This document shows, piece after piece, positions 1-64,000 of a stretch of DNA of 64,000 nucleotides. How positions within the stretch are numbered: the stretch's first letter is position 1; the number at the start of each line of letters is the position of its first letter. The stretch is from positions 20,345 through 84,344 of the forward strand of contig JAGAIM010000019.1 in NCBI GenBank assembly GCA_017626555.1, written 5' to 3'. Source of the DNA: Bacteroidales bacterium (GTDB lineage: Bacteria > Bacteroidota > Bacteroidia > Bacteroidales > UBA932). Below the pieces are notes generated by a model that saw only the letters and a list, made by a program, of their open reading frames with translations, was not told where the DNA came from and did no database searches. Both the position numbers and the translations under genes were made by a program.

Positions 1-147
1 CGGAAGCAATAGACCGAGACGATTTTCTGCGTTTTATAAATGCTTGATATTCAATGTGTTATAAAATAGGAGAGATTTTGCTGGATGTCGCAGTTGTATC
101 TAATTGAAAATCAATGCTTTATAACATTATACAGAGAGATTTTACAG

Positions 148-175
148 GCCTGAAAATTCGTTTTCAGGCTTTTTT
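148..175 (+). terminator. Intrinsic terminator upstream of tonB
   Basis: GCCTGAAAA-TTCG-TTTTCAGGC perfect 9-bp stem followed by a T6 run. Confidence 0.7.
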
Positions 176-213
176 GATGCATATCATTGCACAAACCAAT
201 TAAATCACGAGTT

Positions 214-903
214 ATGAAAACAAAGAAAACTGAAAAAGCAGATCTTGAGAACAAGAGGCTTTTATTTGTCGAAATCGGTCTTATTGTATCTCTTTTCCTG
301 ATATGGAGCGGATTTGAGTACAGTACAGCACAAGTCCGGACCGTAATGCTGGAAGGAAACCAGTCTTTTGATGTCGAAGAAATAATTATTCCAGCAACAT
401 TTGAAACTCCCCCACCTCCTCCACCTGCTGTACCTAAAATAGAACTTAATGATATAATAGATATTGTAGATGATGATATTGAAGTCGAAGACAACCTTTT
501 CCGTACAATAGAGGACGATCCGGGATTGGGAGTCGAAATTATTGACTATTATGATGTTGTGGAAGAAGATGTAGAAGAGGAGGCAATACCTTTTGCAATC
601 GTTGAACAGAAACCGAAATTCAATGGAGGCTCAGCCAATGATTTCAGCCGTTGGGTCAATCAGAGACTGAAGTATCCTGAAATCTGCGTCGAGAATGGAG
701 TTCAAGGAAAAGTTATCCTGAGTTTTACCGTTATGCCGGACGGAACTCTTTCTGATATTTCTGTTTTACGAGGTGTGGATCAGGCACTTGACTCTGAGGC
801 TCTCAGGGTGGTCAGCAGTTCACCTAAATGGGAGCCGGGGCGGCAGAGAGACAGAGCAGTTCCTGTTACATATACCTTCCCTGTAGTGTTCCAACTTAGA
901 TAA
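214..903 (+). CDS. tonB: Energy transducer TonB family protein
   Basis: N-terminal TM, PPPPPP linker, TonB_C (YPEICVENGVQGKVILSFTV...WEPGRQRDRAVPVTYTFPVVF); ATG at 214 preferred over TTG at 187. Confidence 0.9.
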   Translation: MKTKKTEKADLENKRLLFVEIGLIVSLFLIWSGFEYSTAQVRTVMLEGNQSFDVEEIIIPATFETPPPPPPAVPKIELNDIIDIVDDDIEVEDNLFRTIEDDPGLGVEIIDYYDVVEEDVEEEAIPFAIVEQKPKFNGGSANDFSRWVNQRLKYPEICVENGVQGKVILSFTVMPDGTLSDISVLRGVDQALDSEALRVVSSSPKWEPGRQRDRAVPVTYTFPVVFQLR

Positions 904-1351
904 TTGTACATTTTTCGAGTTTCCCATCAGGGAGGACACGGTAAAGAGCCTGGTTTGTTGTCGGTGATTTAAGTCCTCCCAATGTTTCTATATAAGGACC
1001 GAGTTTGATATAGTCCAGGCAGCGGATGTCAAATCCTTCTGGAATGACTTCTCTTCCAGAATACCAGGCTGTCTTAAGGTGAGGATATTCCGATTTCAGC
1101 CAGAATGCAAGACGCTGTATTTCACCTGGATCCGCATCTCCTCCCATAAAGCAGAAGCAGGTTATTGCAGCAGAGTAACGGCTGATAAGAGACGAAAGAA
1201 GTTCTATGCTCATTCCCTTTCCTTCATCTTCCCACAGCCACGGACTATGACATCCGGGGCATCTGTTGGGACATCCGGAAATATTGACTGCCAGGCTGAT
1301 CTCATCCGGGATCTCCTGGCAGACAATGTCATAACTATAGCACTTTAGCAT
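896..1351 (-). CDS. nrdG: Anaerobic ribonucleotide reductase activating protein (radical SAM)
   Basis: CxxxCxxC (GCPNRCPGCHS); overlaps the end of nrdD. Confidence 0.93.
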   Translation of the reverse strand: MLKCYSYDIVCQEIPDEISLAVNISGCPNRCPGCHSPWLWEDEGKGMSIELLSSLISRYSAAITCFCFMGGDADPGEIQRLAFWLKSEYPHLKTAWYSGREVIPEGFDIRCLDYIKLGPYIETLGGLKSPTTNQALYRVLPDGKLEKCTII

Positions 1352-3453
1352 AGATGTTTTCCTTCGTCACGATGATAGAAGCGCCTTGCTGCTTCCTCCT
1401 GACGTGCCATCGAGAAGTTGCTGACACGCTTCATATAACCGATGATACGGGTCAGATAATCAATATCTTCGCTATGACACTCAGGACATTCCTTCAGATA
1501 ATGCTTGCTTATATGGCCGCAATTGTTGCATATAGTATTAGGAATATTGAATGTGAAGTAGTTGCAGCCTTCCTGAGCCGCGACGCGGAGAAGTTGGGCA
1601 TACTGAGCCTTGCTGAGATGTTCTTCGAGATTGAGGTGAAGCGCAGATCCTCCAGTCAGATGCTCGATGTACTTACGTCCGTGCAGACGCATCTTGTCTA
1701 TGATGTTGAGTGATTTGTCTTCAACGATGTAGAAATAACTGTTGTAGCAGTCACGAGGCACGGCATAACCGTCTTCCCTATCCCATTTCGCGTGCTTTAC
1801 TCCCACATTTTCAGCCGGAATCATCTCACAGTTGAAGAGGGTTGTCTTAGTCCGGTATTTCTTGTTGTAATCTTCAATGAGACCGAGAGTGTTCTGAACG
1901 AATCTGACGTACTCCGGATTATCGTTGATCTCTATTCCGAGGAATTCTGCAGCCTCCACAAGACCGTTGATTCCTACAGTAAGATACTGACGGCCGATAT
2001 TGATGAATCCGGCATCGAAAAGAGGAAGCATACCTTGCTCTTTCAGTGATTTAAGATTCTCATCGTATGCCAATTGAACCTTATGTACAAGATCCACAAC
2101 CTCTGACAGATATGCCAGATAATCCTGTCCGTTCTTAACGGCATACTGCACACACCTGTTCAAATTGATTGTGAGCACACTTTTGGAGCCTGTTGATACT
2201 CCTCCTGCACCAAGGGTATAACTGAAACCGTTGTCCTGGATCTCATTGCGCAGACGGCAGCACGAAGCAAGAGAGTCAGCGTTATCACTCATATATGTGA
2301 AGAATGAGTGTCCTTCTGAGTACATCTCGGCTGTAAAGTCACCCCACTCCTTGTCTTTGACTTCATTGTTCTCTGTAAGAAGAGCCATAGTTTCCACAGG
2401 GAAAGTCAGAGGGGTCTTGAGTCTCTCTGCGTTGAACCACTTCATAAACCTCTTCTGGAGCCAGGAAAGACCTTCCCAATCAGGCTTTGAGCCATCAGGG
2501 AAACGGAATTCACCGAAAATGCTCTCGAAATAGTTCTTGTCGTAGTACGATATGTTCCAGAACACGGCCTGGAAGTTACGTGCTCCTGTCGGTTGGTTGA
2601 TTGAATATACTATCTGCTCGAAGCAGTCGGTTATGACCTTGTCGATGCTGCGTTTCTTGATGGAATTATCAGCCTGAGTATCAGGATGTTTCCAATAATC
2701 CAGCCCATACTCCTTACCGATGAAGTAATTCATATACATAAGGAACTCAGGAGTTGCACAGGCACCGCTGAGCATACTTGAGACCATAAACACGAGGTTG
2801 ATGAAACCTCCGCAGAATGATTTGAGGTTGGTCGGACCTATTGAGTTTCCGCCGATAGGTTTTGTACCCTCAAGCAGCCAAGGATACATAGTTATGCTGG
2901 CGCAATAGTTGGCCAGAGATGTCTCGTCATTCTTATAGATATGGTGGTTCTTAAGCAGTCGTATATATTTGTCAGACAACTCTTTGCCATACATCTTCTT
3001 CATCCTGTCGGTGAGGATGCGGCGGTTAAGTCTGATGAAGTTCTTTTTCGGAAGTTCGCCGATGAGCGTTGCGAGATTCTTCTTTTCGATATTGGCATTA
3101 GCGTCGTATTTGCTTCCAGTCGCCGCATTTTCAGCCTGACAGTATTGTATGAGGAAGTCCAGATGGTCGCGTACTTCGCGGTCTTCGCTATGTCGCTTAC
3201 GGTAAAGCATATAGGCTTTCGCTACAGCGAAATACTGCTCGGCCATAAGTCCGATCTCTACCTGGTTCTGGATCTCTTCAACGTGCATACCGTCAGATAT
3301 GCGTACGTGTGAAAGAATATTGACGATATCTTCTTCAGTGGCGAATGCTCCCACTGAAAGGAAGGCTTTGCGGATGGCATTCTTTATCTTTTCTACTGAA
3401 AAGGCTTTGTGCTTGCCGTCTCTCTTGATGATTGTTATTTCAGCGCTGCTCAT
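1345..3453 (-). CDS. nrdD: Anaerobic (class III) ribonucleoside-triphosphate reductase
   Basis: N-terminal ATP-cone (IIKRDG), ASCCRLRN, zinc ribbon CNNC..CPEC, glycyl-radical motif TRIIGY. Confidence 0.95.
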   Translation of the reverse strand: MSSAEITIIKRDGKHKAFSVEKIKNAIRKAFLSVGAFATEEDIVNILSHVRISDGMHVEEIQNQVEIGLMAEQYFAVAKAYMLYRKRHSEDREVRDHLDFLIQYCQAENAATGSKYDANANIEKKNLATLIGELPKKNFIRLNRRILTDRMKKMYGKELSDKYIRLLKNHHIYKNDETSLANYCASITMYPWLLEGTKPIGGNSIGPTNLKSFCGGFINLVFMVSSMLSGACATPEFLMYMNYFIGKEYGLDYWKHPDTQADNSIKKRSIDKVITDCFEQIVYSINQPTGARNFQAVFWNISYYDKNYFESIFGEFRFPDGSKPDWEGLSWLQKRFMKWFNAERLKTPLTFPVETMALLTENNEVKDKEWGDFTAEMYSEGHSFFTYMSDNADSLASCCRLRNEIQDNGFSYTLGAGGVSTGSKSVLTINLNRCVQYAVKNGQDYLAYLSEVVDLVHKVQLAYDENLKSLKEQGMLPLFDAGFINIGRQYLTVGINGLVEAAEFLGIEINDNPEYVRFVQNTLGLIEDYNKKYRTKTTLFNCEMIPAENVGVKHAKWDREDGYAVPRDCYNSYFYIVEDKSLNIIDKMRLHGRKYIEHLTGGSALHLNLEEHLSKAQYAQLLRVAAQEGCNYFTFNIPNTICNNCGHISKHYLKECPECHSEDIDYLTRIIGYMKRVSNFSMARQEEAARRFYHRDEGKHLC

Positions 3454-3744
3454 TTGTGGTTATCTGTTATGCTTATTTATATTGGGTTGCTAAGTTATTG
3501 ATTAAATTCATTCACATTTAACATAATTGACTTTCTTTATCAACAGACTTTTTAACATAATGCCCCCTGGCACGTTGCAGGCAGTTTTTTGTAATTTATG
3601 TTGAAAAAAAATGTAAAATAAAGCGATATGTCAAAACTTTATTATATTTTTGTCACGATAAAGCGATTGTGGGTCTCTTATCGAGGCATACGACCGCTTT
3701 TTAACATAAAACACGTTCTTATGTATTTTACTGTTTATTAATTG

Positions 3745-4797
3745 ATGAGGAAACTATTTGTCTTTTTGGGGGTTGTCTTTACGACAATCGGCTCTGCAGT
3801 CAGAGCACAGGAAGCAGACAGTACTGTGACATTGCAGAAGTCATCCTGGGGGGATGCGGAAAAATCGGAAACTGTTGATTATATCCCTGATATATCTTTT
3901 GATTTCAGAGGAGGATTCGAGCAGGATTTCGGAAATACGACCGGACGCTTCAATGGCGACGGGTTATACCTTGATATAAACGGTAATATAAGTCCACATT
4001 TATCATATAGTCTCAATCAGAGGCTTGCTTCAAGTTATTATGAAGACAATTCGGGTTTCAACGGTACGAATTGGCTGACTCTTTCATTCGAAAACGACTA
4101 TTTCGGCCTTACCTTTGGAAAGGACGCCCTTTTTGTGGGAAGTTTCGAATATGATGCATATGATCTGGACACCTACTATACTATGAACTCAATGTTCTAT
4201 AATATGCTTGATTGCTGGCAGTGGGGTGTCTCTGCATCTTGGTATCTGGCTGAAGGACAGTCTGTTGCATTTCAATTCGCTAACTCCCCTCTTTCATACG
4301 AAGGTTCTATGTTTGCATATAATGCAGCCTGGCGTGGAGAATGGGAGCATTACGAGTCATACTGGACCGCGAATCTTTGGCAGATGGCTGATGCTGCATA
4401 TCTGAAGTCTTTGAACTTCGGTAACAGATTCCATTTCGGCCCGGTAACGGTCGATCTGGAATATATGACCAGGGCAGCGGATCTCAAAGGTCTTTTTACT
4501 GATGACTTTACATTTATTGCTGCTCCTTCATATACATTTGCCGATATATTCCGGATTTTTGGAAAATTCGGTTGGGAGAGAGTTGCGGATGATCTTCCAT
4601 ACGAACTTGCCTACGAAGGTTATACGGGCACCGATTATCTTTTTTATGGAGCAGGAGTGGAAGTATTTCCTTTTCCAAATAAAGACGTAAGGTTGCACGC
4701 AGCCTGGTCAGGCAACAATTTCGACGAAAATTATCTGAATGTCGGCATAACCTGGAAATTCAACCTTACAGGAGTGTTGAAATCTCTCCTTCAATAA
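3745..4797 (+). CDS. Outer-membrane beta-barrel (porin-like) protein
   Basis: Signal peptide, alternating amphipathic strands, aromatic-rich C-terminal strand [10 protein letters not shown]; 14 bp upstream of potA. Confidence 0.7.
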
Positions 4798-4811
4798 CTG
4801 AACTTACTGAA

Positions 4812-6200
4812 ATGACAAACAACGATTATATAATAGAGATCAGGAACATCTCTAAGAGTTTCGGAGACAAAGTGATACTTGATGATGTGAGTATCAACGT
4901 GAAAAGAGGTGAATTCGTTACGATTCTCGGCCCTTCCGGCTGTGGCAAGACCACTATGCTAAGACTCCTGGCAGGTTTCGGTCAGGCAGATAAAGGGGAA
5001 ATCCTCATCAATGGAGTTGACATCACCGGCACACCCCCACATCAGCGTCCGGTAAACACCGTTTTCCAGCGTTATGCACTTTTCCCGCATCTTGATGTAT
5101 ATGAGAACATTGCATTCGGGCTCAAACTTCAGAAGGTTCCTGCTGACGAAATCGACAAGCGTGTGATGAAAGTGCTCAAAATGGTGAGTATGACTGACTA
5201 CGAAGACAGGGATGTGGAGTCTTTGTCGGGAGGCCAGCAGCAACGTGTCGCCATTGCGAGGGCGATTGCAAATCAGCCTAAGGTTCTTCTTCTGGATGAA
5301 CCCCTTGCTGCACTTGACCTGAAGATGCGCAAGGATATGCAGATCGAACTCAAGGAAATGCACAGGAAACTGGGTATAACCTTCATCTATGTGACTCACG
5401 ATCAGGAAGAGGCTCTTACCCTTTCCGACACCATCATAGTAATGAATGAAGGAAAGATTCAGCAGATCGGAACTCCTACGGATATTTATAATGAGCCTCA
5501 GAACTCTTTTGTTGCCGACTTCATCGGTGAATCGAACATCCTTAACGGCCGTATGGTCAAAGACAGGCTTGTAGAGTTTGTCGGCCACGAATTCGAATGC
5601 GTCGATGAAGGTTTCGGTGAAGATGTTCAGGTCGATGTGGTAGTTCGTCCTGAGGACATCTATATAATGAACAAGTTGGAAGGTGCACAATTCACTGCCA
5701 AGGTGAAATCCTGCACATTCAAGGGCGTACATTACGAAATGTATGTCGAAACTGAGAATGGTTTTGAACTTATGGTTCAGGACTATAATGCTTTCGAACC
5801 AGACTCTGAGGTGGGTCTTCTCATAAGGCCTGCAGACATCCAGGTGATGCATAAGGAAAGGATATGCAATACGATAGAGGCGGAAATCGTTGATGCTAAC
5901 CACGTTAAGTTCTTTGAAGAAACTTTCGAGTGTCTGCCGCACAGCGGTTTTGAAGAAGGAGAAAAAGTCAAGGTCGAAATTACATTCTCAAAGGTGGATC
6001 TTATTGACCATCCGGAAGAAGGTATGCTTTCAGGCCTTGTACACTTCCTGCTGTATAAAGGCGATCATTATCATCTGACCATTCTGACAGATGAAGGATA
6101 TCATTTGTGGGTTGATACGAACGATATCTGGGACAAGGGCGACCTTGTGGGTATTAACATTGCTCCTCAGGACATCAAGATAATAAAGTCAGATGAATAA
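4812..6200 (+). CDS. potA: Spermidine/putrescine ABC transporter ATP-binding subunit
   Basis: Walker [34 protein letters not shown]-terminal TOBE regions. Confidence 0.93.
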
Positions 6201-6960
6201 GAGATCCAGTTGGGCACTGCCCTACGCGATATTCCTTTTACTGTTTGTCGCGCTGCCTCTTGTCCTGATCATACTGTATGCTTTTCAGGACGGTTCCGGC
6301 AATTTCACATTCGGGAACTTCACCAAGTTCTTTACTGATGCAGATGCCATAGGTACTTTCGCACTTTCATTGGAGGTGGCGATTGAGAATACCCTCATCT
6401 GCATTCTTCTGGGTTATCCTGCAGCGTGGATCCTCTCTAACAAGAAACTCAATCGCAGCGCTGTAACCATTGTGCTGTTCATTATGCCTATGTGGATCAA
6501 TGCGCTTATGAGAACATTGGCTACAGCAGAACTTTTCCATATGCTAGGAATACAATTAGGTAAAGGTACTCTGCTCGTCGGTATGGTATATGATTATCTT
6601 CCGTTTATGATTTATCCGATCTACAACATTCTCAACAAGATGGACAAGTCATATATGGAGGCTGCTGCCGATCTTGGAGCCACTCCTTGGCAGGTATTCT
6701 GGAAGGTTCAGGTGCCGCTTTCTATGCCTGGAGTCGTGAGTGGAATTATGATGGTGTTTATGCCTACGGTAAGCACTTTCGCCATTTCGGAGTTCTTGAC
6801 CAACAATAAGATCAAACTGTTCGGTACGATAATTCAGGAGAACATCAATTCATCAATGTGGAACTATGGTGCTGCACTGTCGCTTATTATGCTCGTCATC
6901 ATCGGAATGACAAGCCTGCTGCAGGACAATAAGAAAGAAGTCGCGGGAGGGACTGTCTAG
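6193..6960 (+). CDS. potB: Polyamine ABC transporter permease
   Basis: Multi-[10 protein letters not shown] loop, operon position. Confidence 0.88.
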
Positions 6961-6962
6961 AT

Positions 6963-7766
6963 ATGAAGAGATTCTTTGCACAATGTTATATCTGGCTGCT
7001 TCTGATCATTCTATATGCGCCGATAGTCTTTATTGCGGTATTCTCTTTTACCGAAAGCAAGGTGCTGGGTAACTGGACCGGTTTTTCCACCAGGCTCTAC
7101 TCCAACCTTTTTACCGGTGATATGCAGGGAACCGGTTCACTGATGCTTGCTATCGAGAATACGATTTTCATAGCGCTTGTCGCTGCTGTCGTATCGACTG
7201 TACTGGGCACTGTCGCTGCTATAGGAATACATAATATGAGAGGCAGTACCAAGCAGGCTATCACGTTTATGAACAATATTCCGATGCTGAATCCTGATAT
7301 CATCACCGGTGTTTCTCTCTTCCTGCTTTTTGTCTTTCTTCATATAAGTCAGGGATATCTGACTGTCATTCTTGCTCATATCACATTCTGCACACCTTAC
7401 GTTGTGCTGAACGTGCTGCCGAAACTGACTCAGATGAATCCTAATGTGTATGAAGCCGCTCTTGATCTTGGAGCAACACCTTTTCAGGCTTTACGGAAAG
7501 TCCTGATACCTCTGTTGAAACCAGGTATGATTTCCGGATTCATACTGGCGTTCACTATGTCCCTGGATGACTTTGCCGTGACTTTCTTCACCAGAGGAAC
7601 CATAGGTCTCGATACGCTTTCCACATATATCTATACTGATGCAAGGAAGGGAGGATTGACTCCGGAGTTGAGACCTTTGATCACTCTTCTTTTCGTAGGT
7701 ATCCTTATTCTGCTTATTGTGATCAATATCAGACAGATACGCAATTCAAACACTGAAAATAAGTAA
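6963..7766 (+). CDS. potC: Polyamine ABC transporter permease
   Basis: Multi-TM, EAALDLGA, FTMSLDDF motif. Confidence 0.88.
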   Translation: MKRFFAQCYIWLLLIILYAPIVFIAVFSFTESKVLGNWTGFSTRLYSNLFTGDMQGTGSLMLAIENTIFIALVAAVVSTVLGTVAAIGIHNMRGSTKQAITFMNNIPMLNPDIITGVSLFLLFVFLHISQGYLTVILAHITFCTPYVVLNVLPKLTQMNPNVYEAALDLGATPFQALRKVLIPLLKPGMISGFILAFTMSLDDFAVTFFTRGTIGLDTLSTYIYTDARKGGLTPELRPLITLLFVGILILLIVINIRQIRNSNTENK

Positions 7767-7767
7767 G

Positions 7768-9075
7768 ATGAAGAAATATTTATTGATTGTTCTGTCAGCC
7801 TTGCTTCTTGCTGGCTGTTCGGAAGACAGAAGCCATATCCTGAAAGTATATAACTGGGCAGATTACATCGATGAGTCCCTCATTGATGAGTTTGAAGTAT
7901 GGTACAAGGAGCAGACAGGTGAGGATGTAGAGGTGGTATATCAGACATTCGACATCAATGAGACGATGCTTTCCAAGATAGAATTGGGACACGAAGACTA
8001 TGACCTTGCCTGCCCATCCGATTATATCATAGAGCGTATGCTCTCCAATGATCTTCTCCTGCCTATCGATACCGATTTCGGTGACACTCCCAACTACATA
8101 GACAATGTTGCTCCGTATATAAAGGAAGAACTATTTACCCAGATTGCAGGTAACGGGAAGAATGCCAATGATTATGCAGTCGGTTATATGTGGGGAACTA
8201 CAGGTATTCTTTACAATACCAAGTATGTCAGTGATGAGGAAGTAAAGTCTTGGGATGTGCTCCGCAATCCGGATTACGCTGGAAAGATCCTGGTCAAGGA
8301 TGCTTTCAGGGATGTCTATACTTCCTTGCTTATTTCGTTCAATATAGATGCCATTGAAAAAGGTGAGAAGAATCTTCAGACCATAGGTTTTGACGCATCT
8401 CCGGAGTCTATCTCGATTGTAGAGGAATATCTGAATTCTTTCAAGGATAATGTTGCAGGTTGGGAGGCAGATTTCGGAAAGGATCAGATGACCAAGGAAC
8501 TTGCCTGGCTGAATCTTTCCTGGAGCGGTGATGCCCAGTGGGCAATGGATGAGGCATCTGAAATAGGTGTAGAACTTCAGTACACTATCCCCCAGACCGG
8601 AAGTACAGTATGGTTTGACGGCTGGGTCATTCCTAAATATGCAAAGAACGTCAGGGCGGCAAGTTATTTCATTAACTTTATGTGCAAGCCGGAGAATGCT
8701 GTCAGGAATATGGATGTCATAGGATATGTCAGCACTATCGGAGGAAATGAAGTACTGGAGGCTATGTCGGACGACGAGGCGTACGAACCTATAGATGTGT
8801 CTTATTTCTTTGGGCCTGAAGCAGATAGCGTATGTGTCAGTCCGGTTTTGTATCCGGACAATATGGTTATGTCACGCTGCGGAATGATGCATGACAGCGG
8901 AACAGAGGAACTTTTGAAGATGTGGTCGAGGGTGAAGGGAGACAGCGCGTCGGCGTGGACATATACTCTTATCTGCCTGGTGTTTGTAGCGTTGATCGCT
9001 GCTGTAATCGTGAAGTATGCGAAGAAGAGGTATAGGAGGAAGAGATACGCGAAAAAGAGAAAGAAGAGATCTTGA
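7768..9075 (+). CDS. potD: Polyamine ABC transporter substrate-binding lipoprotein
   Basis: Lipobox LLAGC, LKVYNWADYID, PSDY, YMWGTTGILYN; C-terminal TM and basic tail. Confidence 0.88.
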   Translation: MKKYLLIVLSALLLAGCSEDRSHILKVYNWADYIDESLIDEFEVWYKEQTGEDVEVVYQTFDINETMLSKIELGHEDYDLACPSDYIIERMLSNDLLLPIDTDFGDTPNYIDNVAPYIKEELFTQIAGNGKNANDYAVGYMWGTTGILYNTKYVSDEEVKSWDVLRNPDYAGKILVKDAFRDVYTSLLISFNIDAIEKGEKNLQTIGFDASPESISIVEEYLNSFKDNVAGWEADFGKDQMTKELAWLNLSWSGDAQWAMDEASEIGVELQYTIPQTGSTVWFDGWVIPKYAKNVRAASYFINFMCKPENAVRNMDVIGYVSTIGGNEVLEAMSDDEAYEPIDVSYFFGPEADSVCVSPVLYPDNMVMSRCGMMHDSGTEELLKMWSRVKGDSASAWTYTLICLVFVALIAAVIVKYAKKRYRRKRYAKKRKKRS

Positions 9076-9091
9076 CGATTGGATAAAAATC

Positions 9092-9195
9092 GCAGAAAAA
9101 AACTGACCGATATACCGGTGACCCCCGCCTCCTTTCAGGAGGCACCCCCTAGCCGGGGGTGGCACGTCACCTATATATCGGTCAGTTTTTTCTGC
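9092..9195. repeat. 104-bp nested palindrome (long stem plus two internal hairpins) between convergent potD and pta
   Basis: GCAGAAAAAAACTGACCGATATA (9092-9114) vs TATATCGGTCAGTTTTTTCTGC (9174-9195); inner GGTGAC/GTCACC; hairpins GCCTCCT-TTC-AGGAGGC and ACCCCC-TAGCC-GGGGGT. Confidence 0.8.
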
Positions 9196-9217
9196 TTTAT
9201 GTATATCCAGTCAGATG

Positions 9218-10225
9218 CTATTTGGCATCCATAGCCTGGCAGGCAGTGATTGCAACCATCTTGTAGATGTCGTCAACTGAGCATCCGCGGCTGAGGTCAT
9301 TCACAGGACGAGCGATACCCTGGAGGATTGGTCCGATGGCATCAGCATTTCCAAGTCTCTGAACGAGTTTGTAGGCTATGTTACCTACTTCAAGGCAAGG
9401 GAATACGAGAACATTTGCGTGTCCTGCTATTTCTGAACCAGGAGCCTTTTTCTGTCCTACAGACGGAACGAGTGCTGCATCTGCCTGAAGTTCGCCTTCT
9501 ATCTTCACTGATGGATCCAGTTCTTTTGCGAGTCTTGTCGCTTCTACCACCTTGTCAACAACTTCGTGTTTTGCAGAGCCCTTTGTGGAGAATGACAGCA
9601 TTGCGACTTTTGGATCGGCAAATCCTGCGACGCTCTTCGCAGTCTGTGCAGTACAAACAGCAATCTGAGCAAGTTGTGAAGCATCAGGCATAGGGGTAAC
9701 TGCAACGTCTCCTACTACAAGAACACCGTTCTCACCGTACTCAGGAGTCTGAGTGATCATAAGCATAGCACCGCTCACGCAGGAAATGCCAGGTGCACAT
9801 TTGATGATCTGGAGGGCTGGTCTGAGTGTCTCGCCTGTGGTGGAAAGTGCACCACTGATCTGTCCGTCAGCATCGCCGTTCTTGATGATGAGACATCCGA
9901 AATAGAGAGGATCCAGAACTTGCTGGGCAGCCTTTTCAGGTGTCATACCCTTGTTCTTGCGAAGTTCGTAGAGAAGATTGGCATATTCCGCTGTCTTTTC
10001 GCTTGTTGCAGGATCTATGATTGTGGCTTTGCCAATGTTCTTCAGACCCAGTTTTTCGGCGAGTGCAAAGATTTCGTCAGGGTTGCCGATGAGGATGATT
10101 TCTGCAATTTCTTCAGCAAGAGCCATATCTGCTGCGGTAAGAGTGCGTTCCTCAAGAGATTCAGGGAGCACGATACGCTGCTTCTTTGATTTGGCGCGTG
10201 CAATAATGCTTTCGATAAGTGTCAT
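9218..10225 (-). CDS. pta: Phosphate acetyltransferase
   Basis: RIVLPES, SFSTKGSA, EGELQADAA, GPILQGIARPVNDLSRGCS. Confidence 0.95.
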   Translation of the reverse strand: MTLIESIIARAKSKKQRIVLPESLEERTLTAADMALAEEIAEIILIGNPDEIFALAEKLGLKNIGKATIIDPATSEKTAEYANLLYELRKNKGMTPEKAAQQVLDPLYFGCLIIKNGDADGQISGALSTTGETLRPALQIIKCAPGISCVSGAMLMITQTPEYGENGVLVVGDVAVTPMPDASQLAQIAVCTAQTAKSVAGFADPKVAMLSFSTKGSAKHEVVDKVVEATRLAKELDPSVKIEGELQADAALVPSVGQKKAPGSEIAGHANVLVFPCLEVGNIAYKLVQRLGNADAIGPILQGIARPVNDLSRGCSVDDIYKMVAITACQAMDAK

Positions 10226-10302
10226 AATTATTTTGTTTAATGAGTATTCTTAAATCACACAAATTTAGAAAATAAAGTTATCTTTACAAAATATTTGCTT
10301 GT

Positions 10303-11766
10303 ATGAAACTCAATACATTTATTATGAAAAGAATATTTTCCATTATCGCTTTTTGCGCACTCGTTTCCTGCGCATCGCAACCAGCCACAAATTTGGTTGA
10401 CAGAATGTCACACGATCCTAATGCGACCAACACGGAGACTATACTGCACGTGTGGAGTTGGAATTTTCTGACTATTGCAGAGAATATGCAGAAGATTTCT
10501 GATGCAGGATTCACAATGCTCCAGACATCACCGGTAAATGCCTGCTTCAGTCCTGAAGGAGGTAATATCAAGATCCTTGATGAGAAGGAAGGCAACTGGT
10601 ATCATTATTATCAGCCGACCGACTGGACAATCGGAAACAATATTCTGGGAACAGAAGAGGAAATGAAAGTTATGCTTGATTCTGCAAAGAAATATGACAT
10701 CAGAGTACTTGTGGATGTGCTTCCTAACCATACCGCATTTGATATTGATCTCGTGACAGACGAATTCTATGCTGCTGTAGGTGGCAGGGACAAGATGTTC
10801 CATACACACGGTCTTGAAGGCATTCAGGATTACAATGACCGTACTCAGTGCACGCATCAGGGCGTTGGAGGACTTCCTGACGTAAATACTGAGAATCCTC
10901 TTTTCCAGAAATATTATATGCAGTTTGTGAACAAACTCATTGAAATGGGCGTCCGAGGATTCCGTTACGATACAGCCAAACATATCGGTGTTCACTCCGA
11001 TCCTGTCGATGCTGAGGCTGGAGTGACCGAAAACGACTTCTGGGATGTAGCCACCGGACGCAAGGAAGTGCTCGGAGTTTCATTGTGCATACCTTACGAC
11101 AGCCTTTTTGTTTACGGTGAGGTACTTCAGGACAGGAATGTGCCTGAAAACGAATATGCAGGATATTTCGGACAGACAGCATCAAGTTATGGACATTTCC
11201 TTCGTGAAGCGCTTGCAAAGCGCAGTTCGAAGGATATTGACCTGCTTTCCTGGTATCACTCTGCTGCTCCAGAATACCTTACTACCTGGGTAGAGAGTCA
11301 CGACACCTATTGTAATGCCAATGAAAGTGCCGGGCTTACTGATGCACAGATCCGTACAGGATGGGTGTTCCTTACTGCACGTCAGAACGGTACTCCTCTC
11401 TTCTACAGCCGTCCGATGAATTCTACTCGTGACAATTATTTCGGCGACAATCTGCTTGGCGCACGTGGAAATGATGAGTTCTTCCATCCTGAAGTGGTGG
11501 CTGTGAATAAGTTCCGTCAGGCAATGAATGGCCAGAAGGAGAATATTGCGATATCCGAAGATGGAGAAGTAATCCTTGTCAATCGTGGTGACAAAGGTGC
11601 TGCCATCATCAATCTTGCTCTTGAGGAAAATGAGACCGGTCTGGCTTCCTCTCTCCCTGACGGTGAATATACCGACAATGTATATGGTCAGTCATTCAAA
11701 GTGGAGAACGGCATTCTTGAAGGTACAGTTCAGCCTGAGACAACTTATATCATTGAAGTTAAATAA
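10303..11766 (+). CDS. GH13 alpha-amylase lipoprotein
   Basis: Lipobox LVSC; DVLPNH, GFRYDTAKHI, GEVL, WVESHD conserved GH13 regions; alternative start at 10324. Confidence 0.88.
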   Translation: MKLNTFIMKRIFSIIAFCALVSCASQPATNLVDRMSHDPNATNTETILHVWSWNFLTIAENMQKISDAGFTMLQTSPVNACFSPEGGNIKILDEKEGNWYHYYQPTDWTIGNNILGTEEEMKVMLDSAKKYDIRVLVDVLPNHTAFDIDLVTDEFYAAVGGRDKMFHTHGLEGIQDYNDRTQCTHQGVGGLPDVNTENPLFQKYYMQFVNKLIEMGVRGFRYDTAKHIGVHSDPVDAEAGVTENDFWDVATGRKEVLGVSLCIPYDSLFVYGEVLQDRNVPENEYAGYFGQTASSYGHFLREALAKRSSKDIDLLSWYHSAAPEYLTTWVESHDTYCNANESAGLTDAQIRTGWVFLTARQNGTPLFYSRPMNSTRDNYFGDNLLGARGNDEFFHPEVVAVNKFRQAMNGQKENIAISEDGEVILVNRGDKGAAIINLALEENETGLASSLPDGEYTDNVYGQSFKVENGILEGTVQPETTYIIEVK

Positions 11767-11778
11767 CTGGAATATATA

Positions 11779-13908
11779 ATGAGGCTTAAAGCATTGATAT
11801 TCAGTACTGCTGCTTTGTGCTTATCCTGCAGCGGCGAAACGTCATACATAGACACTCTCGGAGTAAGCGTCACAAAGGAAGAAAACCGCGAATATTCCTA
11901 TACGGACAAGAAAGCCGGATATTGGTATGGCACCACTCATCAGGAGAGTATTCAGTGGTGGTCGGGATGGAATATGGCCAAGAAAAGGGTTCTTGCAGAC
12001 TATCATATCGGAGTCGATGATGATGCACTTCGTCGCTCTGAAGCAGAGGAATGTATTGTATATCCTGACAGGCTCGAGCGAAAATGGACAAATGCCAGAG
12101 AAATTTTCCGTCTGGCTGATGACCTTCCTTTGATAAGCATAGATCTCCAAACATCTGCTGATTCTATTTTCTGTGTTCTCGATATGAGTCACCTGGAGGC
12201 TCCTACGGCATCGGAAGAAGGTATTTTCTTCACCCCGAAGGAATCTCCGGGACACAGAATTCTGCTTTCAACATCGGTGGAGTCAGGATTCCGACATATC
12301 GATGCTGGCTTGAAGGCTCCTGCATCCGCAGAGGGATTCATTCTTGCATACGGTACGGAACAGGAATGCAGAGAACTTATCGGTCTGTTCAGGTCAGAAG
12401 GAGAACGCCTCCTTCAGGAAAGGAAGGATAGAATCAATTCACTGGTGACTGAATATAATCCGGTGAAATCCAATCTTCCGGAACTTGACAGAGCCCTTGG
12501 ATGGATTACTATTACGATGGATGAACTGATAACTGAGCAGCAAGGTAACGGAATCTATGCCGGCCTGCCCTGGTTCAATGAATATTGGGGACGTGATATG
12601 TTCATTTCGATGCCTGGAGCCTGCCTTGTAACCGGTCAGTTCGATGTGGCTGAACAGATATTGAAAGATTTTGCAACTCTTCAGGACACTGATCCGGAGT
12701 CTGAGACATACGGACGTATTCCGAACAGAGCCAATCTTGAAGGAATCCTGTACAATACCACAGACGGAACTCCGAGGTTTGTCATCCAGGCTCTGGAACT
12801 TGCTGAATATTCGGGAGATACAGAATTCCTGCGTGATATATATCCAGCCATAAAGACGAGTATAGATGCTTCGATAAGCAATTATACTGATGGGAAAGGA
12901 TATCTTACTCACGCAGATGCTGATACCTGGATGGATGTCAAGCGAAACGGCATACCTGGCTCCCCACGAGGAAACAGAGCAAATGATATCCAGGCTCTGT
13001 GGTATGGTCAATTGATTGCCGGAAGCAGGATTGCATATATTTTGGGCGACGGACAGGCTGCTCAACAGTGGAAAGAAGTTGCTGATTGTCTGGCTGCAAA
13101 TTTCGAAAGTGACTATTGCGATAAGGAAGGCAGGATTATTTATGATCATCTAAATACAGATGACACTCCTGATATGCAGTTCCGTCCAAACCAACTTTAT
13201 TGCTTCGACCTTGTAAAAGATGACGAATTCAAACAGGGAGTGACTCGTCGCTGCTGGGAAGAATTGGTTTACCCTTGGGGAGTAGCCTCTCTTGCACAAT
13301 GGGACAGTCAGTTCCATCCGCAGCACGAGAACTGGCATTACTACCATAAGGATGATGCCTACCACAATGGTACTGTATGGCTTTGGAATAACGGTATTGC
13401 GATGCAGAGGATGATAGAATACGGTCAGATTGATCTTGCTTGGGAACTTTTCAAGAATATGAACCGTCAGGCTCTGGTCGAAGGTGCGGTGGGAAGTCTG
13501 AGCGAGAATGCTGATGCTCATCCGCGAGAGGGTAAGGAATGGGTCAATCGTTCCGGAACATTCCTCCAGGCCTGGAGCAATGCAGAGCACTTGAGGGTAT
13601 GGTACCAGTATTTCCTCGGCATCCGTCCCGATATGCTCAACGGAGTAATCGTGATTGAACCGAAACTTCCTTCTGAAATAACATCTCTCGAGACTTCTGT
13701 CAAAATAGGAAAAGGAACTCTCCATTACCGATATGCTGATGGAAAGGTTACAGCAGAACTTGAAGGATGTGACGCAAAGATAGACCTTCGGGAACTATCC
13801 GCACAGCAGGACTCCTCTGTTTTTGCGGGTACCGATTTCTGTCGTCCTGATCCTCTTGACACCTATCCTTGCTTCGGAACTTATTATGAGACCGCACTTA
13901 CATATTAA
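11779..13908 (+). CDS. Amylo-alpha-1,6-glucosidase / glycogen-debranching-enzyme family lipoprotein
   Basis: AGLPWFNEYWGRDMFIS, TWMD, RPNQL, YHNGTVWLW, QAWS; lipobox CLSC. Confidence 0.85.
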   Translation: MRLKALIFSTAALCLSCSGETSYIDTLGVSVTKEENREYSYTDKKAGYWYGTTHQESIQWWSGWNMAKKRVLADYHIGVDDDALRRSEAEECIVYPDRLERKWTNAREIFRLADDLPLISIDLQTSADSIFCVLDMSHLEAPTASEEGIFFTPKESPGHRILLSTSVESGFRHIDAGLKAPASAEGFILAYGTEQECRELIGLFRSEGERLLQERKDRINSLVTEYNPVKSNLPELDRALGWITITMDELITEQQGNGIYAGLPWFNEYWGRDMFISMPGACLVTGQFDVAEQILKDFATLQDTDPESETYGRIPNRANLEGILYNTTDGTPRFVIQALELAEYSGDTEFLRDIYPAIKTSIDASISNYTDGKGYLTHADADTWMDVKRNGIPGSPRGNRANDIQALWYGQLIAGSRIAYILGDGQAAQQWKEVADCLAANFESDYCDKEGRIIYDHLNTDDTPDMQFRPNQLYCFDLVKDDEFKQGVTRRCWEELVYPWGVASLAQWDSQFHPQHENWHYYHKDDAYHNGTVWLWNNGIAMQRMIEYGQIDLAWELFKNMNRQALVEGAVGSLSENADAHPREGKEWVNRSGTFLQAWSNAEHLRVWYQYFLGIRPDMLNGVIVIEPKLPSEITSLETSVKIGKGTLHYRYADGKVTAELEGCDAKIDLRELSAQQDSSVFAGTDFCRPDPLDTYPCFGTYYETALTY

Positions 13909-13931
13909 ATACAATTCAAAATAAATTCAAT

Positions 13932-14393
13932 ATGAGCAACATAGCATTAAAGCAGATACATTTTGCAGGAATCACTATGCAGGTTCCTGAAATATGGGAA
14001 GCGGAAACCGAAGAATATAAAGAAGAAGATGGAACCAAATCATATAGCCTCAGCATCAGCGCCAAAGGCAATGATGTAAGAAGCATCGACATCAGTTGGG
14101 GAGTTATTCCAGAAGGATCTGATGCCTATACCGAGGCTTGTGCTACGTACGAGGAAGTTGTTATGGAAGAGGATCTGTCTTCAGACGAAGAACCTATCCT
14201 CTGCTTTGAATTCCAGAAGCGTGAAGCATACGGATTCAATGTCTGGACAGATGATGGACTTCCTTGCTTCTTTTTCTGCATAGGTATTCCTTCCGAAGGG
14301 GAAAATCATCTTCTTACAGTCCTTGTAAGTGCTCCGGACAATGACGAATTGCAGAATCTCATAGATTTTGTGGAAGAGTATCTTTCAGTATGA
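13932..14393 (+). CDS. Hypothetical acidic protein
   Basis: 153-aa ORF with AT-rich leader, co-oriented with upstream genes; no family recognised. Confidence 0.7.
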   Translation: MSNIALKQIHFAGITMQVPEIWEAETEEYKEEDGTKSYSLSISAKGNDVRSIDISWGVIPEGSDAYTEACATYEEVVMEEDLSSDEEPILCFEFQKREAYGFNVWTDDGLPCFFFCIGIPSEGENHLLTVLVSAPDNDELQNLIDFVEEYLSV

Positions 14394-14400
14394 TAATTTA

Positions 14401-14438
14401 GAAAAGGCGCATCTCAGAATCCGATCTTGCGCCTTTTC
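14401..14438. terminator. Bidirectional terminator
   Basis: GAAAAGGCGCA / TGCGCCTTTTC 11-bp inverted repeat between convergent genes. Confidence 0.6.
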
Positions 14439-16057
14439 TCCTGCCTGGCAGTCATTGATTCATTCTGGCAATACTCGCGGATCTTTGCTTCTGATGGCTC
14501 CTGTCCGCTGAGGATGAGTTCCACTGTCCGTTTTCTGGCGATATTTTCGATCTGTCCGCCACTGAGATCGAAGTCTGTAGCCAATGAAAGGGCAATTGCA
14601 TCTGACAGACCTGGGATCATTGATTTCCATATATTCCTTTTGGCCTCGACAGTAGGACGTTCGAACTCTATCTTATATATGAAACGTCGCTCGAAGGCCT
14701 TATCAAGATTGCTTGTAAGATTTGTTGTGGCGATCATAATTCCTTCCAGTGTCTCCATTTCCTGAAGAATGATGTTCTGGAGGGAATTTTCCATTTTATC
14801 GACGGCCCTCTGTGCTCCTTCCTGACGTATTCCAAGGACGGCGTCAGCCTCATTGAAAAGAAGAATAGGCGCCACTTCCTTTTCTTTGACATATTCCCTG
14901 TAGCGGTCGAAGAGAGCCTTGATGTTCTGCTCGCTCTCCCCCACCCAGCAACTCTTTATCTGAGTCACATCCACCATCATAACATCCCTTCCGGTCAACC
15001 TTGCCAACTGATTGACTGTCTCGGTCTTTCCTGTACCTGGTGAGCCGTAGAACAAACAAGCGAATCCCTTCCGCATCCCGTTCTGCATAAGTCTTTCAGT
15101 CACCTGATTGAAATTCTCTGGCTTCAGAAGGTCGGCAAGCCTGTCTATCTGAGACTGTATGTGCGGATCATAATACATACTCTTTGCTGCGAATGACGTG
15201 TGAGGTATCAGATTCTTATCCTGCTTCTCGATCTTTTCCACCAGATCCATTCCAGGGAAGAGTTCCTCCTTTGCTTTGTCGGTCAGATGATAATAATTCG
15301 GATCCCGTACCCCTTCATCACTTTTAGTCTCGAATATGCCTTTCTGAATCAATGGCGAATCACCCGTCTTCAGTTCCTTCAGAATCCTCTTTACGGCTCT
15401 TTTTGAATCTATTATATCATCCCAGTCGTGCGTTCCGATCATATCGTCATCCTCATTTATCAACCTGTTTGCGAAAAGATGCAGCAATAAGAAGTCAAAA
15501 TTCTTGAAATTATATGAAGATGATACTTTGCAATAAGGCAGATGCATATTGGCAGAAATGAGTTCGCATAATTTCTCCTCACGGTTCCAGAGGGAAATGT
15601 CTTCCTCATCGAATATATCAGACAATCTATCGAAGAATTCATCGAATGTCAGATTGCTTATAGGCTTCGGAATATAGCATACATTCCTTCTTATGCTGTC
15701 AATCACCTCCATAGGCACGTTGAAATATCTTTCTTCCTTGCTGTTCCCTGCCTTCAGATATCCTTTTGCAGCAAGATCGTCAGCAACATTCATCATTGAA
15801 ATTATCTTTATATTCGAGGTATTGATCATTTCAGAAATGTCACTTATCCTGATCCTCCACGACGAACTCTTTTCAAAGAACAAAGACAAAAGCAGGGCCT
15901 CCTCTTTCGACAAAAGAAGTACTTTAGATAAATATTTCAGACTCTTCTCTGCCTCTTCATAGAACTTTTCACTCAGACTATGTTCCTTAGCCATCGATAC
16001 GACCTCTTCCATTGATGAAAGAATTGTCCTTGCGCTCTTTTTCCTGTTCTTTTCCAT
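14414..16057 (-). CDS. AAA+ family ATPase
   Basis: Walker A GSPGTGKT, Walker B variant LLFNEAD, TTN...LDKAFERRF, SGGQIENI; ATG at 16057 preferred because a promoter motif lies at 16078-16113. Confidence 0.88.
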   Translation of the reverse strand: MEKNRKKSARTILSSMEEVVSMAKEHSLSEKFYEEAEKSLKYLSKVLLLSKEEALLLSLFFEKSSSWRIRISDISEMINTSNIKIISMMNVADDLAAKGYLKAGNSKEERYFNVPMEVIDSIRRNVCYIPKPISNLTFDEFFDRLSDIFDEEDISLWNREEKLCELISANMHLPYCKVSSSYNFKNFDFLLLHLFANRLINEDDDMIGTHDWDDIIDSKRAVKRILKELKTGDSPLIQKGIFETKSDEGVRDPNYYHLTDKAKEELFPGMDLVEKIEKQDKNLIPHTSFAAKSMYYDPHIQSQIDRLADLLKPENFNQVTERLMQNGMRKGFACLFYGSPGTGKTETVNQLARLTGRDVMMVDVTQIKSCWVGESEQNIKALFDRYREYVKEKEVAPILLFNEADAVLGIRQEGAQRAVDKMENSLQNIILQEMETLEGIMIATTNLTSNLDKAFERRFIYKIEFERPTVEAKRNIWKSMIPGLSDAIALSLATDFDLSGGQIENIARKRTVELILSGQEPSEAKIREYCQNESMTARQEKRRKIGF

Positions 16058-16077
16058 TGCTTTATCTATTTTGACGA

Positions 16078-16127
16078 TGCAAAGAAAATTCCTTTCGCTG
16101 CTAAAAAATGGCAGTTGAAAGAATTTT
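16078..16127 (-). promoter_or_regulatory. Promoter/operator, shared motif copy 1 (AAA ATPase gene)
   Basis: Minus strand AAAATTCTTTC..TGCC-N7-AGCA-N11-TTTCTTTGCA, 20 nt upstream of ATG. Confidence 0.6.
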
Positions 16128-16207
16128 ATCGAAATTTCTGGATTTCTCGCACAATTGGTGAATAAGAACAATTATTTTTGCAATATAAACAAATACAAAG
16201 TATCGTT

Positions 16208-16618
16208 ATGGAAATACAGAAGACCCCGCATAATATTGAGAAGTATAAGGATCATTATTCTGAATCCGGCCTATTCGCCAAGATCGGAAAGGTATTCAAA
16301 AAGGCCGGAATGAAGGCCGTTTATTATGTTCTGCTGCTTTATTATGTTCTTATTGATGAGAATACTTCGTGGGAACATAAAGGTATCATTCTCGGGGCTT
16401 TAGGCTATTTTATACTTCCTGTCGATCTTCTGCCGGACTTTATCCCGTTGGCAGGATATACAGACGATATTGCGGCTCTTGCAGCCTGCATCAAGACAAT
16501 TATGAAGAATATAACTCCTTCCATAAAGCGTAAAGCCGTTCAGAAACTTGCAGACTGGTTCACAGATGTAGAGTACAGCAAGATGGAAGAATATGATGAG
16601 GAGATAAATAAGGATTGA
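16208..16618 (+). CDS. YkvA / DUF1232 family membrane protein
   Basis: KGIILGALGYFILPVDLLPDFIPLAGYTDD motif; TATTTTTG promoter-like element upstream. Confidence 0.88.
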   Translation: MEIQKTPHNIEKYKDHYSESGLFAKIGKVFKKAGMKAVYYVLLLYYVLIDENTSWEHKGIILGALGYFILPVDLLPDFIPLAGYTDDIAALAACIKTIMKNITPSIKRKAVQKLADWFTDVEYSKMEEYDEEINKD

Positions 16619-16660
16619 TAATCCTTTTTCAGATCCTCCGCTTGGTTGAAGATTATTTGA

Positions 16661-16710
16661 AAAGTCCTTTATACTGCCTATATTTGGCAACAAAAAGGAC
16701 TTTCTTTGCA
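16661..16710 (+). promoter_or_regulatory. Promoter/operator, shared motif copy 2 (WYL gene)
   Basis: AAAGTCCTTT/AAAGGACTTT perfect 10-bp inverted repeat enclosing TGCC-N7-GGCA, then N11-TTTCTTTGCA. Confidence 0.65.
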
Positions 16711-16733
16711 TCATAAACCAAAATACAGGACTT

Positions 16734-17648
16734 ATGGCTAAGAATTATTTCAACAGGTACATCTGGCTGATAGACTTGATCCAGAGGAGTGGACATATAT
16801 CTTTTGAAAATATTGACCGCGCGTGGCGTCGCAGTTCGCTTAATCCAGATGGAGAGAGGCTCAGCGAGAGGACTTTCTTCAATCATAAGGATGCGATTTT
16901 CGACACTTTCGGAATAGAAATAAAATGTGACCGATCACTTGGGTATTATATTAATAATGAGGAAGATATCGAATCTGATTCCCTGAAGAACTGGATGCTA
17001 CAGTCTCTTTCGCTCAACAGCATTATGAATGAAGGCTCAGATCTTCGTGACAGAATCATCTGCGAGGATATTCCTTCAAGTCAGAAGTGGCTGCCGGATA
17101 TTATGGCAGCAATGAGGGACGGAAAATGCCTGATGATGACATACCAGGGTTTTACGAAAGATTCGCCGAATACCTTTGAAATTGCCCCATATTGCCTGAA
17201 GTACTTCAAACAAAGATGGTATATTCTGGCACGTACAGAAAAATTCCCCGAGGGCATATATTCATTGGACAGGATAAAGGATCTGCATCCGACAGACCAC
17301 ACCTTCAAACTGCCTAAAGGATATGAACCGAAGGATACCTTCAGGAAACTTTACGGTGTCATTCTCGACAAAGGGCCTGTTGAGACGGTGATTCTCCGCG
17401 TAGAAGAAAGTCAGGTGAAGTATTACCGTACCCTACCTCTGCATCATTCTCAGGAAGAATTGGAGTCCGGCGACGGATATACCGATTTCAGTTACAGGCT
17501 TGTGCCGACTTTCGATTTCAGCCGTGAAATCTTATCCAAGGGAATGTATGCTGAAGTCATATCACCGCTGTGGCTCCGTAGAGAGATTGCGGAAGAAATG
17601 CGTCAGGCAGCCAGGATGTATAATGATATACCGGAGGATGAAGAATGA
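16734..17648 (+). CDS. WYL-domain transcriptional regulator (wHTH-WYL-WCX)
   Basis: N-terminal HTH (LSERTFFNHKDAI), PYCLKYFKQRWYILA, YSLDRI, C-terminal EVISPLWLR. Confidence 0.92.
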   Translation: MAKNYFNRYIWLIDLIQRSGHISFENIDRAWRRSSLNPDGERLSERTFFNHKDAIFDTFGIEIKCDRSLGYYINNEEDIESDSLKNWMLQSLSLNSIMNEGSDLRDRIICEDIPSSQKWLPDIMAAMRDGKCLMMTYQGFTKDSPNTFEIAPYCLKYFKQRWYILARTEKFPEGIYSLDRIKDLHPTDHTFKLPKGYEPKDTFRKLYGVILDKGPVETVILRVEESQVKYYRTLPLHHSQEELESGDGYTDFSYRLVPTFDFSREILSKGMYAEVISPLWLRREIAEEMRQAARMYNDIPEDEE

Positions 17649-18184
17649 AAGATTTCATTGCAATAGATTTTGAGACTGCAAACGAGTGTCCTTCAAGTGT
17701 GTGCAGCATAGGAGCCGTACTTGTAAGGAACGGCAATATAGAAAGAACGTTCTACAGTCTCATCAAGCCGGAGCCGGACTATTACAAATGGTTCTGTCAG
17801 AATGTCCACGGACTCGGCCACGCAGACACTGATGATGCTGATGTATTCCCTTTAGTCTGGAAAAGGCTTGAGCAGGAACTTCTGGACGGGATTCCGATTC
17901 TTTCCGAGGACACATCTGAAGATGAGGAAGCATTACCTCTTGTCGCCCATAATGCAGGTTTTGACAGCAGATGTCTCCGTGATGTATTCAGATGTTACTG
18001 TATGGACTATCCGGAATATGTATTCCACGATACTTTGACCGCTGCCAGAAAGCATTTCTGCGGCACACTTGATAACCATCAACTCCAGACTGTCGCGGCA
18101 GCCTGCGGTTACGACCTGACCAATCACCACCACGCACTGGCCGATGCTGAGGCCTGTGCCTGGATAGCAAGGGAGATATTATAA
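17645..18184 (+). CDS. DEDDh 3'-5' exonuclease
   Basis: AIDFETAN, VAHNAGFD, HHALADA; ATGA overlap with the WYL gene. Confidence 0.92.
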   Translation: MKDFIAIDFETANECPSSVCSIGAVLVRNGNIERTFYSLIKPEPDYYKWFCQNVHGLGHADTDDADVFPLVWKRLEQELLDGIPILSEDTSEDEEALPLVAHNAGFDSRCLRDVFRCYCMDYPEYVFHDTLTAARKHFCGTLDNHQLQTVAAACGYDLTNHHHALADAEACAWIAREIL

Positions 18185-19087
18185 ATGACGAGAAGTTCCA
18201 TTACCGGCCATCTTTCGGCCTTCATAGCATACGCCATATTCGGCTTCAACATCATTGTCTGCAAAGACCTCACAAGCGGGAATCTCATTCCGCCGCTCGG
18301 GATCTTTACATTGAGATCTCTTGTTGCGGGCGCCTTGTTTTGGATAGTGTCTCTGTTTCTTCCAAAAGAGAAAGTCGAGCGGAAAGACTATATCCGTATT
18401 TTTGCTGCATCTCTCCTGGGCTTCTTTACCTGCCAGGTCACTTTCCTTGTCGGCATACCGTACATTACACCGATGGACTGTTCGATTCTCACGGCAATGT
18501 CACCGATATATACTATGGCCATAGCGGCAATTGTCATAAAAGAGCCGATAACCATACAGAAAGCAGCAGGGGTAGCGATCAGTTTCATTGGCATCATCTA
18601 TCTGATAGTCAGCAGGGTGGCGGCTCCTGGCGGTGTTTCGGAGAGTACTCCGTTCGGCATCGTGATGATAATTCTGAACAGTCTGAGTTTCTCGATGTAT
18701 CTGGGAATCTTCAAACCATTGATATCCAAGTACTCTGCTGTAACGTTTATGAAGTGGATATTCCTTTTCTCGGCCCTTGTTTCTGTTCCGCTTTCGCTCA
18801 AAGGACTGACGCAAGTTCAATGGGCAGCGATACCTTCCATCCAATATGCCGAACTTGCATACCTGATAATCCTCGCCACTTTCGTTACATATTTTCTCAT
18901 TCCAGTTGCACAAAAGAGAATCAGGCCGACACTTGTCAGTATGTACAGTTACATCCAGCCGATAATTGCCATCCTGGTCAGCATCGTCATCGGAATGGAC
19001 CATCTCACCTGGCAGAAAGTGCTTGCCGCTGCAATGGTCTTCGGCGGAGTCATCATTGTAAGTTACAGTCGCAGCGCCGGCAGATAA
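18185..19087 (+). CDS. EamA/DMT family transporter
   Basis: About 10 TM in two repeats; typical YSYIQPIIA. Confidence 0.88.
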   Translation: MTRSSITGHLSAFIAYAIFGFNIIVCKDLTSGNLIPPLGIFTLRSLVAGALFWIVSLFLPKEKVERKDYIRIFAASLLGFFTCQVTFLVGIPYITPMDCSILTAMSPIYTMAIAAIVIKEPITIQKAAGVAISFIGIIYLIVSRVAAPGGVSESTPFGIVMIILNSLSFSMYLGIFKPLISKYSAVTFMKWIFLFSALVSVPLSLKGLTQVQWAAIPSIQYAELAYLIILATFVTYFLIPVAQKRIRPTLVSMYSYIQPIIAILVSIVIGMDHLTWQKVLAAAMVFGGVIIVSYSRSAGR

Positions 19088-19154
19088 TTCCAGATTTGAA
19101 TCTGTTAAGATAATCAGGCACATTTTTCAAAAAATTGTGTATCTTTGTATTGAT

Positions 19155-19844
19155 ATGATTACATCCAGAACATACCATTCGCTTCATCTTGACATCGCTG
19201 CAGCAGATTCAAGCAATATCATTTATTTGCTTCTTCCGCAAAGGCTTCAAGAAGACGAACTTATATTGCTTGAAGAACTATCGGTCAGATTCGGATCGAA
19301 TATCGTGTCCATATCTGGTATGGAATGGAAGTCTGACCTGACTCCTTGGAAGGCTCCGGCAGTTAAAGAAGGAGAATTCGCAGGACAGGCAAGTCAGTTT
19401 CTGGAACGTCTTAAGGATGACCTTTTCTTCAATCTTGAGAATTCACTGCAGATCAGGAAGCCAAAGAGATATCTTATGGGATTATCATTGGCAGGAATGT
19501 TCGCTGTGTGGTGCGCTCTCAGAAAATCCCTCTTTGAAGGAGTCGCATCCATTTCTGGATCATTCTGGTATGATGGGTTCACGCAGTGGCTTGAAAAACA
19601 GGATGAACTCAAGTGTGTACACTTCTATATCAGCCTCGGAGAGAAAGAAAATGAAACCAAGGTAAAGAGGTTTGCCAACATAGAAGAGGACACAATGCTT
19701 GTGGTTGAAACCCTTATGGCCAAGGGTGCAGAGGTAACCTTTGAGATGACAGAAGGTGGCCACAACTCCCCTATCATTCCGCGTATCGAGAAATCATTAT
19801 CATCTTTGCTCGGAAATCATCATTTTGAATCTGAAACTTTCTAG
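19155..19844 (+). CDS. Alpha/beta hydrolase (esterase-like)
   Basis: GLSLAG nucleophile elbow, SGSFWY, EGGH; TATCTTTG at 19140-19147 implies ATG 19155 and a near-leaderless mRNA. Confidence 0.8.
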   Translation: MITSRTYHSLHLDIAAADSSNIIYLLLPQRLQEDELILLEELSVRFGSNIVSISGMEWKSDLTPWKAPAVKEGEFAGQASQFLERLKDDLFFNLENSLQIRKPKRYLMGLSLAGMFAVWCALRKSLFEGVASISGSFWYDGFTQWLEKQDELKCVHFYISLGEKENETKVKRFANIEEDTMLVVETLMAKGAEVTFEMTEGGHNSPIIPRIEKSLSSLLGNHHFESETF

Positions 19845-19861
19845 GCGTATCTCTATAATAG

Positions 19862-19897
19862 TGCCACTTTTCTGCATTTCTGTTTCGTTTCTTTGCA
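19862..19897 (+). promoter_or_regulatory. Promoter/operator, shared motif copy 3 (YgjP-like gene)
   Basis: TGCC-N7-TGCA-N11-TTTCTTTGCA, same spacing as copies 1 and 2. Confidence 0.5.
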
Positions 19898-19910
19898 GAA
19901 AACTACCGAG

Positions 19911-20714
19911 ATGAACGCAACAACGAAAAAAGAGATTTACGAAATCATCGGGCAGGCAAAGATTCTGGAAGGTCTTATGAATGAACTGGAATCCCCTCTG
20001 ACCGGGAAGCAGAAAAGCAATCTTGCCGAGGAAGAGTTCTTTATAGACTCAGCCTTGTGTCAGGCTGGTTGTATCAGTGATATTATCTCGCGCATTGATT
20101 CTGCCCTACATCACCCTGAGCAATATCCTGAACCGGAACCATTACCTCCTTACGATGGAAATGCTGAATCCGTTTATATCGGGTTATGTGGCATCAGAGA
20201 CGATTGGAAAAGTCTTTATTATTCCGACGCAGCCGATAAAAGAACTAGACAGTTTCTTTTTGCCAGTCATCACTTTACCCGATGGACAGGTGAGATGTTT
20301 AAATATACGGAACATCTTGGCTGCAAATATGGTCTTATGCCGGCCGAGGTCAGGATTGGAGGTATCCGGATGAGGGATTTAGGGGCATATAACGACAAAA
20401 CCGGCGGAATCACATTCAACAGGCGACTTATCCGTGACCCTGCACAAGCGATGATTACTGTTATTCACGAACTCTGCCACGTGCGTTATCCCGACCACAG
20501 CAGGGAATTCTGGCAGTTGTACGAAGATGTCTGTATCAGTGAAGGAATCCTTCTGGAAAGGGTTCTTGGAGAGAGAAAAAGCCTGAGGGAACTGAAGAAG
20601 GATATGATACCTTACAGATGGAAGCCTGAGGTTGACTACTTCACGGACAACGAGAAAATCACGATAGAGAAAATACTGAAAAATACAAAGCACGGCAGCA
20701 AATCCTTTGTCTGA
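19911..20714 (+). CDS. YgjP/M48-like (DUF45-type) zinc metallopeptidase with N-terminal extension
   Basis: ITFNRRLI...VIHELCHVRYPDHSREFW. Confidence 0.75.
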   Translation: MNATTKKEIYEIIGQAKILEGLMNELESPLTGKQKSNLAEEEFFIDSALCQAGCISDIISRIDSALHHPEQYPEPEPLPPYDGNAESVYIGLCGIRDDWKSLYYSDAADKRTRQFLFASHHFTRWTGEMFKYTEHLGCKYGLMPAEVRIGGIRMRDLGAYNDKTGGITFNRRLIRDPAQAMITVIHELCHVRYPDHSREFWQLYEDVCISEGILLERVLGERKSLRELKKDMIPYRWKPEVDYFTDNEKITIEKILKNTKHGSKSFV

Positions 20715-20926
20715 TAAGTAATATATCTTGGAAATTAATGGGAAATCCGGTATTTTTGTTACAAAATTTTGATATCGTCACATCCAGAAGGTTCAGATAT
20801 CACAATAGCCGTTTAGCGGAATGGCAATTACAATGGCTGTATTCAATCAAGAATTCTGCAAATGTCTATTTATTTGTGATGTCTCTTATTTATATTTTAT
20901 CGTTTTAAGATTCTTTACAACATCCG

Positions 20927-23242
20927 ATGAAAACCGGTCAGACAGATAAGTTTCACTTAAAGGAGATTGCATCTTGGGATAAAAGTATAATACCAGATCT
21001 TCAGAGAGGCCTGGTATGGAAACCCCGTCAGATGGAATTATTATGGGATTCGATTCTCAGAGGTTTCCCTATAGGTTCGTTCATATTTGCCGAGGCTACA
21101 GATGGTAAGGATTATCTGATGGACGGGCAACAACGATTCAATACCATTTCTTTAGGATTCAAAGATCCGGAAGAGGACGGAAATCCATCGTGCATTCTCT
21201 GGATCGATCTCGAGCCAAAGGGAAAGACTTCAAGAAAGTATTGGATCAAGGCAACAACAATATCGCATCCTTGGGGATATGCCAACAACGACGATTGCAG
21301 TACCTTGAGTGCAGCACAAAGACGCGAAGCATTAAGTTTATATGGAATAGAAGGCAATATCTATCAGAATCCTATATCTTTATATGATGCTTGGCCTTCT
21401 GAAGCAGGATTTCCTGTCCCCCTATCCTGTATTCTTAATTCAGATGTAGAGGATGAAAATGCTTTTGAAAAAAGTCTGGAAGCCAATTTCAGAAAAGCCC
21501 GTAATAAATTCAAAAAATTGCAATCCCTTGGCAATGAGGATATTAAACAATTGACGAAGCAGATATCATCATCTTATTATACAGTCGTCAAAAGAATGTA
21601 TGATTATACTGTCGGCTATTCAAAATTAAGCAAAGAAGTGTTCCAAGATAATACAGAAGATTCTGTGCAGAACACTTCCACTGCCCTTGAAGTCTTGTTT
21701 ACCAGATTGAATACAGGAGGCACGCAGATCACATCGGAAGAATTGTTTTATTCTGCCATAAAATCATATTGGGGAGAAATAAAGGAAATCAATGATGAAT
21801 TAGCCGGAAGATATCACGTGCCGGCAGTCAAACTGGCCATCCTTTCATTCCGCCTCTACAAGACATTGCAGTCCGGTATATATGAAAATGACCTCAGTAT
21901 TTTGAAAATACGTGAGTTGGCCACTGCAGATGTTGATGACAAATCCAGGATAATAGAATTCTATAAGACGGAATTAGAGGACGTGCTGGCAGATATCAGT
22001 GCGTATTTTGACGATGAACGAATCCCGGCAATCATTAAAACCAGCCTGGTAAGAAATTCTACAGATGTTTTTCTTTTAATGATGTACTTGAGGAAGCGTC
22101 ACGCTGATCTGGATGCATCAAAAGCCCTAGGTCTTATGCTGTATCTGCATTGGTTTGCTGTTGACAGACATAAGCGGAAGGCAGTGAAATGCATCTTTGA
22201 CGAATGTGTGAAGGAGGATGATAATGTGGATGTTTACGCTTCTATTCAACGGGGAATTTCCAATTGTCTTTTGAATGATTGGATTACGTTTCCTGTCACT
22301 CCTGATACACTGAGAGAAAACATCAGATATTTGTGCAATCCTGATCAAAAATTTGAATTGCCGGATTCGGCTCTTTGGACAGACACATTCAATGTCGTAA
22401 CGAATAATGGTTCATATTCGAACGAGATGCTGCTTCTTGCCCAAAAAGACTATATAAATGCGAAGTTTCCACAATATGATCCAGGAAACGAGTCAATGTG
22501 GCAGGAACATAACCGGCCGTGGGATTTTGATCATATAATACCGCAGGAATGGATAGCAGGCCGCAGAAGATATGGAATATACCAAGGCTTCTGCAAAAAC
22601 TGGTTGAATAATATAGGAAATTTCGCTGCAATTCCATTCGAATTGAACAGGGCGAAGAAAAATGAGAATGATTTTGAGGAATATACCCGAAACAGTGAAA
22701 AATTATTGTTTGACTGGAATAAGTATAAAGAGATCAAGGAGAATCTGATAGATGATAAGCAGTCCGCTATATTATTTGCCGAAACCACTGCGGATAGAAT
22801 GCTGGAAATATATTCCAGGATATATTCCCTCGTGCAACCGCTTCTTGATTTCGAAGCCGACAGACTTTGTGAATCTGCCTTTAAGAGAAAAGAATTATTC
22901 GACAAGATACGGGGGATATTTAAAGATGCCGTAGTCTCATTTGTAGTAAACAACAAGGAATATGAGATTGATGAACACGACATCATCAACTGGAACAGGG
23001 ACTGGATGTCGATAGGTATAGTCCGGGGCTCATATTACTATTGTCTGACGACCTCTCCGCATTATATCAACAAAGAAATAGGTGTCAGAAGAGCGCCCGA
23101 GCAGATGAAGACTGTTATGCCCGGGCACAGACATATTGACGGATACATTTATGACGAAGACAATCCTTGGTGGTATTGCTATAAACTTATTCGGACCGAT
23201 GATGCCGATATTATGATAGATGAGTTAAGCAAGTTGGTTTAG
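20927..23242 (+). CDS. GmrSD-like DUF262 + HNH (DUF1524-type) nuclease
   Basis: PDLQRGLVW, LMDGQQR, FTRLNTGG (DUF262); DFDHIIPQ...NIGN...N (HNH); AT-rich. Confidence 0.85.
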   Translation: MKTGQTDKFHLKEIASWDKSIIPDLQRGLVWKPRQMELLWDSILRGFPIGSFIFAEATDGKDYLMDGQQRFNTISLGFKDPEEDGNPSCILWIDLEPKGKTSRKYWIKATTISHPWGYANNDDCSTLSAAQRREALSLYGIEGNIYQNPISLYDAWPSEAGFPVPLSCILNSDVEDENAFEKSLEANFRKARNKFKKLQSLGNEDIKQLTKQISSSYYTVVKRMYDYTVGYSKLSKEVFQDNTEDSVQNTSTALEVLFTRLNTGGTQITSEELFYSAIKSYWGEIKEINDELAGRYHVPAVKLAILSFRLYKTLQSGIYENDLSILKIRELATADVDDKSRIIEFYKTELEDVLADISAYFDDERIPAIIKTSLVRNSTDVFLLMMYLRKRHADLDASKALGLMLYLHWFAVDRHKRKAVKCIFDECVKEDDNVDVYASIQRGISNCLLNDWITFPVTPDTLRENIRYLCNPDQKFELPDSALWTDTFNVVTNNGSYSNEMLLLAQKDYINAKFPQYDPGNESMWQEHNRPWDFDHIIPQEWIAGRRRYGIYQGFCKNWLNNIGNFAAIPFELNRAKKNENDFEEYTRNSEKLLFDWNKYKEIKENLIDDKQSAILFAETTADRMLEIYSRIYSLVQPLLDFEADRLCESAFKRKELFDKIRGIFKDAVVSFVVNNKEYEIDEHDIINWNRDWMSIGIVRGSYYYCLTTSPHYINKEIGVRRAPEQMKTVMPGHRHIDGYIYDEDNPWWYCYKLIRTDDADIMIDELSKLV

Positions 23243-23252
23243 CATTTCAAGA

Positions 23253-23396
23253 TTATTTGTACAGATTGAGTATGTTGCCGGCGTGTTCGATCATCCTATC
23301 CCTCAGACAGGATGGCTCCAGCACTTCCACCCAGTCGTTATACTTGAGAAGTTCCATCTCGACTTCCCAGGTAGGAGTAATCTCACACTCAAAAAT
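23253..23396 (-). pseudogene. Remnant 3' end (WCX region) of a second WYL regulator
   Basis: Hand translation IFECEITPTWEVEMELLKYNDWVEVLEPSCLRDRMIEHAGNILNLYK*, parallel to the C-terminus of 16734..17648; preceded in frame by TAA. Confidence 0.7.
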
Positions 23397-23624
23397 TTAC
23401 ACAATTGACTTTCCGTGCAAAGACTATGTGTGCGGATCCGGATAATGACGACTACTTTAAGATCAAGTCCCGGAGGAGACTGATCGAAAGAATCGCGACA
23501 TCTGCATATATCATTTACATTCCATTAACCCTCACGTATCTTCAATTAATATGAACATAATATACCGATGCCTCAAATGCGGCTCCAGGCTTGTAATACA
23601 TTAATTCTTATTTTCTCAGGTGTC

Positions 23625-24386
23625 TTACGGTTTCAATCCGCTGCCGCCTTGGAGAGTTATAGTCTCGCCTGTCACGTATTCCGCATCTTTGCTTGCTAGG
23701 AAGACACATACACGGCCTATATCGTTCTTTGGATCGGCGAAATGGCCAAGCGGTATGCCTTGAATGGTCTTTTCATAAAGATCCGGGAAGTTCTCTCTCC
23801 ACTGCTGAAGACTTTCTGTCATAGCAAGAGGACAGATGACGTTTACCCTTACTCCGTCAGGACCCCATTCTGCCGCTGCAACGCGTGACATACCTCTGAT
23901 ACCTTCCTTGGCTGCCGCGTATGAAGCCTGGCCGAGTTTGCCAAACATACCGGCACCGGAAGCAAAATTGATTACCGAACCTTTAGTCTCTTTAAGATAT
24001 GGGAAGCATTCACGCATATAGAAGAAAGCCGCATAGAGTCCCGAAAAGATCGCCATATCAAAATCTTCCTTTGTATGCTCAATCAATGGAAGCCCCGATC
24101 TGGACACCTGGGCGTTATTAACCAAAGTATCGATCCTGCCAAAAGTCTCTATGGTTTTTCTGACTACTTCTCGAATGGCTTCTTCATCAGCACCATCCGC
24201 TACTATAGGAAGCACCCTGATGCCATATCTGGTTTCAAGTTCTTCTTTAGCAGTCAAAAGCCTTGATTCCGTTCTACCTGTCAGAACCAGATCCGAACCC
24301 TCTTCTGCAAAAGCCTGTGCAAGCCCGAATCCTATCCCCTTTCCCCCACCTGTTATAATGGTGACATTATCTAGAAGTCTTTTCAT
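23625..24386 (-). CDS. SDR oxidoreductase, probable bile-acid 12alpha-hydroxysteroid dehydrogenase-like
   Basis: TGGGKGIG, NNAQ, FASGAG, YAAAK; resembles recalled clostridial 12alpha-HSDH sequence; ATG 24386 preferred. Confidence 0.75.
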   Translation of the reverse strand: MKRLLDNVTIITGGGKGIGFGLAQAFAEEGSDLVLTGRTESRLLTAKEELETRYGIRVLPIVADGADEEAIREVVRKTIETFGRIDTLVNNAQVSRSGLPLIEHTKEDFDMAIFSGLYAAFFYMRECFPYLKETKGSVINFASGAGMFGKLGQASYAAAKEGIRGMSRVAAAEWGPDGVRVNVICPLAMTESLQQWRENFPDLYEKTIQGIPLGHFADPKNDIGRVCVFLASKDAEYVTGETITLQGGSGLKP

Positions 24387-24489
24387 TTCTGTGTCTGTTA
24401 AATTTTGGATGAGTATATGCAAAAATCATTCTAGAGCTGTATTATGTCAGTTTTCTTTATTTGGTGCAAGTAATATAGACACACCAAGC

Positions 24490-24620
24490 GCATTTATACA
24501 GGAAAAGTGCTCGCGGTACCCTTCAATTTATGGGTATCGCAAGCACTTTCGCTATGTTTTCGCACTCGGTCTCCAACATCTCCGGAGTTCCGGTTGTGCA
24601 ATGTCAGATTACCACTCCAG
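24490..24620. repeat. Direct-repeat copy 1 (84-bp hairpin block + 20-bp copy of the PFK gene 3' end); att-like
   Basis: 24490-24573 matches 27202-27285 at 81/84; 24601-24620 is identical to 27307-27326 (ATGTCAGATTACCACTCCAG). Confidence 0.9.
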
Positions 24621-24780
24621 TGGTATCTAACCCACTGATAATCAATGAGTTGATTTTAACATTCCTAAAAATCGGGAGTAACTTATTGAGATACAGCGTT
24701 ATAATTCCATATTGACTCAGCATTATAGAATGATCGCAATATAAACAACAATAATATATATGATAATGCAAGATTAGATC

Positions 24781-25071
24781 TTAAACGGTAGTCAAATGTC
24801 TGCGACGAAGGGCAGTAAGTACGCATTCCGATGCAATAGGATTAAGCCCCCTGAATGTTGTACGACTCTTAAGTTCTGCGAGAGACATATGTAGCAACAG
24901 CTTAGCAATACACTCGTCTGCAAATGAATTGCTCACAACATTCACGCCTGTAAAATCGAGAACCACGAGGTCGTTCTGCTCTATCAATGGCAGCAGGCTC
25001 TCGCGCACACGCTGACCTAAAGGACGTGTACCTAAATTTTCACCATATTGTATAAAACTGAACGTTACCAT
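24781..25071 (-). CDS. STAS-like (DUF4325-type) protein
   Basis: VVLDFTGVNVVSNSFADECIAKL; overlaps the upstream ATPase gene. Confidence 0.8.
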   Translation of the reverse strand: MVTFSFIQYGENLGTRPLGQRVRESLLPLIEQNDLVVLDFTGVNVVSNSFADECIAKLLLHMSLAELKSRTTFRGLNPIASECVLTALRRRHLTTV

Positions 25072-25718
25072 AATTCTTCTAATTCGTTATCATTCAAGAA
25101 TGTTTCATTATACTGAGCCGCCACATTTGTGCGATTTGCAACGACTTCTGCCGGATTAATCTCCTTATTGGTTTGAATCTGCAGATAAATGATGGTTCCT
25201 TGCCAAAATTCACTATCTGATATCGCTTCGTCTCCGCTTTGCAAAGTCAAGGTGTGATTGCCGGAACGAACATCAAATTTCAAACCTGCATCTCTGGCCA
25301 AAAGAGAAGTTGAATAGAGACCGAATCCCATACCCTTTCCGTCAGTAATTGCATCCTTGACACAAATTCTCAATGCTTCTGACTCACTAATTTCGGCATA
25401 TTTTTCATTCTCAGAAAGAGACTCTCTCACACCGATGCCATCATCAGCAACAAGGAAACTCAACACATGATTTACAGCGTCATAGTGAGTTATTACTGTA
25501 CCCAACTCCTTACCTGAATGAATCAACACGTTATCCAGAATCTCATAGAAACAATAGCTTAAGGCCTGCAAAACAGTAGTCTCAATCTCAATATGCTGCG
25601 TCAATACCCCTACAACGCGTTGATAAACATCATAAATATTCTTCTCATCAAAAACATCAATCGTAAGATCTTCATTCTTCGATGGGAAATACTGCTTTAT
25701 GAGAGTCAACAAGTTCAT
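25065..25718 (-). CDS. GHKL/HATPase-fold ATP-binding protein (anti-sigma-kinase-like)
   Basis: EILDNVLIHS (N box), VADDGIG (G1), GMGFGL (G2). Confidence 0.8.
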   Translation of the reverse strand: MNLLTLIKQYFPSKNEDLTIDVFDEKNIYDVYQRVVGVLTQHIEIETTVLQALSYCFYEILDNVLIHSGKELGTVITHYDAVNHVLSFLVADDGIGVRESLSENEKYAEISESEALRICVKDAITDGKGMGFGLYSTSLLARDAGLKFDVRSGNHTLTLQSGDEAISDSEFWQGTIIYLQIQTNKEINPAEVVANRTNVAAQYNETFLNDNELEELW

Positions 25719-25975
25719 AACAATTGCTACATTGTTTCAATTTGTAAAGATACAAAAGTGATGCGAAATCACAAAATCTGAAATGCGCCATATCACCTAT
25801 TTATAGGCATCTCTTTGATGATAAAACAACATCTATTTAAGTTGTATGTAATGTACTTATCAAATCCAAGTAGGTCATATGCTAGCGAATAACGAGCATA
25901 TCAGTACAAAGACTCCCCTGCTCTTGCTCCTTGGATCAGAAGTCAATCAGTTTGTGTAATCTTTCTTTCATAACC

Positions 25976-26449
25976 TTAAGCTTCATCTGTTTTATTAATC
26001 CGCCAACAACACGATTCAAACCAGAATTTGTTTGCAATGATGCCTTTCACGACATACAGAATCAACTGTACCGACAGTCTGACTATTACTGTCATTATAT
26101 ATGCAAATATAGGTGTCAGGAAAAGCATAAGTATAGATAACCACCTGGGTGCATAACTATCTGCAGGCACCACTAGAATCATTCCCCAGAATAGTCCAGC
26201 GACAAAAATTGACAGTTTGGGTGCTTTATTCACAAGTCTGCTGACATACTCCGTTGATAGAGTCTTCCATAGCAAGATTATTATTGCGATATGAGTTATT
26301 CCGTAAATAACATCTCTGGTAAGCCAGAGGTAAATATCCTTAGGATGTATATTATGACCCCAGTATATGAGCAGATTGTAGAGATTCCATATAATAGGAT
26401 CAAAAATTGGATGCCAATGGTCAATTGTTCGCAGATTTCCGATTCGTAG
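25976..26449 (-). pseudogene. Probable decayed membrane protein gene
   Basis: Frame of ORF 25976..26275 stays open 58 more codons upstream with no ATG/GTG/TTG before a TAA; hydrophobic segments. Confidence 0.4.
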
Positions 26450-26636
26450 TTATTATCATATTATTTGAAACAAGAATTTCATCATCTTACTTTTCTTGCG
26501 TAAACCATTCATAGTTATGCTCATTACGTTTGATATCTTGCTCGAGCATTGAAAAATTATCTCTATATCTGTCACAAAACACAAGGCAAGATCACAAACT
26601 ATCGCATTTAATGCAATTCCTTGCTTAAATCATAAC

Positions 26637-26912
26637 TTAAAGCCCCCTCCTCATATCCAGTTTCAAGAAGGATTTAAAGCAATCATAATAGATGTCCACT
26701 TCGTCTAGTGGAATAGCTTTTCGGGTCCTACTTCCCTGAATCATATAACCGTAGAATTTTAAACATTTTATGACATCAACATCGAAGAAACCGCATCTGC
26801 CCTTTGTAAAATCATAAAATAACTCGTATGTCTGGTCCCATAATTAGGGCTTTCCTTCTGTCTTTTCCTTGTAATATTTCAGAAATTCCTGACCGGGATA
26901 AAATCGTCTCAT
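26637..26912 (-). pseudogene. Possible small ORF interrupted by an in-frame stop
   Basis: MRRFYPGQEFLKYYKEKTEGKP*LWDQTYELFYDF...DMRRGL*; TAA at codon 23 of 92. Confidence 0.3.
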
Positions 26913-27201
26913 ATTTATATTATTATATCAATTTATTTGAATTATCTATTCAATTCACTACATAGGTTATCAAGAAGATATCCGTCCTGATATGCCTCGG
27001 CTAAAACATCCTTGAAATATCCCAAATAGTAGGTTACTGAATTATCGGTCATCTTCCGCCCTCCATTGTTACAACTCAAGAGATACAAGAGGACTGTTGT
27101 ATTCAAAAATTGCTGACCGATCGCGATTGTCCACTGAAAATTAAGCATACAACATCGTTATAGGAACAGCAGAACATCTATTTTTAAACAGAGGACCGCG
27201 G

Positions 27202-27326
27202 GCATTTATACAGGAATAGTGCCCGCGGTACCCTTCAATTTATGGGTATCGCGAGCACTTTCGCTATGTTTTCGCACTCGGTCTCACAAAGGTAACCGGT
27301 GCTGTTATGTCAGATTACCACTCCAG
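27202..27326. repeat. Direct-repeat copy 2 (att-like), overlapping the PFK stop
   Basis: Matches 24490-24620 as described for copy 1. Confidence 0.9.
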
Positions 27327-28550
27327 AATCTTCTTGAAGTCGTATGCCTCAGGGTTCTCGATGCCGAGAGCCTTCACTGCTTCGTAATCCTCTGGGGTTA
27401 CGTAGTGGGCGATGTAGTTGTAGTAGTTCTGGGCTGTGCCGGCGTTGATGTCAACTACGCGTGGAGGAATCTTGCCAGTTGTAGGGTCCTGGAGGTCGGC
27501 GAGGTAGAGTGGAGATACATTGCCGTATGAGTCAACGTAAACCATACATCCTGTCTTGCCTTCGCTGAAGAGTTGGTAAACGCCCATTGCGAGTTCTGTG
27601 CAGTATGTGAGGTCGTATGCGACAGGATCCTGGCAACGAACGTCGTATCCGATTTCTACAGGACGGCTCTTCACCTTGAGACCGATCTTCTTGAACTCAG
27701 CCTCGAGGAGGTCGTTGAAGAGAACAGCCTTTGAAACCTTACCGAGTTCTGGGTGACCGTGGTCGTCGTATGAGAAGTGAACGCCTGCTGCCTCCATCTC
27801 CTCAGCCTTGAACTCGTGGAAAAGACCCTCAGCCGCTACGATAGTACCGTAGTTGATGCCGAGAACCTTTCTCTTGAGGATTGCTGAGATAGAGAGTTTA
27901 ACCACCTTGTCGAGGCAGATTTCTGTCTTGTTGAACATCTCAGGGATGATTGTCATCGGGCAGTGTGTAGCCTCACCGATACCTAAAGCAAGGCTTCCGC
28001 AAGTACGTCCCATTGCACTGATCACAAGCCAGTTGCCTGATGTGCGTGCATCTTCGTAAACTGTGCGTGCAAGGTGTGCGCCTTCGTTCTTTGCAGAGTT
28101 GTATCCGAATGTAGGAGCGTTTGCAGGAAGAGGAAGGTCATTATCGATTGTCTTAGGACAGTGGATGTTTGCGATAGGGTATCCCTTTGCTGCGAGGAAC
28201 TTTGAGATACGGTTTGCAGTAGATGCTGTATCGTCACCTCCGATAGTAACTAAGAGCTTGATATTGTTATCCTTGAAGAGATCCAAGTTGAAGTTCTCCT
28301 CAAAGTCCTTGTCAGTTGGTTTGAAACGGCTCATTTCAAGGTAAGAACCGCCTCTGTTGAAGTAACGGTCAGCCTTGAAGAAGTCAAGATCCTCAGTGCG
28401 TGCATTCTTGCTGAAAAGTCCTGAATAACCGCCGTGAAGGCCGATAACACGGAATCCCTTTGCAAGGAAAGTCTTTGCTACACTCATTGAAACAGAGTTC
28501 ATTCCTGGTGCGGGACCGCCACCACAGAGGATAATTACTGCGTCTTTCAT
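27315..28550 (-). CDS. pfp: Pyrophosphate-dependent 6-phosphofructokinase
   Basis: GGGPAPG, TIGGDD and PKTIDND (Asp/Lys signature of PPi-PFKs), MGR. Confidence 0.85.
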   Translation of the reverse strand: MKDAVIILCGGGPAPGMNSVSMSVAKTFLAKGFRVIGLHGGYSGLFSKNARTEDLDFFKADRYFNRGGSYLEMSRFKPTDKDFEENFNLDLFKDNNIKLLVTIGGDDTASTANRISKFLAAKGYPIANIHCPKTIDNDLPLPANAPTFGYNSAKNEGAHLARTVYEDARTSGNWLVISAMGRTCGSLALGIGEATHCPMTIIPEMFNKTEICLDKVVKLSISAILKRKVLGINYGTIVAAEGLFHEFKAEEMEAAGVHFSYDDHGHPELGKVSKAVLFNDLLEAEFKKIGLKVKSRPVEIGYDVRCQDPVAYDLTYCTELAMGVYQLFSEGKTGCMVYVDSYGNVSPLYLADLQDPTTGKIPPRVVDINAGTAQNYYNYIAHYVTPEDYEAVKALGIENPEAYDFKKILEW

Positions 28551-28748
28551 CTTTTTACTAAATTTAAAAGTTATACAAAAAAATCAAGTCTCAATCCAGT
28601 TGCTGCGTGACATTCACAAACTGCAGCAATATCCTGCAAAATTACCATTTTTTGATGTAAATGCCAAGAAAATATATACTACTTCTGCACAAAGGTCTTC
28701 TTGTTGCACAAGTCAAATGCATTTAGTATTTTTGTAAGTTATTTGATT

Positions 28749-30809
28749 ATGGAAAAGTCGCAGGCATATATAAGGATTCAGGAACTGAAAGAAGTCATCA
28801 ATGAGGCCAACAGGAGGTATTATGTCGATAACTCCCCTACTCTCAGTGATTTCGAATTTGATATGCTTTTGAAGGAACTGGAGTCTCTGGAAAAAGAATA
28901 TCCTGAATATCAGACATCTGACTCTCCGACACAGAAAGTCGGAAGTGACATCGTGTCGAATAAGGAATCTACGAAAGAGTTCGAGCAGCATCCCCACAGA
29001 TATCCGATGCTTTCGCTTGGCAACACTTATGACATATCAGAGGTGCAGGCTTTTGCTGACCGAGCGGTGAAAACCATAGGCAACAATTTCACATATTCCT
29101 GCGAATTGAAATTTGACGGTACGGCTATATGTCTCACTTACCGTAACGGGAAATTGTTCAGGGCGCTTACCAGAGGAGACGGAACAGTTGGAGACGATGT
29201 CACCGCAAATGTCAGGAACATATCCAATATCCCACAGGAGTTGCATATTCCGTCAGACTTCGTTCCGTCACTGCTTCAATCTTCCCCGTGGCCGGACGAA
29301 TTCGAGATCAGAGGAGAGATCTATATGCCTTGGGCTGCCTTTGACAGGCTCAACGAAGAACGTATTCAGGAGGAGGAACCACCTTTTGCCAATCCTAGAA
29401 ACGCAGCATCAGGTTCTCTTAAACTGCAGGACAGCAAAACTGTTGCAAAGAGAGGACTCGAGTGCACATTATACCATATTTTAGGCGAAGATCTCCCGTT
29501 CCAGACTCACGATGAGGCTTTGAAGGCTGCTGAAAGTTGGGGACTTCCAGTGTCTGACAAGAGAAAGGTCTGCAGAAATATCGATGAGATAGAAAGTTTT
29601 ATAACTCGCTGGGACACAGAGCGTAAAACATTACCGTTTGCCACTGACGGAATCGTTATAAAGATAAACGAACTCGCCTTGCAGGAAGAATTGGGCTATA
29701 CGGCAAAGTTCCCAAGATGGGCAGTGGCCTACAAGTTCAAGGCCGAGCAGGCATTGACCAGACTCCTGAGCATAGACTACCAGGTAGGAAGAACAGGCGC
29801 TGTCACCCCGGTGGCCAATCTGGAACCGGTACAGTTGAGCGGCACGATAGTCAAGAGAGCATCATTACATAATGCCGACCAGATGCAGATTCTTGATATT
29901 CATATAGGCGACTATGTGTATGTCGAGAAAGGCGGTGAAATCATACCGAAGATAACAGGAGTGGAATTAAGCCAGAGAGGTGATGATATATCCCTTCCTC
30001 ATTTCCCTGATGTCTGCCCGGATTGCGGCACCACATTGGTGAAGGACGAAAAGGAGGCAAAGTCATTCTGCCCCAACCAGACCGGCTGCCCTACTCAGAT
30101 CAAAGGCAGGCTGGTGCATTTCCTGAGCAGGAAGGCAATGAATGTCATTGCAGGTGAAGCGACAATCGACCAATTGTACAACAAGGCTCTTGTTTGGAAT
30201 CCAGCCGATTTCTACGAATTGCAGATGGAGCATCTTCTTACTCTGGAGGGATGGAAGGAACGCTCGGCAGAACGTTTCCTTAACAGCCTCAAGGAGTCGG
30301 TCAAAGTACCGTTTGAACGAGTTCTTTATGCACTTGGCATAAGATATGTCGGCGAGACCACGGCCAAGACCATCGCGAGACATTTCGGCAGCATTGATGC
30401 CATCGCAGCCGCTGATATGGAAAGTCTTCTTGCCGCAGATGATATCGGACAAGTAATTGCAGAGAGCATCTATGCATATTTCAGAGAGGACGCGAACATT
30501 GATACTATCGACAGGCTGAAGGCTGCAGGACTTAAATTCAAGATAGAGGCAGGCCAGCAGAAATTATCCTCGTCACTGGAGGGCAAGACCATCGTCATCA
30601 GTGGTAACTTCAGTGTTTCACGTGATGATATGAAGGCACTTATCGCGGCGCACGGGGGTAAAAACAGCGGATCGGTGAGCGGTAAGACCTCCTACCTCCT
30701 GGCAGGGGAAAAACCGGGTCCAGAAAAGATAAAGAAAGCAGAATCGCTTGGGGTGAAGATCATTGATGAAGGTACATTCAGAGATTTGATAAATAATATT
30801 GAGCAATGA
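28749..30809 (+). CDS. ligA: NAD-dependent DNA ligase
   Basis: ELKFDG adenylation motif, ALTRGDG, CPDC...C zinc finger, HhH, BRCT. Confidence 0.96.
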   Translation: MEKSQAYIRIQELKEVINEANRRYYVDNSPTLSDFEFDMLLKELESLEKEYPEYQTSDSPTQKVGSDIVSNKESTKEFEQHPHRYPMLSLGNTYDISEVQAFADRAVKTIGNNFTYSCELKFDGTAICLTYRNGKLFRALTRGDGTVGDDVTANVRNISNIPQELHIPSDFVPSLLQSSPWPDEFEIRGEIYMPWAAFDRLNEERIQEEEPPFANPRNAASGSLKLQDSKTVAKRGLECTLYHILGEDLPFQTHDEALKAAESWGLPVSDKRKVCRNIDEIESFITRWDTERKTLPFATDGIVIKINELALQEELGYTAKFPRWAVAYKFKAEQALTRLLSIDYQVGRTGAVTPVANLEPVQLSGTIVKRASLHNADQMQILDIHIGDYVYVEKGGEIIPKITGVELSQRGDDISLPHFPDVCPDCGTTLVKDEKEAKSFCPNQTGCPTQIKGRLVHFLSRKAMNVIAGEATIDQLYNKALVWNPADFYELQMEHLLTLEGWKERSAERFLNSLKESVKVPFERVLYALGIRYVGETTAKTIARHFGSIDAIAAADMESLLAADDIGQVIAESIYAYFREDANIDTIDRLKAAGLKFKIEAGQQKLSSSLEGKTIVISGNFSVSRDDMKALIAAHGGKNSGSVSGKTSYLLAGEKPGPEKIKKAESLGVKIIDEGTFRDLINNIEQ

Positions 30810-31168
30810 ACACAGGTGACATCTATACTTTGACACATACAGTTGCGGAAAATGAGACCGCCGAAATTCTCGGCTCAGGAGGGCTTCCTGTTTTTTCCAC
30901 ACCATCTATGATATGCCTGATGGAACTGGCATCTTACAGACTTGCGGAAAGCAAAGGATATCAGACGGTCGGAACCAAGGTTAACATATCGCATCTGAGA
31001 GCCTGCAGGCCGGGAACTGTGCTGACAGCAACAGCGGAGGTCATCGAAGTGCAGGGACGCAGGGTGGAGTTCACTGTGAAGGTAGAGGATGAATCGGGTG
31101 TCATCGGTGAAGGATGTCACCAGAGATATGTAATTGATCCTGAAAGATTTATGGCAAAACTCCAGTAA
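30806..31168 (+). CDS. Thioesterase family protein (FlK-like hotdog fold)
   Basis: VFSTPSMICLME, TVGTKVNISHL. Confidence 0.85.
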   Translation: MNTGDIYTLTHTVAENETAEILGSGGLPVFSTPSMICLMELASYRLAESKGYQTVGTKVNISHLRACRPGTVLTATAEVIEVQGRRVEFTVKVEDESGVIGEGCHQRYVIDPERFMAKLQ

Positions 31169-32094
31169 TGAAGAGGATAACGAAGAAGACATACCGTCTG
31201 AAACGATTCTTCAAGGACGATATATGGACTTTGGATATGGAGGAATTATCCAGAGCCAGGGCTCGTTTTGTCAAGTATATGAAGGTGATGATGATAACCA
31301 TCAAGACCTTTTCAAGCGAGAAGATCGGTTTTCAGGCTGTGGCTCTGAGTTTCTTCAGTACTATGTCTGTTGTTCCGTTCGTAGCCATAGTCTTTGCCAT
31401 CACAGGAGGATTCGGTCTTGCAGACAAACTCAAGGAATTTCTTTACGGATATTTCAATAACAGTCAGCAGATCATCGACACAGTGCTCGGCTTTGCCGAT
31501 AATATAATCACCACCGCTCAGAGCAGTCTGATGGGACTTGTTTCAGCCCTTCTTTTCGTATGGATCGTGGTGTGGATGATGATGAATGTGGAAAGAGTAT
31601 TCAATAATGTGTGGCGCGTGCAGAAGTCCAGAAATCTCCTTCGAAGGCTTTCTGTAATATTTGCTATGCTTTTTGTATCGCCTTTCATAGTGCTGGTGTT
31701 CTTTGGTGGATCTGTTGTCTATTCACACGCACTGAATTATCTGGGTCTGGATGTCGAGACTTTCTCTGCATTCAAAACCATTCTCACCTGGACTTTGTTT
31801 GCCCTTATTGCCACTCTGACCTTTTCTGCAATGTATAAGTTCATACCAAATGCTCCTGTCGATTATGCCAATGCCCTTCGAGCAGCAGCATTTTCGGGTA
31901 TTGCATTCACTGTTATGCAATATTTATATCTTGAGACTCAGGTGCTTGTATCGAGAATGAACGGAATATATGGAGCATTTGCGGCTGTGCCGCTGTTTAT
32001 GATATGGATAAATATAGGATGGTTCATTATCCTGATAGGAGCAGAACTGTCGTATGCATTCCAGCACGTTGATAATTATAACATTGAGGACTAA
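31168..32094 (+). CDS. YihY/BrkB family membrane protein
   Basis: ALSFFSTMSVVP, YGAFAAVPLFMIWINIGWFIILIGAE. Confidence 0.9.
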   Translation: MKRITKKTYRLKRFFKDDIWTLDMEELSRARARFVKYMKVMMITIKTFSSEKIGFQAVALSFFSTMSVVPFVAIVFAITGGFGLADKLKEFLYGYFNNSQQIIDTVLGFADNIITTAQSSLMGLVSALLFVWIVVWMMMNVERVFNNVWRVQKSRNLLRRLSVIFAMLFVSPFIVLVFFGGSVVYSHALNYLGLDVETFSAFKTILTWTLFALIATLTFSAMYKFIPNAPVDYANALRAAAFSGIAFTVMQYLYLETQVLVSRMNGIYGAFAAVPLFMIWINIGWFIILIGAELSYAFQHVDNYNIED

Positions 32095-32098
32095 CTAT

Positions 32099-34288
32099 AT
32101 GGGATCATTTTCAGAATTCAATCAGCAGGACTACGAGGTCATCGCACGCGAATATGCCGGACTTAAGGAAGCGGCGAGGAAAAGATGTGCGGACCAGTCG
32201 GAACTTGATATGATCCAGAAGGCATTTGAATTTGCCAATGAAGCACATAAGGGTGTCAGAAGACGCTCTGGTGAGCCGTATATACTCCACCCTATCGCGG
32301 TAGCTAAGATCGTCGTAAGCAATATAGGTCTTGGTTATAAATCTATTGTTGCAGCACTTCTACACGATGTTGTGGAGGACACGCATTATACTGTCGAGGA
32401 TCTCAAAAGCCTTTTCGGAGACAAAGTCGCAACACTGGTCGAGGGATTGACCAAGATCAAGACTGTTCTTGACAATGAGGATAAGGCAGAGCAGAAAAGT
32501 ATGCAGGCGGAAAACTTCAAGCGCATTCTTCTCACACTCAATGACGATGTCCGTGTGGTGCTCATAAAACTCGCCGACAGGCTCCACAACTGCCGCACAA
32601 TCGAATATATGCCGGAACATAAGAGGGACAAAATCTTAAGCGAAACTATGTTCGTCTTTATCCCCCTTGCTCACAGGCTTGGTCTTTATGGTGTGAAGTC
32701 GGAAATGGAGGATATATGGCTCAGATACAAAGAGCCTGAAGCCTTCCACGATATTACGGCGAAGATCAACAGGAATGTAATCGATAAGGATAAGGAAATC
32801 AATGATTTCATAGCGCCGATAGATGCAGCGCTCAAGGCTGCCGGATTCAGATTCGAGATAAAGAAACGTGTCAAGACCCCGTACTCGATCTGGAACAAGA
32901 TGAACAATAAGGGAATAGATTTCGATCAGATCTACGATCTCTATGCCGTCCGGATCATCTTCGATCCGGAAAATGCTCCGACAGAGACCGAACGTGACCA
33001 ATGCTATCATATATTCTCGATAATCACAGGCATATACCGATACAAGTCAGACAGGGTTAGAGACTGGGTCAATTATCCGAAAAACAACGGATATGAAGCA
33101 TTGCACTGCACATTGATGAGTCATACCGGTATATGGATAGAGGTACAGATCCGCTCAGTGAGGATGAATGAGATAGCGGAAAAAGGAATTGCTGCACACT
33201 GGGCCTACAAAAAGGATGGATTCGCAGACGGTAGCGAAAGCGAAATGGACAAATGGATAACGAAAGTCAAGGAGATTCTAGTAAGTCCTGACGTCAACGC
33301 TCTCGACCTCCTCGATATGATTCATAACGACCTTATCAAGACAGACATTTTTGTTTTCACACCGAAAGGCCAGCAGAAGAGTATCGAAAAGGGTGCTACA
33401 GCGTTGGATTTTGCATATTCGATCCATACCGAAATCGGAGACAAGGCAATTGCTGCCAAGGTCAATCTTAAACTTGTGGCTCTGTCATACGTGCTCAAGA
33501 CAGGAGATCAGGTCGAGATCATCACCGCTGAAAATGAAAAACCTAAACGCGAGTGGCTCGACTTCGTCAAGACTTCCAAAGCCAGAAAGATAATTCTTGA
33601 CCGTCTTAAATCACAGCGTCAGAATATAATCAATCTCGGTCGTACAATGCTTGTTGACAAACTCGAGTCAATCGGCAAGACGCTGAATGACAGCATTATA
33701 AAATCATTGATGGAAGAGTTTGATGTCTTCGACAGCAATCCTGATGAAGTATATTTCAAGATCGGAAGCGGACTTGTAAGCCTGGACGGATTGTCTGAAA
33801 ACCTGAAGAAATACGAAGGTATCAACAAGGAATCCTATTTTGTGATCTCAGATGATGATGAAAAGCACAAGTATGTGCTTGCATCCTGCTGTACCCCTAT
33901 CAGAGGCGAAAGTGTAATCGGCTTCAGAGCCTCAGATGGAACTATTACTGTACATACACGCACCTGTCCTAACGCGAACAGTCTTGCAGCCAAATTCGGG
34001 GATAAGATTCTCACAGTGAAATGGGCCGACAAGGAGAATTCCGGCAATTCATATCTGGCCAGAATATATCTCAAGGGTACAGACAGGCTGGGAATGATAA
34101 ATGATATCACAAGAGTCACTTCCAAAGTTATGGGCGTGAATATCAGGAGATTCGACATTGGATCGGAAGACGGAATTTTCGACGGCTTCATCGACCTATA
34201 TGTAAACGATATGGACAATCTTGAAAATCTGATCAGGAAGATACATAAGATCAAAGGTATAGAGAAGGTTGTCAGAAAGGAATTGTAA
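32099..34288 (+). CDS. relA: RelA/SpoT (p)ppGpp synthetase/hydrolase
   Basis: RRSGEPYILHP, LLHDVVEDT (intact HD), KLADRLHN, EVQIR, TGS and ACT domains; bifunctional Rel type. Confidence 0.93.
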   Translation: MGSFSEFNQQDYEVIAREYAGLKEAARKRCADQSELDMIQKAFEFANEAHKGVRRRSGEPYILHPIAVAKIVVSNIGLGYKSIVAALLHDVVEDTHYTVEDLKSLFGDKVATLVEGLTKIKTVLDNEDKAEQKSMQAENFKRILLTLNDDVRVVLIKLADRLHNCRTIEYMPEHKRDKILSETMFVFIPLAHRLGLYGVKSEMEDIWLRYKEPEAFHDITAKINRNVIDKDKEINDFIAPIDAALKAAGFRFEIKKRVKTPYSIWNKMNNKGIDFDQIYDLYAVRIIFDPENAPTETERDQCYHIFSIITGIYRYKSDRVRDWVNYPKNNGYEALHCTLMSHTGIWIEVQIRSVRMNEIAEKGIAAHWAYKKDGFADGSESEMDKWITKVKEILVSPDVNALDLLDMIHNDLIKTDIFVFTPKGQQKSIEKGATALDFAYSIHTEIGDKAIAAKVNLKLVALSYVLKTGDQVEIITAENEKPKREWLDFVKTSKARKIILDRLKSQRQNIINLGRTMLVDKLESIGKTLNDSIIKSLMEEFDVFDSNPDEVYFKIGSGLVSLDGLSENLKKYEGINKESYFVISDDDEKHKYVLASCCTPIRGESVIGFRASDGTITVHTRTCPNANSLAAKFGDKILTVKWADKENSGNSYLARIYLKGTDRLGMINDITRVTSKVMGVNIRRFDIGSEDGIFDGFIDLYVNDMDNLENLIRKIHKIKGIEKVVRKEL

Positions 34289-34304
34289 AGGAATAAAACA
34301 GATT

Positions 34305-36101
34305 ATGAAAAAGGTATTATCATATTTATGCCCGGCAATACCGGTGGCGTTCATACTTGGATCTATGATCTTTTCGCATTCGTGTGCTAACACGACTACT
34401 CCACCTAGCGGAGGCCCCAAGGATACTATTCCTCCTGTCATCACGGAAATTTTTCCGGCAATAGGTGCAGTTAATATTCCGACTCACAAGACGAAACTCG
34501 AACTTGAATTCAATGAGTATGTAACAGTCAAGGATGCGAAAAGCCTTTTCCTCTCCCCTCCTTTGGAGAAATCTCCCAAATACAAACTCAAGGGAAAGAG
34601 TGTCATCATTACATTCGAAGGCGATCTTGATTCCAATAAGACATATACTCTCGATGTAACCAATGCCATTGCAGACAACAATGAGGGCAATATGTTCCCA
34701 GGATATACCCTCGTATTCTCTACAGGCTCCAGAATCGATTCAATGGTTGTCACCGGTATAGTCCAGGACTGTAATAACCTCCAGCCTCTCAAGGGTGCTA
34801 CCGTTATGCTTTATAAGGATCAGGCCGACTCTGCAATCTTCCTCAAACGCCCTGATGCAGCAGTCAAGACCGATGACTGGGGATTCTTCTGCCTCAGAAA
34901 TATCCAGGATACAGTCTATAGACTTTATGCACTGATCGATGAAAACAACAACAACAAATATGATCCTGATGCTGAGAAGGTTGCCTTCCTTGATTCAGTG
35001 ATAACTCCTGTGATGATGGTAAGTGACAGCCTTCCGGAACTTTTCAAATATGAAATGACCGACACTGTCAATTGCCTTGCACGAAAGCAGGAATATGAAC
35101 TTAACATATTCAGGGAAATGCCTAGTATGCAGATGATTGTGAACAAGGAACGCGTTGGTGATAGAACAGCATACGTAACATTTATGGCTCCGTATGCGAA
35201 AATTGACTCGCTTTGGATCAAAGGAGTGCCTCAGAATAATATAATAACACAGTTCAACCCACTTCAGGACAGCCTCGAAATATGGGTGAATGATCCAAAG
35301 CCACAGCCTGACACATTCTTCGTGAACATCAAGTATATGAAGACTGACACTCTTGGTATGCTGAACAGTTTCACAGAAGAACTCAAACTTGTAAATCCAA
35401 ACAGAAAAGTTCTTGGAAAGAGTTCCAGAAAGGACATAAAGCACGAAGATACCACGGCAGTATTCACTCTGGAAGCAAAGCCGGAAACTGTCGAGCAATA
35501 CGGCTTTGTATTCGAGTTCAAGTATCCGATAGTCGAATCTGCCTTCGACTCGCTGACATTCAGATATCTTAATCCTAAGCAGGAGGAATCTATAGGACAA
35601 TATACTGTGGAGAAAGACACTCTCAATCTCAGGAAATATATTGTCAGGCCAACGGAAAAACTCTTGCCAGGATATGAATATTTCCTGAAGGTGCCTCATC
35701 GTAAGTTTAAGGATATAAATGGTTTCTATAATGATAGTACTGAGGTGAAGGTGTCGCTTCCTAATGATGACAAACTCAGCACATTATACCTCACGCTGTC
35801 AAATGTAAACAATAAATATATCGTTGACCTCCTTAATGAGAAACGCTCTTCTGTATTGAGATCATATATAATTGATACCGACCAGACACTGGTATTCCCA
35901 TATCTCAAGGCCGGCAAATATTCAATCAGGATAACGGAAGACTTGAACAGGAACGGTATAGTCGATACCGGTATCCTGCTTGAACATAAACAGCCGGAAA
36001 AAGTAAGGTTCTACAAACTGGAGGATGGAACATTCCTGATAGATATCCCTGAAATGATGGAAATCGACCAGAGTGTAGATATGCAAGAAATGTTCAAATA
36101 G
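34305..36101 (+). CDS. Ig-like domain-containing lipoprotein
   Basis: CANTTTPPSGGPKDTIPP, FNEYV, QPEKV; typical Bacteroidetes Big-domain protein. Confidence 0.8.
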   Translation: MKKVLSYLCPAIPVAFILGSMIFSHSCANTTTPPSGGPKDTIPPVITEIFPAIGAVNIPTHKTKLELEFNEYVTVKDAKSLFLSPPLEKSPKYKLKGKSVIITFEGDLDSNKTYTLDVTNAIADNNEGNMFPGYTLVFSTGSRIDSMVVTGIVQDCNNLQPLKGATVMLYKDQADSAIFLKRPDAAVKTDDWGFFCLRNIQDTVYRLYALIDENNNNKYDPDAEKVAFLDSVITPVMMVSDSLPELFKYEMTDTVNCLARKQEYELNIFREMPSMQMIVNKERVGDRTAYVTFMAPYAKIDSLWIKGVPQNNIITQFNPLQDSLEIWVNDPKPQPDTFFVNIKYMKTDTLGMLNSFTEELKLVNPNRKVLGKSSRKDIKHEDTTAVFTLEAKPETVEQYGFVFEFKYPIVESAFDSLTFRYLNPKQEESIGQYTVEKDTLNLRKYIVRPTEKLLPGYEYFLKVPHRKFKDINGFYNDSTEVKVSLPNDDKLSTLYLTLSNVNNKYIVDLLNEKRSSVLRSYIIDTDQTLVFPYLKAGKYSIRITEDLNRNGIVDTGILLEHKQPEKVRFYKLEDGTFLIDIPEMMEIDQSVDMQEMFK

Positions 36102-36107
36102 CCATTT

Positions 36108-36965
36108 ATGAAAAAGATACTGATAACATTGATTTTAGCGTTGGTTTTCACTTCCCTTAGCGCTGAGCCGGCCTTGAAAGAGAAGAAGGATAGGAAAATC
36201 GGTGCCGATACGCTTACCAATGAATTTCTTGACACGGTAACTGTGAAGAAAGCATTGGTAGTAAATGATTATTCGCTGATAGGTATTCAATATGGAGTCG
36301 GCCTGAGCCAGGTGATGTGGAATCCGAGACAGGAGCAGAAAATGGTGTTTTCTCCTGTAAATGTGGGAGTTACATATACCAAATACGGGCAGATGTTTGC
36401 GATGCCGTTCTTTGCATTCAAGGCAGGACTCTTCTATGCCAAAGAAGGATATCAGTTTGAATACAATGAAGAATATGATTATACCTATAAGATAGAAGGA
36501 GCGGAGAAAGCCATATTTGAAGTAATCGAGGTGCCCCTTCTGTTCCAATTCCATTTTGACACCTGGAATTTCAAGTTCTTTGCAGAAGCAGGCCTCTATG
36601 GAGGATACAGACTTTCAATTCATAGAATCTCCGGTGAGACAGGTTTTGTGAAGCCCGAAATGGAATTTTCATTCAAGGACACGGACAGGCGTATGGACTA
36701 TGGAATCAAAGGTGGTGTCGGATTCGCCCTCGTATTCGATCCGCTTGAGTTTCATATTACAGCATCATACAAGCATTCTCTTTCCACACTGTATGATCCT
36801 GACTACAACAGCCAATACTATTATAGATTTGCGTACCCGTCAAATATAATTATCTCGGCTGGAGTACATTTCCAATTGAGCAAACGCACAGGAAAGACAA
36901 AAGCAGCATTAAAGAAAGAAGCAAAATCGATAGTTTATGGAGACATTGACAGTCAAGGTAGGTAA
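36108..36965 (+). CDS. PorT-like outer-membrane beta-barrel protein
   Basis: Signal peptide, IEVPLLFQF, DYGIKGGVG strands. Confidence 0.7.
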   Translation: MKKILITLILALVFTSLSAEPALKEKKDRKIGADTLTNEFLDTVTVKKALVVNDYSLIGIQYGVGLSQVMWNPRQEQKMVFSPVNVGVTYTKYGQMFAMPFFAFKAGLFYAKEGYQFEYNEEYDYTYKIEGAEKAIFEVIEVPLLFQFHFDTWNFKFFAEAGLYGGYRLSIHRISGETGFVKPEMEFSFKDTDRRMDYGIKGGVGFALVFDPLEFHITASYKHSLSTLYDPDYNSQYYYRFAYPSNIIISAGVHFQLSKRTGKTKAALKKEAKSIVYGDIDSQGR

Positions 36966-38229
36966 CGTCCTGATAGGTGGAGATAATCCTATCGTTGTGC
37001 AGACAATGTGCAACACTCATACTTCAGATGTCGAAGCATCTGTGGCTCAATGCATCAGACTAGCCAAGGCTGGTGCACAACTCATCCGGCTTACTGTGCC
37101 ATCACTCGCACAGGTGGAATCTCTCAGACAGATAAAGGAGATACTCAGATCAGAAGGAATATCTACTCCCCTTGTGGCTGATGTCCATTTCTCATCCGAA
37201 ATAGCAATCGCTGCTGCATCCGTCGTTGAGAAAGTAAGAATCAATCCTGGCAATTTCCACAAGGATCACGACAAAGCACGCGAACAATTCGCCAGACTTG
37301 TCCAGGTCTGCAAGGAGAACGGCACTGCAATCAGGATAGGACTCAATCACGGTTCATTGGGAGAAAGGATCACGAATCTCTATGGGAACACCCCTCTTGC
37401 GATGAAAGAGGCTGTAATGGAGTGGCTGGATATGTGTGTGGAAAACGATTTCTATAATGTGGTCGTATCATTGAAAGCATCTAACACTTTTGTTATGGTA
37501 GAGGCTTACCGCCTGTTAGCCAAGGAGATGCAGAATAATGGAATAGTCTTCCCGCTACATTTGGGAGTAACAGAGGCCGGAAATGGAGATGGTGGAAGAA
37601 TCAAGTCTGCTGTGGGGATTTCTGCACTTCTGTCCGAAGGTATCGGCAACACAATAAGGGTATCGCTCACAGAAGATCCGGAGAATGAGATCCCTGTGGC
37701 TCAGTATCTTGCTGACAGATATGACCACAGAATACATTCTTCGATGGTATCCGTCTCCATAGAGGGAAAGAAGGCTGTTGCCTCGTATTCTGCGCCTACA
37801 AGAGAACGACTAATTCTCGATTTCGCTTGTGATTTCGGCAAGCGTCTGCTTGATAAGGAACTTGATGAAGTCGAACTGACAGGTGTCGATGATGCAGAAT
37901 ATCTGACTGACGAACTTATGCAGGCCGCTAGACGCCGTTTTTATAGACCGGAATATATCGCCTGCCCAGGCTGCGGCCGCACAATGTACAATCTGGAAGG
38001 CACATTCGAAGAAGTCAAGAGGAGGACATCACATCTTAAAGGAATGGTGATTGCTGTTATGGGATGCATTGTGAACGGCCCTGGTGAGATGGCTGATGCT
38101 GACTGGGGATATGTAGGTGAAGGAAACGGCAAAGTCTCGATCTACAAAGGTAAATCGCCGATACTCAGACACGTTCCGGAGAATGAAGCAATTGACCGTC
38201 TGCTGGAACTGATTGCAGAAGAACAATGA
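36937..38229 (+). CDS. ispG: HMBPP synthase
   Basis: VQTMCNT, ADVHF, RINPGN, HLGVTEAG, CPGCGR, MGCIVNGPGE. Confidence 0.96.
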   Translation: METLTVKVGNVLIGGDNPIVVQTMCNTHTSDVEASVAQCIRLAKAGAQLIRLTVPSLAQVESLRQIKEILRSEGISTPLVADVHFSSEIAIAAASVVEKVRINPGNFHKDHDKAREQFARLVQVCKENGTAIRIGLNHGSLGERITNLYGNTPLAMKEAVMEWLDMCVENDFYNVVVSLKASNTFVMVEAYRLLAKEMQNNGIVFPLHLGVTEAGNGDGGRIKSAVGISALLSEGIGNTIRVSLTEDPENEIPVAQYLADRYDHRIHSSMVSVSIEGKKAVASYSAPTRERLILDFACDFGKRLLDKELDEVELTGVDDAEYLTDELMQAARRRFYRPEYIACPGCGRTMYNLEGTFEEVKRRTSHLKGMVIAVMGCIVNGPGEMADADWGYVGEGNGKVSIYKGKSPILRHVPENEAIDRLLELIAEEQ

Positions 38230-38243
38230 TTTTCACCAGAATA

Positions 38244-38275
38244 AAAGGCAGATGAATCATCAATCATCTGCCTTT
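38244..38275. terminator. Bidirectional terminator
   Basis: AAAGGCAGATGA / TCATCTGCCTTT 12-bp inverted repeat between convergent genes. Confidence 0.7.
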
Positions 38276-39309
38276 ATTATATCCTTCTGAGCCTTTTCCC
38301 ATTGATCTTTTGCATATTCCTGCATATCGACGACTTCATCCTTTTCATCAACGATTTCCTGACCAAGCATCGTCTCGATCACGTCTTCCATAGTGACGAT
38401 TCCTCTAAGTGACCCGTACTCATCGAGGATGGCCGAAATATGTTCTTTCTTTTCCAGAAGTTTTTCCCAGATGTCTGCAACAGAATCTTCTTCATTAAAT
38501 GTCAGGATAGGGCGTATGATATCCTCAAGAGTCGTATTGAACTTGTCTTCTGCCATCTTTTCCAAGACTTCCTGACGAAGCACATATCCTGCCACATATT
38601 CATCATTCTCCTCATCGTAAACCAGAATTCGTGAATGTGAATTTTCACTATCATAGAACTCTCTGATGGTCATACTTCCTGGTACCATTTCAACAACTAC
38701 GCTAGGAGTCATAATCTCGTGAGCAGTCACCTCATCAAGTTTGAGAAGATTCTGGATCATCTTTTTCTCATCTTTCTCGATGACTTCTTCCTCAGTGGCC
38801 ACGCTGACCATAGCGGATATGTCCTCCCTGCTTACACTTACCTGATTCGAGCGGGATGAAATGAGTCGCTGCATATGCTCAAGAATCCACACCAAAGGGA
38901 ATGCAATGAATATCATAGCATTGATGATGACAGAAGCGGGCAGAGCGAGAGTTCGCCAATAACTGGTACCGATTGTCTTTGGAATAATCTCCGAAAAAAT
39001 CAATATGCATAATGTAAATATTGTCGAGAAGACTCCTACAAGAGCATCGCCATAGACCTCATACACAAGAGATCCGACGATTGAAGCGCCGACAGTATTA
39101 GCGATGGTATTAAGACACAGAATCGCAGAAATCGGGCGATCCGAATTCTGTTTAAGTCTTTTAAGCCTTTGCGCGCCTTTCACCCCTTGTTCTTCGAGAC
39201 CTGTTATATATGATAATGGGGTGGAAAGCAGAGTCGCCTCAAGCATTGAACATAATGCTGACAACGCGATTGAGACGATCATAATTATATATATCAACTG
39301 TTCTTCCAT
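38260..39309 (-). CDS. CNNM (DUF21)-CBS domain protein
   Basis: SMLEATLLS, SEIIPKT, EIMTP, SRI, DEYG...IVTMEDVIE. Confidence 0.9.
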   Translation of the reverse strand: MEEQLIYIIMIVSIALSALCSMLEATLLSTPLSYITGLEEQGVKGAQRLKRLKQNSDRPISAILCLNTIANTVGASIVGSLVYEVYGDALVGVFSTIFTLCILIFSEIIPKTIGTSYWRTLALPASVIINAMIFIAFPLVWILEHMQRLISSRSNQVSVSREDISAMVSVATEEEVIEKDEKKMIQNLLKLDEVTAHEIMTPSVVVEMVPGSMTIREFYDSENSHSRILVYDEENDEYVAGYVLRQEVLEKMAEDKFNTTLEDIIRPILTFNEEDSVADIWEKLLEKKEHISAILDEYGSLRGIVTMEDVIETMLGQEIVDEKDEVVDMQEYAKDQWEKAQKDIIKADD

Positions 39310-39313
39310 ATTC

Positions 39314-39970
39314 CTATTTATGAAGTTCTGCTATGACAGTTTCGCAAGCCTTGACATAATCACCGATCTGAACCTTGATATCGGCATCAAGCGGCAGATA
39401 CATATCGATTCTGGATCCGAACTTGATCACTCCACATTGTTCTCCCTTGATTTCGTTATCACCTGGATTGGCGTATGTGACTATCCTTCTGGCAAAAGTA
39501 CCTGCAAGTTGTTTGAAGAATACATCTCCGTGTGCGCTTCTGATTCCCACAGATGAGTGTTCGTTAAGTTCTGATGCCTTTGGAAGGAACGCCAGCATAT
39601 ATTTGCCTGGATGATATTTGTAATATGTGACTTCCCCGCTCACTGGCCAGTAATTGACGTGAACATTGAAGAAATCCATATATACCGAGACTTGAAGACA
39701 CTCTCCATTGATATATTCAGGCTCGAAGACTTTGTCAACGACCACAACCTTGCCGTCAGCGACAGAAGTAACTATATTATCCCCTGAAACGGTGGAACGT
39801 CTTGGTACTCTGAAGAAAAACAGAGAAAAGCCCATCATTGTGACTGGAATCACGCACAATGGATATGATATGAAGGGATATGGAATAAAACGCATCAATG
39901 CAAATGTCAAAGGTGCGCAAATAAGCCATATCAATAAAATCGTCCTATAACAGTCTTTCTGTATAATCAT
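39314..39970 (-). CDS. psd: Phosphatidylserine decarboxylase proenzyme
   Basis: FFFRVP, ADGKVV, NVHVN, KFGSRID cleavage motif. Confidence 0.93.
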   Translation of the reverse strand: MIIQKDCYRTILLIWLICAPLTFALMRFIPYPFISYPLCVIPVTMMGFSLFFFRVPRRSTVSGDNIVTSVADGKVVVVDKVFEPEYINGECLQVSVYMDFFNVHVNYWPVSGEVTYYKYHPGKYMLAFLPKASELNEHSSVGIRSAHGDVFFKQLAGTFARRIVTYANPGDNEIKGEQCGVIKFGSRIDMYLPLDADIKVQIGDYVKACETVIAELHK

Positions 39971-40023
39971 AATGGCTGCAAAAGTACGGAAAAAAAGGCA
40001 ATTAGCAAAAACATATTGCCTTA

Positions 40024-40854
40024 TCAGAGGACATTCATCACCACAAGATATATAATTCCTATCGGTATTGCTATCAAGGCACTGTCAAAACGGTCGAGAA
40101 GTCCTCCGTGGCCAGGAATCAATGAACCGGAATCCTTAACCTCATAGTGACGCTTCCATTGTGACTCGATGAGGTCTCCATATACCCCTGCCACCGAAAG
40201 AAGAAGTGAAATACATATACAGTGAATCAGATCGAAACGGAAAATTCCTGTATAGTGTAGCAGAACCGCTACTGCTACAGCAGTCACAAGGCCACCCCAG
40301 AAGCCTATCCAGGACTTTTTAGGTGATATAGATGGAAAAAGTTTTTTGCCATACTTTTGTCCAAGTGTGATTCCGAACATATATGCTCCAACATCTGTCG
40401 CCCAGATGATTGCAAAAAAACAGAGCAGCAGGATGCCGTTGAAATCCCCCTCGCTGTTGAAAACTGCAAAATTAAGGACCGACCAAGGGACAGCAATATA
40501 TACGAGTGCAGCATAAAGGTTGGAGAACTTGTCGAAACGGCTTTTGTCCTTGACATACAATGAGTTGATCATCAGGACAAATACAGGGACAAAGGCCAGG
40601 ATCACAAGTTTGCCAGGAAAGTTGAAAGCCTTGAAAAGGAATGTCAATACAAAGAGAGTGGCTCCCGCAAGGATCGAAAGGATCTGCGAGAACCAGTAAT
40701 TCTTTCCACAGGTCATCTTCAGGAACTCCTTCATCATTATGATGAGCGACAGAAGCATCACCGTGCCGAAAACATATTTGTTTGTAAGGAAGGCGGCGAG
40801 CATTATCGCCACGAATCCTATACCTGATATAGTTCTTTTTATAAAATTGTTCAT
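40024..40854 (-). CDS. cdsA: Phosphatidate cytidylyltransferase
   Basis: SPKKSWIG, KDSGSLIPGHGGLLDRFDS. Confidence 0.95.
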   Translation of the reverse strand: MNNFIKRTISGIGFVAIMLAAFLTNKYVFGTVMLLSLIIMMKEFLKMTCGKNYWFSQILSILAGATLFVLTFLFKAFNFPGKLVILAFVPVFVLMINSLYVKDKSRFDKFSNLYAALVYIAVPWSVLNFAVFNSEGDFNGILLLCFFAIIWATDVGAYMFGITLGQKYGKKLFPSISPKKSWIGFWGGLVTAVAVAVLLHYTGIFRFDLIHCICISLLLSVAGVYGDLIESQWKRHYEVKDSGSLIPGHGGLLDRFDSALIAIPIGIIYLVVMNVL

Positions 40855-40882
40855 AAGCAAGTAGGTCAGCATCTTGGCGGAA

Positions 40883-42859
40883 CTATGCCTGTTCCGCCTC
40901 AGGTACTATCTCTTGTTGTTCATCTGACTGTTGATCATTGACCTTAGAACCAGCCCTCGGACCGAAAATTCGTTCAAGATCATCTGCAAAGATAACTTCT
41001 TTCTCCAATAAAAGTTCCGCTAATTGCCTGAATCCATCAAAATTTTCCTTAAGTATCGACTCTGTACGCTCGTGAATCTTTTCAATAAGTTCCTTTACTT
41101 CCTTGTCTATCAGTTCTGCAGTTCTTTCACTATATGGCTTGGTAAGATCATATCCTCGTGCTCCGGTTGAGTCGTAGAATGACAGATTACCCACTTTTTC
41201 GCTCATACCGTAATAGGTAACCATCGCATACGCCATCTTGGTCAAGCGCTCAAGATCGTTCAAAGCACCGGTAGAAGGCTGTCCGTTGATGATTTCCTCT
41301 GCAACTCGTCCGCCGATAAGAGAACACATCTCATCAAGCATCTGTTCCTTGGTGACAAGTTGACGTTCTTCAGGAAGATACCAGGCTGCACCAAGAGCCT
41401 GTCCGCGTGGAACTATAGTAACCTTGAACAAAGGATTTGCATTAGGCAGAAGCCAACTTACAGTAGCGTGACCGGCTTCGTGATGAGCGATCGATCTCTT
41501 CTCCTGAGGAGTAATGATCTTGGACTTTCTCTCAAGACCTCCCACAATCCTGTCAACAGCATCAAGGAAATCCTGCTTGTCGATTGCACTCTTGTTCTTA
41601 CGTGCGGCAGTAAGTGCCGCCTCGTTGCAGACATTTGCAATATCTGCACCAGAGAATCCCGGAGTGTGTTTCGCGAGGAATTCCAGGTCGAAATCTTCAG
41701 CAAGTTTGAGCCCACGCAGATGCACTGTGAATATTTCCTCACGCTCTTTCAGGTCAGGAAGGTCAACGTGGATCTGGCGGTCAAATCGACCGGCACGCAT
41801 CAGTGCCTTATCAAGGATATCGGCACGATTGGTGGCTGCGAGGATTATGACACCTGAGTTTGATCCGAATCCGTCCATCTCCGTAAGCAATTGATTGAGA
41901 GTGTTCTCTCTCTCGTCATTTGAAGAGAAGCCTGCATTCTTGCTCCTTGCTCGACCCACAGCATCGATCTCGTCGATAAAGACGATGCAAGGTGCCTTTT
42001 CCTTTGCCTGACGGAATAGGTCACGAACTCTTGATGCACCTACTCCCACAAACATCTCCACGAAGTCAGAACCTGATATTGAAAAGAAAGGCACATCAGC
42101 CTCTCCTGCAACAGCCTTGGCAAGAAGAGTCTTTCCGGTACCTGGAGGGCCTACAAGAAGTGCTCCTTTAGGAATCTTTCCACCGAGAGCAGTATATTTC
42201 TTTGGATTCTTCAGGAAATCAACGATCTCCATTACCTCATCCTTAGCACCATAGAGACCTGCTACATCCTTGAAAGTAACCTTGATGCTGTCTTTTTCAG
42301 CAAGTTTTCCTGTTGACTTTCCGACGTTGAAGATGCCTCCTGGTCCACCAGGACCGCCACCTCCCATATTACGGTTCATTCCTCTGAACATAAATACCCA
42401 CATCAGGATCAGAAGAAGTGGGAATATAAGCCACTCTAGAATACCCCAGAAACTCTCGTGATTCTCTATCACTACTTTCACCTGCTCATCAGCCGGCATC
42501 TGTTCATTTAGTTCGCCGAACATTTCCTCGGCATTGAAACTGCCTGAAACCAGGAAAATGAAATGAGGCGATCTGCTCGGAACCTTACCACCGAACTTAT
42601 CAGCATATTTGGCAAGTTTGTCCGGCTTTATCGTTACACGACCCTCGTATTCATTACGGATGTAGGTTATCTCCTTTATGTCCCCATCAAGCCATTGCTG
42701 TCTTACATCCGCCCATTCTTCTTTCTGCGGATTTGCAGCATTTTCCTGATTGAAGAACATATATCCGATTCCAAAGAGGAGAAGTATATATATCCAGGAT
42801 ATGTTGAATCTAATTCTCACAGGCTTTTTCCCGCGAGGTGTATTACTTTTTTCTGTCAT
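40883..42859 (-). CDS. ftsH: ATP-dependent zinc metalloprotease FtsH
   Basis: Two [21 protein letters not shown]; ATG 42859 preferred. Confidence 0.96.
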
Positions 42860-42873
42860 ATTTCCGAGTAGGG

Positions 42874-43221
42874 TTAGTCTTCGTATGCTGTCCTTTCGGC
42901 ATCTGCCCAAAGTTCTTCGAGTCTGTAAAATGCTCTATAAGGGGTCTGAAACACGTGTACAACGATATCACCATAATCGAGAATAACCCAAAATGCATTC
43001 TCCTTACCCTGTGAGCGCAAAACTTTTCTTCTGCACTTTTCAATCATCCTGTCCTCGATATTGTCAGCGATAGCCACAACGGCAGGAGTTGAATCCGCAT
43101 TACAAACTATAAAATGATCTGAAATTGCTGTTCCGATAGATCTGAGGTCAAGCGATACAACATCCTGTCCTTTCTTTTCGAGCATTGCATCGGCAATGAC
43201 CTTGAGTTCATTATTGTCCAT
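42874..43221 (-). CDS. rsfS: Ribosome silencing factor
   Basis: DHFIVC, WVILDYGDIVVHVF, FYRLEELW. Confidence 0.94.
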   Translation of the reverse strand: MDNNELKVIADAMLEKKGQDVVSLDLRSIGTAISDHFIVCNADSTPAVVAIADNIEDRMIEKCRRKVLRSQGKENAFWVILDYGDIVVHVFQTPYRAFYRLEELWADAERTAYED

Positions 43222-43287
43222 ATATAGAAATTATTGTTATTTTTGTCAAAATTACCTGCAAAGATAATCAAAATCCGCACCATTACA

Positions 43288-44145
43288 ATGAAGGCTGACA
43301 TTATGTGGTTTGGTTCGACTGATTCGACCAATGAAGAGGCTAAAAGGCATATTTCTGACATTGACAATTTGTCAGTCCTGTCAGCGTTGGAGCAGACAGC
43401 CGGGCGAGGACAGAGAGGAAACCAGTGGCATAGCGCTCCGGGTGAAAATCTCCTTTTCAGCATTGTTCTGAAATACCGGAAAGATCGAATGCGATCATAC
43501 GCTCTCTCCCCCGTCAGAGCCTGCGATCAGTTTGTAATAAGCCAGACAGCCTCTCTTGCCGTCACCGATTTTCTGTCCGGATACGGAATCAGGGCAAAGA
43601 TCAAATGGCCGAACGATATCTATGTCGGAGATGAAAAGATCTGCGGAATCCTTGTCGAGCATTCTATACGTGGAGAATGGCTTTCGCATAGCATCATCGG
43701 TATAGGCCTGAATATCAATCAAAGAAACTTTGATGTTAACCTGTTTAACCCCACATCAATCAGCCTGCAGACAGGTCTGTCATACGACATAAGAGAGAGT
43801 CTGGATGATTTTATGGATATTTTCACAGCCTACCTCAAACGCTATCTCAACATCAATGGAGGCTATCTCAAATTGCGCAAGATGTACCTCTCACAATTAT
43901 GGAGAAAAGACCTTGAAGCCGGCTTTATCGACTACACAACCCTTCCGACCGGCCATCTTGAGGGTCCTATGAATATACGCCCCAAAAATGATCCAGACTC
44001 AGACATCAACACACAAGAGCATTCCGGAAAAGTATTTCCAGGAATAATCAGAGGTCTCGCGTCAACCGGCAATCTCCTCGTCGAAGACCTCTCCACCGGC
44101 CTTACCCGAGAATTCGGCTTCAAGGAAATCGGGTATATCCTCTGA
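43288..44145 (+). CDS. birA: Biotin--protein ligase (no HTH)
   Basis: DSTN, QTAGRGQRGNQW, KWPND, KICGIL, GIGLNINQ. Confidence 0.9.
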   Translation: MKADIMWFGSTDSTNEEAKRHISDIDNLSVLSALEQTAGRGQRGNQWHSAPGENLLFSIVLKYRKDRMRSYALSPVRACDQFVISQTASLAVTDFLSGYGIRAKIKWPNDIYVGDEKICGILVEHSIRGEWLSHSIIGIGLNINQRNFDVNLFNPTSISLQTGLSYDIRESLDDFMDIFTAYLKRYLNINGGYLKLRKMYLSQLWRKDLEAGFIDYTTLPTGHLEGPMNIRPKNDPDSDINTQEHSGKVFPGIIRGLASTGNLLVEDLSTGLTREFGFKEIGYIL

Positions 44146-44260
44146 CAATCAACCATACGCGCTTCAATCTGCCAGACGCGCGTCATTGGAGGGAGAACTA
44201 CTCGTCAACAAACGTACATCCACATTTATTTCAAGCATTTGCCCACAAAGTTTATGAAGG

Positions 44261-44377
44261 AAGTTCTAGTGAATACCTTCTGGTCGCGGTTCACTAAAAC
44301 TGCTGAATATTGCTAATTCTGCAAGCATCAGGTAGGTTCTAGTGAATGTACTAGTCTTGAAATTCACTAGAACTAAA
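44261..44377. repeat. REP-like doublet A (two 38-bp palindromes)
   Basis: GTTCTAGTGAA-N16-TTCACTA(A/G)AAC twice, 73 bp apart; 109/117 identical to 45261-45377. Confidence 0.9.
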
Positions 44378-44441
44378 TGGGAAGTATCTAATATAATTAA
44401 TAGTTCCCAATGAGGATATTAGTCCAAGAAGGCTCATTATT

Positions 44442-44473
44442 TTTGTATAAATATCAATTTTTCTCTACATTTG
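44442..44473 (+). promoter_or_regulatory. Bacteroidetes housekeeping-sigma promoter of the cassette
   Basis: TTTG (44442-44445)-N20-TACATTTG (44466-44473), matches consensus TTTG-N19-21-TAnnTTTG. Confidence 0.7.
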
Positions 44474-44479
44474 TCAGTG

Positions 44480-44680
44480 TATAGGCGAAAGTCTATCGAT
44501 TAGAATACTATTTGCTCAATCGTCATCAGAATCACCACCTCGAAATGAACACGAGCAAAATTACACCTGTTATTGAGTAACTATGCTTTCCAGCGTAGGG
44601 TTACTCCCATTATACAGGTAGGCTTGTGGTGAGCCTTGATGGCGTATGGCAGTAGTCCTACGCCTTTTTTGTGCGTAGGG
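44480..44680 (+). ncRNA. Putative structured 5' leader (attenuator-like)
   Basis: GNRA hairpin 44481-44496; TTTGCTC/GAGCAAA stem; 13-bp stem 44593-44605/44651-44663 competing with CCTACGC/GCGTAGG 44657-44679. Confidence 0.4.
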
Positions 44681-44718
44681 GATTTGGAAACAAGTTTAAC
44701 CCTATAAAACAAAGTATT

Positions 44719-45167
44719 ATGAGACACAAACTTTTCTATTTTATAGTTGTTCTTGCAACTATGGTATTTTCTTCTTGTGACCCATCCGGTCTTAATACGA
44801 CGCCAAAGGAGAAACCAACAACTTATACCATTGTATATAATATTGACACTAGTTCATTGATTGAGGATTATATTTCGTTTGGAGCCTCAATCAAGGAAAG
44901 CGTTATCATAAGCGAATACAATGACAAAAACGAAAGAATAAACATACAAGATATGGAGAACATTCGATATGGCTCAAAGAAAACATTTACCTCTCATAGT
45001 CTTGCAGAAAAATAGCAGTATGCTTGGAAATAGAAATGTCATACAACGGCAAATCAGAAGATATGACAAGATGGGTCGCCCAAGTATTTTATTTAGAAAA
45101 GGAATCTAATATAAGCGTAACAATAGACGGAGAAACAAGAGTTAGTTCATATTGTCCAGTTGACTAA
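44719..45167 (+). pseudogene. Lipoprotein gene split by a 1-nt frameshift in an A5 run
   Basis: Lipobox VFSSC; stop at 45013-45015; one more A at 45008-45012 extends the frame (IAVCLEIEMSYNG...RWVAQVFYLEKE...CPVD*) to 45167. Confidence 0.7.
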
Positions 45168-45180
45168 TAACAATGAACAT

Positions 45181-45207
45181 TAAGGGAGAGCACAAAACTC
45201 TCCCTTA
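45181..45207 (+). terminator. Terminator of the cassette gene
   Basis: TAAGGGAGAG-CACAAAA-CTCTCCCTTA perfect 10-bp stem. Confidence 0.7.
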
Positions 45208-45260
45208 CTTATCAAATTGACATTTAACAACTTAAATGTAAAGCATTTAAATCATCTGGT

Positions 45261-45377
45261 AAGTTCTAGTGAATACCTTCTGGTCGCGGTTCACTAAAAC
45301 TGCTGAATATTGCCAATACCGCAAGCATCTGGGTGCTTCTAGTGAATGTGCTAGTCTTGAAATTCACTAGAACTAAA
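45261..45377. repeat. REP-like doublet B
   Basis: Direct repeat of 44261-44377, exactly 1000 bp downstream. Confidence 0.9.
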
Positions 45378-45450
45378 CGAGAAGGAGAGATACTTTCAGT
45401 AACATCATATCAAGATGATTCACTAAAACTGTCAGGAGAAGAAAGAGGCA

Positions 45451-46374
45451 TTACATATAGTCCATTGCGAGACACCTTCTGGCTTGTGCTTCCCCTATTT
45501 TGTACAATTCTTTAATGATATCATATAATTCCTGTTTATGAGAATATGAGAGGCAGTAAACGGAAGGAACTTTATATTGATTGACAATTATCCGGTCAAT
45601 TTCTTCACACAACTTCAAATCAGATATCCGATTGTAATCGTTACGGCCTTTCTCATTGATCAGCATCTGCTTAGGTGATGTCAAATAAACTCCTTTTTCG
45701 ATCAGTTCCATAGTAATCGGCTGCAACTGGACATTGTCACTCTTCTGTTCTTCAATCCACTTATCATCAGATGGCCTGTTCATATAGTATAAAAAACTCT
45801 TTGGCGAGGAATACAGCAATTCAACCTGCTGGACAGCAGTAACGTTCTTTCTTAATATAAGACCAGATTTGTCCATCTCGTAATTATCCGGCAACAGGAC
45901 ATTTCGACCTATATGACTATGTCTGTATCTTTTGCCTAGAAGGTCAGAATCCGGGGATTTGCCCAGTTGGGATTGGAATATGATATTGGCAGAACTGTAT
46001 GGATATGCAAATGGGGTTGGTGAAACACCGTGGTGCAAAGGATTACGGAGAGTATATGAAATCGCAGCCATAAGATGAAACAATCCATCTAGTTCAACAC
46101 AAAAGTATTCGCTCTCCCCTAACGGTCCTTTCCTCTTGTATTTTGTATTCATATGTCTGGTATAGGCCAGACGATTGATCCTCATCATTTTTTCCGGCGC
46201 GTCAGTCTGGGCTACATAATGTCTGTGATTGGACATATGCGAATCAGCCAAAGAGCAGGAATCAGTCTTATATAATGCTAGTGCATAACAATTGAATCCC
46301 CAATTGTAATCATCGTGACTACGGAAAAGAACTTCCTCCTTAGAGGAATGACAAAGATGAAAAACCTTTTTCAT
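45451..46374 (-). CDS. RAYT-like HUH (Y1) tyrosine transposase with C-terminal extension
   Basis: FHLC..LFRSHDDY, MSNHRH (HUH-like), YTRHMNTKYKRKGPL, ISYTLRNPLHHG (Y..NP), YPYSS; TATATTTG promoter at 46489-46496 (-). Confidence 0.85.
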   Translation of the reverse strand: MKKVFHLCHSSKEEVLFRSHDDYNWGFNCYALALYKTDSCSLADSHMSNHRHYVAQTDAPEKMMRINRLAYTRHMNTKYKRKGPLGESEYFCVELDGLFHLMAAISYTLRNPLHHGVSPTPFAYPYSSANIIFQSQLGKSPDSDLLGKRYRHSHIGRNVLLPDNYEMDKSGLILRKNVTAVQQVELLYSSPKSFLYYMNRPSDDKWIEEQKSDNVQLQPITMELIEKGVYLTSPKQMLINEKGRNDYNRISDLKLCEEIDRIIVNQYKVPSVYCLSYSHKQELYDIIKELYKIGEAQARRCLAMDYM

Positions 46375-46511
46375 AGCATAATTTCATATCTGGCTCTACT
46401 TCTACAACACTGTCATCACCTGTCTTCCATCAGACAGTCATCCGACAACAATCATTCAACACATTCTTCCCAAATGCTTGAAACACAACAAATATAAGAT
46501 AGTTTTTCAAT

Positions 46512-46926
46512 ACTTCACATAAAAAAATAGTTCTAGTGAACTTTTCTACTGTTATCTTCACCAGAAGTACCGAAAACAGCGGGATCCTTATAGTATTATA
46601 TAGTTCTAGTGAAAGTACTCGCCCTGACATTCACTAGAAGTTTGTTAATGAGCACTTTACATAAATAATAGTTCTAGTGAACTTTTCTACAAGTATCTTC
46701 ACCAGAAGTACCGAAAACAGCGGGATCCTTATAGTATTATATAGTTCTAGTGATAGTACTTGACCTGACATTCACTAGAAGTTTGTTATGAGCACTTCAC
46801 ATAAAAAATAGTTCTAGTGAACTTTTCTACTGTTATCTTCACCAGAAGTATCGAAAACAGCTGGATCCTTATAGTATTATATAGTTCTGGTGAAAGTACT
46901 CGCCCTGACATTCACTAGAAGTTTGT
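46512..46926. repeat. Tandem array of three ~140-bp units, each a doublet of 38-bp palindromes
   Basis: Palindromes start at 46530, 46603, 46671, 46744, 46811, 46884; an eleventh with an internally duplicated spacer lies at 46967-47022. Confidence 0.92.
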
Positions 46927-47036
46927 ATAGGGAAATGAAATAGAGATAATCTTCAGGATTTTAATGGTTCTGGTGATAATCTATATGAATCGATTTAATC
47001 TATAGAATCGATTCACTAGAAAGTACTGTCTGGAAA

Positions 47037-48092
47037 TCATAGGTAACCATTATAGAAATCATCCAACGAAATGACCATATCGATGACTTCCAGATAGTTA
47101 GCGGTGCCGGAAGTGACTTTGTTGCCTTTCAGGAATGCATCATAGAATGCTGACTGCAGACGGCCGAGGGTATTGCTGTAACGGCTGTTCCAGTATTCTC
47201 TCTGGGCATTGTACATTGCAATGACGGCCGGATTGATGGTTGAAACGAATTGCCTGTAATCTTCCTCCGGAAGGAGACGTGAGGCATTGATCAGAACGTA
47301 TGGCAGCAGGCCATAGTAACCGGCATATCTCAGTACCGGGTCATCAGAACGAGTACATATCGTATAAGCCCAGAAATTTGCCTCGTCTTCGCTGCTGACT
47401 CCAAGGAGGTGGGAATACTCGTGAACATATACGAAGTGGAACTGCCAAGGCAGAATATCATTATTCAACTGGGGCTCGCAAAAGAACGGACCCATAAATC
47501 CCATCACTCCGACCGATGAATATAATTCATTGAACAGCAGACGTTTCGGATGTTGCCATTGACGTGGAACTGAAAGTCCGGCCGAGGAAGGGAGAGCCGC
47601 AAAAGCCTCCTTGACCTGATTCTCGAAATAATCGTATCCGACATAGAACAAATCATTCGGAAGGGCTTCGTATGTCGAATTCAGACTATCTGCATAATCG
47701 GTGATGAAATCATTGAAGACGGACTCATCATAGGCCTGTCGTTCTACTCCCAATCTGTCATATATGCTTTCCCTGTAATAATTGCATCCCCATCCGATAT
47801 AGAACCAGACGTAGATCCATAAAAGAAATTCAAATGCCTGAAAAAGGATCATTACAAAAACACGTCTCTTTCTGATGCCGTTCACGATAATGAAGATAAG
47901 CAACAGGACGGCTCCTACTACAACTATTTCTTCCAGTGAAAACGGGATCCAGGACACTGAATATGAAAGGAACCCTGATACGAGCGGATAGATTACAGTC
48001 GAGTACCACTCGCCTATCTCGACCGAAAATCTTGCAGTCAGAACAAAGGCGAGAAGTACAATAAGTATAATATGTCTATGCCTGGCCTTCAC
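47037..48092 (-). CDS. DUF3810-type zincin-like membrane-anchored protein
   Basis: WYSTVIYP, WGCNYYR, MGPFFCEPQLN, HEYSHLLGVSSEDEANF. Confidence 0.8.
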   Translation of the reverse strand: MKARHRHIILIVLLAFVLTARFSVEIGEWYSTVIYPLVSGFLSYSVSWIPFSLEEIVVVGAVLLLIFIIVNGIRKRRVFVMILFQAFEFLLWIYVWFYIGWGCNYYRESIYDRLGVERQAYDESVFNDFITDYADSLNSTYEALPNDLFYVGYDYFENQVKEAFAALPSSAGLSVPRQWQHPKRLLFNELYSSVGVMGFMGPFFCEPQLNNDILPWQFHFVYVHEYSHLLGVSSEDEANFWAYTICTRSDDPVLRYAGYYGLLPYVLINASRLLPEEDYRQFVSTINPAVIAMYNAQREYWNSRYSNTLGRLQSAFYDAFLKGNKVTSGTANYLEVIDMVISLDDFYNGYL

Positions 48093-48468
48093 CTGAATTC
48101 TTCTTGATCCTATAATGGAGGATATTGTTTACAGCAATGTGGGAGAAGACGAATACAGCCGCAAGATACATCCACGGTGACATACCCTGCACCAACCGCA
48201 CTACCACACAAACGACCGAAGCAACAGCAAGAACGGCTCCATAAATAATATTGAACTTGATCATTCCTGAAGAAGGCAGCATTTCGGGGAATTTTTCCAT
48301 CTTGATGCGTCCAACCAGAGAGGAAGGAATCATTACGACAAAAAGAATCAGAATGGCGATCATAATCCAGTCAGGCCTGGTGCCGGTAAAGGCCGGAAGG
48401 AATGCAAATACCATAAATAGAAGGGAAAGTGCGGCGAACAGCACACTTAATACTCTCAAACTCTTCAT
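48076..48468 (-). CDS. Hypothetical membrane protein (about 4 TM)
   Basis: Hydrophobic ORF in a tightly packed operon. Confidence 0.7.
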   Translation of the reverse strand: MKSLRVLSVLFAALSLLFMVFAFLPAFTGTRPDWIMIAILILFVVMIPSSLVGRIKMEKFPEMLPSSGMIKFNIIYGAVLAVASVVCVVVRLVQGMSPWMYLAAVFVFSHIAVNNILHYRIKKNSGEGQA

Positions 48469-48470
48469 AG

Positions 48471-48845
48471 TCAGGAGATTGATTTACGGAATCTATAAAG
48501 TATATACGAATCCAGGGAACTGAACACACCCAGGAAAAAGCAAGCAAACATCAGAAGCATATCCTCCGGATCAATAAAGGCAGCAACTATTGCCACAAGA
48601 GCAAAGACTGCATAGAAAAGCATCTTGCCATAGAGAGTTCCTGGAGTGATATGGCGGATTAGTTCACTCCTGCTTCCCATCTTTCTGCTCTCGCTGTACA
48701 TAAACGGCACAGCGCTCATAAAGAACACCATCAGGAGTAAAAGCGCTCCAGTCTCTGTATCCCTGTACATATCGACAAATGCTATCACAATGAATATTTC
48801 GGCCAATATAGCCGCTATCAACCGGCAAATCTTCAAAGTCTTCAT
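48471..48845 (-). CDS. Hypothetical membrane protein (about 4 TM)
   Basis: Hydrophobic ORF, 2-bp gaps to neighbours. Confidence 0.7.
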   Translation of the reverse strand: MKTLKICRLIAAILAEIFIVIAFVDMYRDTETGALLLLMVFFMSAVPFMYSESRKMGSRSELIRHITPGTLYGKMLFYAVFALVAIVAAFIDPEDMLLMFACFFLGVFSSLDSYILYRFRKSIS

Positions 48846-48847
48846 AT

Positions 48848-49483
48848 CTATTCGTTTATAAGTTCTTCAGCAGCAGCCTTATCACGTTTTCTCACAAGGA
48901 CGCGTATCGGCATCGAGTGTTTTCCTACTCCCAAAGTCTCGGAAAGCCCGTCACCGAAAATTTCAACCGGAATGCCGTTGGATTCAAGCATTCCCTTGAT
49001 AATATGAGCACTCGTAGAATCATTGCATTCCGCCACGGTCACAAGTGAATCCGGATCTTCTTCATATTTCCGTTCCTTCTCATAAGCATCAAGGTCAGCG
49101 GGGGCATTACGAGTATATGCGTATCGATACAGGAAGGCTCCAGCCATAGCGATCAGCTGAAGCCAATAATTGATCTTGCCTGTATCCATATATATACCCC
49201 ACATTATTCTGGAAGCTGCGATAATGCACGCGACACCCAAGACACCGAGCCAGATCTGGCCTACAGTTACCCACTCCGGCCAACCCACACGCCAGAAAAA
49301 GCGGATTGCAGCATCATTTCTTATAAAAAAGATCAGAAAGCAGATTACCAGAAGTACATACATAAGAAGGGTACCACGGAACGCCACGGAAAAAACAACA
49401 CGGTCACGTGACAGGAGAAGCAGATAACTGAAAATCACCGCTGGGAGCAGTAATGAATATAATATTGCCTTCAATGTCTTCAT
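48848..49483 (-). CDS. Membrane protein with C-terminal DUF2007-like domain
   Basis: Four TM then AHIIKGMLESNGIPVEI...IRVLVRKRDKAAAEELI. Confidence 0.75.
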   Translation of the reverse strand: MKTLKAILYSLLLPAVIFSYLLLLSRDRVVFSVAFRGTLLMYVLLVICFLIFFIRNDAAIRFFWRVGWPEWVTVGQIWLGVLGVACIIAASRIMWGIYMDTGKINYWLQLIAMAGAFLYRYAYTRNAPADLDAYEKERKYEEDPDSLVTVAECNDSTSAHIIKGMLESNGIPVEIFGDGLSETLGVGKHSMPIRVLVRKRDKAAAEELINE

Positions 49484-49911
49484 ATACGTTCCAATATAGA
49501 TCTGTACATATCTTCAACCGCTACGCTTAAGTTGCTCATCTGTATCATAACCGGCTTTCTGGCGTCCCTGAACTCAAGCCTCAGCACATCATACATAGGG
49601 AATTCGTATTTGAGTGTGGCACTTGAGAGCTCTTCGAAATAATACCTTTTGTATTCTTTCTGCCAGAGGAAACGTCTCTCAATGCGGTCTTCATAAATCC
49701 TGAGAACCGGTCTTTTCATTCTTCTGCTACGGATCACAAGAATGACGGAGACAGCGATAAACGCTCCAAGGATGAACAGGTATTCTATTATATCGCCACA
49801 ATCACCGATACTCATCAAAACAATCAGTCCGAGGATGAATATGACAATCACATAAAGTATCGATACACGGTCAGGTCTGGAGTAGGCCTCAATTACGGGA
49901 AGTTCGTTCAT
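49480..49911 (-). CDS. Hypothetical membrane protein (2 TM + soluble beta domain)
   Basis: Two TM followed by LRIYEDRIE; ATGA overlap with next gene. Confidence 0.7.
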   Translation of the reverse strand: MNELPVIEAYSRPDRVSILYVIVIFILGLIVLMSIGDCGDIIEYLFILGAFIAVSVILVIRSRRMKRPVLRIYEDRIERRFLWQKEYKRYYFEELSSATLKYEFPMYDVLRLEFRDARKPVMIQMSNLSVAVEDMYRSILERI

Positions 49912-49921
49912 AGTACGGCAG

Positions 49922-49984
49922 TTACTTGAGGAGAATCACTGTTACTGTAGCGCCTGCTGCGACGCCAAGAATTGCTAGTATCAT
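49922..49984 (-). CDS. Putative 20-aa hydrophobic small protein
   Basis: Hand translation MILAILGVAAGATVTVILLK*; first ORF after the promoter, AT-rich leader; missing from the ORF track. Confidence 0.5.
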   Translation of the reverse strand: MILAILGVAAGATVTVILLK

Positions 49985-50014
49985 AATCGTTCGTTTTTAT
50001 GGTTTTCAATGATA

Positions 50015-50051
50015 CAAAGGTAGCACGAAACAGTTTAACGCGAACAGTTTA
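50015..50051 (-). promoter_or_regulatory. Promoter with direct-repeat operator
   Basis: TACCTTTG (50015-50022, minus); AACAGTTTA twice (50029-50037, 50043-50051) across the -33 region. Confidence 0.5.
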
Positions 50052-50122
50052 CAGCAACAATATACCGCACATAACTCATTGATATTCAACGCCCGTGAAA
50101 CTTAAATCTTTCACACGTCGGA

Positions 50123-51556
50123 TCACGAGTTTGACGCAGGCGGATTTTCCAGCAGATTCTTAAGGTGATTCGCCAGATTCTTATCGTGTTCTCCAAGACC
50201 AAGTTTATGACGTATCACACTTCCGTATGTATAGTGCCTCTTCAGGTTTATGTATTCACCTATCTCCTTACCGTTAAGTCCGACGAGATACAGGCAGCAG
50301 TAATTCACCTCCCAATCGGTAAGACCGCGTGAACAAAGGTATGACATAAACTTCGGATGCCCGGCCTCGAACGACTTTCTGGTCGATTCGAGGAAAGCCT
50401 CTCGATTTGATATGAGCATCTCGATCTGGGCATTGGCCTCCTTGTTTGCCGAAGATGAATCCGTAATGTATGAAGCGATGACCTTGTTGAGCAAGGCAAG
50501 CCTCTGCTTTATCACAGCCTTCATCTCATCATCTGCATTCTTCGCTTCCGCCATCTTGTTCAAGGCTTCACGCTCGATCAATGCATCAGCATATAGTTTC
50601 TCTACCCTAGCCTTCTCTATGCTCATAAGAACATTGTCCTGCATACTCTTGGAAAGGCGTCTGCGGGTCTCACGAAGAGCAAGGAGAACTGCAATAAGAA
50701 TAATGAAAAAACCAAGAAGAATGGTATTCATATCACGCCTTCTGGCTTCCTTGTCTTCAAAAAAGAAATGTCTTTCCTCAATAAAACGGGTATCACTGGT
50801 ATGTTGTATCCGAGCCAGAGAATCAGCCAGAACATTATGACGTTCAAGAGCAGTCAGGGCTGCCTCAAAATCGCCCTGAGATTTGAGAACCTGATACAGA
50901 ACGACATAATAATTCTGATCACGGCTGATATCCTTGGCTTCGGCCTCCTTTCTTATGGCGTGTAGCGCCTTATCATACTCACCGGCCTCATTGTAATAAA
51001 ATGCCAGAATACGCCAGTCTGGTGTACCTTCTGTCGGCAGATCGGCAAGATAAGCATCGATCAGAGGAACAGCGGCTTCCGCTCCGTCTTCAAGTTCAGT
51101 CAGTTTTATCCTGCAGAGATGATATGCGTGCTTTGCCTGCCCCTGATAGAATCTCGCATTTTCCTGCATAATGCTGATGCACTTATGCGCGCGGGAAGCA
51201 TCAAGATTCAGGACACTGGCATCACATAAAAGAAGCAGAGCATTGCAATAGTTCAAAGTGTCTCCGGAAGTCAGGAAAATATCTGTACCCTCTGAATATG
51301 AATCGATTGCCTTGGCATAGTCAAAGTACCTGTAGTAAATATCTCCCTTACGCATCTTCAGAAAACCGAGTTCCGCAGAAGGGATATCTTCATTATAGCA
51401 TTTCTCCGCCTTGACCAAGGCATTCATAGCCTCCTCGTCCTTTCCCTGCCGGAAAAGTTCTTCTGCAGAATGGAGATACGAAGCAAAATCTTCTGTCTGT
51501 CTCATTTGACACGAAACTGACAGAAGAATTATAATGGAGAGCGTGATAATTTTCAT
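50123..51556 (-). CDS. TPR-TM-HTH (LuxR-like) membrane sensor/regulator
   Basis: Lipobox-like SVSC, TPR-like helices, one TM, C-terminal GLTDWEVNYCCLYLVGLNGKEIG..IRHKLGL. Confidence 0.75.
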   Translation of the reverse strand: MKIITLSIIILLSVSCQMRQTEDFASYLHSAEELFRQGKDEEAMNALVKAEKCYNEDIPSAELGFLKMRKGDIYYRYFDYAKAIDSYSEGTDIFLTSGDTLNYCNALLLLCDASVLNLDASRAHKCISIMQENARFYQGQAKHAYHLCRIKLTELEDGAEAAVPLIDAYLADLPTEGTPDWRILAFYYNEAGEYDKALHAIRKEAEAKDISRDQNYYVVLYQVLKSQGDFEAALTALERHNVLADSLARIQHTSDTRFIEERHFFFEDKEARRRDMNTILLGFFIILIAVLLALRETRRRLSKSMQDNVLMSIEKARVEKLYADALIEREALNKMAEAKNADDEMKAVIKQRLALLNKVIASYITDSSSANKEANAQIEMLISNREAFLESTRKSFEAGHPKFMSYLCSRGLTDWEVNYCCLYLVGLNGKEIGEYINLKRHYTYGSVIRHKLGLGEHDKNLANHLKNLLENPPASNS

Positions 51557-51582
51557 AACTGGGGAAAGTTCGTTCGAAATAT

Positions 51583-52224
51583 TCAGCCACGCATTGCAGA
51601 AATGACATCTGCAGGTGAATCCGAATTGAATACAGAACTTCCGGCAACCAGAATTTCCGCACCGGCTTCAATGAGTGGTTTTGAATTGACTGGAGACACA
51701 CCTCCATCAACTTCAATCTTTACTGAGAGCCCTAAACGGTCAATTTCCTTCTTTAGTGTCCTGATACGGTCATATATATCCTCAATGAACTTCTGACCAC
51801 CGAATCCAGCATATACCGACATAAGGATAATGTAGTCGCATAGATGAAGATAAGGATAAAGAGACTCGACAGGCATATCCGGATTAATCACCAGTCCAGC
51901 CTTCATACCAGTCTCCCTGATGTGAAGAAGAGCCTGTGCCGGTTTATCTGTAGCGTTAAGATGGAAACTTAGCATAGAAACCCCGATTCTGGCAAAACGT
52001 TCGATATATTTTTCCGGATGAACAATCATAAGATGCACATCAAGGGGTTTTCTTGCGACTTTTGCGATAGCCTCAACAACTGGAAAACCGTATGAAATGT
52101 TCGGGACGAATGTTCCATCCATAATATCCAGATGAAAGAGGTCAGCATTTTTGTTCACCATTTCCACATCTCTTCCAAGATGAAGGAAGTCGGCTGCAAG
52201 CATTGAAGGGGCGATTTGTATCAT
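51583..52224 (-). CDS. rpe: Ribulose-phosphate 3-epimerase
   Basis: APSMLAADF, HLDIMDG, DVHLM, EVDGG, VAGS. Confidence 0.96.
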   Translation of the reverse strand: MIQIAPSMLAADFLHLGRDVEMVNKNADLFHLDIMDGTFVPNISYGFPVVEAIAKVARKPLDVHLMIVHPEKYIERFARIGVSMLSFHLNATDKPAQALLHIRETGMKAGLVINPDMPVESLYPYLHLCDYIILMSVYAGFGGQKFIEDIYDRIRTLKKEIDRLGLSVKIEVDGGVSPVNSKPLIEAGAEILVAGSSVFNSDSPADVISAMRG

Positions 52225-52260
52225 AATTTGTTTGATTTCAGTAAATAAAACAAATATGTT

Positions 52261-53694
52261 CTATTTAAAATTCTTAATAACATCTACAAGGAGAGCCACA
52301 AATTTATCAAGTGAAGCCAGATCAAGCCTCTCTCCCGGAGCGTGGACACCTCTAAGTGTAGGTCCGAACGAAACCATATCAAGTCCCGGGAACTTTTCAG
52401 TGAAGAGTCCGCATTCCAGACCTGCGTGAATTGCCTTGACTTTCGGCTCTACTCCGAACAACTTCTTATATGAAGCCACACAAGCATCCCTTATTGGTGA
52501 TTCTGCAGCAGGAGCCCATCCCGGATATTCTCCTTCGTGCTTCACAATGGCTCCTGCGAGAACGAAGCAAGCCTCCATCTTAGCCGCAGCAGCGCGACGG
52601 GCAGCCGTGACACAACTTCTCTGGCTGGAACCTATTCGGATTACACCTGGCTCAGTCATCTTGACAGAAGCGAGATTAGTCGAGGTCTCCACAAAATTCT
52701 CAATTTCCTGGCTCATTGCAAGCACTCCGTGCGGTGATGCACAAAGGGCTGCAACCAGATTCCAGGCAGTCATTTCATCTATTGCAGAATCCTTCTCGAG
52801 GTTGCTTTCTCCATAACCTACTTTAAGATCCTTCTCTATAGCACCATATTCTTCCGCAACTTCAGCAGCATATTCTTCGAGTCTCTCATTGATGATTTCA
52901 AGGGTATCCTCCTCGGCGGCAATGACAGCCTTAGCCTCACGGGCAATGGCATTACGCTTGTTTCCTCCGTCAATAGTCACCAACTGCCAGTCAAGGTCGA
53001 GAATGCTGTAAAGGAAACGTCCGAGGAGTTGGACTGCATTTGCACGCCCTTTATTTATATCATCACCGCTATGTCCTCCCATTGCATCTTTTACAAATAC
53101 TTCCTGGAGAACGAAATCTGACTGAATGGGCTCATTCTTATAATTGAATTCAGCAGTAGTGTCTATGCCGCCGGCGCAGCCGACAAAAATCTCTCCTTCA
53201 TCTTCAGAGTCAAGATTCAACAGGACTTTACCGGTGAAGAATCCCGGTTCGAGTGCCATCGCACCGTCAAGTCCGGTTTCTTCAGAGGTGGTGAAAAGAC
53301 ATTCTATCTTGCCACAAGGCATATCACTGACCAGGAGAGCCATCTGGGCAGCCACACCGATGCCGCAGTCTGCACCGAGAGTAGTATCCGGAGCAATCAT
53401 CCAACCATCCTTGATGATGTATCTGATCGGATCCTTTGCGAAGTCGTGTTCTACCCCCTCATTCTTTTCACATACCATATCCGAATGACTCTGCAGAACC
53501 ATTGCCGGTACATCTTCATAGCCTGGCGCTGCCTCCTTGGTAATCAATACATTACCAGCCTTGTCAGTCTTGCATTCAAGATTGTGTTTTGCAGCGAATT
53601 CCTGCAGGTAAGCAACAATCTTTTCTTCGTGTCCGGATTCGCGTGGAATCTGCGTGATCTCCTTGAAATAGGATAAAACTTTCTCTGAATTCAT
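52261..53694 (-). CDS. pepD: Aminoacyl-histidine dipeptidase (M20)
   Basis: QSHSDMV, TLGADCGIG, EETGLDGA, NLDSED, IHAGLECG. Confidence 0.93.
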   Translation of the reverse strand: MNSEKVLSYFKEITQIPRESGHEEKIVAYLQEFAAKHNLECKTDKAGNVLITKEAAPGYEDVPAMVLQSHSDMVCEKNEGVEHDFAKDPIRYIIKDGWMIAPDTTLGADCGIGVAAQMALLVSDMPCGKIECLFTTSEETGLDGAMALEPGFFTGKVLLNLDSEDEGEIFVGCAGGIDTTAEFNYKNEPIQSDFVLQEVFVKDAMGGHSGDDINKGRANAVQLLGRFLYSILDLDWQLVTIDGGNKRNAIAREAKAVIAAEEDTLEIINERLEEYAAEVAEEYGAIEKDLKVGYGESNLEKDSAIDEMTAWNLVAALCASPHGVLAMSQEIENFVETSTNLASVKMTEPGVIRIGSSQRSCVTAARRAAAAKMEACFVLAGAIVKHEGEYPGWAPAAESPIRDACVASYKKLFGVEPKVKAIHAGLECGLFTEKFPGLDMVSFGPTLRGVHAPGERLDLASLDKFVALLVDVIKNFK

Positions 53695-53738
53695 ATACGT
53701 AGCACTTATTTTTACAAAGATAATAATAAAAAGAAAAC

Positions 53739-53756
53739 CCGCCCCATTTAGGGCGG
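53739..53756 (-). terminator. dnaA terminator
   Basis: CCGCCC-N6-GGGCGG hairpin followed on the minus strand by a T-rich run. Confidence 0.55.
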
Positions 53757-53762
53757 ATTATA

Positions 53763-55184
53763 CTATCTTCTTACGGGTACAAGCATCTTTTCAATGTCGG
53801 TGACATATTGCTTGAACGTCTTATCTGTTGTCATCAGATCATTTACTGTCGTACAAGCGTGAAGCACAGTCGCGTGATCCTTACCTCCGATTTCTGCGCC
53901 GATAGTCGAGAGAGAACAGTTGAGCAATGTGCGAGCCATATACATAGCAATCTGCCTTGCCTGGACTATCTGGCGTTTTCTTGTCTTGGAAAGAAGATCA
54001 TCTCTTGTGATGTTGAAATAATCACATACAACCTTCTGCACCTTGTCAATAGTGACATCGTTCTGCTGCTCGCCCACTATCTTTTCGGTGATCTTCTCTG
54101 CAAGTTCGACTGTGATCTCCTTATGAGCAAGAGTAGCATTTGCTATGAGAGAGATCAATGCACCTTCAAGTTCTCTGAAGTTGGACTTTATTCTCGTTGC
54201 AAGGAAATGCAGAACTTCGTCCTTCAGGGACACTCCTTCGCGGAAGGCTCTGGCCTTGAGCATTTCAAGCCTCGTTGCAAAGTCAGGCTTCTGCAATTCC
54301 ACAGACAGTCCCCATTTAAGGCGTGACAGAAGCCTTTCCTCAAAACTTTCAAGATCCACAGGCGGCCTGTCAGATGTGAATATCAACTGCTTGCCAGACT
54401 GATGAAGATGATTGAATATATTGAAGAACGCATTCTGTGTTCCCTGACCGATGAGATCCTGGATGTCATCCATTATCAGCACATCGATCTTCATATAGAA
54501 CGCAAGAAAATCAGTCAACTTGTTCTTAACGTGAACAGCATCCATATACTGAGTCTTGAACCTGTTTGCAGGTACATAGAGGACAACCAGTTCCGGATAT
54601 TTCTTCTTGATCTCCACACCAATGGCCTGGGCCAGATGTGTCTTTCCAAGTCCCGGACCACCGAAAAGGAAAAGAGGATTGAATGCAGTCTTGCCCGGTG
54701 ACATTGAAATGCTTTCCGCAGCAGTGAATCCCATCTTGTTGCACTCACCTACTATCAGGTTCTCGAAACAATATACAGGATTGAGGTGTGACTCGATACG
54801 CACTCTCTGGATTCCAGGGAATACGAATGGCCCCGGATTTCCAGCCTTTCCGTATGTTTCCACAGCAACGGTCTTATTGACCGGAACATTGCCGTGAGAA
54901 GCAGGATAGACAAGTGACTGCTGCTTCTGGACAGGAGTAACGACATACACAAGTTTTGCACCCACACCAAGTTCCTTCTTGAGTGATGCCTTCAGAATGT
55001 CAAGATAAGCACCTTCCACATATTCACGGAAAAACTCGGACGGAACTTCCACAGTAAGTGTTGATTCAACCAATGATACAGGCTTTATGGGCTTGAACCA
55101 AAGATTGAACTGTCGTGGATCGATATTCTGCCCTATGAAGTTAAGGCAGTTGTTCCATACAGATATGTGTTTTTCCGGTGTCAT
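53763..55184 (-). CDS. dnaA: Chromosomal replication initiator
   Basis: GGPGLGKTHL, DDIQ, RELEGAL, ARQIAMY, GGKDHATVLH. Confidence 0.97.
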   Translation of the reverse strand: MTPEKHISVWNNCLNFIGQNIDPRQFNLWFKPIKPVSLVESTLTVEVPSEFFREYVEGAYLDILKASLKKELGVGAKLVYVVTPVQKQQSLVYPASHGNVPVNKTVAVETYGKAGNPGPFVFPGIQRVRIESHLNPVYCFENLIVGECNKMGFTAAESISMSPGKTAFNPLFLFGGPGLGKTHLAQAIGVEIKKKYPELVVLYVPANRFKTQYMDAVHVKNKLTDFLAFYMKIDVLIMDDIQDLIGQGTQNAFFNIFNHLHQSGKQLIFTSDRPPVDLESFEERLLSRLKWGLSVELQKPDFATRLEMLKARAFREGVSLKDEVLHFLATRIKSNFRELEGALISLIANATLAHKEITVELAEKITEKIVGEQQNDVTIDKVQKVVCDYFNITRDDLLSKTRKRQIVQARQIAMYMARTLLNCSLSTIGAEIGGKDHATVLHACTTVNDLMTTDKTFKQYVTDIEKMLVPVRR

Positions 55185-55452
55185 CTATTATCAGGAGTCA
55201 AGTTTCAGACCCGTTTTCAAACGGGACTACAAAGATGAGGAAAAAAAAGTAATAAAAAATAAAAAATTCTATTGCTTTTTAATTTTATTTTACACCCCCG
55301 ATAAAAATACAATAGGTCTTTTGTAATTTCTAATATACTGAAAATCAAACAATTAGAAATATAAAAACCTCATAAACGCCTATGAGACAGCAGTATTTCA
55401 ATTTTGAATCTTTCAAAATACTCAAATCGCGTTTATTTGTGGATAGAACAAC

Positions 55453-56358
55453 TTAGAATACAGAAATTCTTAAATATTTCTTGGGATTTTCCTCAATTTT
55501 CTTAACCAATACATTAATGTCGTTCAATAATGCATCGACTGAATCATATATGGAGTTATCAACAAAAAGTTTTCCGACAGTTCCCTCCGGATCGTTCATA
55601 TTTTCCAGAAGAGTTTTGAAAGAGGAGATCACTCCTTCAATATCAGCCTGGGAAATCGAGGATATTACAGTATTTACACCTGTCATTGCCGTGTCAGCCT
55701 TATCAACTATACTGACCATCTTGCAGGAAAGAGAGTCCAGGTCATCTATAAAGGCTGTGAGTTCATCTGACTTTCCTCCGATTGCAGATGACAGAGACTG
55801 AACTTGCGCCATTGTCTTTTCAAGATGTGCAAGTGTCCTTGCGATCGAGGCGCTGTTATCCTCTGAAAGAATGCTGTTGATTCCAGATACAGTATATGCA
55901 AGACTGTCAAGAGTAGCAGTGACTTTAGCAATGAGAGGGCCTATCCCTGCAGAAAGGCCATCCATAAGTCCAGCCTCGAATGAAGGCGTAAGGGTATCTC
56001 CGTCTGAAGCCATCGACACGGATGTCCCCAAATCTATCCTAATTCCCTTTCCACCCATAATATCTACGCTATAAATAGTCATCTTCGAATCCGCAGGTAT
56101 CTGGAATTCCTTTTTTATGGAACAGATTACCTCGAAATCTTCGTTTTCACTATCATAGACCACTTCCGATACCTTTCCAGCCTTATAGCCCTTTATGAAA
56201 ACAGGGGCGGAAGGAACGAGTCCTTCAACATTCTCAAACCTCGACGACAATTCTATCTCCCTGTTGAAAATATCTTCCCCACGGAGATAATTGATCAGAA
56301 AGAATGACACAATCAGAATGCTGACGGTAAAAATACCGATTTTCAATTCCTTGCTCAT
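55453..56358 (-). CDS. MlaD/MCE family protein
   Basis: ELKIGIF, GLVPSAPVFIKGYKAGKV, coiled coil, NPKKYLRISVF. Confidence 0.88.
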   Translation of the reverse strand: MSKELKIGIFTVSILIVSFFLINYLRGEDIFNREIELSSRFENVEGLVPSAPVFIKGYKAGKVSEVVYDSENEDFEVICSIKKEFQIPADSKMTIYSVDIMGGKGIRIDLGTSVSMASDGDTLTPSFEAGLMDGLSAGIGPLIAKVTATLDSLAYTVSGINSILSEDNSASIARTLAHLEKTMAQVQSLSSAIGGKSDELTAFIDDLDSLSCKMVSIVDKADTAMTGVNTVISSISQADIEGVISSFKTLLENMNDPEGTVGKLFVDNSIYDSVDALLNDINVLVKKIEENPKKYLRISVF

Positions 56359-56365
56359 TATCAGA

Positions 56366-57487
56366 TTATTTTACTAGTTCTACTTTTTCACCAATTACTT
56401 TTACTACGAATGCTTCAGGAAATTTTTTGCGTACAGTTGCAAGATTGTCATAGGCTTCCTTTGAAGTTGCATACGTGCCATATACATATTTATATATATT
56501 CGACTGCTCAGCCTTTACTGGTCTAACGGATAGTCCTTTCAATGCCGGATCTCCTTTGGCAAGAAGACGTCCGAGTCCCATTATCTGTATTCCGAAATAT
56601 TCATCTGAAGCCTCTGTATGAACCTCATCTGCTTGAGGAGATGGAACGCTCGAAGAATCAAATGAAGTGACAGATGAATCATATTGCTTCTTATAGGCCT
56701 TGAAAGCATCGAAAAGCCTTCCTGCTATCTCCTCCTGCCATTTTGATGACACCAGAATCTGCCTTTCATTAGCATTGGAAAGAAATGCCGTTTCGACAAG
56801 CACGGCCGGACAGGTCATCTTTTTCAAAAGAAGAAAATCATTCTGATGGATTCCTTTACCCCACTTGTGCAAAGGCTTGACAGCAAGGTTGTCAACGATA
56901 AGTTGCGCAAAAAGAACGCTATGGTCGAAATTGGCGTGAAACAGGAGGGTGTTCAGTATCTGGTCTTCCGGGGAATCTTCAGCATAACCGGACTGGTCTT
57001 CCTCAAACTGTATCACAGAGTTCTCGAGTTTTGTCAATTCCACATTCTCATCAAACAGATCCCTGTCGGGATTCCTGCTGTCCTTTCTTGAAAGTATATG
57101 TGCGGATGAGCCTGAAGCAGACTTGTTCTTGCTCGAATTGCAGTGTATGGATATAAACAGATCTGCGTTGTTGTCGTGTGCGATCTTTACCCTGTCGGTA
57201 AGTTTTGGGAAAGTATCTCCTGACCTTGTATATACAACCTTGACCTCCGGATATTCACTCTTGATCTTTTCACCGAGTTTCTTTGCAATGCTGAGAACTA
57301 TGTGTTTCTCACTTGTCTTGCTGTCAGGCCCGGGAGCACCGGGATCCTTGCCGCCGTGTCCAGGATCTATCACAATTGTCCTGAGGCCTGTTCCGCTGCC
57401 CGATGTCTGGCCGGAAATATGCAGGAAAGGATTCAGCAATGCTGCAAGGCTGATCATTATGGTGGAAATTATAACTTTAATGTCCAT
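56366..57487 (-). CDS. N-acetylmuramoyl-L-alanine amidase (Amidase_3)
   Basis: IDPGHGG, E, FISIHCNS, LVETAFLSN. Confidence 0.92.
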   Translation of the reverse strand: MDIKVIISTIMISLAALLNPFLHISGQTSGSGTGLRTIVIDPGHGGKDPGAPGPDSKTSEKHIVLSIAKKLGEKIKSEYPEVKVVYTRSGDTFPKLTDRVKIAHDNNADLFISIHCNSSKNKSASGSSAHILSRKDSRNPDRDLFDENVELTKLENSVIQFEEDQSGYAEDSPEDQILNTLLFHANFDHSVLFAQLIVDNLAVKPLHKWGKGIHQNDFLLLKKMTCPAVLVETAFLSNANERQILVSSKWQEEIAGRLFDAFKAYKKQYDSSVTSFDSSSVPSPQADEVHTEASDEYFGIQIMGLGRLLAKGDPALKGLSVRPVKAEQSNIYKYVYGTYATSKEAYDNLATVRKKFPEAFVVKVIGEKVELVK

Positions 57488-57601
57488 ATCGGCATCTCAA
57501 TTTGGTAATAATTGAAATTAGTTTTAAATTTGCGACTTGCAAAAATAGCAAAAACTTGCAATAACAGGAAATTATTGATGTCAATATATATTAAAGGAAA
57601 G

Positions 57602-60391
57602 ATGAAAATGTGGTCTGCAAAGTGGATACTGGCGGCTCTTATGCTGTTGGTATTCAACACTTTCACATTATCATCCCAGGAAAGCAGAAGAAGCCGCCGC
57701 GCCCAGAGGGAGCAGATTGCAGCAGAAGTTCGTTCCGGCTTCAATATGAAATCCGAATCAAGTGACTCCCTTGACATCAGTGATTCTCTTTCTGCTATGA
57801 ATGATTCCACACGTTTCGTTATGGATTCGATTGCAAGAGCAGACTCCATTTTCAAGCAGGACTCGATTGCAATGCTCCGGAAAAGTTCTCTGGAAGCGCC
57901 GGCTTTCACTGCTGCCCGCGACTCGATCATAGAAGATTTCAGCGACGGCAAGAAACTCATATATTATTATGGAGACGTAAGTGTCACATACGGAAATATG
58001 AAGTTGACAGCCGACTATATGGAATATGACCTGAACACTTCCACCCTATACGCCCGAGGCACCAAGGATACTACTGGGGTGATTACAGGCCGGCCTGTAA
58101 TGGAACAAGGCGGAAAGTCGTACGAGATGGAGGAGGTCAGATATAACTTCGAGACCAACAAGGCCAGGATCACCAATATGATCACCCAGGAGCAGGAGGG
58201 CATACTTCACGGAAAGAAAATCAAGATGATGCCAGACCGTTCGATCAACATCGCCAACGGAAGATATACCGTCTGCGATTGCGAAGAACCGCACTATTAC
58301 CTGCACTTGAGCCGAGCAAAAGTGATGACCAAGCCGTCGCAGAAAACGGTGTTCGGTCCTGCGTGGCCGGTCATAGCCGATGTGCCGCTGCCATTGGCGC
58401 TTCCTTTCGGATTCATTCCTGACCGCCCTGACAGAGCCACGGGTATCCTCTTCCCTTCATTCGGAGAAGAAGCCTCCCGAGGATTCTATCTCAGGGATGC
58501 CGGACTATATTTCGTTATAGGAGATTATTTCGACGTTGCACTCACAGCCGACATATACACTCTCGGATCGTGGGCTGTCGATCTGAATTCCAGATATAAG
58601 GTGAACTACAAGTTCAACGGTAATGTTTCCATAACTTATTCCAACGACCAGGCTGGTGAAAAAGGAAGTTCAGACTTCTTCCAGACCAAGAACTTCGGTG
58701 TAAGGTGGACACATTCCCAGGATGCAAAGGCAAGACCTGGAACAAGTTTCTCTGCATCGGTGAACTTCTCCAGCCCATCCAACAACAAATACAACTCGAC
58801 TTCAGTCACAGAAGCATTGCAGAATCAGATATCGTCTTCCATTTCATATTCCAAGAACTGGAACGGTAAACTGAACCTGTCCATCAATGCCCTCCATAAT
58901 CAGAACTCGAAGGACAGTTCGTATTCATTTACGCTGCCTAATGTAACATTTTCCGTAAGCAGATTCTATCCGTTCAAGCGCAAGAACAGAGTCGGAAAGG
59001 AGAAATTCTACGAGAAATTCTCTCTTGGCTACAACACAGCATTCCAGAACAGAATCAACTTCAAGGCATCTGAATTCAATAAGCCGGGATTCTGGGACAA
59101 GTTCCAGAACGGTATGACTCATACCTTCCAGATAGGTCTTCCTAACTTCACTGCCTTCAAATACATCAACGTCACTCCAAGCGTTCAGTATGGAATGAAC
59201 TGGTATTTCAGGAAAATCGAACAGGAATATAATCCAGATACCGGCCAGGTGGAGAAAGTGCAGGGAAAGGCATTCGGACATTTCGGAACGTCCCACAACT
59301 ATTCCGGAAGCATATCGATGAGTACGCGAATCTATGGTCTGTTCAACTTCGGTAAACATCGTAAACTACAGGCTATAAGACACGTCGTATCACCTTCCCT
59401 TTCCGCCTCCTTCAGCCCGGAGAAAGGCACGTATTTCAATGGATACAGGACGTTGACATATACTGACAGAAACGGTCAGGTCAAAACTCAGGACTACAAC
59501 ATATACACCGGAGCAGGTACAGGATCGCCTCCTGGAAAGGGAAAGACAGCCAGTCTCAATTTCAGTCTCGGAAACAATTTCGAGGCTAAAGTCCGCGATC
59601 TGGCCGACACAACAGGTACGGGCACCAAGAAGATAAAACTCATTGACCAGTTGAATTTTTCTACAGGATACAACTTCCTGGCAGAAGAGTTCAATATGAG
59701 TAATATCAGCGTGACAATGTCCACATCCGTATTCGGCAAACTCGGAATCAATGCTAATGCACAGTTCGATCCATACGCCATTCTCGTCGATCAGGATCAT
59801 AAGAGCGGACAGAGGATCAACAAGTTTGCAATCACTCAGGGACAGGGACTTGCACGAATGAACAGCGCCAGCGTATCCCTTTCATATTCGCTCTCCGGAG
59901 AAGGAAAGATCAACGGTAACGATGGAGGTCAGCAGGCCACTGGAAATGCATCTGCAAACTATATGAGGATGTATTACCATCCTGTGACTGGAGAATACAT
60001 TCCAGGAGGATGGCTGTATTATATGAATCCGAACGCTCCTTGGTCAGTCAACTTCAACTACTCATACAGTTTCAGAAGAGGATACCAGTTCGCCAACGGT
60101 AAGTCAACGGCAAACAACACTCATACTCAGACTCTCGGCATTACTGGACAGATCAAACTCACTCCGCGTTTGTCAATGAATCTGACTACAGGTTTCGACC
60201 TTATGGCTCTTAAGATGACCACTACACAATTCAGTGCACAATACGATCTGCACTGTTTCAATATCCGTGTATCCTGGGTGCCAAATGGTCAATGGGAGTC
60301 CTGGACATTCCAAATTGCTGCAAATGCTGCGGCTTTGGCAGACCTTTTGAAATACAAGAAGAGCAGTAGTTACTGGGACAACAATTTCTAA
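57602..60391 (+). CDS. lptD: Putative LPS-assembly protein LptD
   Basis: LYYYGDVSVTY-like OstA region, YTVCDCEEPHY, long beta-barrel, DLHCF; start 57578 also possible; TAAATTTG promoter at 57525-57532. Confidence 0.85.
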   Translation: MKMWSAKWILAALMLLVFNTFTLSSQESRRSRRAQREQIAAEVRSGFNMKSESSDSLDISDSLSAMNDSTRFVMDSIARADSIFKQDSIAMLRKSSLEAPAFTAARDSIIEDFSDGKKLIYYYGDVSVTYGNMKLTADYMEYDLNTSTLYARGTKDTTGVITGRPVMEQGGKSYEMEEVRYNFETNKARITNMITQEQEGILHGKKIKMMPDRSINIANGRYTVCDCEEPHYYLHLSRAKVMTKPSQKTVFGPAWPVIADVPLPLALPFGFIPDRPDRATGILFPSFGEEASRGFYLRDAGLYFVIGDYFDVALTADIYTLGSWAVDLNSRYKVNYKFNGNVSITYSNDQAGEKGSSDFFQTKNFGVRWTHSQDAKARPGTSFSASVNFSSPSNNKYNSTSVTEALQNQISSSISYSKNWNGKLNLSINALHNQNSKDSSYSFTLPNVTFSVSRFYPFKRKNRVGKEKFYEKFSLGYNTAFQNRINFKASEFNKPGFWDKFQNGMTHTFQIGLPNFTAFKYINVTPSVQYGMNWYFRKIEQEYNPDTGQVEKVQGKAFGHFGTSHNYSGSISMSTRIYGLFNFGKHRKLQAIRHVVSPSLSASFSPEKGTYFNGYRTLTYTDRNGQVKTQDYNIYTGAGTGSPPGKGKTASLNFSLGNNFEAKVRDLADTTGTGTKKIKLIDQLNFSTGYNFLAEEFNMSNISVTMSTSVFGKLGINANAQFDPYAILVDQDHKSGQRINKFAITQGQGLARMNSASVSLSYSLSGEGKINGNDGGQQATGNASANYMRMYYHPVTGEYIPGGWLYYMNPNAPWSVNFNYSYSFRRGYQFANGKSTANNTHTQTLGITGQIKLTPRLSMNLTTGFDLMALKMTTTQFSAQYDLHCFNIRVSWVPNGQWESWTFQIAANAAALADLLKYKKSSSYWDNNF

Positions 60392-60539
60392 TAAAAAGAC
60401 TTTCAACATTGGTTGTTTAGATTTTTTTATTACCTTTGTGAACCCCGTTACGTTTGGGGAGTTTATTTTTCTTTCAATTCAAATTTCCCTGACTTCACGG
60501 GAAGTTCCCAATTGAATACAATCACATTAAATATTTTTT

Positions 60540-62396
60540 ATGCACAAGATTTTTGACCTTAGGGAAATGGACATTGACAGTCTCCGTTCTCTCGCTGAAG
60601 GACTTAAAGTAAAGAATTACAAAAAGTTGGAGAAAGATGACCTGGTCTATGCCATTTTAGATGAAGAGGCTAAACAAAATGCTCTGAATGCTCCTGAAAA
60701 GCCGAAGAGAGGACGTCCGCGTAAAGAAAAGGCTGCGGACACAAAACCGGCGACACAAGAAGCAGCACCAGAGCAAAAGCCTGTGGAGAAGATTGCCAAG
60801 CCTGAAAGCAAACCGGAGGCCCAGCCAGAAGAACAGAAAGAGCAGAAGAAGCAGGGAGAAAATGCCGGTAAGAAACGAGGTCGCAAACCTAAGAATGAAG
60901 ACAAGCCTGTTAAGGAGAAAGCAGAATCTGCGCAAACGAAGGAACCGGCTCAGCAGACTGAGTCTGAGCCTTTGACAGCAGAAGTCCGACAAGAAGAGCG
61001 TCCGCAGGAAAAATCTGACAAGCAGCAGCCTAGACAGAAAAGAGCCAGGATTCAGAAGCCACAAGCAGCAATCGAACCTGTAAAGCACTCTGAAGACGTA
61101 TCAGATGACTCGGCAGAAGAGAAACCGAAGGTTCCTCAGCAAAACAATAACAACCAGTCTAACGGTAACCGTCATAACGGACAGAAACAGCAGCAGAATG
61201 CAAAGGAAAATACCCCTGCGCAGACTCAATCCAACAACCAGCAACGTCCTCAGGAACCGGTTATAGAATTTGACGGAGTTGTGGAGGCAACCGGAGTTCT
61301 TGAAATTCTTCCGGAAGGATATGGATTCCTTCGCTCGTCAGACTATAATTACCTGAATTCTCCTGACGACATATACGTCTCGCAGTACCAGATCAAGCAG
61401 CACGCTCTCAAGACTGGAGATACAGTTACAGGAGAAATAAAGCCACCTAAAGCCGGTGACAAATATTTCCCTCTGGTACGTATTAAGTTCATAAACGGAC
61501 GAACTCCGGAATTCATCCGCGACAGAATTCCTTTTGACTTCCTTACCCCTCTCTTCCCAGAGGAAAAGTTCAACCTTCTCGGTAAGGGTCATAATGATAT
61601 GTCCTGTCGAATCGTCGATATGTTCACTCCAATCGGAAAAGGCCAGCGTGGACTTATCGTCGCACAGCCGAAGACTGGTAAGACAATGCTCCTTAAGGCA
61701 ATTGCAAACGCTATAGCAGACAATCATCCGGAGGTCTATATGATCGTACTCCTGATCGACGAACGTCCGGAAGAAGTTACCGATATGGCTCGCAGCGTGA
61801 AAGCGGAAGTGGTCGCATCTACTTTTGATGAACCTGCAGAACGCCACGTCAAGGTAGCCAATATGGTGCTCGAAAAAGCCAAGAGAATGGTTGAATGCGG
61901 ACACGACGTAGTCATCCTCCTTGACTCGATTACACGTCTCGCACGTGCATACAACACTGTCCAGCCGGCATCTGGAAAGGTTCTTTCCGGTGGTGTGGAT
62001 GCCAATGCGCTCCACAAACCAAAGAGATTCTTCGGAGCAGCCAGAAATATCGAGAACGGTGGTTCACTTACAATTCTTGCCACGGCTCTGACAGAGACAG
62101 GGTCCAAGATGGACGAGGTTATCTTCGAGGAATTCAAGGGTACCGGCAATATGGAACTTCAGCTCGACAGAAGACTTGCCAACAAACGCATCTTCCCTGC
62201 TGTTGACGTTACATTGTCAAGTACACGCCGTGACGACCTCCTCTACTCCCCTGCCATCGCCAACCGTATCTGGGTTATGCGTAAATTCCTGGCCGATATG
62301 ACCTGCATCGAAGCAATAGAACTCCTTCAGGATCGTATGCGCCGCTGGGGAACCAATGATGCCCTTCTCCAGAATATGGACAAAGACGATATGTAA
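60540..62396 (+). CDS. rho: Transcription termination factor Rho with long low-complexity insertion
   Basis: [41 protein letters not shown]. Confidence 0.97.
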
Positions 62397-62419
62397 AGGA
62401 TACTCACAAATACAAATTG

Positions 62420-62483
62420 ATCACCTGTTGTGGCTTGCACCGCTGAAGCATAATAAGATGCTCAGCGCACCACAGCAGGTGAT
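62420..62483 (+). terminator. Long hairpin downstream of rho
   Basis: ATCACCTGTTGTGG / CCACAGCAGGTGAT (one G-T) with inner GCTGAAGCAT/ATGCTCAGC. Confidence 0.5.
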
Positions 62484-62488
62484 TGATT

Positions 62489-62561
62489 TTTGTGTCCGCG
62501 ATAATTGTCAGTTCCGGCAGGAAAGCAGCATAGTGTAATGACACCGGCCGCACGATATGAC
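62489..62561 (+). ncRNA. SRP (4.5S) RNA domain-IV-like motif
   Basis: GTCAGTTCC-GGCA-GGAAAGCAGC resembles consensus GTCAGGTCC-GGAA-GGAAGCAGC; boundaries uncertain. Confidence 0.35.
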
Positions 62562-62584
62562 GTGTTGCGAAGACACCATAAAGC

Positions 62585-62617
62585 AAAACCCTCGTAGAAT
62601 GCATCTACGAGGGTTTT
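62585..62617. terminator. Bidirectional terminator
   Basis: AAAACCCTCGTAGA-ATGCA-TCTACGAGGGTTTT perfect 14-bp stem. Confidence 0.8.
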
Positions 62618-62619
62618 CT

Positions 62620-62725
62620 GTGGTGTCACCGGCTTGCAAACTTGATACTTTCTGCAACTATTTTCCGTATCAAGTTCGATTCCCACACCTATTTTGATAC
62701 TCGCTGCAACTAAATAACGTTGCAG
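62620..62725 (-). mobile_element. Putative att site (tRNA 3'-end-like core) with adjacent arm-like repeats
   Basis: Minus strand CCGGTGACACCAC followed by the terminator; TTGATACT(TT/CG)CTGCAACTA at 62642-62660 and 62694-62712; AACTTGATAC/GTATCAAGTT inverted repeat. Confidence 0.4.
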
Positions 62726-63267
62726 GAAGTAAAGAAATCGTGATACATATAGTTATACACGACACGCTATTTACACACCGCGTCAAAAACATCTGAGAAG
62801 TTATTGCTGAGCCTAACAAACCTATAAGAACTAGCTACGTTGCTTAGATAACTCAAGTTTCATTATAAACCTTAAGCAACATAAAATTTGGTAGATATAG
62901 TATTTCCACAATCGACGTTGTCAGAGGTCGTTGGCGAAGTACCTTGGAAAATGGATCAACAGCCTTCCCTGGCGCAGTTGTTACTCCCCGAAGGGTAGGA
63001 AGAAGCCATAATCGGACTGCTTTGCTACCTTATTGACGACGGATCTATAAAGATAACCATCAGCAACACTTGCACTTCAATCAGAAGAGACCAATCCAGC
63101 GAGGAAGAGCATCTAGAGTGGCTTGACACAGCAATGTTATGAAACAAAACACCTTGGAGACCATCAGGTCTGCGGTAATTGCTGATGGCGATTATTTGAC
63201 ACGGTTTTTGCTTGTCGGATTGTCGTAAAAACTTATTGGAGTATTGCGAAAAATAACTACTTTTGTC

Positions 63268-64000
63268 ATGGATAACGCGTCTGATATGGTACCATCTATT
63301 GACAAGGCATTAAGAGATGTAATGAATAACAGTCTCTCAGAATTAGAGGCTGCATTGAATTGTGATGTGTTCACCTATTTTGGTCCGATTGCAGATGGTC
63401 TGGAGAATGGCATACTTGGCATCATAGAAGACCTGGCTAATACCCCAGAGAAAAGAGACACTTTAGCGGTCATTCTTACAACATACGGAGGTAGTGCTGC
63501 AGCGGTTGAACGATTCGTAAATATCATACGCCATCATTATTCCAAAGTCACATTTATCGTCCCCGACTGTGCTTACAGTGCAGGTACCATATTCTGCATG
63601 AGCGGCGATGAGATCTGGATGGATTACTTTTCAGTATTAGGTCCTATTGACCCACAGGTCCCTAATAAGGACGGGAAGTATGTTCCGGCATTAGGATACC
63701 TTGATAAGATCAACGAACTGATCAAGAAAGCTCATGATGGAACCCTCACACAAGCAGAATTCATTATTCTTAAGGATTTTGATTTAGCGGAATTGCGCGG
63801 CTATGAGCAGGCCAAGGAGCTCACCATATCACTTCTGAAGAAATGGTTGGTAAAATATAAGTTCCGCAACTGGAACAACCATTCTGATGGAAGACCTGTC
63901 ACTATGGTGGAGAAAGAGGCTCGTGCAGAGGAAATTGCCAACAAGTTAGGAGATAACAACGAATGGAAAACTCATGGTCGACCTATAGATATTGATACTC
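63268..64000 (+). CDS. SDH_sah / ClpP-crotonase-like serine protease (3' end beyond window)
   Basis: Hand translation: LTTYGGS, AYSAGT, LGPIDPQ, HGRPI; frame open to the window end so absent from the ORF track. Confidence 0.85.
   Translation, partial: MDNASDMVPSIDKALRDVMNNSLSELEAALNCDVFTYFGPIADGLENGILGIIEDLANTPEKRDTLAVILTTYGGSAAAVERFVNIIRHHYSKVTFIVPDCAYSAGTIFCMSGDEIWMDYFSVLGPIDPQVPNKDGKYVPALGYLDKINELIKKAHDGTLTQAEFIILKDFDLAELRGYEQAKELTISLLKKWLVKYKFRNWNNHSDGRPVTMVEKEARAEEIANKLGDNNEWKTHGRPIDIDT

Follow-up and report, generated by a model that had tools for sequence, protein, structure and literature searches.

The window, by which we mean the whole stretch of 64,000 nucleotides analysed here, belongs to the genome of an uncultured gut Bacteroidales bacterium. 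It carries a gene for a predicted transcription regulator with winged helix-turn-helix (wHTH), WYL and WCX domains, around which the following features are arranged.

14414–16057, minus strand: AAA+ ATPase, 547 aa (Pfam AAA, 1.6e-22)
16080–16087, minus strand: −7 box TTTCTTTG of the AAA ATPase promoter, 11 nt past the operator core
16085–16127, no strand: extended inverted repeat around the AAA ATPase operator (arms 16085–16101 and 16111–16127)
16097–16115, minus strand: predicted operator of the AAA ATPase promoter, ACTGCCATTTTTTAGCAGC, matching the 61-site profile of a 19-bp palindrome
16208–16618, plus strand: DUF1232 gene, between the two divergent promoters
16661–16703, no strand: extended inverted repeat around the WYL operator, with 18-nt arms AAAGTCCTTT...AAAGGACTTT (16661–16678 and 16686–16703)
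16673–16691, plus strand: predicted operator of the WYL-exonuclease operon promoter, ACTGCCTATATTTGGCAAC
16701–16708, plus strand: −7 box TTTCTTTG of the WYL promoter
16734–17648, plus strand: wHTH-WYL-WCX regulator, 304 aa, DriD-like (Pfam WYL and WCX)
17645–18184, plus strand: DEDDh (DnaQ/RNase T-like) 3'-5' exonuclease
18185–19087, plus strand: EamA-family transporter
19860–19878, plus strand: predicted operator of the YgjP-like gene promoter, AGTGCCACTTTTCTGCATT, weak in its outer positions
19888–19895, plus strand: −7 box TTTCTTTG of the YgjP-like promoter
19911–20714, plus strand: YgjP-like/WLM-like zinc metallopeptidase, 267 aa (Pfam YgjP-like 3.2e-11, WLM 1.2e-4)
20927–23242, plus strand: GmrSD-type (DUF262) restriction-like protein (Pfam GmrSD_N), given as context only

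The gene identities of the original prediction (AAA ATPase, WYL plus WCX regulator, DEDDh/RNase T exonuclease, YgjP-like protein with HELCH) hold, the HELCH motif of the peptidase being intact. Within the ATPase, the classical-clade AAA domain occupies residues 334–466, and the N-terminal 330 aa are an orphan. Its likeness to IetA/IteA, CdvC and Cdc48 is weak and well under the family cut-offs (for NCBIfam IteA, a score of 86 against a cut-off of 510); among the PADLOC models, the AAA domain resembles IetA (E 6e-28, partial match) and TRIP13. The exonuclease resembles the PADLOC Cas-associated DEDDh and PDC-S48 models, and none of the partner proteins of the PADLOC anti-phage systems matched by these two proteins is present.

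The exonuclease start overlaps the WYL stop by 4 nt (ATGA), and the EamA transporter gene abuts the exonuclease gene directly and is probably co-transcribed with it; an EamA gene next to the WYL-exonuclease pair (WYL-EXO) was seen in this species only. Downstream of the YgjP-like gene, the GmrSD-type gene is without an operator of its own. GmrSD-like genes also lie downstream of WYL-EXO in L102. The DUF1232 gene, whose box is an ordinary TATTTTTG and which lacks an operator, was rejected as a member of the regulon.

Composite promoters in the window

All three promoters carry the motif TGCC-N7-DGCA-N11-TTTCTTTGCA, at 16078–16113 on the minus strand and at 16675–16710 and 19862–19897 on the plus strand, exactly as first described. 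With up to two mismatches allowed, a scan of the window found 3 matches against 0.01 expected by shuffling, and 0 of 100 shuffles reached 3. From the end of the motif to the ATG we measured 20 nt for the AAA ATPase, 23 nt for WYL and 13 nt for the YgjP-like gene, in agreement with the 13–23 nt claimed earlier, these distances resting on two corrected starts (16057 for the ATPase and 19911 for the YgjP-like gene). The larger inverted repeats said to enclose the AAA and WYL sites are also there, with the arms listed above, as is TTTCTTTG instead of TAnnTTTG at the −7 of all three promoters. A motif scan of the entire 3.09-Mb genome, proposed as a check of the original prediction, returned 8 strict matches against 0.0003 expected, all of them 13–33 nt 5' of a start codon. 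A looser form of the motif gave 14 matches against 0.5 expected, and the reversed control gave 0. The operator of the YgjP-like gene is kept in the 99%-identical strain L119. RNA contigs yielded no transcript 5' ends.

The underlying module consists of a 19-bp palindrome, ACTGCCA-N5-TGGCAGT, with an AT-rich centre and the core TGCC-N7-GGCA, and of a Bacteroidetes −7 box 11 nt downstream. A profile built from 61 distinct sites is symmetric in both half-sites and flanks (mirror pairs A/T, C/G, T/A and G/C), and weakly so in the outer flanks beyond the 19 bp. Among the 83 operator-like matches having a −7-like box within 40 nt, the spacing from operator to box is 11 nt in 65, the remaining spacings being scattered. 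Measured from the first base of the −7 box, the palindrome centre lies 19 bp upstream, where a −33 element would sit; since a −33 TTTG is rare in the promoters of the host genome anyway (about 8%), its absence here is uninformative. Judged by their sequence, all three window sites are composite promoters in which the palindrome, a predicted operator, always stands the same number of nucleotides from the promoter box.

Conservation and linkage to WYL genes

The composite design recurs in hundreds of related genomes. Among 37 loci picked by WYL homology only, the operator lies upstream of the WYL gene in 31 and the WYL-EXO pair is conserved in 32. In a further 80 loci (470 kb) there were 111 modules where 0.08 would be expected, with 56 placed before WYL, 17 before AAA, 11 before P175 and 4 before GyrB fragment genes; no cultured carrier was found among the 80 best loci. 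Starting from the motif instead, a scan of 185,579 species genomes returned mainly Bacteroidales, with the motif ahead of the same gene families. A WYL homologue was present in 46 of 50 motif-bearing genomes as opposed to 57 of 400 (14%) in an even Bacteroidales sample (Fisher p = 3e-29); such cross-genome counts are phylogenetically non-independent. This WYL family hardly occurs in viral collections, where we saw it in 2 IMG/VR contigs and in a few small fragments from viromes.

Conservation of the motif upstream of WYL orthologues, one of the points on which the original prediction had staked itself, extends down to about 45% identity, and the pattern spans 45–77% protein identity. Homologues 38–47% identical in other families are mostly without the TGCC/GGCA operator, and a second WYL family from these loci does not have the motif. 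The recognition-helix region SERTFFNHKDAI does not vary within the clade retaining TGCC/GGCA; in a paralogue that is 40% identical and whose recognition helix differs, the palindrome is CTTGTG-N11-CACAAG, again centred 19 bp from the box. The recurrence of the same target families, the co-occurrence with WYL and the covariation of operator and helix all support the prediction that the WYL protein regulates its own gene and co-regulates the ATPase, the exonuclease and the protease.

Might the motif be read by an alternative sigma factor, by sigma-54 or by another transcription factor travelling with the island? The TGGCA/TTGCA strings are superficially like the −24/−12 elements of sigma-54, and many genes on the island are uncharacterised. 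We nevertheless regard such a reader as highly improbable, as symmetric half-sites and flanks argue for a dimeric DNA-binding protein rather than a sigma factor, and what follows downstream is an ordinary sigma-A −7 box. Moreover, WYL is the only family to accompany the motif consistently (in the 46 of 50 genomes above) and is itself preceded by it, and the operator changes along with the WYL recognition helix. Identity as a sigma-54 promoter was rejected: the GG-to-GC offset is 22 nt here versus 12 nt in TGGCAC-N5-TTGCW promoters, and a symmetric palindrome lies upstream of a sigma-A −7 box.

It is scarcely credible that the sites represent a promoter cassette copied by duplication among the genes of a mobile island and devoid of regulatory meaning. 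The island around the sites is indeed multi-copy and breaks assemblies (C124, C134, C165, C209), and some spacers are near-identical between genomes, for example GAGGTCTTTGT. However, the sites agree with one another in the palindrome and the −7 box only, spacers and flanks being different, the constrained positions form a palindrome, and the pattern persists at orthologue identities (45–77%) at which neutral DNA would have decayed.

The WYL regulator and the direction of regulation

Pfam places the WYL domain of the regulator at residues 120–185 (PF13280, E 1e-10) and a C-terminal WCX dimerisation domain at residues 216–293 (PF25583, E 2.8e-10). The N-terminal winged helix has no Pfam match and is seen in the AF2 model (helices 2–19, 24–32 and 45–59 and a beta hairpin at 63–73, pLDDT 80–90), where three helices and a wing are followed by WYL and WCX (pLDDT 72.7 for the model). 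Foldseek ranked DriD first (8tp8, E 1.7e-13), with full-length alignments to DNA-bound DriD, and then PafBC, CapW and BrxR; a PDB sequence search with the regulator also matched DriD. The FKQRWY strand of the WYL domain is invariant among the orthologues aligned. Equivalents of DriD Y168, S172, Y192 and W206 are kept (Y137, T141, W162 and Y176), the equivalent of R204 is kept in 17 of 20 orthologues and deleted in the window's copy, and no basic residue aligns with the ssDNA-contact arginines R176, R178 and R207. R161 of the regulator corresponds to the leading Arg of RWHVR in CapW.

DriD of Caulobacter crescentus, the best PDB match by both sequence and fold, is a wHTH-WYL-WCX activator of an SOS-independent DNA-damage response. 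Both proteins are single chains of about 300–330 aa with a palindromic site in their own promoter, the operators (CGAC-N7-GTCG for DriD, TGCC-N7-GGCA here) have 4-bp core half-sites and an AT-rich N7 in common, and both regulons include an exonuclease and nucleases. In all promoters regulated by DriD, the operator sits over the −35 at an identical distance from the −10 (PMC10853764, PMC13004042). Promoters here have this layout, with the operator over the −35/−33 and a fixed distance to the box, also in the paralogue with another operator. Unlike DriD, to which it is only 16–22% identical, our regulator has a different operator sequence, is paired with the Bacteroidetes sigma-A promoter type (−7 TAnnTTTG), does not conserve several ssDNA-contact arginines, counts no recA, recJ, dnaG or didA orthologues among its targets, and has an accessory, multi-copy island as its regulon.

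PafBC of Actinobacteria and DdaA of Moraxellaceae are WYL activators that replace or supplement LexA at DNA-damage genes, and DdaA also controls anti-phage genes (PMC11804915, PMC12392091). As here, their promoters lack a normal −35 and have the activator element at a fixed position. In contrast to our regulator, PafBC is a heterodimer-like fusion whose element is non-palindromic and which binds DNA only with RNA polymerase; moreover, PafBC and DdaA are core, clade-wide and devoted to canonical repair genes, whereas the regulon here is patchy and non-canonical. An activator box replacing the −35 at a fixed distance from the −10 also occurs in the middle promoters of many phage T4 genes, where the MotA box lies near −30, although MotA is an unrelated, phage-encoded protein and its box is non-palindromic.

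The weak −7 had originally been taken to suggest activation. A consensus TA in the −7 box (TAnnTTTG, as opposed to the sub-consensus TTnCTTTG) occurs in 48 of 56 WYL promoters versus 26 of 61 target promoters (p = 1e-6). The term 'weak −7' applies to the targets and to the near clade, and not to the majority of WYL promoters. We favour activation over repression by the WYL regulator because the operator-to-box spacing is invariant and because the −7 boxes of the targets are weak while the regulator's own box is consensus.

Repression is possible, if on balance unlikely: the same regulator on the same operator might act as do CapW and BrxR, its dimer over the −33 blocking RNA polymerase until ssDNA de-represses the island. 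These repressors of CBASS and BREX islands share the wHTH-WYL-WCX architecture, bind palindromic promoter operators of ~20 bp and have ssDNA as their ligand (PMC11662680). The operator overlaps the core promoter and, lying over the −33, could just as well obstruct sigma region 4; in several WYL promoters a second operator-like palindrome lies 18 or 29 bp upstream, as is often the case for auto-repressed genes, and most WYL promoters have a perfect TAnnTTTG box. The adjacent GmrSD-type gene recalls the defence-gene association of CapW/BrxR, and the RW motif in the WYL strand resembles RWHVR of CapW. Yet repressor operators usually vary in position, whereas the spacing here stays the same in over 60 distinct promoters and in the other-operator paralogue. 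CapW and BrxR repress one adjacent operon; here, many dispersed promoters combine invariant geometry with weak target boxes, sub-consensus −7 boxes being significantly commoner in targets than in the regulator gene. Finally, the activators DriD and PafBC are closer to the regulator by sequence and fold, CapW/BrxR being more distant than DriD by fold score.

How an activating regulator would bind, act on promoters, sense a ligand and serve the cell we infer as follows. The locally encoded wHTH-WYL-WCX protein would bind the 19-bp palindrome as a homodimer and, from its fixed position over the −33, activate RNA polymerase at promoters with a sub-consensus −7 (TTnCTTTG). The WYL and WCX domains would bind a nucleic-acid ligand, by homology most likely short ssDNA, arising from DNA damage or from replication of phages or mobile elements, and this ligand would turn the regulator on. 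We consider this account as a whole, with a WYL dimer on the palindrome, weak −7 promoters, an ssDNA-type ligand and a small accessory regulon, reasonably probable. It would provide an exact operator-promoter design for a DriD-like regulator on the Bacteroidetes sigma-A promoter, which is itself unusual. From the 11-nt spacing and the difference between regulator and target −7 boxes one can draw clear predictions for reporter assays and for Bacteroidetes RNA polymerase structures, and the module could become an inducible promoter part for engineering gut Bacteroides.

Contents of the accessory island

The regulon is a small accessory gene island, often multi-copy and, on the genomes surveyed, restricted to a subclade that occurs in a few per cent of the order; it is not an order-wide substitute for LexA. 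LexA groups are absent from Bacteroidales (PMC8565304), and our search for a LexA repressor gene or SOS box yielded only an ORF of 150 aa with an S24 domain (UmuD-like), at 77 bits versus a cut-off of 111. As to the proposed LexA-independent response in Bacteroidales, the absence of LexA stands; the regulon is confined to a subclade and includes no recA/uvr-type genes. In the literature on Bacteroidales, we found no description of a damage- or infection-responsive transcription circuit using a WYL regulator.

The cargo of the island includes a DnaQ-like exonuclease, an AAA+ ATPase, a zinc peptidase, nucleases and a novel helical-repeat protein (172 aa) preceded by the module. The regulon also has several members that are paralogues of GyrB, DnaE and FtsZ in truncated, degenerate form. 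The GyrB paralogue is an N-terminal fragment comprising the ATPase and transducer half without Toprim; the DnaE paralogues are one finger domain alone and one PHP domain alone; and the FtsZ-like paralogue is without the T3 loop or C-terminal tail, its GGGTGTG signature being degenerate. Speculatively, and we think rather doubtfully, the WYL switch might control 'mimics' of essential replication, topology and division proteins, with a DnaB_C/RecA-like ATPase and the DnaQ-like exonuclease counting among them. Upon ssDNA sensing these mimics would be co-expressed with an AAA+ unfoldase and a zinc peptidase, and they would serve as dominant-negative brakes or as decoys for phage inhibitors. As brakes, they would freeze replication, supercoiling and division, making the island an inducible checkpoint or an abortive-infection device; as decoys, they would soak up or detect phage inhibitors of host machines. 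This cargo of unknown proteins and truncated GyrB, DnaE and FtsZ copies is the more interesting part of the system and may indicate an undescribed way to stop replication or division or to bait phage inhibitors.

The motif at the window promoters and across the genome

The motif TGCC-N7-DGCA-N11 followed by a -7 box is a real and highly non-random feature, best explained as an operator-promoter module that serves a DriD-like WYL regulator and its accessory regulon. The original prediction placed it at three promoters, at 16078-16113 on the minus strand and at 16675-16710 and 19862-19897 on the plus strand. All three copies were found there, and no others occurred in the window even with up to two mismatches allowed. 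By chance a mean of 0.01 copies is expected, and none of 100 dinucleotide-preserving shuffles produced three. When the start codons of the AAA ATPase and the YgjP-like gene were corrected to 16057 and 19911, respectively, the gaps between the end of the motif and the ATG became 20, 23 and 13 nt. An inverted-repeat check of the window bore out the larger repeats described at the first two sites. The gene identities also hold:

AAA+ ATPase: an orphan 330-aa N-terminus
16734-17648, plus strand: WYL+WCX protein, 304 aa
DEDDh/DnaQ-like exonuclease: its own ATG overlaps the WYL stop
EamA transporter and esterase: in the same neighbourhood as the WYL-exonuclease genes
YgjP/WLM-like peptidase: HELCH motif intact
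GmrSD-type gene: in the same neighbourhood

A hairpin with 19-nt arms (window 16598-16638), possibly a terminator protecting the WYL promoter from read-through, spans the DUF1232 stop codon just 5' of that promoter. Metatranscriptome fragments of the region came from three runs, as short assembled contigs only, some of them reaching across the promoters, and they yielded no readable 5' ends.

The genome, in which the window is C58:20345-84344, is that of a Candidatus Cryptobacteroides species by a 99% match. When we searched the whole genome (3.09 Mb in 222 contigs), the strict motif occurred eight times against 0.0003 expected. The five extra copies are all on short contigs. Two of them precede further WYL paralogues, with N-termini 93-94% identical and contigs that break inside the gene, two precede genes for P175, a 172-aa helical-repeat protein, and one precedes the gene of a 353-aa GyrB-like protein. 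The looser pattern TGCC-N7-N[GTA]CA-N11-T[AT][ATC]NTTTG gave 14 matches genome-wide versus 0.5 expected and none in the reversed control, adding the promoters of a DUF6557 gene and of a stand-alone DnaE finger-domain gene, as well as two weaker candidates:

C216:64671-64704, minus strand: weaker candidate operator-promoter, 5' of a 990-aa AddB-like PD-(D/E)XK nuclease
C167:3261-3294, plus strand: weaker candidate operator-promoter, 5' of a second full-length DnaB paralogue

The DnaB paralogue on contig C167 is 49% identical to the copy on contig C22 and adjoins an SSB-like gene. Conservation of the AddB-like site elsewhere found no support, because the look-alike sites examined in two other genomes, G090 and G219, lie 5' of an unrelated 68-aa zinc-ribbon gene; as a canonical repair gene of the regulon, the AddB-like nuclease therefore remains a candidate only.

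Four contigs of 2.6-4.3 kb (C124, C134, C165 and C209) carry a second and a third version of the island, both diverged, with P175-WYL and WYL-exonuclease pairs, a GyrB fragment, a DnaE finger, a KaiC-like gene and a YgjP-like N-terminus, and they terminate within paralogues of WYL or YgjP. The island therefore either has several copies or varies between strains of the metagenome, and it interrupts the assembly.

An operator fused to a promoter and its proposed WYL regulator

Conservation upstream of WYL orthologues, on which the original prediction depended, was assessed in 37 loci picked by WYL protein homology alone (43-99% identity), of which 90 nt upstream were inspected. The element was present in 31 of them, reading ACTGCCTAAATTTGGCAGTggAAAGaACTTTCTTTGCA in near relatives and ACTGCCAcATTTTTwCAGTAAAAAGnGCTATCTTTGCa in more distant ones. 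A profile of 61 distinct sites reveals a 19-bp palindrome with an AT-rich centre and mirror-symmetric conservation (A/T, C/G, T/A, G/C, C/G), followed by an A-rich spacer. Next comes T[A/T]TCTTTGCA, a Bacteroidetes sigma-A -7 box (TAnnTTTG) that is either exact or altered at one base. When operator-like strings of every kind were paired with -7-like boxes up to 40 nt away, 65 of 83 had a spacing of 11 nt and the others varied, and 470 kb of 80 further loci contained 111 modules against 0.08 expected. Operator and promoter are therefore fused in a single fixed register. A sigma-54 promoter was also considered and rejected, since the spacing is wrong. The palindrome centre lies 19 bp 5' of the box, that is, roughly at -30 to -33, in the place of the -33 element, the exact value depending on where transcription starts.

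The module is tied to the WYL gene, which it precedes in 56 of the 80 further loci. The WYL-exonuclease pair is conserved in 32 of the 37 loci, and the AAA, P175, GyrB-fragment and YgjP-like genes recur nearby in varying order, each with a module of its own. A motif-first scan of 185,579 species genomes returned at least 118 stretches with the strict motif, versus about 52 expected by chance across the whole collection. Among the matches listed, most were Bacteroidales MAGs with the same families downstream: P175 (12), AAA (11), a 212-aa family (7), WYL (4), PDDEXK_4 (3), HAD_SAK_2 (3) and others. A WYL homologue (E<=1e-40) was encoded in 46 of 50 motif-bearing genomes compared with 57 of 400 genomes sampled evenly across the order (p = 3e-29, a statistic that ignores kinship). 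The presumed recognition helix is invariant within the clade that keeps TGCC/GGCA, and the motif is absent from an unrelated WYL family within the same loci. Two IMG/VR predicted viral contigs (L255 and L256, ~9947) encode a 40%-identical WYL paralogue with a different helix; its palindrome, CTTGTG-N11-CACAAG, differs too, and the palindrome centre is likewise 19 bp from the TATCTTTG box.

Pfam recognizes WYL and WCX domains in the 304-aa protein, and its AlphaFold model (pLDDT 72.7) comprises an N-terminal three-helix bundle plus wing and a disordered linker at residues 76-114. Foldseek ranked DNA-ssDNA complexes of DriD, the Caulobacter wHTH-WYL-WCX activator, at the top (E 1.7e-13), followed by PafBC, CapW and BrxR, and a sequence search of the PDB agreed on DriD. 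The DriD operator, ATACGAC-N7-GTCGTAT, likewise has an AT-rich centre (PMC10853764, PMC13004042); the operator-promoter design is the same here, moved onto the Bacteroidetes promoter type. By this likeness we infer that ssDNA would be the ligand of the WYL protein. Some of the DriD residues that contact ssDNA are kept in it and others are not: around residues 172-176 the window copy reads ...FPEG-IYSLDR versus ...PRIYxLDR in 17 of 20 orthologues, so that the arginine aligned with the ssDNA-contacting R204 of DriD is deleted. The ligand-competent copies may be the other paralogues of this genome, on the short contigs.

Activation or repression

Activation is, in our judgment, the probable mode of action. 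The spacing is invariant over more than 60 promoters and recurs in the paralogue with a different operator, and the nearest relatives are activators. The suggestion that a weak -7 box points to activation gained support, since the consensus TA occurs in only 26 of 61 target promoters as opposed to 48 of 56 promoters of the regulator itself (p = 1e-6); for example, AAA and WYL promoters of the same loci read TTTCTTTG and TATCTTTG, respectively. The 304-aa protein would bind the palindrome and activate from a fixed position before a sub-consensus -7 box. Absence of a -33 TTTG was dropped as an argument for activation; it is uninformative, as just ~8% of promoter-like TAnnTTTG sites in this genome have a TTTG at a gap of 19-20.

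Repression, which we consider rather unlikely, would accord with an operator that sits over the core promoter, and CapW and BrxR, which share the architecture, are repressors (PMC11662680). It would also accord with a second TGCC-N7-GGCA palindrome found 5' of the main one in many WYL promoters, with a centre-to-centre distance of 29 bp in one clade and of 18 bp in another:

C134:381-440: WYL promoter with second palindrome
C165:416-475: WYL promoter with second palindrome
L125, L126, L128, L135, L148, L149: loci of WYL homologues elsewhere, with second palindrome

The window's own WYL promoter has no second palindrome. Against repression stand the same invariant spacing, activating relatives and weaker target boxes.

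Content and distribution of the proposed regulon

The members of the regulon are nucleic-acid enzymes and ATPases, an unusual cargo, and no description of this system was found in the searched literature:

C134:433-957, C165:468-992: P175 family, 172 aa, commonest non-regulator member
GyrB ATPase and transducer half: 42% identical to the genome's 665-aa GyrB
DnaE finger domain alone: 237 aa
DnaE PHP domain alone: 296 aa
DnaB_C/KaiC/RecA-like ATPase
DnaQ-like exonuclease
L016:2875-3825 and contig C126 of this genome: FtsZ-like member

P175 has invariant tryptophans in a ~25-aa repeat, and its AF2 model is a confident (pLDDT 92.5), all-helical solenoid of short helices. The family had no match in Pfam, NCBIfam or PADLOC and no name among 5.8 billion proteins, and its fold had none in the PDB (best E = 1.1). 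The GyrB half is without a Toprim domain, its ATP lid is 2 aa shorter by deletion, and Q335 is replaced. The FtsZ-like member, 33% identical to the genome's FtsZ, has no GLGAG T3 loop, carries GGETGTD where GGGTGTG would be expected and stops short of the linker and C-terminal tail; judged by its sequence, it seems to be an FtsZ mimic impaired in nucleotide binding. GmrSD-type genes adjoin the cluster in the window and in locus L102. The cargo may act in repair, as a brake on replication and division, or in defence against phages.

Neither recA, uvr nor other canonical SOS genes are in the regulon. LexA is absent from the genome, as it is from Bacteroidales as an order (PMC8565304). The sole S24-peptidase ORF of the genome (C216:73374-73727, minus strand, 150 aa) matches LexA over its C-terminal half only, and on that alignment is therefore classed as UmuD-like and not LexA. 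Despite the absence of LexA, the patchy, island-like and multi-copy regulon is no order-wide substitute for it.

Indeed, an order-wide regulon was rejected, the relaxed pattern yielding mostly promoter noise over 401 Bacteroidales genomes. The operator was present in only about 3 of 40 genomes having a WYL homologue at E<=1e-40, and homologues of 38-47% identity from other Bacteroidales families mostly have upstream regions without it. The operator thus defines a subclade whose share of species may be a few per cent. In the best 80 of 272 loci, the carriers belong almost without exception to uncultured lineages of the gut and rumen, and no cultured carrier is among them. Phages were dismissed as the main habitat, with relatives in only 2 of 2.9 million IMG/VR contigs; WYL relatives also occur on a few virome fragments of 5-8 kb that lack annotation. 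Of the 80 best WYL loci, nine (L211, L229, L236, L240, L241, L243, L246, L247 and L250, mostly H07xxx/G02xxx 'cleanbin' records) were binned as Lachnospiraceae, Butyricicoccaceae, Gastranaerophilales, Methanomethylophilaceae and similar; the contigs concerned were probably placed in the wrong bins, as typically happens to islands whose coverage or composition is unusual.

Follow-up and report, generated by a model that had tools for sequence, protein, structure and literature searches.

A 64-kb stretch of DNA, referred to here as the window, contains closely spaced palindromes on both sides of a gene. The preliminary description held that their geometry is fixed while their spacer sequence is free. 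The question raised by this locus is why these lengths are kept, and which partner the palindromes serve.

Palindrome pairs in the window

Ten palindromes of the form GTTCTAGTGAA-N16-TTCACTAGAAC, none with more than one mismatch in either arm, were found in the window, all at the positions and with the 16-nt spacers that had been described. The arm motif occurred 19 times against 1.35 expected, and the maximum in 100 shuffles was five. In all five doublets (5/5), the 73-bp distance between starts and the 35-nt linker were confirmed. However, the stem had been given as 11 bp, and arm pairing across the family showed it to be 12 bp with sharp edges. The next outer position beyond 11 bp pairs in 67–78% of family members, and this twelfth position was not part of the criterion by which members were selected. 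Pairing is at chance one step beyond the 12-bp stem and at the first loop position. With 12-bp arms, the loops are 16 nt and the linker is 33 nt (35 nt with 11-bp arms).

Pair 1 (44262..44374; palindromes 44262–44301 and 44335–44374) adjoins the lipoate-ligase gene, and pair 2 (45262..45374; palindromes 45262–45301 and 45335–45374) lies 77 nt downstream of the stop of the nuclease gene described below. The two are 92% identical over 124 bp and lie exactly 1000 bp apart, start to start. Between them is a variable segment of 887 bp (44375..45261, plus strand), containing a lipoprotein-like small ORF (44720–45015) and a hairpin (45181–45207) scored as terminator-like on the minus strand. This segment was missing from the close relative L008 and from the strain of run X22, and was found in strains of runs X5, X9, and X10. 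Upstream of the nuclease gene, pairs 3–5 form a tandem array (46529..46922) with a period of 140–141 bp and copies 86–97% identical (palindromes 46529–46568, 46602–46641, 46670–46709, 46743–46782, 46810–46849, and 46883–46922). An eleventh, aberrant palindrome (46966..47023), next to the stop of the DUF3810 gene (47037), has the same arms and a 34-nt loop. Its spacer, described earlier (46967–47022) as a near-tandem 16-mer duplication, indeed consists of the 16-mer AATCTATATGAATCGA, TT, and the near copy AATCTATAGAATCGA, and the loop was lengthened from 16 to 34 nt by internal tandem duplication. A single orphan arm, GTTTTAGTGAA (45419..45429, minus strand), stands between pair 2 and the 3' end of the nuclease gene and is probably a remnant of another palindrome.

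Some parts of the description required correction. The four spacers had been called mutually unrelated, but TGTACTAGTCTTGAAA and AGTACTCGCCCTGACA share 11 of 16 positions in register, and to call the spacer sequence free was overstated, as spacers and linkers carry phased A/T tracts. The mini-palindrome TTC-TAGT-GAA is present in the window's own arm. As a family feature it was rejected, because internal self-complementarity of the arms in the 21 other arm families was 28%, the chance level. The view that the palindromes are not a simple terminator stood: their loops are 16 nt, no T run follows, none is scored as terminator-like, and many of the pairs precede genes. The two matches of the terminator scan lay elsewhere, and this reading was rejected. 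An integron attC site with its recombinase was also rejected. Ten neighbouring ORFs were scanned and carried no integrase or recombinase domain, and the polarity of the arm motif (GTT...AAC outside) is, as we take it, the reverse of attC.

Conservation of the pair geometry

In the source genome, 43 palindromes with a spacer of exactly 16 nt were found, and the reversed-pattern control gave none. Forty-two of the 43 copies were paired, and all 21 pairs (21/21) had the 73-bp spacing; genome-wide, 42 arm-to-arm distances were 26 and 20 were 47. Nine contigs other than that of the window carried palindromes at 10 further places, and pair-to-pair distances varied from 67 bp to kilobases. When a gap of 10–22 nt was permitted in five related genomes, the spacer was 16 nt in 63 of 64 matches and 17 nt in one.

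Two outcomes had been named beforehand as speaking against the earlier description, namely lengths that vary freely in homologous loci and descent of all copies from one very recent duplication. Neither was found. Around 80 homologous genes, the spacing was 73 bp in 55 of 70 pairs, with the remainder at 71–72 bp (n = 8), 80–85 bp (n = 6), and 69 bp (n = 1), and the loop was 16 nt. Palindromes with a common centre in the gene flanks numbered 102 at spacer 16 and about 10 at odd spacers, with 0–2 in gene bodies. The arms fall into 21 families that are unrelated between loci, and only the outer A[C/G]...[C/G]T and the inner CA...TG of the stem are conserved across them. They are identical in orthologs at 81–95% protein identity and slightly altered at 57%. 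One pair, on contig C92, is orthologous across species 82–92% identical in DNA. In four genomes its first palindrome retains both arms, with one varying A/G position, and about 40% of the loop and linker positions have diverged by substitutions only, with zero indels.

Copy number ranged from 1 to 37 by lineage, and the G043 genome had its own amplified sub-family of palindromes. The arm motif had been considered species-specific, being found in 0 of 40 sampled relatives. This was rejected as a sampling artefact, because the genomes with the orthologous gene (G041–G045) carry the motif. The unit consists of two 40-bp palindromes (12-bp arm, 16-nt loop, 12-bp arm) with centres 73 bp apart. Its arm sequence changes with the protein by lineage, and its geometry is kept in dozens of species with wholly unrelated repeat sequences. 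The pairs are inherited vertically, and different lineages amplify different sub-families.

It could be supposed that this geometry has no function and is the residue of recent duplication or gene conversion of one ancestral 113-bp sequence, as the identity of pairs 1 and 2 (92%) and of the tandem copies 3–5 (86–97%) would allow. However, the geometry is held in 21 unrelated arm families and in distant paralogs, the A/T phasing described below is kept though the bases flip between AAA and TTT, and the orthologous loop and linker diverged by about 40% without an indel while the arms of the first palindrome stayed intact. The cross-family geometry and the indel-free divergence at C92 already contradict this supposition, to which we give hardly any credence.

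The nuclease gene between the arrays

The gene between the arrays (P0001; 45451..46374, minus strand) encodes a RAYT-like Y1-HUH nuclease of 307 aa. From its model, the catalytic fold is predicted to be Y1-HUH: an HUH motif, MSNHRH (H50, H52), is followed by a helix bearing the catalytic Tyr, whose motif is SYTLRNPLHHG (Y107, R110, N111, H114, H115); H50, H52, Y107, R110, and N111 were invariant among 29 homologs. The AlphaFold (AF2) model had a pLDDT of 92.4, and its top Foldseek match in the PDB was 4er8_A (E 2.6e-5), the E. coli RAYT in complex with a REP hairpin, followed by the TnpA proteins of ISDra2, IS200, and IS608. Pfam gave no match to the 307-aa protein even at E 10, including PF01797 (Y1_Tnp), and PF01797 was found on 1 of 120 among the homologs listed. 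NCBIfam NF047646 (REP_Tyr_transpos) matched weakly, with 16.8 bits against a cut-off of 80. Residues ~130–307 form a conserved helical region. Modelled alone, the C-terminal half had a pLDDT of 65, no Foldseek match, and no recognisable DNA-binding fold, and a sequence profile search of the PDB with the C-terminal domain gave nothing relevant.

The family comprises at least 275 loci among GTDB species genomes, mostly of ruminant and gut Bacteroidales, with 2–3 members per genome. Many homologs lie on contigs of 1–2 kb. The gene is syntenic in L008–L012, at the same chromosomal site from 95% down to 57% protein identity. Paralogs were at most 70% identical within any of 23 genomes, and those on C43 (46% identical) and C146 (23%) each had their own 12-16-12 palindromes. 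In the window, one pair lies downstream and three pairs lie upstream of the gene. The usual layout is a pair, ~117–141 nt, the gene, 11–45 nt, and a pair, in which the upstream and downstream pairs are direct copies, and the same bracket was found in most of the 80 homologous loci. The partner of the palindromes is very probably this nuclease. As in a REPtron, cognate palindromes flank the gene and further copies are dispersed in intergenic DNA. There is one gene per repeat type, with vertical inheritance and not the multiplication of an insertion sequence.

The compact pair-gene-pair layout with direct ends, together with the 2–3 members per genome, would also fit an autonomous insertion sequence of ~1.3 kb like IS200/IS605, with double hairpins as ends and with the solo pairs as miniature derivatives comparable to MITEs or PATEs. 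Short contigs carrying homologs are typical of assembly-breaking repeats, but the repeated pairs explain them equally well. Moreover, the gene keeps its chromosomal site from 95% to 57% protein identity, no copies exceed 70% identity in any of the 23 genomes, each paralog has different arms, and no tnpB-like partner is present. Neither near-identical copies nor presence/absence polymorphism of a whole element, the marks of IS200/IS605, were found. We consider an insertion sequence improbable; gene synteny and paralogs that are never above 70% identical therefore point to a REPtron-like system.

Solo-pair sites compared in four relatives showed no empty site, excision joint, or target duplication at three sites. 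The C92 site was occupied in three relatives and held a different 370-bp insert in the fourth, and the C216 and C201 sites were mosaics of other repeats. Logan contigs from public runs broke inside the arms and gave no informative excision or insertion joints.

The gene could also stand beside the pairs by coincidence, if these were host regulatory or structural elements such as operator arrays for a transcription factor or nucleoid protein, or RNA hairpins (mRNA stabilisers or attenuators). The pairs are intergenic in housekeeping operons, some stand ahead of FtsX/MacB permease paralogs at 16–19 nt from the start codon, contigs from RNA runs touch the array, and phased A/T tracts are typical of bending-protein sites. 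However, the pairs bracket the homologous gene in the majority of 80 loci and their arms change with the protein, gene-free tandem arrays exist, and the copy number by lineage runs from 1 to 37. No palindrome is terminator-like, and Rfam 15 gave only two chance-level snoRNA matches in the region (E 0.2–1). A host element of this kind is very improbable.

Phased A/T tracts in the loops and linker

Tracts of A or T recur every 10.4 bp through both loops and the linker, in one phase over the whole 113-bp pair. In the 21 arm families, the tract centres lie at about 15, 25, 46, 56, 66, 88, and 97, the W frequency is 95–100% at 45–47, 65–67, and 96–98, and the loop centre is G/C-rich. The Fourier peak was at 10.4 bp, with a per-pair amplitude of 0.172 compared to 0.054 in shuffles. 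In 19 of the 21 pairs the amplitude lay above the pair's own 95th percentile, and the phases were clustered. In the source species' own copies, the phasing is visible but less marked than across the family. AAA and TTT occur in alternation at identical tract positions, a property of the duplex and not of hairpin pairing. As far as sequence can tell, the 10.4-bp phasing looks like the signature of DNA made for bending or wrapping by protein, and the tracts could serve a host nucleoid protein instead of the nuclease. The tracts give direct support, at the level of sequence, to the "helically phased protein-binding or synapsis array" proposed earlier. No account of this nuclease family, or of A-tracts phased within REP-type repeats, was found in the literature consulted.

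These tracts bear on whether the palindromes act instead as one-strand hairpins during replication, as for IS608 and the E. coli RAYT. A dimeric enzyme would then grip two hairpins and so fix the lengths, and the A/T tracts would merely ease melting. Each of the closest Y1-HUH structures has a single-stranded hairpin bound, all arm families show perfect complementarity between the arms, and the flanking pairs are in direct orientation, like the left and right ends of IS200/IS605 on one strand. The pairs as single-stranded DNA also fold better than shuffles (z -2.5 to -4.8), and in the family set A.C mismatches are in weak excess over G.T on the sense strand (31 vs 16). However, the tracts hold one helical phase across the arms, and the loop-to-linker steps of 21–22 bp make sense only if the arms count as linear B-DNA. 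The tracts are interchangeably A or T without mutual pairing, and ease of melting would call for A/T richness throughout, which neither the 10.4-bp phase nor the G/C-rich loop centre provides. A 16-nt loop is, to our knowledge, unlike any known Y1 substrate. Within pairs, G.T/A.C stem mismatches were of the same type in 16 cases and mixed in 21. Action as single-strand hairpins is, in our judgement, unlikely.

Comparison with known repeat systems

Like the E. coli REPtron (TnpA-REP with REP/BIME), the system has a Y1-HUH gene bracketed by its own palindromes, which are also scattered in the genome, one vertically inherited gene per repeat type, and regularly spaced composite units. The protein differs from the E. 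coli RAYT in length (307 vs 165 aa), in its conserved C-terminal half, and in being missed by Pfam Y1_Tnp. The palindromes lack the 5' GT[AG]G (or CGTC) foot of REP, with no tetranucleotide conserved outside the stem in 21 arm families, and have a perfect 12-bp stem and a 16-nt loop, whereas REP has an imperfect stem and a short loop. Unlike in E. coli, the flanking pairs are direct copies, 73 bp is common to all arm families, and the A/T tracts are phased through the whole unit. In BIME-1, the linker contains a site for the bending protein IHF (PMC3333891, PMC3479197).

The REPINs of Pseudomonas fluorescens SBW25 have doublet spacings of 71 bp (GI) and 110 bp (GII) (Bertels and Rainey 2011, PMC3116915). 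As in SBW25, it is the doublet that is over-represented, its internal spacing is characteristic and the distance between doublets variable, several RAYT paralogs per genome each have their own repeat family, and arrays cluster around the gene. However, in REPINs two inverted REPs fold into one long hairpin with family-specific spacing. Here, each unit is a full palindrome, and the two loops of a pair are about equally alike in direct (7.0/16) and inverted (6.8/16) comparison, so that either orientation within the pair would fit. Single-stranded folding likewise allows 1L:1R with 2L:2R, or 1L:2R. Self-complementarity of the linker is at chance (4.0/16), and the 73-bp spacing is constant across families. 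Copy numbers are in the tens, compared to hundreds for REPINs.

The IS200/IS605 elements IS608 and ISDra2 share the catalytic fold and carry direct hairpin-forming palindromes on one strand at both flanks. Unlike them, the gene described here is syntenic and single-copy, without identical copies or tnpB, and has two palindromes per side with 16-nt loops. TnpA-Y1 subclass 2.6 (Bertels group 5, Bacteroidetes) is from the same phylum and has a HUH motif of the same NHxH type. This subclass has a median length of 179 aa and the Y motif YIH[QN]NP (Quentin et al. 2018, PMC6006769), and the present family, at ~305 aa with SYxLRNPLHHG, is set apart from it by the published description. TnpA-Y1 subclasses with a large C-terminal domain were reported without REPs (PMC6006769), whereas this family has both a large C-terminal region and repeats.

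Proposed mechanism and significance

The explanation that we favour, and hold to be probable, is a REPtron-type partnership of the palindromes with the RAYT-like Y1-HUH nuclease on a phased duplex platform, hosted by uncultured gut Bacteroidales (Candidatus Cryptobacteroides and relatives). The protein would read the 12-bp arms, and its specificity would co-evolve with them. The phased A/T tracts would curve the linear duplex or allow its wrapping, bringing four arms onto one protein surface. As 73 bp corresponds to 7.0 turns, equivalent arms would therefore face the same way. The lengths would be fixed because any change in length rotates or displaces the arms on the platform, and the bases between the arms would matter only as A/T tract or G/C. 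A point against it is that HUH enzymes cut single-stranded DNA, and a platform at the duplex level therefore needs an extra step of melting or extrusion. The palindromes would be melted or extruded on the platform into single-stranded hairpins for the HUH active site. Nicking and strand transfer would then copy or rearrange pairs, giving tandem arrays and lineage-specific bursts, and exchange between pairs would gain or lose intervening DNA, such as the 887-bp segment.

More tentatively, the 113-bp pair may be a module dedicated to duplex-DNA wrapping, and this ~305-aa Y1-HUH branch, previously unrecognised, might oligomerise on its four 12-bp arms. Intrinsically curved DNA, with an A/T tract at each helical turn, would keep the arms in register. 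If so, hairpins would be delivered by a nucleoprotein platform and not by the single strands of a replication fork, which would be a new form of substrate presentation for a RAYT. The platform would also suggest how a RAYT coordinates two cleavages, the "monomer problem" raised as an open question for E. coli TnpA-REP (PMC3479197). Another possibility is that the module was co-opted as a chromosomal architectural element or as a recombination hot spot that swaps small gene cassettes.

Small gene segments were gained or lost between strains at sites marked by the pairs, which also break metagenome assemblies. The nuclease gene carries the label 'hypothetical' and belongs to a large unannotated family. 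REP/RAYT systems are among the commonest bacterial repeats, and nearly all work on them concerns Proteobacteria. The system in gut Bacteroidales is a variant of the REP-RAYT kind, and its geometry is more general than the window shows. The arms were replaced many times while the 12-16-12 and 73-bp frame and the 10.4-bp A/T phase were kept, a natural experiment that would separate the arms, as the features read by the protein, from length and bendability, on which the complex depends.

Palindrome pairs in the window and across the genome

The ten GTTCTAGTGAA-N16-TTCACTAGAAC palindromes of the preliminary description were confirmed, including their exact starts, as five pairs spaced 73 bp start to start (pair 1, 44262-44374; pair 2, 45262-45374; pairs 3-5, 46529-46922). 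Arms with at most one mismatch occurred 19 times in the window, compared to 1.35 expected and a maximum of 5 in 100 shuffles. The palindrome-pair array is a real feature. The eleventh palindrome (46967-47022) also showed the usual arms and the reported 34-nt loop. Because this loop consists of the 16-mer AATCTATATGAATCGA, TT and the near copy AATCTATAGAATCGA, the eleventh palindrome is a normal unit after an internal tandem duplication.

The genome assembly (G000; 3.09 Mb in 222 contigs, with the window on C58) contains 43 palindromes with a spacer of exactly 16 nt, and a reversed control pattern gave none. When spacers of 8-44 nt were permitted, the only extra family members were one 34-nt and one 17-nt copy. 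Arms were followed by the next inverted arm at a distance of 26 in 42 cases, and inverted arms by the next arm at a distance of 47 in 20 cases. Forty-two of the 43 copies were paired, forming 21 pairs on contigs C9, C43, C58, C76, C92, C121, C182, C187, C201, and C216, every one of them 73 bp. The distances between pairs were variable, with a tandem period of 140-141 bp in the window, 199 bp on C182, and kilobases elsewhere. Single-stranded folding of a pair gave two alternative pairings for its four arms.

Head-to-tail arm repeats, TTCACTAGAAC CTTCGCTAGAAC CTTCACTAGAAC CTTTGCTAGAAC, were observed just outside pairs (C201:55853-55900 and C43:60705-60790). They could reflect slippage or the footprint of repeated cutting and joining at arm ends. 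Members of one pair sub-family precede tandem FtsX/MacB-type permease paralogs by 16-19 nt, measured to the start codon (C9:55305-57955; C76:5895-6007 and 13401-13513; C121:3254-3366), and directly follow a CCCCGACC...GGGG hairpin that belongs to the gene before. Co-transcription of these pairs is probable, and they were probably copied together with the gene family.

Pairs 1 and 2 are separated by an 887-bp segment (44375-45261) carrying a lipoprotein-like ORF (44720-45015). The segment was missing at the related locus L008 and in the strain of public sequencing run X22, where the ligase flank abuts three tandem pairs, and it was present in other strains. Thus, the pairs are also sites of DNA gain or loss, for which either the enzyme or ordinary recombination between the 124-bp direct repeats may be responsible. 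Since the contigs of the other strains have an additional A after 45007, the ORF in the window may be frameshifted, with the gene extending towards 45168.

Conservation of the geometry at homologous loci

Homologous loci were collected as the preliminary description had suggested. One genome from each GTDB species was scanned, which gave at least 275 loci with relatives of P0001, the 307-aa RAYT-like nuclease encoded in the window, and 80 of these were fetched. Most homologous loci were from Candidatus Cryptobacteroides and other Bacteroidales MAGs of ruminant and other animal guts. The gene was bracketed by palindromes in most of the 80 loci, with arms wholly different from those of the window (for example GGGTACTACA, CGGTGCGACA, AGCTGGGCAA, CGTCAGTCAT, and CACCTGTGTCA). 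The spacing was 73 bp in 55 pairs, 71-72 bp in 8, 80-85 bp in 6, and 69 bp in 1. The fixed geometry described for the window is correct and general beyond it.

Palindromes with 11-nt arms clustered in the gene flanks at even spacers around 16 (102 at 16), with about 10 at odd spacers and 0-2 inside gene bodies. Counted outward from the palindrome centre, pairing placed the stem at positions 8-19. Position 19 paired in 67-78% of cases even though it lay outside the selection criterion, and positions 7 and 20 paired at chance level. Therefore, the true unit is 12-16-12. Stem ends recurred between arm families, with A[C/G]...[C/G]T outermost and CA...TG innermost. As a check for strand bias, stem mismatches on the sense strand were counted and comprised 31 A.C and 16 G.T, a weak excess of A.C, and the mismatch type agreed within a pair in 16 cases and was mixed in 21.

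The usual order at a locus was a pair, about 117-141 nt, a 912-nt gene, 11-45 nt, and a second pair. The upstream and downstream pairs were direct copies with an identical linker and the following flank in common. In five genomes with an ortholog of P0001, the gap was 16 nt in 63 of 64 matches and 17 nt in one when 10-22 nt was permitted. Copy numbers in these genomes were 14, 7, 37, 1, and 5, and the 37-copy genome had amplified its own sub-family. The arm motif of the window was absent from 40 sampled relatives, so the arm sequence is restricted to a small clade.

The nuclease gene

The P0001 gene (45451-46374, minus strand) has pair 2 downstream and pairs 3-5 with the aberrant copy upstream. 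A Pfam search of the protein gave no match, and the NCBIfam model REP_Tyr_transpos matched weakly at 16.8 bits compared to a cut-off of 80. Over 170 homologs, about 305 aa long and nearly all unnamed, were found. An alignment of 29 homologs showed invariant M47, H50, and H52 (MSNHxH) and invariant Y107, R110, N111, H114, H115, and G116 (SYxLRNPLHHG). The first is the HUH motif and the second the catalytic-tyrosine motif of Y1 transposases.

The confident AlphaFold model of P0001 (pLDDT 92.4) matched E. coli RAYT on a REP hairpin (4er8) best among solved structures, followed by the ISDra2, IS200, and IS608 transposases. These results support reading the ORF as a RAYT. The C-terminal 170 residues were conserved and were modelled confidently within the full-length protein together with the catalytic domain. 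Modelled alone, this part gave a poor fold and no structural match, and it has no recognisable DNA-binding fold.

Contigs from RNA runs covered the gene, a weak sign that it is expressed. Family-wide, the proximal pair lay about 117-141 nt from the nuclease start codon, with peaks at 136/137. Positions 46375-46528 contain TATATTTG, which we take to match the Bacteroidetes -7 promoter motif. Autoregulation of P0001 is possible, because a pair lies just upstream of this probable promoter.

A/T phasing of spacers and linker

The preliminary description regarded the four spacer types as unrelated and their sequence as free. Neither view held, as two of the four had 11 of 16 bases in common in register, and A/T tracts lay at fixed positions in the loops and linker across 21 arm families. 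For the phasing analysis, 21 pairs with unrelated arms were stacked; the fixed geometry made gaps unnecessary. Runs of at least three A or T were centred at about 15 and 25 in loop 1, at 46, 56, and 66 in the linker, and at 88 and 97 in loop 2. A or T occupied positions 45-47, 65-67, and 96-98 in 95-100% of sequences, and the loop centres were G/C-rich.

The Fourier maximum of the A/T signal was at 10.4 bp, a period at which 73 bp corresponds to 7.0 turns. The mean per-pair amplitude was 0.172 compared to 0.054 in shuffles (sd of the mean 0.006). Each of 19 of the 21 pairs exceeded 95% of its own shuffles, and the phases were tightly clustered. The pattern was also present in the copies of G000, where it was weaker. 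The absent beats at about 36 and 77 fall within arms, and thus a single phase spans 113 bp only when the arms are counted as linear duplex.

The same position carried AAA in some families and TTT in others (nine of each at the third linker tract), and the tracts showed no mutual pairing. Together with the single phase, these patterns argue that the double helix, rather than a folded single strand, is under constraint. Phased A-tracts are a classical signature of intrinsically curved or protein-wrapped DNA. The earlier reading of a phased binding array thus gained support from the sequence statistics. By analogy with IHF in BIME-1, a host nucleoid protein could be the factor that exploits the A/T phase.

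Paralogs and other repeats in the genome

A paralog on C43 (C43:13573-14490), 46% identical to P0001, has its own ATCGGTGAGACA-N16-TGTCTCACCGAT palindromes in its flanks (C43:13327-14603). These start at 13327 and 14564, with a degenerate copy at 13400, 73 bp after the first. Related ACCGGTGMTACA palindromes were located at C17:47080 and 47153 (73 bp apart), C60:42654, C216:85978, and C182:144998. The C146 paralog (C146:16286-17116; 23% identical) has a single ACGCTCGCGGTA-N16-TACCGCGAGCAT palindrome on each side (C146:16083-17207), which suggests that the 12-16-12 unit predates the pair arrangement. Similar GCCCGTGGTA-N16-TACCACGGGC units were located at C162:5122 and C182:61950.

Another dispersed hairpin family, AATGCCTGCTGC-(6-8 nt)-GCAGCAGGCATT, was located at C9:28478, C40:74438, C40:98011, C43:106366, C60:129584, C68:12909, C174:25893, C182:45073, C182:151937, C186:7492, C187:61602, and C201:17331. 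Copies also lie near a PF01797-positive gene on C162 (locus L005). This family may be a second, unrelated REP/RAYT-type pair within G000. Several pairs of the C182/C187/C43 sub-family have next to them a hairpin repeat, AAGCCTGCTGTGAGCGAG...CTCGCTCACAGCAGGCTT, with a length of about 62 nt (C187:54457-54533; C182:101076-101147; C43:60794-60865 and 61342-61413).

Vertical inheritance and arm/protein co-variation

The P0001 gene lies between a DUF3810 cluster and lipoate-ligase/FtsH genes at the homologous loci L008 and L009 (about 91% DNA identity). This placement was kept in L010 and L011 (about 80%) and in L012 (57% protein identity). Orthologs 81-95% identical had identical arms, and at 57% the arm was slightly altered (GATTTAGTGAA). 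Within each of the 23 genomes that carry two or three family members, pairwise identity between them was at most 70%.

The solo pair on C92 (C92:8053-8165) has a Cys/Met PLP-enzyme gene on one side and, on the other, a gene whose 820-aa product we take to resemble aspartokinase/homoserine dehydrogenase. Three relatives carry an orthologous pair. At 82% overall identity, the first-palindrome arms were intact, with one A/G position variable among the four genomes. Seven of the 16 bases of the first loop and about one third of the linker positions had changed, with no indels, and the second palindrome had lost one arm. The pairs thus persist vertically, with arms and lengths under constraint, and different sub-families expand lineage by lineage. 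REP/REPIN populations have been described as behaving in this way (PMC3116915, PMC6006769).

In one relative (L091, G044:C32), the C92-orthologous site held not the pair but a different insert, about 370 bp long and enclosed by the inverted repeats TGTCATTTCGA...TCGAAATGACA. This insert is another small mobile element at the same intergenic spot. No excision joint or empty site was found among the relatives' sites for solo pairs or in public-run contigs.

Proposed mechanism and relation to known systems

The computed results were the gene-repeat partnership, the geometry, the arm/protein co-variation, the helical phasing, and the vertical persistence of the pairs together with their amplification in particular lineages. 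In the mechanism that we propose as most likely, the nuclease would recognise the 12-bp arms, and a curved 113-bp duplex would display four arms on one surface, with equivalent arms 7 turns apart and four protomers predicted per duplex. The palindromes would then melt or extrude to provide the single-stranded hairpin required by a Y1-HUH site, and nicking and strand transfer would duplicate or rearrange the pairs. The lengths would be fixed because one base inserted or deleted turns an arm by 35 degrees, and the inter-arm bases would count only as A/T tract versus G/C.

On the sequence evidence, the system appears REPtron-like and not an insertion sequence. It agrees with REPtron/REPIN in its organisational features but differs at the sequence level, as the protein scores below the profile thresholds and the repeats lack the GT[AG]G foot. 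An inverted doublet, the third sequence-level feature, was not evident, the two loops of a pair being about equally alike in direct (7.0/16) and inverted (6.8/16) comparison. Furthermore, the protein is twice as long, the stems are perfect over 12 bp with 16-nt loops, and the flanking pairs are direct copies. A single geometry is common to all arm families, and the whole unit carries phased A/T tracts. A literature search found neither this nuclease family nor such A/T phasing described. The REPtron/REPIN organisation is known, and the protein family of about 305 aa, the shared 12-16-12/73-bp frame, and the A/T phasing would be the new elements here.

Follow-up and report, generated by a model that had tools for sequence, protein, structure and literature searches.

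A foreign-looking lipoprotein unit between hairpin doublets beside a RAYT-like gene in Candidatus Cryptobacteroides: repeats that mark, and probably help, its gain and loss

In the window analysed here, a stretch of 64,000 nucleotides, a short transcription unit stands between two copies of a palindromic repeat, with birA on one side and a gene for a RAYT-like protein on the other. The features of the locus are as follows.

43288-44145, plus strand: birA, biotin-protein ligase (Pfam BPL_LplA_LipB, E 2.5e-20), the conserved left flank
44261-44384, plus strand: doublet A, with hairpin 1 at 44264-44299, a 37-nt linker and hairpin 2 at 44337-44372
44387-45241, plus strand: unique inserted segment of ~855 nt that is missing from empty alleles, with junctions placed by comparison with L110, L111, L084 and L102
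44443-44473, plus strand: Bacteroidetes-type promoter read from the sequence, with TTTG at 44443-44446, 19 nt, then TACATTTG at 44466-44473
44508-44670, plus strand: conserved structured leader RNA with a terminator-like hairpin at its end
44719-45167, plus strand: small lipoprotein gene, frameshifted, with 98 aa up to a TAG at 45013-45015 and the rest in another frame at ~45000-45167
45181-45207, plus strand: G+C-rich hairpin of 11 pairs after the stop codon
45261-45384, plus strand: doublet B, with hairpins at 45264-45299 and 45337-45372
45451-46374, minus strand: RAYT-like HUH/Y1 protein, 307 aa
46507-46926, plus strand: three tandem doublets with a 140-nt period, on the far side of the RAYT gene
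47037-48092, minus strand: DUF3810 gene (Pfam PF12725, E 1e-90), the conserved right flank

Gene calls in sister contigs give birA a product of 285 aa, and the ftsH-rsfS-birA synteny is preserved in G002, the nearest species in our genome set. Even where the nucleotide identity of the RAYT gene falls to 81%, the order birA-RAYT-DUF3810 is preserved. On the predicted structure of the 307-aa protein (AlphaFold2, pLDDT 91.3), we are confident that it adopts an HUH/Y1 (IS200-like) fold, with an HUH motif and a predicted catalytic Tyr. The N-terminal ~125 aa of the model form the catalytic fold and the C-terminal ~180 aa an extra helical domain. Its top Foldseek match is 4ER8, the TnpA-REP of E. 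coli (E 7e-5, TM 0.71 on the target), followed by the TnpA proteins of IS608, ISDra2 and IS200, and residues H50, H52 and Y107 are invariant in 26 homologues. The protein has no Pfam match, including Y1_Tnp PF01797, even at E 10; one distant homologue carries PF01797. Its score against NCBIfam REP_Tyr_transpos (16.8 bits, E 0.0048) is below the cutoff of 80, and the PDB gave no match by sequence or profile.

Doublet B lies 66 nt from the RAYT gene, which is flanked on both sides by its own doublets here and in related Candidatus Cryptobacteroides lineages. On the far side, their number ranges from 1 to ~9 across related contigs, the array of X18 being shorter. The genome holds no second near-identical copy of the gene, its nearest paralogue being 46% identical, and the RAYT paralogue on C43 has a separate repeat type. 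Across the genus, a locus-specific hairpin repeat adjoins ~50 of 80 RAYT loci, often with a doublet on each side. We regard the RAYT gene as resident at a conserved site and inherited vertically. The deletion of it that contig L059 seemed to show is a scaffold gap of Ns.

Doublets A and B are direct repeats of 124 nt, identical at 114/124 positions (92%) and set 1000 bp apart from start to start in the repeat search. Each comprises two 36-nt palindromic hairpins of the form TTCTAGTGAA-N16-TTCACTAGAA, at a pitch of 73 nt, whose arms read (A)GTTCTAGTGAA / TTCACTAGAAC(T) with neither GTAG nor CGTC at the foot. Folded as single strands of DNA, the doublets are far more stable than shuffled sequences (z -4.2 to -5.7). 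The homology of A with empty alleles extends to 44386, and the RAYT-side flank that follows B also follows the single doublets of empty alleles. An earlier, sequence-only reading of the window had described the pair as 109/117 identical and exactly 1000 bp apart; this is the same repeat, trimmed slightly, and the spacing has no special meaning, as a sister lineage has 1007 bp.

There are ~24 doublet copies at ~12 loci in this genome, and doublets are found downstream of several ordinary genes. Other doublet pairs are sited after some, not all, tandem permease paralogues. We considered and rejected these pairs (C9, C76 and C187) as captured cassettes: they are permease-paralogue sites, and one pair encloses only non-coding DNA. 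At the C187 pair, which is on another contig than this locus, no clean skip of one period was seen among the contigs compared; the joints there were of the inversion type and connect inverted doublets. Rfam searches of three other doublet loci returned tRNA only.

The segment between A and B is AT-rich, as the earlier reading had noted by comparison with birA: its G+C content is 34.7%, whereas birA has 45.7% and the genome 46.1%. Directly after the insert, 19 nt (45242-45260) resemble a diverged copy of the left flank of A. TTTG and TACATTTG fit the Bacteroidetes -33/-7 promoter consensus, in agreement with the consensus promoter previously placed at 44442-44473, and the -7 box is kept at the same place in the homologous modules of G002, L064, L071 and L075. 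A sigma-70 promoter scan misses promoters of this type and is uninformative here. The leader is more conserved than the coding sequence. Of the 38 pairs in its consensus fold, 11 show compensatory changes, and its terminal hairpin pairs 44641-44646 with 44659-44664 ahead of a T-run at 44665-44670. An exact 29-mer of the leader also occurs in Alistipes and Rikenella MAGs, and an Rfam search of 43000-47500 (E<=1) yielded no match to it, only a chance snoRNA-like one. The leader is an undescribed structured RNA and accompanies different lipoprotein genes in different families of the Bacteroidales. In RNA runs, the leader blocks of relatives were seen, and this cassette was not.

The lipoprotein gene had been read as one gene spanning 44719-45167. 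A lipoprotein gene does lie there, but it is frameshifted rather than a single ORF, the in-frame TAG directly following an A-run; sister lineages have an intact copy of 149 aa (homologue P0001, 99% identical). The broken allele was found repeatedly, in several independent samples. The signal peptide terminates in ...VFSSC, and the protein is predicted, with moderate confidence, to fold as a small beta-sandwich that has no significant PDB match. An identity as a TssJ-like lipoprotein was rejected, the best structural match (TM 0.4) not being significant. Pfam, PHROGs and PDB sequence searches with the lipoprotein and the RAYT protein gave nothing useful. Every homologous module has its own hairpin at the post-stop position, and that at 45181-45207 is a probable terminator, as had been proposed, although its T-run on the gene strand is weak and the terminator scan lists the minus strand only. 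To the eye alone, the ends of the insert also suggested a terminal inverted repeat or a 5-bp target duplication, AGTTC; this is not conserved in homologous modules and was set aside.

The related lineages L084-89, L090-97 and L102-109 have the same synteny (birA-doublet(s)-RAYT-doublet(s)-DUF3810) but lack the cassette, their doublets numbering between one and three. Relative to them, the cassette is a derived insertion. The single doublet of L084 combines the left flank of A with the right flank of B. Filled and empty alleles also coexist within the species: an X19 contig skips from 44320 to 45321, exactly 1000 bp, with 40 nt that fit both sides, the RAYT gene of the empty alleles L110-L112 is 98.6-98.7% identical to that of the window, and X13 and a minor X5 strain have tandem doublets only. 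The cassette is a presence/absence polymorphism of one repeat period. Empty alleles retain the left flank of A and the right flank of B. In L110 and L111, an A-type right end is joined directly to the RAYT-side flank, and therefore these alleles are not simple products of deletion between A and B. At least two changes of cassette state are required by the birA+RAYT tree, a flanking-gene tree that recombination has possibly distorted. Together, the tree and the L110/L111 joints point to transfer of the cassette between backgrounds. These population data consist of assembled contigs only, which break inside repeats and hide rare forms.

The age of the cassette can be gauged against the L056 lineage, which is also filled and from which this locus differs by 1.40% in the flanks, 11.3% in A and 13.7% in B. 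In the interior, there are 0 substitutions over 876 nt where 12.3 are expected (Poisson P = 4.7e-6), and the identical tract, 44335-45277, stretches from hairpin 2 of A to hairpin 1 of B. With zero interior substitutions against 1.4% in the flanks, the cassette is younger than the DNA around it, and the identity stops within the doublets on both sides. The hairpin-1 loops of A and B carry the same six lineage-specific substitutions, which indicates concerted change of the two loops. Doublets diverge much faster than the flanks, and rapid repeat change alone could mimic tract ends at the doublets. Being 11-14% apart between lineages, doublets are a poor RecA-type substrate over ~120 nt, save for the invariant hairpin arms of 10-13 nt. 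Unless extra gene-conversion steps are added, the A/B mosaic cannot be explained by one Campbell-type crossover or by one double crossover; the model of independent Campbell-type crossovers, one per lineage, was rejected, as the donor doublets predicted from the two lineages disagree.

The module is single-copy in the genome, and the leader model matches 7 of the 151 genomes of the genus. Homologous modules occur in mobile-element contexts, next to a resolvase, Transposase_mut, an IS1595 transposase or an integrase/primase integrative element; most of them adjoin classical transposases or recombinases, and doublet-like hairpins are absent there. In L075, another organism, a near-identical promoter-leader module is found ~45 nt downstream of a different hairpin doublet. 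The best reading of these comparisons is that the cassette is foreign cargo within a REP-doublet array. No donor allele was found, and an exact 30-mer of the left end of the cassette had no match in JGI metagenome contigs.

We give a probability of roughly 55% to the explanation that a foreign transcription unit sits in a REP-like doublet array whose doublets serve as portable homology for its gain, loss and exchange. A self-contained unit would have landed inside the doublet array bordering the resident RAYT gene of a Candidatus Cryptobacteroides species. Doublet copies of 124-160 nt would then provide short portable homology, and recombination within them would add, remove or exchange the ~0.86-1.0-kb unit between strains and homogenise parts of copies A and B. 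The sole part of the RAYT would be to make and keep the doublets, the cassette moving without it. Other rearrangements at doublets, in array copy number and as inversion-type joints, speak for this account. The agent is presumably host homologous recombination; the manner of the first insertion, like any function of the lipoprotein, which is broken in this genome, is a matter of inference. The repeats, then, mark the gain and loss of the lipoprotein unit and probably help both.

Alternatively, though we think it unlikely, the unit arrived through one chance illegitimate insertion between pre-existing tandem doublets, and the repeats are bystanders in its gain, loss and exchange. The later patterns would then reflect ordinary allelic recombination across the whole region, combined with hypermutable palindromes. 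Cargo-free tandem doublets do exist at the site, with periods of ~142, 144 and 176-179 nt, and neighbouring tandem copies elsewhere are 86-93% identical, similar to A and B; there is also a possible remnant of a doublet left edge at 44393-44406 (repeat family D15). Nevertheless, the single doublet of L084, with both outer flanks, argues for a duplication tied to the insertion, and the precise one-period empty allele with junction homology and the lineage-specific changes common to A and B also count against mere bystanders. Doublets that outpace the flanks in change could create apparent tract ends, yet the absence of interior substitutions with both tract edges in doublets would be hard to account for if the repeats were irrelevant.

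A direct action of the RAYT seems to us quite doubtful. The enzyme would cleave single-stranded DNA at equivalent positions of A and B, release the cassette and one doublet as a circle and re-insert it at another doublet, which would make the REP array an integrase-free, integron-like landing pad. In favour of such a mechanism are the confident HUH/Y1 fold, whose nearest match is the complex of TnpA-REP with a REP hairpin, and the proximity of the gene to doublet B, as well as an indel of exactly one repeat period, a young cassette with tract ends in A hairpin 2 and B hairpin 1, the L110/L111 empty alleles that do not fit simple homologous deletion, and the L075 module, likewise just downstream of a hairpin doublet. 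However, the cassette was found at one locus only, and at no other doublet locus, in this genome and all public contigs found; no alternative cargo occupies the site in ~50 contigs from seven sequence lineages, and no circle-type joint was seen in the assembled contigs. In addition, most homologous modules are associated with classical transposases or recombinases without such hairpins, and IS200/IS605-type transposition leaves the ends of the element unduplicated. To our knowledge, movement of cargo by any RAYT has never been shown. Slightly more doubtful still is the specific proposal that the RAYT-type HUH enzyme moves the cassette together with one doublet, equivalent cleavage at the two doublets releasing a single-stranded circle that re-inserts at a doublet in another cell of the species. 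The sequence-only reading had anticipated cargo at the repeat, brought there by the HUH enzyme or by recombination. The derived add-on with filled and empty alleles, in related lineages and within the species, agrees with the first part of that idea, and no relative was seen with the gene but without the repeats; no link of the HUH enzyme to the event emerged, and one cassette at one site does not make the integron-like landing pad that had been envisaged.

That the gene is native between birA and the RAYT gene, with doublets spreading to both sides later and every empty allele a deletion, is very improbable: REP-type repeats do typically colonise intergenic sites, here downstream of several ordinary genes, but all three related lineages and G002 lack the gene at the site, the interior is AT-rich and younger than the flanks, and the module, only sporadic within the genus, turns up in Rikenellaceae MAGs as well.

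The locus can be set beside several known systems. It resembles REPtron or RAYT-REP systems, namely E. coli TnpA-REP YafM with REP/BIME (PDB 4ER8), Pseudomonas REPINs and TnpA-Y1 class 2 (Quentin et al. 2018, PMC6006769), in the HUH/Y1 fold with conserved HxH and Tyr, in the cognate palindromic repeats, which stand on either side of the gene and recur at scattered intergenic sites, and in a fixed chromosomal locus across related lineages, each paralogue having its own repeat type. It differs from them by the large C-terminal helical domain of its 307-aa protein and the lack of a Pfam Y1_Tnp match, by repeats whose two 36-nt palindromes stay separate, at a constant pitch of 73 nt, where REPs form inverted pairs in one long hairpin, and by a low copy number (~24 doublets). 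The repeats also lack the GTAG or CGTC tetranucleotide tag by which the REP foot is recognised (PMC3733652). Unlike described REPtrons, this array has a non-transposase gene inside it.

IS elements are also known to insert into REPs (Tobes & Pareja 2006, PMC1525189). Here, in contrast, the insert has no transposase, terminal inverted repeats or short target duplication, and two full repeat copies bracket it. Recombination between REP/BIME copies yields duplications and, as in such rearrangements, the hairpin repeats of this genome are sites of foreign DNA and breakpoints for deletions, duplications and inversions. An IS200/IS605-type element with a passenger, or a PATE/MITE derivative, was rejected, as the ends are direct copies of one unit and the cassette is single-copy at one site. 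Integron cassettes share the single-gene unit, the structured imperfect repeats and filled and empty alleles that differ by one unit. Unlike an integron, the locus has no IntI tyrosine recombinase, its neighbours being ftsH, rsfS, birA, the RAYT gene and the DUF3810 gene; its one cassette type, at one site, has its own promoter and terminator, and its repeats are hairpin doublets with near-perfect arms rather than the bulged hairpins of attC. As in morons and direct-repeat-flanked islets, an autonomous promoter-gene-terminator unit of deviant G+C content varies among strains and is lost or gained precisely by one period, the X19 junction falling within the homology. Unlike in those, the homology on either side belongs to a family of transposase-associated hairpin repeats rather than to a duplicated tRNA or att site, and there is no phage context.

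The host role of REP sequences and of RAYT genes is still unsettled. This locus is a clean natural case of a non-transposase gene in the repeat array of a RAYT, with both alleles in wild populations, and it opens to testing a long-standing conjecture: whether genes are gained or lost with the help of REP arrays, and whether the HUH enzyme takes part. If the enzyme did move the cassette, RAYTs, under debate as to function ever since they were discovered, would gain a concrete cargo-moving role, and REP-doublet arrays next to RAYT genes would be a second, integrase-independent kind of gene-capture platform. The locus also reveals such repeats as hotspots of structural variation among the strains of an abundant, uncultured genus of gut Bacteroidales.

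The window comes from contig C58 of an assembly of 3.09 Mb in 222 contigs, whose public relatives, named Candidatus Cryptobacteroides sp. or Bacteroidales bacterium, come from ruminant and other animal guts. A repeat search of the window returned a direct repeat with 92% identity over 124 nt and a start-to-start distance of 1000 bp. Each copy (A and B) consists of a pair of 36-nt palindromic hairpins, TTCTAGTGAA-N16-TTCACTAGAA, set at a start-to-start pitch of 73 nt and referred to here as a doublet. As single-stranded DNA, doublets have a far stronger propensity to fold than shuffled controls (z -4.2 to -5.7). The elements of the locus are as follows.

44261-44384, doublet A
44443-44446 (TTTG) and 44466-44473 (TACATTTG), Bacteroidetes-type promoter, between A and B
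~240 nt between promoter and lipoprotein reading frame, leader
between A and B, lipoprotein reading frame, frameshifted in the window's genome
45181-45207, 11-pair hairpin, between A and B
45261-45384, doublet B
45451-46374, minus strand, RAYT open reading frame (HUH/Y1 protein), 307 aa

The promoter was assigned by its match to the Bacteroidetes consensus. The sequence-only reading had described a self-contained cassette; its repeats, promoter, leader and hairpin were found as described, but the lipoprotein gene is not intact, with an in-frame TAG (45013-45015) after an A-run and the C-terminal third in another frame. Several independent samples carry this frameshifted allele along with a RAYT identical to the window's; it is therefore a real lineage marker, which rules out an assembly error. 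The predicted fold of the lipoprotein is a small beta-sandwich. The exact 1000-bp spacing has no special meaning, because it is 1007 bp in a sister lineage. The interior is indeed more AT-rich than birA, with a G+C content of 34.7% versus 45.7% for birA and 46.1% for the genome.

Contigs encoding RAYT variants of the same 90% cluster served for comparison. The DUF3810-RAYT-birA order is kept and the cassette is absent in L102-109 (95% RAYT nucleotide identity; two doublets with a 179-nt period), L084-89 (88%; two tandem doublets) and L090-97 (81%; one doublet per side). In L084 there is a doublet bordered on its left by the flank of A (…ttatgaagg|aagttctag) and on its right by that of B (ctaaacgaga.ggag.gatactttcag…). 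These relatives point to an arrangement with a single doublet within this pair of flanks; relative to them, the cassette and second doublet copy are derived. The homology of A to empty alleles stops at 44386, and the 19-nt stretch preceding B (45242-45260) looks like a diverged version of A's left flank; thus, the unique insert measures about 855 nt, with a duplicated unit of perhaps about 160 nt. In G002, the nearest species of the genome set, rpe is directly 3' of birA. BirA of the window's species (43234-44145), at 285-303 aa according to which start codon is used, exceeds that of G002 (255 aa) by about 30-48 aa owing to an insertion close to the C-terminus; in related lineages BirA has 312-317 aa.

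Filled and empty alleles were also found within the species, by aligning Logan contigs of several unrelated gut metagenome studies to the locus. The cassette is present in runs X1, X5, X10 and X12. A 1809-nt contig of X19 joins 43714-44320 to 45321-46541, skipping exactly 1000 bp, with 40 nt that fit both sides; the major strain of X13 has three tandem doublets and no cassette, and interior depth is almost nil in X16 and X18. L110-L112 (ENA and Logan contigs) are likewise empty; two or three hairpins are detectable in them (X, Y and Z in L110), and they are 98.6-98.7% (RAYT) and 97.3-97.6% (birA) identical to the window. The intact 149-aa lipoprotein homologue, P0001, occurs in 16 contigs, every one at the birA-RAYT locus.

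In an IQ-TREE phylogeny of birA and RAYT, the empty L110/L111 are nested among cassette-bearing alleles and pair with the window lineage (support 95/97), a topology that requires at least two changes in cassette state. Comparison with the L056 lineage revealed an uneven divergence.

Substitutions between the window and the L056 lineage
ftsH/rsfS: 12/1221 (0.98%)
birA: 18/912 (1.97%)
doublet A: 14/124 (11.3%)
interior: 0/876 (0%)
doublet B: 17/124 (13.7%)
RAYT: 13/924 (1.41%)

Apart from two length changes the interiors are the same, where the flank rate would predict 12.3 substitutions (Poisson P = 4.7e-6). This identity extends from the foot of hairpin 2 of A (44335) into hairpin 1 of B, as far as 45277. 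In each lineage, the hairpin-1 loops of A and of B share six lineage-specific substitutions, which indicates concerted change. In L110/L111, an A-type right end (taaatgggaagta) is fused directly to the RAYT-side flank, whereas B has the other type (taaacgagaagga) in all cassette alleles, so they are not simple A x B deletion products. Taken together, these features indicate that the cassette moved between genetic backgrounds after their divergence, with exchange points within the doublets. This could plausibly have come about by an ordinary double crossover into a recipient already carrying two tandem doublets, the left crossover falling in its first doublet and the right one in its second; alleles with tandem doublets and no cassette do exist. 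A single Campbell-type crossover fails to reproduce the observed A/B mosaic unless extra conversion steps are assumed.

As for where the cargo came from, the genome has a single copy of the module, and its homologues (41-76% identity) occur in unrelated contexts: next to a serine resolvase (L064), as the final gene of an integrase and DUF5906-primase element adjoining rpsJ (L065-67), beside a Transposase_mut gene (L070) or an IS1595 transposase (L074), and after an FKBP gene (L075). The TTCTAGTGAA hairpins are absent from all of these, and no second site for the cassette was found in the genome, public contigs or JGI metagenome contigs. It is unlikely that the repeats are mere bystanders; the exchange points argue for their involvement. 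In L075 (4561-4700), from another organism, the module follows a different pair of hairpins at a distance of ~45 nt on the downstream side (GAATCAAAAAA…TTTTTTGATTC; 82-nt pitch), a second, independent association of module and hairpin doublet; its promoter and leader are near-identical and its coding sequence is 3'-truncated.

Conservation among modules covers the -7 box, leader and signal peptide, ends at the stop codon, and is higher in the leader than in the coding region. The consensus fold of the leader (44508-44670) has 38 pairs, 11 with compensatory changes, arranged as a long-range stem (CAGAATCACCAC with GTGGTGA…) around two hairpins and then a terminator-like hairpin. It had no match in Rfam, and a covariance model search detected it in just 7 of the 151 genomes of the genus. 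Its exact 29-mer is also found in Alistipes, Rikenella and another Bacteroidales MAG upstream of different genes, which are lipoprotein genes in the Alistipes and Rikenella MAGs. The leader is a candidate new cis-regulatory RNA or attenuator.

Elsewhere in the genome, doublet pairs do not resemble captured cassettes. One sub-family has doublets just downstream of several, not all, tandem ~790-aa FtsX/MacB-like permease paralogs (C9:55307-57953; C76:5897-13511; C121:3256-3364), and another pair flanks an ORF6N-like gene. At C187:49711-50355, two direct doublets enclose 645 nt of non-coding, hairpin-rich DNA without a match in Rfam, in a 754-bp-period repeat that reaches at least 36 nt past the doublet. 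Around the C187 doublets (L098 = C187:48500-58000; 1103-1211, 1857-1965, 6114-6222 and 7975-8083), contigs of other samples show inversion-type joints at inverted copies, e.g. an X13 contig running 676-1129 then 8056-7808 (L098 coordinates), which suggests inversion polymorphism. This result is noisy, with other organisms in the metagenomes, and fits repeats serving as recombination substrates.

The RAYT protein had no match in Pfam or, by sequence or profile, in the PDB, and matched REP_Tyr_transpos of NCBIfam below threshold only. H50, H52 and Y107 are invariant among 26 homologues, and the best structural match of its AlphaFold2 model (pLDDT 91.3) is 4ER8, an E. coli REP-associated tyrosine transposase with its REP hairpin, followed by IS608, ISDra2 and IS200 TnpA. 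The model predicts an HUH/Y1 domain (N-terminal ~125 residues) and an extra helical domain (C-terminal ~180). Three tandem doublets with a 140-nt period are found beyond the gene, on the side away from the cassette; this array (46507-47026) comprises 1 to ~9 doublets depending on the lineage, and one X18 contig omits 46612-47007. The genome totals ~24 doublets at ~12 loci, in several sequence sub-families of constant geometry. A RAYT paralogue on C43 (46% identical) is flanked by a different palindrome, again in doublets (72-nt pitch), and at ~50 of 80 RAYT loci in the genus a hairpin repeat was detected next to the gene, with arm sequences particular to the locus, many of these loci having a 73-nt-pitch doublet on each side. 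The RAYT gene and its doublets are a REPtron arrangement. What sets it apart from described REPtrons is a divergent protein subfamily, doublets of separate palindromes in place of one long hairpin, the absence of a GTAG/CGTC tag and a low copy number. Bacteroidetes TnpA-Y1 subclasses with flanking 'atypical secondary structures' have been described (Quentin et al. 2018, PMC6006769). Candidatus Cryptobacteroides and relatives harbour a large divergent RAYT-like subfamily (~305 aa, HUH/Y1 and helical C-terminal domains, without Pfam match; window 45451-46374, minus strand; L099 1574-2494; L115-L194), whose arm sequences vary among loci at a constant 72-73-nt pitch. At other RAYT loci of the genus, 0.6-1.9 kb separate the gene from one cognate doublet (L152 4913-6792; L161 4922-5560; L173 4913-6235; L124 and L126, left of RAYT); these stretches contain lipoprotein, metallophosphoesterase or unknown genes, candidate cargo or ordinary neighbours.

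That RAYT itself catalysed cassette mobility is doubtful, more so than a bystander role of the repeats. The predicted HUH/Y1 domain speaks for it; on the other side, no circle-type joint was seen in assembled contigs, which break inside repeats, and related genomes yielded the anticipated empty alleles but, in about 50 contigs of seven lineages, no alternative cargo at the birA-RAYT site. There is no recombinase near the locus. The 'HUH-mediated' and 'integron-like' readings are conjecture. A native lipoprotein gene is very improbable.

The idea of cargo at the repeat is supported: the unit is a derived addition of foreign origin, present in some strains and absent from others, and more recent than the sequences on either side. 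We favour, with a probability of roughly 0.55, a foreign lipoprotein unit lodged in the doublet array of RAYT, where the doublets would provide portable homology for its gain, loss and exchange.
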